Assembly: GCA_964016885.1 (NCBI GenBank)
Contig: CAXHJY010000682.1
Location: forward strand, 1-19,044
Direction: 5' to 3'
Origin: Eledone cirrhosa
Lineage: Eukaryota
DNA length: 19,044 bases
Under the pieces are notes generated by a model, which worked only from the letters and a program-made list of their open reading frames with translations, did no database searches and was not told the DNA's origin. Of this stretch, positions 1-19,044 are shown piece after piece. How positions within the stretch are numbered: the first letter of the stretch is position 1; each line of letters begins with the position of its first letter. The translations under genes and the position numbers were made by a program.

Positions 1-350
<350 letters not shown>

Positions 351-605
351 TGTTATACTTTGGGAGGGTCATGTTGCCAATAAGAAACACACGCACCAGT
401 TGCTTTCACTTCAATTTAATTTAATATATATTTATAAATTTACAAATTTATAAATTTCTGGTTGGTTGGTTGGTTCCACAACCAGATAGTTGTTTATATA
501 TATATAGTCATAGTTCTTTCGTCACACACTCTGTGACCTCTTCAGTGACTGGGGATTTCTTTCTTCGTTTCTGTGCCTTTCCTTTCTTCTATCCTACGCC
601 ATTTT
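351..605 (-). mobile_element. Family A short hammerhead-bearing element (Penelope-like pLTR-type fragment) abutting the TA tract
   Basis: Homologous over about 250 bp to 12774-13014 (starts TGTTATACTTTGGGAGGGTCATGTTG). Contains a minus-strand hammerhead. The right boundary is only where homology to the second copy ends. Confidence 0.7.
506..550 (-). ncRNA. Minimal type I hammerhead ribozyme (family A)
   Basis: Minus strand reads AGTCA-CTGAAGA-G-GTCACA(gagtg)TGTGAC-GAAA-G(aa)C-TA-TGACT. Stem I is 5 bp, stem II 6 bp after one extra G, stem III 2 bp. Cleavage triplet CUA, predicted cut between 511 and 510. Confidence 0.8.
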
Positions 606-1034
606 GTTTGTGTGTGGGTTGCAATAATAAAATGTATCATACCTAAACTGTTCCTAAATTCCTCGACTACGTAGTTTCGTGGCATAAACAAAAACAATAT
701 ATCAAAGATATAGAGTCCCTGCGAGGTCTGCCGACTTATCAAGAGGATACCTCATTTTACTAGTCTCAAGAACGCGTCTACACGACGTGAGAAAGAATCC
801 CAAAAGGCGGAGGGGGAGATAGTCACGCGATACAACGGTCGAGAAACAGAGCTAAGCTTCTTATAACCACGAAAAAAATACCACGGAGGCGGAGTGTTAC
901 ATTCCTGACTTTACCAAATAGAACAACATTTCGTCAGCTAGAGTTCAGTGACGTCACATACTTTAACCAGTCTTTAAGAGGAACTTTGTTTCACGTACTC
1001 TGTTGTTCTTCACGGTTAAAGACTAAAATATGTC

Positions 1035-1320
1035 TAAAGTCTCGAGCCCGGGGGGTCATCAGGCTGGTGCTTATTCCGGTATCCGTTGTCTGAAGCGACT
1101 GAGAATACAAGACTACCCACCCCACCCCGCCTCGACAGAACACCTGTCATCGCAGGGTTAACCCGCCACCTCTGGTTATTGCTGCTGGTACTCATTTTCA
1201 GCTGAGTATACTGGAGCAACGAGAAATGAAGTGTTTTGCTCAAGAACACAACACACAGCCCAGGAATCGAACCCACGACATTATGATCGTAAGTCCAACA
1301 CACTTACCACCAAGGCCACA
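1035..1320 (-). mobile_element. tRNA-derived SINE with a CORE-like central domain
   Basis: Minus strand has an A box-like TGGCCTTGGTGG and a B box GGTTCGATTCC, then TGTGTTCTTGAGCAAAACACTTCA...CTCAGCTGAAAATGAGTAC, which resembles the MIR/CORE domain. Related copies at 10067, 11380 and 11590. Confidence 0.8.
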
Positions 1321-1593
1321 GAGAATACTCTAGAGCCAAGACTCACAGAGTACACCCCAGATCCAAGGATCACAGAGAACACCCCAAATCCAAGGCTCAT
1401 AGAGAACACCCCAGGTCCAAGGCCCACAAAGAACACCCCAGGTCCAAGGCTCACAGAGTACACCCAGATCCAAGGCCCACAGAGAACACTCTAGAGCCAA
1501 GACTCAGAGTACACCCCAATCCAAGGCTCACAGAGAACATCCTAGATCCAAGGCCCTCAGAGAACACCCCAAGTCCAAGACCCACAGAGAACA
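1310..1593 (+). repeat. 27-bp minisatellite, about 10.7 units (consensus CCAAGGCTCACAGAGAACACCCCAGAT)
   Basis: Units start at 1310, 1336, 1363, 1390, 1417, 1444, 1470, 1497, 1521, 1548 and 1575. Confidence 0.95.
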
Positions 1594-1649
1594 GTTAAGG
1601 TAGTCAGCGGGTAAATCTTATCGATATTCACTCCCCTCCTACATATATA

Positions 1650-1750
1650 CACGGTGTCCCAAAATAACGTATACACACTTCAGTAGCATTCTGATAAATA
1701 TTGCCTGTACCGGTAATCAAAGTGTGTATACATTTTTTGGGGACACCCTG
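1650..1750. mobile_element. 101-bp Tc1/mariner-type MITE
   Basis: TA|CACGGTGTCCCAAAATAACGTATACACACTT ... AAGTGTGTATACATTTTTTGGGGACACCCTG|TA; about 30-bp TIRs and a TA target duplication. Confidence 0.85.
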
Positions 1751-1754
1751 TATA

Positions 1755-2852
<1,098 letters not shown>

Positions 2853-2962
2853 CCAAATTCATAGGATGAAATGAATCACGACGAATCTTTTCACTCAAAT
2901 GATTCTAAAATAAAATATCCTTCTGGAACACTGGATTCCTTCTTCAATACTGCAGATTGCAT

Positions 2963-3043
2963 TTCTTCTTCTTCTTCTTCTTCTTCTTCTTCTTCTTCTT
3001 CTTCTTCTTCTTCTTCTTCTTCTCCTTCTTCTTCTTCTTCTTC
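2963..3043. repeat. (TTC)n microsatellite
   Basis: Direct reading. Confidence 0.95.
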
Positions 3044-3074
3044 TTTAATTAATATCATCGTTCCTTTCATAATT

Positions 3075-3140
3075 TTCCTTCATATACTTTCTCTCTTTCC
3101 TTCATATACTTTCTCTCTTTCCTTCATATACTTTCTCTCT
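3075..3140 (+). repeat. Three perfect tandem copies of a 22-bp unit, TTCCTTCATATACTTTCTCTCT
   Basis: Units at 3075, 3097 and 3119. Confidence 0.9.
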
Positions 3141-3227
3141 TTCGATAAATACCTATATATGTATAATATACCTATTCTTACCTGACCTTGACCTTGACTT
3201 TCTCTCTCTCCCTCTCCCCCTCTCTCT

Positions 3228-3276
<49 letters not shown>

Positions 3277-3320
3277 CACTACTACTACTACTACTACTGC
3301 TGCTGCTGCTACTACCACTA
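3228..3320. repeat. (CTA)n/(CTG)n microsatellite
   Basis: Direct reading. Confidence 0.95.
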
Positions 3321-3864
3321 TTACTTATTCCTGAGAGGGTCGTGGTGGGATAGTTTGCACTTTAAGGTTTGTAAATATTCCCACAAACATCCATAAATCA
3401 CCTTAAACAACTCTAATATTTCGATACAGATCGTTTCAAGTATCATTTGTTGACGTCTAAATTACAATTGCCACACTTCTTTCCTTTAGTACACGGAAAA
3501 TTAGAGTGAAGAAAGCAAGAACTCTTTGAAGTCTGAGGAAAAGCCATAAGTTTTTCACCAAGTTGTACTTAGCCTAAATATAGATTTGGAATGGTCTAGA
3601 GGTCCTTTCTTTCATCTCTCGTCCATCTTATCACCAACTTCCTTTCCTTACTCGTCATCACCATTCTACTTCCCCTTCTCGCCATTATTCATGTAAATAT
3701 CGATATTTCTTCCTTTTGTGTAGACAATATCTTGGATGTAAAATATTCTTTCTTTTTGTTGTTGTTTTCTATTTATTCTCCCCACCCTGGCCAAACACTG
3801 AAATATCGGAAGAGAAAGTAGCAAAAGAACAAAAACAAAATAAGGACGAAACATCTACAAAATA

Positions 3865-4548
3865 ATCCACCCATCCACCTACACCCCACATACACACTCA
3901 TACGTACAATACTACATATATACACACACATACGTACTCACACACACCATCACATACATACACATACACACTCATACGTAGAATACTACAAAACCATCCA
4001 CCCACACCCCGCATACACACTCATACGTACAATACTACATATACACACACATACGTACATATATACACACATACGTACTCACACACACCATCACATACAG
4101 ACACATACACACTCATACGTACAATACTACATATATATACACACATACGTACATATACACACATACATACACGCACATAGAATCACACACACACACACAA
4201 ACACACACACAAACACAGACAAACACACTCATACGTACAATACTACATATACACACACATACGTACATATACACACACATACGTACTCACACACACCATC
4301 ACATACAGACACATACACACTCATACGTACAATACTACATATATACACACACATACGTACATATACACACATACATACACGCACATAGAATCACACACAC
4401 ACACACAAACACACACACAAACACAGACAAACACACTCATACGTACAATACTACATATACACACACACACACAAACACACTCATACGTACAATACTACAT
4501 ATACACACATATACACACACACATACATGCACACACTCACATACACAC
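3865..4548 (+). repeat. CA-rich compound minisatellite with a 208-bp higher-order duplication
   Basis: The motif ACACACTCATACGTACAATACTACAT recurs about 8 times; block 4021-4228 is repeated at 4229-4436. Confidence 0.9.
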
Positions 4549-4752
4549 GCGTGCTGTCAGTAGGCTTAAAAAAGATCAAGACAACGTGAAACAGATTGAT
4601 GAAAGATAGAAAGATGAGACGCCCCCCCCCCCCCCTCCCCCACACACACACAAAAAAGAAATAAAATAAAAAGCCACAAAGAGATGAGATGCAGGATTTA
4701 GAGACAAGTTTGAAAAGAAGAAAACATTAACAATATATTAAAAGAAAGATCG

Positions 4753-4978
4753 GGTGGTGGATTGGCAGTATCGGTAGAGGGTTGGACGCCATGCTTTGTA
4801 GCACAGAGTTACGGCCCTTTATGATCTGAGTTCAAATCCCGCCGAGGTTAACTTTGCCTTTCATCCTTACGGGGTGGTTGATAAAATAAAGAACCAGTCA
4901 TGCACTGGGATCGATTTAATCGACTTTCCCCCCCTCTTCCCAAATTGCTGGCCTTGTGCCTATATAAGAAACCAATAT
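4753..4978 (+). mobile_element. tRNA-derived SINE, family 2 (Meta-domain-like)
   Basis: A box-like TGGCAGTATCGGTAGAG, B box GAGTTCAAATCCC, then GCCTTTCATCCTTACGGGG..GATAAAATAAAG..CCAG, which resembles the MetaSINE domain. About 11 copies or fragments in the window. Confidence 0.85.
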
Positions 4979-4990
4979 TTTCTTTTATGA

Positions 4991-5190
4991 GTGGTGGATT
5001 GACAGTAATCGGTAGAGTGTCGGACGCTTTGCTTTCTAGCATAGAGTTACGTCCCGCCGAGGTTAACTTTGTCTTTCATCCTTACGGGAGGTCGATAAAA
5101 TAAAGTACCAGTCTTGCACTGGATCGATTTAATCGACCCCCCCCCCTCTTCCCAAATTGCTGGCCTTGTGCCTATATAAGAAACCAATAT
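4991..5190 (+). mobile_element. SINE family 2, head-to-tail copy with the B box deleted
   Basis: Aligns to 4753-4978 but lacks the CTGAGTTCAAAT segment. Confidence 0.85.
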
Positions 5191-5485
5191 ATTAAAAGAA
5201 AGGAAACTGTGAAAGATGATGAAGGAATTTCTCCTAATCTGATATGATTTGACACTGGGAGAGTATTTAGACATAGAAACATCATAAAGACTCGCATTAT
5301 TGGCGGTAAATAACTGATCTGCTGATTTATCTGTTCACAGATATAAAGAGTATCTAGAGATAGAAGATTAATACTAAAGATGCTTTCCTCCCCGACCCAA
5401 CCAAATAACAAAACAGATATAGAAGCCGAATGTAGGGAGGGCGGAACTAGCTTTTACCTCGTCTCTATCTCTATCTATCCCTCTC

Positions 5486-5723
5486 TCCCTGTCAGTTTGT
5501 TTTTTCTCTGTCTGGCTGTCTCCCCTTCTCCTCTTCTCCGCTCTCTCTCTCTCTCTCTCGCTCTCTATCTCTCTCTCTATATATATATATATATATGTAT
5601 CCCTGTCAGATTGTTTCTCTGTCTCTCCCTCTCTCTATCTATCTATCTATCTCCCTGTCAGATTGTTTCTCTGCCTCACCCTCTCTCTCTATATCTATCT
5701 ATCTATCTCCCTGTCAGATTGTT

Positions 5724-5798
<75 letters not shown>

Positions 5799-5824
5799 GT
5801 CAGATTGTTTCTCTGTCTCACCCC

Positions 5825-5864
<40 letters not shown>

Positions 5865-5940
5865 CCCTGTCAGATTGCTTCTCTCCCTCCCCCTCTCTCT
5901 CTCTCTCTCTCTGTCTCTATGTCTGTCTAACTCTCTCTCT
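5486..5940 (+). repeat. Compound tandem repeat: CCCTGTCAGATTGTTTCTCTG core spaced by (CT)n/(AT)n
   Basis: The core occurs about 6 times (near 5488, 5601, 5653, 5709, 5795, 5865). Confidence 0.9.
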
Positions 5941-6649
5941 GACTTTGTAACTCATCATATCAAAGACTGGATGTTTTCTTCTATTTTCTCTTCTCTGAAA
6001 TCCTTTCAATTCTCTTTATTTCCCTACAGCCTCAATCCTGACTTTTATCTCTCAGACTCCATAGAATAAGTTCCTAGCAAGATGGTGTAGTATTCACTTA
6101 CTAGACTGTATTCTCTACACTGTTATAAAGAGAAGCTGAAAAGGATTTATTTGGGGGGAGGAGGAGGTGGGATGGATTCATAAATCGTGAATTTCGTTAA
6201 AACTTGTGATGTTTCGTGATTGTTCGGAAATATCCATGAAAACAATTCTCACTTCACATCTCTCGTGGCTTCAGTGAATAATAATTTTGGTTTAAAACTT
6301 GGCGGTATTTTAAATATCTATCTCAACGATTTCGTGTAAGTAAAAAAACTACATATTTTTTCAACTATATATTCCTGAATAATTCTTTGACAAACCATTT
6401 AAAGCATCATAAATATTTTGGTAAATTTTCTTCAGTTTGAACAGATTTTATACACGACAATATCAAAACACCCGTTCAACGTATTCCATTCTTTTCTTAT
6501 TACTATTTTATTCAGTTTCTCAATTATTTTTTTTTTACCAAATGAAATTTTGTATATCTCTGTAAATTTATTAGAAACTATATTTTATATTTGATAAATA
6601 TGTTTTTTAAATTTTCTTGTACGTCAGTCAACCTAGCATAGAAATAATT

Positions 6650-6778
6650 GTTTCTGGTTTAGGCACATGGTCAACAATTTGGGGGGAGAGTAAAGTTGAC
6701 TAAATCGATTCCAATGTGTTACTGGTATTTAATATTATCGACCGTTGTGGGATGAAAGGGAAAGTTTGAACTAAACTT
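6650..6778 (-). mobile_element. SINE family 2, decayed 3' fragment
   Basis: Reverse complement of the Meta-like domain and tail (AAATCGA...ACTGGTATTT...TATCGACC...GGATGAAAGG). Confidence 0.7.
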
Positions 6779-6823
6779 AGCATAGTAATAACACTATCAC
6801 TCGCCCCAACTATATCAAACCGT

Positions 6824-6858
<35 letters not shown>

Positions 6859-7164
6859 GTAATAATAATAAATGTGAAGACTAAAATACAAAGAGGGCTC
6901 GATAACGATAAATATATATCAAATATATAAGAACCCTAGAGCAAATATTTATTAAAATAACAGATTAAAGTTTAAGCATATAATCGCTGCTTAAGTCAAT
7001 AGAGTGCTCAACCGAGGCAGCCAAATAGTAATTTAAAGTATCGTCTTCCTGTTTTCCTTCGGTTGCAACGTTTTTCGAAATATTTACTTCTGCGTTCACA
7101 GATGCTCCCGTTAAGGGTGAAAGCAGCCATTCTTTGCTTAAACTTTAATCTGTTTTTTTTAATA
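6859..7164. mobile_element. Family B two-armed inverted element between TA tracts
   Basis: Arms 6950-6992 and 7121-7164 are inverted; the left arm has about 90 extra outer bases. Homologous to 13647-13844. Confidence 0.75.
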
Positions 7165-7190
7165 TATATATATATATATATACACACATA

Positions 7191-7401
7191 CAGGGTGTCC
7201 CAAAAGTCACATAGGGGTTTTAGTTTTTATTAACTTCCTGAATTGTACAGATTGATGTATGAAATTTTGATACAACTTAAAGGACATAATGGAAATTATT
7301 TTGCACTCGTCAATCCTTGTCACACCTCTACATTAATTATGAAAACATTATTAAAAAATTATAAACAGTTGCGACCCCTGTGTGACTTTTGGGCCACCCT
7401 G
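7191..7401. mobile_element. 211-bp Tc1/mariner-type MITE
   Basis: TA|CAGGGTGTCCCAAAAGTCACATAGGGG ... CCCCTGTGTGACTTTTGGGCCACCCTG|TA; 27-bp TIRs with 2 mismatches. Confidence 0.9.
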
Positions 7402-7404
7402 TAT

Positions 7405-7555
7405 AATAAGGAAAAGAAATTGAAAATGCAACTGGAGTCATTTAAGAATATTTATTTACTGTACCGGTTTCACAGATCTTATGATTTTCCAAAGTAAAAT
7501 TGAGATTGAGGGTTCTTAAAGACTCCAGTTGCATTTCCAATTTCTTTTCTTTATA
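7405..7555. mobile_element. Small two-armed inverted element
   Basis: About 43-bp inverted arms at 7405-7448 and 7513-7555; minus-strand GAAACCGGTA at 7462-7471. Confidence 0.6.
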
Positions 7556-7595
7556 CTTTTACTCATGCGGGACATTAAAAAAGCCTTACTTTCTT

Positions 7596-7598
<3 letters not shown>

Positions 7599-7642
<44 letters not shown>
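7599..7642. repeat. (TA)n microsatellite
   Basis: Direct reading. Confidence 0.95.
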
Positions 7643-7649
<7 letters not shown>

Positions 7650-8100
7650 TCGCGTGTGTAACTTCCTATTCTTTATCACAAATTATTTTCTTCCTTTTAC
7701 TAAATCCTCTATCTACCTAATCTCCGTGTTTGTGTAAAACATCAAATGACATACGAGAATTGATAAACTGACTGTGAACTGTGAACTGATGTCAATTACC
7801 GCTAATATCTAACTTCATTTCCGTAGCCATTTCCCCTTCCAAATGCACAGATTGCTAATATCATGTATTCACATTTTCCTGTGTGTTTCCTGTATGAAAG
7901 AATTGATAGAATTGAACATTTGACAGCATAAAAAAATATTACTTATTCTCTACACTCTCTTTCGTATTTTATTTCTTTCGCTCAATTTTTCTTTATCTCT
8001 CGCAATGTTCAATATAATATTTGTATTTAAGTGTTCTTATATTCTAACATTTGATTTATTGTATGCTTAATCCTTATTAGTTATTTTATATATTTACCCA

Positions 8101-8270
8101 AGGAGGCGAATTGCCAGAGTCATTAGAACGGCGGATATAATGCTTTACGCTATTTGTTCCGGATGTCTGCTTTCTGAGTTCAAAAACCAAATAGGTCAAC
8201 TTCGCCTTTCAGCCTTTCTGAGTTGATAAAGTACCAATCATGTCCAGGGGTTGATTTAATTGATTTTCTT
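8101..8270 (+). mobile_element. SINE family 2, diverged copy
   Basis: GGCGAATTGCCAGAGTC head, CTGAGTTCAAA B box, GGTCAACTTCGCCTTTCA...GATAAAGTACCA. Confidence 0.75.
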
Positions 8271-8280
8271 TTACCTACAA

Positions 8281-8440
8281 AGGCTGCGAATTGGTAGAGT
8301 GATTAAGATGTCGGATAGAATGCTTTACGGTATTCGTCCCATATCATTTCGCGCTCTGAGTTCAAATCCCACTGGGGTCAACTTTGTCTTTCATCCTTCG
8401 TGGTCGATATAAAAATACCAGTAAACTACTGGGCTGGATT
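8281..8440 (+). mobile_element. SINE family 2, diverged tandem copy
   Basis: CTGAGTTCAAATCCC, then GGTCAACTTTGTCTTTCATCCTTCGTGGTCGATA...TACCAGT. Confidence 0.8.
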
Positions 8441-9267
8441 CTTCCTCAATATCTCTTTCTCATTTTCACTCTACCACTCTCTATTCTTCTCTAAAAGAAA
8501 TCTACTATGTTCAGACCTGGAGAGGAGATGGGCTCACCCAGATTTTTAAATGCCCAAGAAACGTCTCCACGAGTCTCCCTGGAGTTACGCGACCATAGCA
8601 AAACATACCATATTTATTTAGGTACTTATTTCTCTTTTCTCTTTCGTTAAACATCATAATACTTTCTTCGTATATGATTTGATACTGTTAGGTCAATTGT
8701 ATTTTATATTCTGAAGTATATAGACTTGAAATACATAAAAATCCGATTAATCGGACGATAAGGCCTTGATACAAACGGAAAAACATTCCTTTACCTGATG
8801 TTAATGGATTAAGCAATAAACACAATAGGCTGTGTTTTAATTTGAACATTTCTCAGTGATCCAATTGCTATCAACAGGATAAAACTAAACAAATATGAAA
8901 CAAATTGTTTGAACAAGATAATTAAAAATATAATCAATGCTACTCTAGTGATTGAATGAAATGATCGCTATTGATCTGATCAAGCAAATATTAGATGGAT
9001 CTGAATCAAGTTTTGATAGATTAATACGAAGATTATTGTACAAACGTTTGAGCAGTCGAGGGGGTTTCTATTTAGTTGTTTAACCAGCATGAAATAATGG
9101 TAAAATATTTCTCAAATAATGCAGTTACGTCCTTAGATAATATTTAAACATTGGATAATATAGTCCTAAATATATATTTACTTGGAAATCAAACATATTT
9201 ACAAGGGATACACATGTCATTTTAGATTACGTGGTCAAGGATTAGCTGGGATGAAAGAACAATAGTA

Positions 9268-9422
9268 CTAGTTTCTGATTTAGAAACAAGGCCAACAATT
9301 GTTTATTGGGGAGTGCGGGGGGGGGGGGGGGGCGACTAAATCGACCTAACTGCGTCATGGGTAGTTAATTTTATCGATCCCGTAAGAATGAAATTCAAAA
9401 CTAACCTCGACGGGATTTGAAA
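9268..9422 (-). mobile_element. SINE family 2, 3' portion
   Basis: Reverse complement from the B box (GGGATTTGAA) through the tail (CAAGGCCAACAATT). Confidence 0.7.
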
Positions 9423-9437
9423 TAAATAATAATAATG

Positions 9438-9573
9438 ATTTCTAGTATAGGCTCAAGGCCATTAATTTTGGGGAGAGGAAAGTCGATTAAATCTACCCCA
9501 GTTCATTACTGGTACTATATTTTATTGACCTCATAACGATTAAAGGCAAATTTAACCTCGGCGGGATTTGAAC
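9438..9573 (-). mobile_element. SINE family 2, 3' portion (tandem)
   Basis: AAAGGCAAATTTAACCTCGGCGGGATTTGAAC is the reverse complement of the B box plus Meta-like domain. Confidence 0.75.
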
Positions 9574-9583
9574 ATAGAAACAT

Positions 9584-9614
9584 GCACACATATACACAGA
9601 TACATGCACACACA

Positions 9615-9675
<61 letters not shown>

Positions 9676-9813
9676 ACACACACACAGACACACACACACA
9701 CACACACACACAGACACATACGCACAGACACATGCACAGATACATCGACAGGCACAGAAGCACAGACAGGCACACACACACACAAACACACACACACACA
9801 CACGCACGCACAC

Positions 9814-9867
<54 letters not shown>

Positions 9868-9905
9868 AGACACAGACACAGACACAGACACAGACACGCA
9901 CACAT
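9584..9905. repeat. Degenerate (CA)n microsatellite
   Basis: Direct reading. Confidence 0.95.
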
Positions 9906-9908
9906 ATA

Positions 9909-10009
9909 CAGGGTGTCCCCAAAAAATGTATACACACTTTGATTACCGGTACAGGCAATATTTATCAGAATGCTACTGAAGTGTGTATACGTTATTTTGG
10001 GACACCGTG
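9909..10009. mobile_element. 101-bp Tc1/mariner-type MITE (duplicate of 1650-1750)
   Basis: TA|CAGGGTGTCCCC...GGGACACCGTG|TA. Confidence 0.85.
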
Positions 10010-10066
10010 TATATATGTAGGAGGGGAGTGAATATCGATAAGATTTACCCGCTGACTACCTTAACG

Positions 10067-10346
10067 GGGCTTGGTGGTAAGTGTGTTGGACTTACGATCA
10101 TAATGTCGTGGGTTCGATTCCTGGGCTGTGTGTTGTTCTTGAGCAAAACACTTCATTTCTCGTTGCTCCAGTATACTCAGCTGAAAATGAGTACCAGCAG
10201 CAATAACCAGAGGTGGCGGGTTAACCCTGCGATGACAGGTGTTCTGTCGAGGCGGGGTGGGGTGGGTAGTCTTGTATTCTCAGTCGCTTCAGACAACGGA
10301 TACCGGAATAAGCACCAGCCTGATGACCCCCGGGCTCGAGACTTTA
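10067..10346 (+). mobile_element. tRNA-derived CORE-like SINE (duplicate of 1035-1320)
   Basis: GGCTTGGTGGTAAG A box-like sequence, GGTTCGATTCC B box, CORE-like domain. Confidence 0.8.
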
Positions 10347-10513
10347 GACATATTTTAGTCTTTAACCGTGAAGAACAACAGAGTACGTGAAACAAAGTTC
10401 CTCTTAAAGACTGGTTAAAGTATGTGACGTCACTGAACTCTAGCTGACGAAATGTTGTTCTATTTGGTAAAGTCAGGAATGTAACACTTTTCTGCTTATC
10501 TTGTTCCTATATA

Positions 10514-10820
10514 CGAGGGTCGGCTGAAAGGTTCATAGGCTGATCAAGATACTCTCATGGAATGACCAAATGAGGTATATTTTTCAACATAGTCCCTGGA
10601 AAGAAACAATGCAGTTATTATACTAGGTTTGACTGAAAGGTTCATAGGCTGACTAAGATACTACCATGGAATGACCAAACGAGGTTTATTTTTCAACATA
10701 GTACCTGGAAAGAAACAATGCAGTTATTAATAAGAAGAGTTGAAATTAATGCATGTAAGATTTCACAGCTCTAGCATCATTCCTTCATGGTCAGCCTATG
10801 AACCTTTCAGCCGACCTCCG
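10514..10820. mobile_element. mariner-type MITE with a duplicated left end
   Basis: TA|CGAGGGTCGGCTGAAAGGTTCATAGGCTGA ... TCAGCCTATGAACCTTTCAGCCGACCTCCG|TA. The first 107 bp (10514-10620) recur, diverged, from 10623. Confidence 0.88.
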
Positions 10821-11377
10821 TAAGTCTATTTTGAGTTTTTGCTTTCATCACTCTGTGTTGGAATTATTAAGTATTTTTCTGTTTATTTCTCCTCTGGCTT
10901 TAAATAAGTTCAATAAAGTTCATAAGTAGGTCTTCGGTTAAATCTCTAACTAATTGTTTATTCAATCAAGTAGTTTATCAAGTTGTGATGTCTAGACTTC
11001 TTCAAAGTAGCAGAACCGACCCATTAACATCATAAGCATTATGTCATTAATCCTAACATGTATTCTTTTACACTGAAAGGAAATTCTATCTAATCTAATC
11101 TGGCCGAGTTTACACTCGCAAATAAGAAGAACCAGGGCCGCCCCTAGAAGCATTGGATTTGGTGTACTTCATATTTGTTTCGGTTGCTGAATACAATCAG
11201 GGGTCGCTGCTTCTCTTGAAGGTCAATAGTTCTCTTCTAACTCGAGCGGGAGTGCCTTTCCATTGTTAATTTGCAATGACCATCTGCAAAGCCACATTAT
11301 TCTCAGAACCACTACACCAGTCTTTCGATGCGTGCAGCTGGAACTACTGCCACCCATTGATTTGGCAGCATCGCAAC

Positions 11378-11520
11378 TCAATTCTACAGCTGAGTAAACT
11401 GGAGCAACGTGAAATAAAGTGTCTTGCTCAAGGACACAACACATAACTCAATCCGAGAATCTAACTCACAACATTTCGATTGCAAGCCCAATGCTCTAAC
11501 CACTAAGCCGTGCGTCTTCA
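11378..11520 (-). mobile_element. tRNA-derived CORE-like SINE, head plus core
   Basis: CAGCTGAGTAAACTGGAGCAACGTGAAATAAAGTGTCTTGCTCAAGGACACAACAC...CTAACCACTAAGCC matches 1200-1314. Confidence 0.8.
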
Positions 11521-11580
11521 CACAGTTGTATATATACAAAGTCTAAGGCCGATATACAACTTAGCCCTAGTGACGTCGCA

Positions 11581-11726
11581 ACTCATTTCTCATTTCTACA
11601 GCTGAGTAAACTGGTACGACGTGAAATAAAGTTTCTTGCTCAAGGATACAACACATCACTCGGTCCAAGAATCGAACTCACAGCCTATTGATTGCAAGCC
11701 CAATGGGCTAACCACTAAGCCATGTG
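11581..11726 (-). mobile_element. tRNA-derived CORE-like SINE, head plus core
   Basis: Same motifs, with GAATCGAACTC (B box, reverse complement) and CTAACCACTAAGCCA (A box, reverse complement). Confidence 0.8.
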
Positions 11727-12034
11727 TTTATCAAAACGAACAAATTACAAATCAATGTAATTATTTGCTAATTAATTCAAATCTGCGAAGGTCTAGACTG
11801 AATAATTGGCTTGATACATTGTAAAGGAGCAACAAAATAACCCGTCCCTAGATATTATTACAATGAACAGATAAGTGGGTCGATCGATTAATAGACAGAT
11901 AATTAAACTGAATATATTCATGCAATGAATTCATGTAAAATTCTTGAGTACTTTATTTGTGTAATATTTCTATTACAATTTCTCATAAAGCTGAGTAATG
12001 TTTGTTCTTTTGTAACAAATAAGTTGTCAACATA

Positions 12035-12329
12035 CAAGGGTTAGCTATAAAGTTCATAGGCTGTAAAGTTGATAGGCTGACCAAGATACTCTTTGAAAAG
12101 AATCAATGCAGTTATTAAGAGGGGTTGAAATTAATGCATGCAAGATTTCACAGCTCTAGCATCACTCCTATATAGACTGAGCAAGATACTCTCATGGAAT
12201 GAACAAATGAGGTTTGAAAAGAAACAATGCTGTTATTAAGAGGGGTATTAATTAATGCATGCAAGATTTCACAGCTTTAGCATCACTCCTTCGTAGGCTG
12301 ACCAAGATACTCTCATGGAATGACCAAAT
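12035..12329 (+). mobile_element. Tandem array derived from the 10514-type MITE
   Basis: TA|CAAGGGTTAGCTATAAAGTTCATAGGCTG left end, then the internal unit repeated from about 12071, 12172 and 12293; no right TIR seen. Confidence 0.8.
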
Positions 12330-12477
12330 CGGCTGTTGTTACAATTATTTTCTGCACTTGGAGTCCAAGGTTTTCTAAAGAATTTCAAACTACCCAGCTC
12401 TAGCATAACTTAGCAGCTTGTTACATCAAAGCTGTTTGGAAGTAGCAGCCTGCTATGGAATCTGAGGCCAAAGTCCC

Positions 12478-12540
12478 TTTAGCACAATGGTTAGAGTACA
12501 TGACCAGAATTTGAAAGCTACGGAGTTCGGCTCTTCCTGT
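12478..12540 (+). mobile_element. Degenerate tRNA-like head (probable SINE relic)
   Basis: TAGCACAATGGTTAGAG (A box) and GGAGTTCGGCTC (B box-like) at tRNA spacing. Confidence 0.4.
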
Positions 12541-12773
12541 CAGCTGCTGGCCACATTTTCCGGTTAATAGAAGTATTTTACCCGATTTATTAAGTTATTA
12601 TTTATAGCAATCGACTGTTGTTACTATTACTACTTTCTGCGTTTAGGATACTTACACATTCTAATGAATGAATATATATATATATATATATATATATGTT
12701 TATATATGTATATATCGTTTCTGAATTTGTTTAGCAAGATTATTTATCTGAAAACGTGTGTTGAAACCGATAT

Positions 12774-13114
12774 TGTTATACTTTGGGAGGGTCATGTTGC
12801 TAATAAGAAACACACGCACCAGTTGCTTTCACTTCAATTTATTATAATAAATTTATAAATTTAGGAATTTATAAATTTCTGGTTGGTTCCACAACCAGAT
12901 GATTGTTTATATATTGTCAAAGTTCTTTCGTCACACATTCTGTGACCTCTTGAGTGACTGGGGATTCTTTTCTTTGTTTTTGTGCCTCTCTTTTGTTCTG
13001 TCCTACACCATCTTATTAAATTCCTAAATTTATAAATTTATTATAATAAATTGAAGTGAAAGCAACTGGTGCGTGTATTTCTTATTGGCAACATGACCCT
13101 CCCAAAGTATAACA
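12774..13114. mobile_element. Family A two-armed element with 98-bp inverted arms and a core-mutated hammerhead
   Basis: Arms 12774-12871 and 13017-13114 differ at 2 positions. Minus-strand GTCA-CTCAAGA-G-GTCACA(gaatg)TGTGAC-GAAA-GAAC-TT-TGAC at 12916-12958. Confidence 0.85.
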
Positions 13115-13137
13115 ATATATATATATGTGTGTAAATA

Positions 13138-13389
13138 TAGGGTGTTATAAAGCAGGCTTTGTTTACAAACGGCTAGCGAATTTGAAAATTAGGTAGTAAC
13201 GTACGCTTACGCCGTATTTGACTAAATAGAATTAGTCTGTTAGTTGGCATTTAAAAAAACCCCTCTAAATGGAAAAAAGGATGAGTATTGACTAATTCTA
13301 TCTACTCAAATACGGCGTAAGCACATGTTACTACCTAATTTTCAAATTCACTAGCCGTTTATAAACAAAGTCTGCTTTGTGCCTCCCTA
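13138..13389. mobile_element. Family F two-armed element with 100-bp inverted arms
   Basis: Arms 13138-13237 and 13290-13389; the spacer and left arm are the reverse complement of 13518-13619. Confidence 0.8.
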
Positions 13390-13409
13390 TTTATATACAT
13401 ATATATATA

Positions 13410-13614
13410 CCTGCTATGGTTCTATTTGAATAGAAGGAAGCATAGGTGGCATGTTGGTGTAATGGTCACACACTGGTCCGACAAACGAAAGATGTGGGTT
13501 CGTGTCCCATGTGCGTTAATACTCATCCTTTTTTCCATTCAGTATTTTTTTTTAAAATCCCAACTAACAGTTCAATTCTATTTAGTCAAATACGGCGTAA
13601 GTACATGTTACTAC

Positions 13615-13619
<5 letters not shown>
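13410..13619 (+). mobile_element. Family F copy containing a tRNA-like unit, between TA tracts
   Basis: The 3' half matches the family F arms; the 5' half carries A and B boxes. Confidence 0.7.
13448..13518 (+). pseudogene. Degenerate tRNA-like sequence (GAC at the anticodon position)
   Basis: A box TGGTGTAATGG at 13455, T arm GTGGG-TTCGTGT-CCCAT at 13494-13510, tRNA-like length. Acceptor and anticodon stems pair poorly. T6 run at 13529-13534. Confidence 0.55.
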
Positions 13620-13646
<27 letters not shown>

Positions 13647-13649
<3 letters not shown>

Positions 13650-13836
13650 ATAATAAAAAATCCAAAGAGGGCTCGATAAGGATAACTATATATCAAATAT
13701 ATAAGAACCGTAGAGCAAATATTTATTAAAATAACAGATTAAAGTTTAAGCAAAGAATCGCTGCTTTCACCCTTAACGGGATCTTCTGAAACAGTTTCAG
13801 AAAGCAGTGATTCTTTGCTTAAACTTTAATCTGTTA

Positions 13837-13844
<8 letters not shown>
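13647..13844. mobile_element. Family B two-armed element, second copy
   Basis: Arms 13724-13767 and 13801-13844; junction palindrome CTGAAAC-A-GTTTCAG at 13786-13800; TA tracts on both sides. Confidence 0.8.
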
Positions 13845-13880
<36 letters not shown>

Positions 13881-13881
<1 letters not shown>

Positions 13882-14356
13882 GATATTAAATAAATGGAAA
13901 CTATATTTATAAAACCATTTTATTTTTCCTCTCTCTATATATCTCTCTCTGTTTCTTTACATGAATTTCTTCTCTCTATCTATCTCTCTATATCTATCTC
14001 TCTCTATTTAGTTGCATGCATTTCTTCTTTTTCTTCGCTTTTTTTCTTTCTTTCTTTTTATAACTGTCCCTAACATTTTTCACTACCAAATCAACTTTTT
14101 AAATGGAAGTTGAAGTTGAAAGGTATGTCAAATGTATCTATTTATAAGACTGTTTATATTGTATTTTGTCTGAAGAAGGCATACCATATTTTTAATATGA
14201 TATCCCTGAAATATATATAATGAAATAAATATGGTTTTATAAATATAGTTTCCATTTATTTAATATCGTAAATATACTCCAAATACTTGTTGAGTGCTTT
14301 TATATCAGTTATAAATATTTACTCGTTGTAACCCAACAATTTAAATAAAACTTTGC
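13881..14356. mobile_element. Family C two-armed hammerhead element between TA tracts
   Basis: The short minus arm 13881-13918 is the reverse complement of 14231-14268. The plus arm carries the hammerhead and about 88 further tail bases. Confidence 0.75.
14162..14227 (+). ncRNA. Type I hammerhead ribozyme (family C)
   Basis: TATTTTGT-CTGAAGA-AGGcATAcCATATT(ttt)AATATGaTATcCCT-GAAA-T(atat)A-TA-ATGAAATA. Stem I is 8 bp with two G-U pairs. AUA cleavage predicted after 14219. Confidence 0.82.
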
Positions 14357-14383
<27 letters not shown>

Positions 14384-14387
<4 letters not shown>

Positions 14388-14532
14388 ATTAATAAATGGA
14401 AACTATATTTATAAAACCATATTTATTTCATTATATATATTTCAAGGATACCAAGTTAAATCATGGTATGCCTTCATCAGACAAAATACTATATATAACA
14501 GTTTTACAAATAGATATTGATGTACCCTTTCA
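14384..14532 (-). mobile_element. Family C element, second and diverged copy, inverted
   Basis: Reverse complement of about 14118-14268; ends at the TA tract at the same point as 13881. Confidence 0.8.
14424..14488 (-). ncRNA. Type I hammerhead ribozyme (family C)
   Basis: Minus strand reads TATTTTGT-CTGATGA-AGGcATACCA(tgatttaact)TGGTATcCTT-GAAA-TATATATA-ATGAAATA. Confidence 0.82.
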
Positions 14533-14754
14533 AAAAGGTGACCGTTGCTTTTGGAGGCCATCCGATTAGTGGTTTCTTTACTTTAGTAAGTCATAGTGTT
14601 AAGAGTAAGTAAAAAGATGGAGAGAGAGAGAGAAACGTGGAGAAAAGAAAGGGAAAGATAGATAAAGAAAAAGAAGAAAGCAAAAAGAAAAAAGAACAGA
14701 GGAAAAATAACGGAGATATCAAAACATCAGACAGAGAAAGAACTCAAGAGAGAG

Positions 14755-16085
<1,331 letters not shown>

Positions 16086-16204
16086 TTGTATTAGAGTCGA
16101 AAGAAATATTTTAAAAACTGTTCGTTTATAAATATTTTGGAAATTGTTATTTTGTTAAATTTCGTCAGTATGGGTTTAAATGATTTTTATTATTTAGAGA
16201 TACG

Positions 16205-16825
16205 GTACCAGTAATGCACTGGGTAATTGCTGGCCTTGTGCTTAAAGTAGAAACAATTAAATAGAGATAAGGGTGATGGATTGTCAGTATCGGTAGAGCG
16301 TCGGACAAGCTTTGTGGCATAGTTACCTCGCATGATGTTCTGAGTTCAAATTCAGCTGAGGTTAGCTTTATCTTTCATCCTTACGGGGTCGATAAACAAA
16401 GCACCAGTAATGTACTGGGGTACATTTAATCGAATTCCCCCTCCCCCCTAATGCTGGCCTTGTGCCTATTATAGAAAGAACGTCAGACACCATGGTTTGC
16501 AGCTTAGGAGCTGTGGCGGCTTTTTACGTTCTCAGTTCAAATCCTTACAGGTTAACTTCGCCTTTACGGGGGTCGATAAAATAAAGTACCAGTAATACAC
16601 TGGGTATTTGCTGGCCTTGTGCCAAAAGTAGAAACAATTATTATTATTTGGCAGTATCGGTAGAGGGTCGGACGCCATGCTTTCCAGCATAGTTACCTCC
16701 CTTTACGATCAGAGTTCAAATCCCTATAGGTTAACTTAGCCTTTCATCTTTACGGGGTCGATAAATAAAACACCAGTAATGCACTGGGGTAATTGCTGGC
16801 CTTGTGCCAAAAGTAGAAACGTCAT
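16205..16825 (+). mobile_element. Head-to-tail cluster of four SINE family 2 copies or fragments
   Basis: Tail only at 16205-16258; copies at about 16270-16480, 16515-16640 and 16649-16822, each with GTTCAAAT, GGGGTCGATAAA and GCTGGCCTTGTG. Confidence 0.85.
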
Positions 16826-17597
16826 TATTATCGTTTCTATTGTTGTTGTTGTTGCTGTAATTACTGATTATCTGTTTGCTTGGAGCTCCAGCAATTACTA
16901 TTAATACCGTATAACAACAGTTTACAGCTAAATATATAACAAAGGTCTTTACATAATGGAATAATTTCAGTTCATTAATTGCAATTTAGATCTTTAAGAT
17001 AATTACTTTGACACATATCGAATGAAGTTAAGAGATAATTAAAATATTTCTTATTTATGATGAACAAATTCGCCAGAAAATTCGACCACTGGTCAAGTAA
17101 TATCTTGCCTTAAGATTAACAAGTTAGATTGCTTTCACTGTTTCCAACTTCATAAAGATATTATATATGTATGCAAAGCTTACATATTTATGAATGCTAA
17201 TTAGAAATTAAATCTTGCATACGGGAAATTTACTATTTACAATTTTAACATGCCTACAGGGTAAAATTTTATTTTACTTTGATATGATGGAAATGTTAAT
17301 GAATATAATTGCCATATTGTTAATATGATTTCATTAAAGAAGGGAGCTTATCTATCAAAATCTTAACATATTTTAATACATAATTACGTGATTCTCGTCG
17401 CTCAGCACTAAATCTACACCTGACTGTTCAGGTCTTGTATAATTCGGTTTTTAATGGAATCTAAACTGAAGAAAATTCTTCGTATTGATGATCAATAAGT
17501 AGATAATTCCATTATTAGAGGCGTTAAAGACACATTTTCTAATTTTGATCAAATAAATACAAGGTATATTGTAAGTATACCCTTCCTACATATTTAG

Positions 17598-18100
<503 letters not shown>

Positions 18101-18102
18101 AT

Positions 18103-18350
18103 TATTATACTTGGGGAGGGTCATATTGTTAGTCATATTGTTATAATATTGCCAGTAATAATAACAGAACCCACTCACTCAATGCCAAGACTGGAATTGA
18201 ACCACCAAGACAGTTGAGGTATGTCATACATCAATTCGTGTATTTTATCTGATGAGGACGTACTGAAAAAACAGTACAGTACCTCCGAAATATATATAAT
18301 AAAACATATATTTTGATTATGTGAACGTCTTCATTTATTAATATTTTGAA
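18103..18350 (+). mobile_element. Family D hammerhead element (distant relative of family C) preceded by a family A-like terminus
   Basis: 18103-18127 TATTATACTTGGGGAGGGTCATATTG resembles the family A end. 18240-18345 aligns loosely to 14161-14266, including the CATTTATTAATAT tail. TA-rich tracts on both sides. Confidence 0.65.
18238..18307 (+). ncRNA. Type I hammerhead ribozyme (family D)
   Basis: GTG(ta)TTTTAT-CTGATGA-GGAcGTACTG(loop)CAGTACcTCC-GAAA-T(atat)A-TA-ATAAAA-CAT. Canonical core with a G-C closing pair on stem II. AUA cleavage predicted after 18298. Confidence 0.88.
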
Positions 18351-18404
18351 TAATATATATATACATATATATATACATATATATATATATGTATATGTAT
18401 ATAT

Positions 18405-18450
<46 letters not shown>

Positions 18451-18567
18451 ATATATATGTATATGTATATATGTATGTATATATATATGTATATGTATAT
18501 ATATATATGTATATGTATATATATGTATATATATATATATGTATGTATATGTATATGTATATATATG

Positions 18568-18598
<31 letters not shown>

Positions 18599-18689
18599 AT
18601 GTATATATGTATGTATATATATATATATGTATGTATATATATATATATGTATGTATATATATATATGTATGTATATATATATATGTATG

Positions 18690-18720
<31 letters not shown>

Positions 18721-18741
18721 GTATATATATATATGTATATA
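18351..18741. repeat. (TA)n/(TATG)n microsatellite
   Basis: Direct reading. Confidence 0.97.
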
Positions 18742-18848
18742 CAATTAAGTTAAAAATGTACATCTACATATGTATACTGAAATACTAGTGTGCATATGAA
18801 TACACACACGTATACATATGTAGATGTAACAAGTCTTTCACTGGTTGC

Positions 18849-19044
18849 TTTACTGTGAGCAACCCAGCTGTTCTGTATGTAAACACACAGACAAACCGGT
18901 TTTTAGAGTCATACTGGTTTTCGAGGAAACACCTTCCCTCTATTCTAGAATAGAGGGAAGGTGTTTCCTCGAAAACCAGTATGACTCTAAAAACCGGTTT
19001 GTCTGTGTATTTACATACAGAATAGCTGGGTTGCTCACAGTAAA
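18849..19044. repeat. Spacerless palindrome with arms of at least 98 bp, centre 18946/18947
   Basis: ...CCCTCTATTCT|AGAATAGAGGG...; 2 mismatches over 98 bp; runs to the window end. Confidence 0.97.

What the first reader, a model, noticed from the sequence alone, without database searches (positions are those of the whole stretch)
6859..14356. Recurrent tail-outward two-arm architecture with a fixed asymmetric tail
Seen: families A (12774-13114), B (6859-7164 and 13647-13844), C (13881-14356), F (13138-13389) and the 7405-7555 element all consist of one copy joined head-to-head to a shorter inverted copy of its own 3' end. The inner junction differs between the two B copies. In both B copies the right arm stops at TTAATA while the left arm runs about 75-90 nt further. 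In C, two arms stop at the same point (13881 and 14384) while the third runs about 88 nt further. Known: Penelope insertions often show an inverted, 5'-truncated pLTR and an extra tail on one terminus. Inference: both ends of a break in (TA)n primed reverse transcription at two preferred positions, so these are not transposase TIRs.
Basis: partly seen in the sequence, partly recalled or inferred. Interest (0 to 1): 0.72.

Follow-up and report, generated by a model that had tools for sequence, protein, structure and literature searches.

The report
Penelope retroelement ends in TA repeats
These short back-to-back repeats are most likely leftover ends of Penelope-like retrotransposons inserted into TA microsatellites, a known pattern, although one neighbouring repeat carrying a tRNA-like head may be an unusual passenger of the same machinery.

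Summary
The head-to-head, tail-outward structure is real in all 6 two-arm insertions examined (A2, B1, B2, C1, the 7406 element E, F1). Five have unequal outer ends. F1 alone is symmetric. Only B's tail is shown to be fixed, by two copies.

New evidence: type I hammerhead motifs lie in A and C and in a related arm D, with 4 exact-core hits against 0.005 expected. They sit 96-194 nt upstream of the short ends and point outward. B has only a degenerate core; E and F have none.

This matches the published Penelope-like (PLE) pattern: inverted 5'-truncated pLTR, optional tail, (TA)n targets. In vitro, a PLE extends both nicked strands from two start sites. No RT or endonuclease gene was found, so clade membership is unproven. 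In B1 neither arm contains the other, which favours two priming events over simple fold-back; B2's palindromic junction fits fold-back.

Most novel lead: F1 plus the adjacent tRNA-headed F2 may be one PLE-style insertion of a 280-nt unit. Known architecture, unnamed families.

The parts
12716..12773 (-).
   Evidence: the left arm continues past the point where A1, A2-right and A3 stop, up to a degenerate TA run
12774..13017 (-). A2 left arm, the 5'-longer arm; carries a hammerhead with one core mismatch (C3 at 12954)
   Evidence: 227/248 identical to A1
13013..13114 (+). A2 right arm, 5'-truncated, short end; overlaps the left arm by about 5 nt
   Evidence: 2 of 100 columns differ from the left arm, 8 of 100 from A1
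351..608 (-). A1, solo arm of family A with short end at (TA)n and exact-core type I hammerhead (C3 545, cleavage nt 511)
18099..18131 (-). A3, remnant with the A short end, joined without a TA run to arm D
   Evidence: 29/33 identical to A2
18132..18352 (+). D, C-related arm with exact-core hammerhead (C3 18249), ending at (TA)n; its 5' limit is not defined
   Evidence: 52/63 to C1; fold z -3.4
6859..6992 (-). B1 left arm: 43 nt shared segment plus 91-nt tail (6859-6949)
   Evidence: 127/133 identical to B2 left arm
6993..7164 (+). B1 right arm, short end; family-B identity shown for 7099-7164, 6993-7098 unassigned; degenerate hammerhead-like core at 7099
   Evidence: 65/70 identical to B2 left
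13647..13790 (-). B2 left arm with 77-nt tail (13647-13723); degenerate hammerhead-like core at 13788
13792..13844 (+). B2 right arm: begins as a 9-bp palindrome around 13791, lacks 18 nt bounded by a 3-nt direct repeat, short end
13881..13925 (-). C1 left arm, 45 nt, short end
13926..14115 (.). C1 spacer, CT-rich, no alignable second copy
14116..14356 (+). C1 right arm with exact-core hammerhead (C3 14170) and 88-nt tail (14269-14356)
   Evidence: 143/155 identical to C2
14384..14533 (-). C2, solo arm with short end and exact-core hammerhead (C3 14480)
7406..7448 (-). E left arm, short end; abuts a Tc1-type MITE at a TA
7513..7598 (+). E right arm (7513-7554) plus about 44-nt putative tail; spacer 7449-7512 unassigned; no hammerhead
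13138..13292 (-). F1 left arm; its 5' end falls at the position of the tRNA/body boundary of F2
   Evidence: 91/103 identical to F2 13515-13619
13290..13389 (+). F1 right arm; same outer end as the left arm; about 3-nt overlap at the junction
   Evidence: 103/119
13410..13617 (+). F2: 38-nt hairpin leader, tRNA-like head 13448-13518, body with T6 and T9 runs; ends at (TA)n 52 nt short of the F1 ends
   Evidence: Rfam tRNA 28.1 bits, E 0.0036, just under gathering 29; ARAGORN negative
7188..7404 (.). Control: symmetric 31-nt-TIR MITE with TA on both sides, inserted between B1 and E; not part of the PLE structures
   Evidence: the Tc1/mariner label is recalled from its terminal sequence

Best explanation
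A, B, C, D and probably E are 3'-terminal (pLTR) remnants of several endonuclease-bearing Penelope-like retroelement families, or of non-autonomous derivatives, inserted into (TA)n. Likely mechanism: (1, inferred) the element's GIY-YIG/RT protein cuts both strands of a TA run; (2, inferred from published in vitro work) each free 3' end primes cDNA on the element RNA, starting at one of two internal positions, a short start and a long start 44-91 nt further 3', which gives the tail; (3, inferred) both cDNAs stop early and are joined in the middle through 0-5 nt of overlap. The product is two arms head-to-head with 3' ends facing outward. The same 3' segment occurs twice, so the template was two RNA copies or one tandem or circular RNA. 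Shown here: the geometry, discrete ends reused by separate copies, differing inner junctions in B, and outward-pointing hammerheads in A, C and D. Confidence in PLE origin: A/C/D about 0.9, B 0.8, E 0.6, F 0.5. Confidence in dual priming as the route: about 0.55.
For: Hammerheads: 4 exact-core type I motifs plus 1 with a single core mismatch in 19,044 nt, both strands; all 5 lie in A, C or D. In 200 shuffles the exact-core mean was 0.005 and the maximum 1. They show PLE-type features listed in PMC4209133: palindromic helix III in 3 of 5; an extra base before helix II in 2 of 5 as parsed; G10.1-C11.1 in 3 of 5 as parsed. All 5 point toward the outer TA-joined end, C3 lying 96-194 nt from the short end. 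Hydra-clade consensi place the motif near the 3' end in the same way and prefer (TA)n (PMC8557442 supplement). Discrete ends: A short end 3 times, B short and long ends twice each, C short end twice. Of 9 homology-defined short ends, 7 lie within 2 nt of a perfect (TA)4+ run, against 5.4% of non-array positions within 6 nt. B1: the right arm holds at least 22 nt of family sequence absent from the left arm, and the left holds a 91-nt tail absent from the right. Literature: inverted 5'-truncated copy and tail at either end (PMC8557442, PMC3846280); both strands cleaved and extended, and the tail lies between two RT start sites (PMC11167929).
Against: No RT or GIY-YIG coding sequence was found: Pfam on 8 frames gave nothing significant, and the frame upstream of A1 had no homologue. 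Rfam matched no hammerhead model in four searches covering these motifs. My descriptor was tuned after seeing the sequences, though it follows the published minimal-hammerhead features. B has only a core with 1-2 mismatches and fails the full test; E and F have none. Tails of 44-91 nt exceed the 30-40 nt reported. No match to the published Naiad, Chlamys or Hydra consensi (0 of 5 motifs; four octopus 3' ends compared by eye). A2's arms share 7 differences from A1, which a fold-back would also give. B2's junction is a palindrome. Short ends overlap the TA target by 2-4 nt, whereas PMC11167929 reports initiation without homology; with AT-rich ends this cannot be resolved here. Only 2-3 copies per family were available.
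Confidence: 0.8

Rival explanations
1. Same PLE origin, but the inverted arm comes from self-priming (fold-back) on the element's nucleic acid, as proposed in PMC3846280, not from priming at the second end of the break.
For: The B2 junction is a 9-bp palindrome with a 1-nt spacer. The A2 arms differ at 2 of 100 columns and share 7 differences from A1; the C1 arms share about 3 differences from C2. In A2 and C1 the short arm is a subset of the long one.
Against: In B1 neither arm contains the other, unless there was a later deletion. Four of 5 junctions scanned have palindromes of only 2-4 bp. Published in vitro extension of both nicked strands (PMC11167929).
Confidence: 0.3
2. They are MITEs or foldback DNA transposons with long TIRs, moved by a transposase. 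This is plausible only for F1.
For: F1 has symmetric ends, about 100-nt inverted arms and no hammerhead. Real TA-flanked MITEs occur in the same window.
Against: Five of 6 two-arm insertions have ends offset by 44-91 nt; solo arms exist (A1, A3, C2, F2); the two B copies differ inside; hammerheads sit in A and C. F's spacer is the upstream continuation of one arm and leads to a tRNA-like head in F2.
Confidence: 0.1
3. DNA-level fold-back inversions at fragile (TA)n runs, or assembly artefacts, duplicated whatever lay next to the array.
For: The window has a roughly 1-kb inverted duplicate, 99% identical over 425 nt, and a 98% palindrome running off the window end.
Against: Arms are 2-13% diverged; separate copies reuse the same end positions; hammerheads are far above chance.
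Confidence: 0.04

Closest known systems
EN+ Penelope-like elements with inverted pLTR and tail (Penelope/Poseidon, Neptune; Adineta Pen2a; Anolis PAc)
   Same: Head-to-head inverted 5'-truncated copy, tail on one terminus only, AT-rich target, type I hammerhead upstream of the 3' end.
   Different: No ORF here; tails are 44-91 nt against 30-40 nt reported; no target-site duplication can be read in (TA)n.
Hydra-clade PLEs, including Hydra-1_Obim (PMC8557442)
   Same: (TA)n preference, hammerhead close to the 3' end, an inverted 5'-truncated copy noted for Penelope-13_HM; B's core resembles the listed Hydra core layout.
   Different: No sequence match to the published consensi; a clade cannot be assigned without RT.
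Naiad PLEs (Naiad_Obim, _Ovul, _Omin)
   Same: (TA)n preference, inverted copies and tail, no canonical hammerhead (as in B, E and F).
   Different: 3' ends do not match by eye; A, C and D carry complete hammerheads.
Non-LTR retrozymes (PMC7229834; bioRxiv 10.64898/2026.07.22.740005)
   Same: Short non-coding units with a type I hammerhead, proposed PLE derivatives.
   Different: No tandem hammerhead-bearing units in the window.
L1 twin-priming inversions
   Same: Both ends of a break serve as primers.
   Different: Described as copying two different regions of one RNA; here one 3' segment is present twice.
Tc1/mariner-type MITEs (7188-7404 in this window; label recalled)
   Same: Short, inverted ends, TA context.
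   Different: MITE ends are symmetric at a single TA; A, B, C and E ends are not.

Membership tests
EN+ Penelope-like element | PLE-type RT plus GIY-YIG endonuclease ORF in the element or its parent | tested here: inconclusive
   None in the window. The copies are short 3' remnants, so absence is expected; parents could not be fetched because no eukaryotic genome collection was available.
EN+ Penelope-like element | Type I hammerhead in the pLTR, in sense orientation | tested here: met
   Met for A, C and D. Core only in B; absent in E and F. Rfam models did not hit.
EN+ Penelope-like element | Inverted 5'-truncated copy joined head-to-head | tested here: met
   6 of 6 two-arm insertions; sense direction fixed by a hammerhead only for A and C.
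EN+ Penelope-like element | Optional tail on one terminus, with two discrete 3' ends | tested here: met
   Both ends replicated in B; tail seen once each in A, C and E; F1 alone lacks it. Lengths exceed published values.
EN+ Penelope-like element | Direct pLTRs or partial tandem | tested here: inconclusive
   Not seen for A, B, C or E; F1-right plus F2 may be one (280-nt repeat distance).
Hydra clade | RT phylogeny and EN lacking CCHH | not testable with these tools
   No protein sequence in the window.
Naiad clade | N-terminal EN, CxC motif, no canonical hammerhead | tested here: not met
   A, C and D have complete hammerheads. For B, E and F only the absence of a hammerhead fits; the protein features are untestable.
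MITE / TIR transposon | Symmetric terminal inverted repeats and fixed interior | tested here: not met
   Not met for A2, B1, B2, C1 and E; symmetric in F1 only.
Non-LTR retrozyme | Tandem units, each with a hammerhead | tested here: not met
   No tandem arrays overlap the hammerheads.
tRNA-derived SINE (for F) | Pol III head transcribed through the body | tested here: inconclusive
   tRNA-like head present just below gathering score, but a T6 run 10 nt downstream, shared by F1 and F2, should stop Pol III (terminator rule from general knowledge).

The most novel reading that the evidence does not exclude
F (about 13138-13617) is a single PLE-style insertion of a 280-nt non-coding unit that carries a tRNA-like module and no hammerhead. 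It reads as an inverted arm with tail, then a partial tandem (F1-right, leader, tRNA-like head, body) ending at the short start site. The inverted arm's 5' end falls at the tRNA 3' boundary, as if tRNA 3'-end processing, not a ribozyme, made the RNA's 5' end. That would be a tRNA-bearing passenger of Penelope machinery. Separately, 18099-18352 may join an A-type arm to a D-type arm in one break, direct genomic evidence that two different RNAs are copied at the two ends. Two literature searches listed no paper whose title or abstract start describes a tRNA-headed PLE passenger; that is weak evidence of absence.
Probability: 0.2. Interest if true: 0.62.

Novelty: new member of a known kind. Interest (0 to 1): 0.3.

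Why it matters
The architecture is textbook for Penelope-like elements, so the finding is not a discovery in itself. It has two uses. Such remnants look like MITEs and could be misfiled by automatic annotation. And how the inverted pLTR and tail form is still open (PMC11167929 and PMC8557442 both say later steps are unvalidated): a genome this dense in short two-arm copies lets dual priming and fold-back be separated by counting non-nested and two-family insertions.

Tried and rejected
The repeat finder was swamped by microsatellites; masked self-BLAST replaced it. The first hammerhead scan found 3 motifs and missed family A because it allowed no extra base before helix II; one search corrected this. 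Rfam found no hammerhead family at gathering level or at E up to 10 and no tRNA near 18090-18250, so a tRNA head for A3 was dropped. Folding z-scores were weak for 5 of 6 segments and strong only for D; they are not used as evidence. A 115-codon frame with one stop upstream of A1's hammerhead was tested as an ORF remnant: no Pfam hit, no longer homologue, no representative hit for its 69-aa part; the Atlas look-up gave no result. Rejected as unsupported. Matching to published Naiad, Chlamys and Hydra consensi failed; line breaks or divergence can hide a 12-mer. A scan of bacterial and archaeal genomes for stray copies of the B tail found 0. No target-site duplication could be read in the TA runs.
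Full report
Setting. The window is AT-rich, repeat-dense eukaryotic DNA. I saw no convincing protein gene among the 94 listed frames, most of which are microsatellite translations. Its dispersed SINE-like repeats and TA/CA arrays resemble an octopus genome; that label is recalled and was not tested. Masked self-BLAST and pairwise alignments define the families.

Observation. Five of the 6 have unequal outer ends. The A short end recurs 3 times (351, 13114, 18103) and the C short end twice (13881, 14384). The long ends of A, C and E are defined by the next TA run, so their adjacency to (TA)n is circular. Of the 9 short ends defined by homology, 7 lie within 2 nt of a perfect (TA)4+ run; the other two abut a degenerate run and an inserted MITE. 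Background is 5.4% of non-array positions within 6 nt. F1 alone is symmetric.

What they are. A scan for complete type I hammerheads (helix I and II at least 4 bp, core, short helix III, cleavage triplet) found 4 exact-core motifs: A1 at 545(-), C1 at 14170(+), C2 at 14480(-) and a C-related arm D at 18249(+). It found one more with a single core change in A2 at 12954(-). Of 200 dinucleotide shuffles, 199 gave no exact-core hit and one gave a single hit. The descriptor was written after I had seen the sequences, and Rfam's hammerhead models did not hit. The motifs show traits described for PLE hammerheads in PMC4209133 (parts 1-2 of 4 read): palindromic helix III (3 of 5), an unpaired base before helix II (2 of 5 as parsed) and a long helix II. 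All 5 point toward the TA-joined end, 96-194 nt upstream of the short end. This fixes the sense strand for A and C and confirms 'tail-outward'. B has only a core with 1-2 mismatches and a 3-bp helix II; the two B copies are the sole hits in the window (shuffle means 0.035 and 0.425, post-hoc descriptor). E and F have nothing. No RT or endonuclease remnant was found.

Known pattern. PMC8557442 (passages; supplement parts 1-2 and searches) describes an inverted 5'-truncated copy at the 5' end, a 30-40-bp tail at either end, (TA)n bias in Naiad and Hydra, and hammerheads in Hydra and the other canonical clades. It lists octopus Naiad and Hydra families. PMC3846280 (passages and Discussion) shows inverted pLTRs with a tail and palindromic junctions, and proposes self-priming. 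PMC11167929 (abstract, main text and start of methods; supplement not read) shows a purified PLE protein cleaving AT-rich DNA on both strands, extending both, and starting at two internal sites that bound the tail. PMC8969392 (passages) lists inverted pLTRs and 3' extensions as curation features. PMC13282606 (part 1 of 3 and passages) counts 31 recently active Penelope-like families in Octopus vulgaris. None of 5 motifs matched the published consensi, and four octopus 3' ends differ by eye. The families are therefore unnamed in what I could see.

Mechanism. Best reading: both ends of a cut TA run prime cDNA, one at the short and one at the long start, and the truncated products join with 0-5 nt of overlap (A2 about 5 nt, F1 about 3 nt; C1 and E cannot be determined). 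B1 is the informative case. Its right arm has at least 22 nt of family sequence that the left lacks, and its left has a tail that the right lacks; a simple snap-back copy cannot give this without a later deletion. Against: B2 is a near-perfect fold-back (9-bp palindrome, then an 18-nt deletion at a 3-nt repeat), and A2's arms share 7 differences from A1. So both arms of A2 came from one source sequence, or were homogenised later. This is not L1 twin priming as summarised in PMC2246262 (one passage; the original paper was not read), because the same segment is copied twice. The short ends overlap the TA target by 2-4 nt; whether this is priming microhomology or chance in AT-rich ends is unresolved. 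The steps of cleavage, priming and joining are inferred; only the products are shown.

MITE test. The window has its own controls: 7188-7404, about 1649-1751 (duplicated at 9907-10010) and about 10512-10820 have symmetric ends. A, B, C and E do not behave like them.

Family F. F2 (13410-13617) lies directly behind F1 in the orientation of its right arm and has a tRNA-like head (13448-13518; 28.1 bits, E 0.0036; not called by ARAGORN). It ends 52 nt short of F1's ends. Read together, F1 and F2 form an inverted arm with tail plus a partial tandem of 280 nt, the canonical PLE layout, and the three arms are about equally diverged (3-5 of 44 columns). F1's inverted arm stops at the tRNA boundary. 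A T6 run 10 nt behind the head argues against an ordinary Pol III SINE. Two independent neighbours, or a MITE, remain possible; this rests on one locus. Searches for such elements (listings only) showed none. Retrozyme papers (PMC7229834 passages; bioRxiv 10.64898/2026.07.22.740005 part 1 of 5) cover hammerhead-bearing tandem units, not this. PMC6962438 (passages) only counts hammerheads in giant squid.

Verdict. Known architecture in unnamed families: interest 0.3.

Noticed in passing
893-1957 versus 9718-10488: Inverted duplicate of about 1 kb, 8 kb apart: 99% over 425 nt, 94% over 196 nt, 98% over 53 nt. Its breakpoint at 892/893 may cut off A1. Recent duplication or assembly error.
   Followed up: no
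18849-19044: Palindrome with no spacer, 96 of 98 identical per arm, running off the window end; possible read or contig-end fold-back artefact. A weaker palindrome lies at 18759-18828.
   Followed up: no
18099-18352: A-type short end on the minus strand joined without a TA run to the hammerhead-bearing arm D on the plus strand, with a 12-nt tandem repeat at the join; possible two-family head-to-head insertion.
   Followed up: partly
12716-14533: Six insertions (A2, F1, F2, B2, C1, C2) are chained, separated only by TA-rich runs: repeated use of one microsatellite.
   Followed up: partly
14755-16085: Compound (TA)n satellite with a short CC-containing unit that flips strand several times near 15840-16000.
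   Followed up: no
4752-5194, 6642-6766, 8100-8440, 9333-9579, 16205-16831; 1191-1314, 10068-10191, 11377-11727: Many diverged copies of two dispersed families that look like tRNA-derived SINEs; resemblance to octopus SINEs is recalled, not tested.
   Followed up: no
7188-7404; 1649-1751; 9907-10010; 10512-10820; fragments 12040-12330: Symmetric TIR elements of Tc1/mariner appearance; 10512-10820 has an internal 109-nt tandem repeat.
   Followed up: partly
545-889 (-): 115-codon frame with one internal stop, ending at A1's hammerhead core; no homologue found.
   Followed up: yes
1310-1593: 27-nt minisatellite, 10.7 copies, present in only one of the two inverted duplicates.
   Followed up: no
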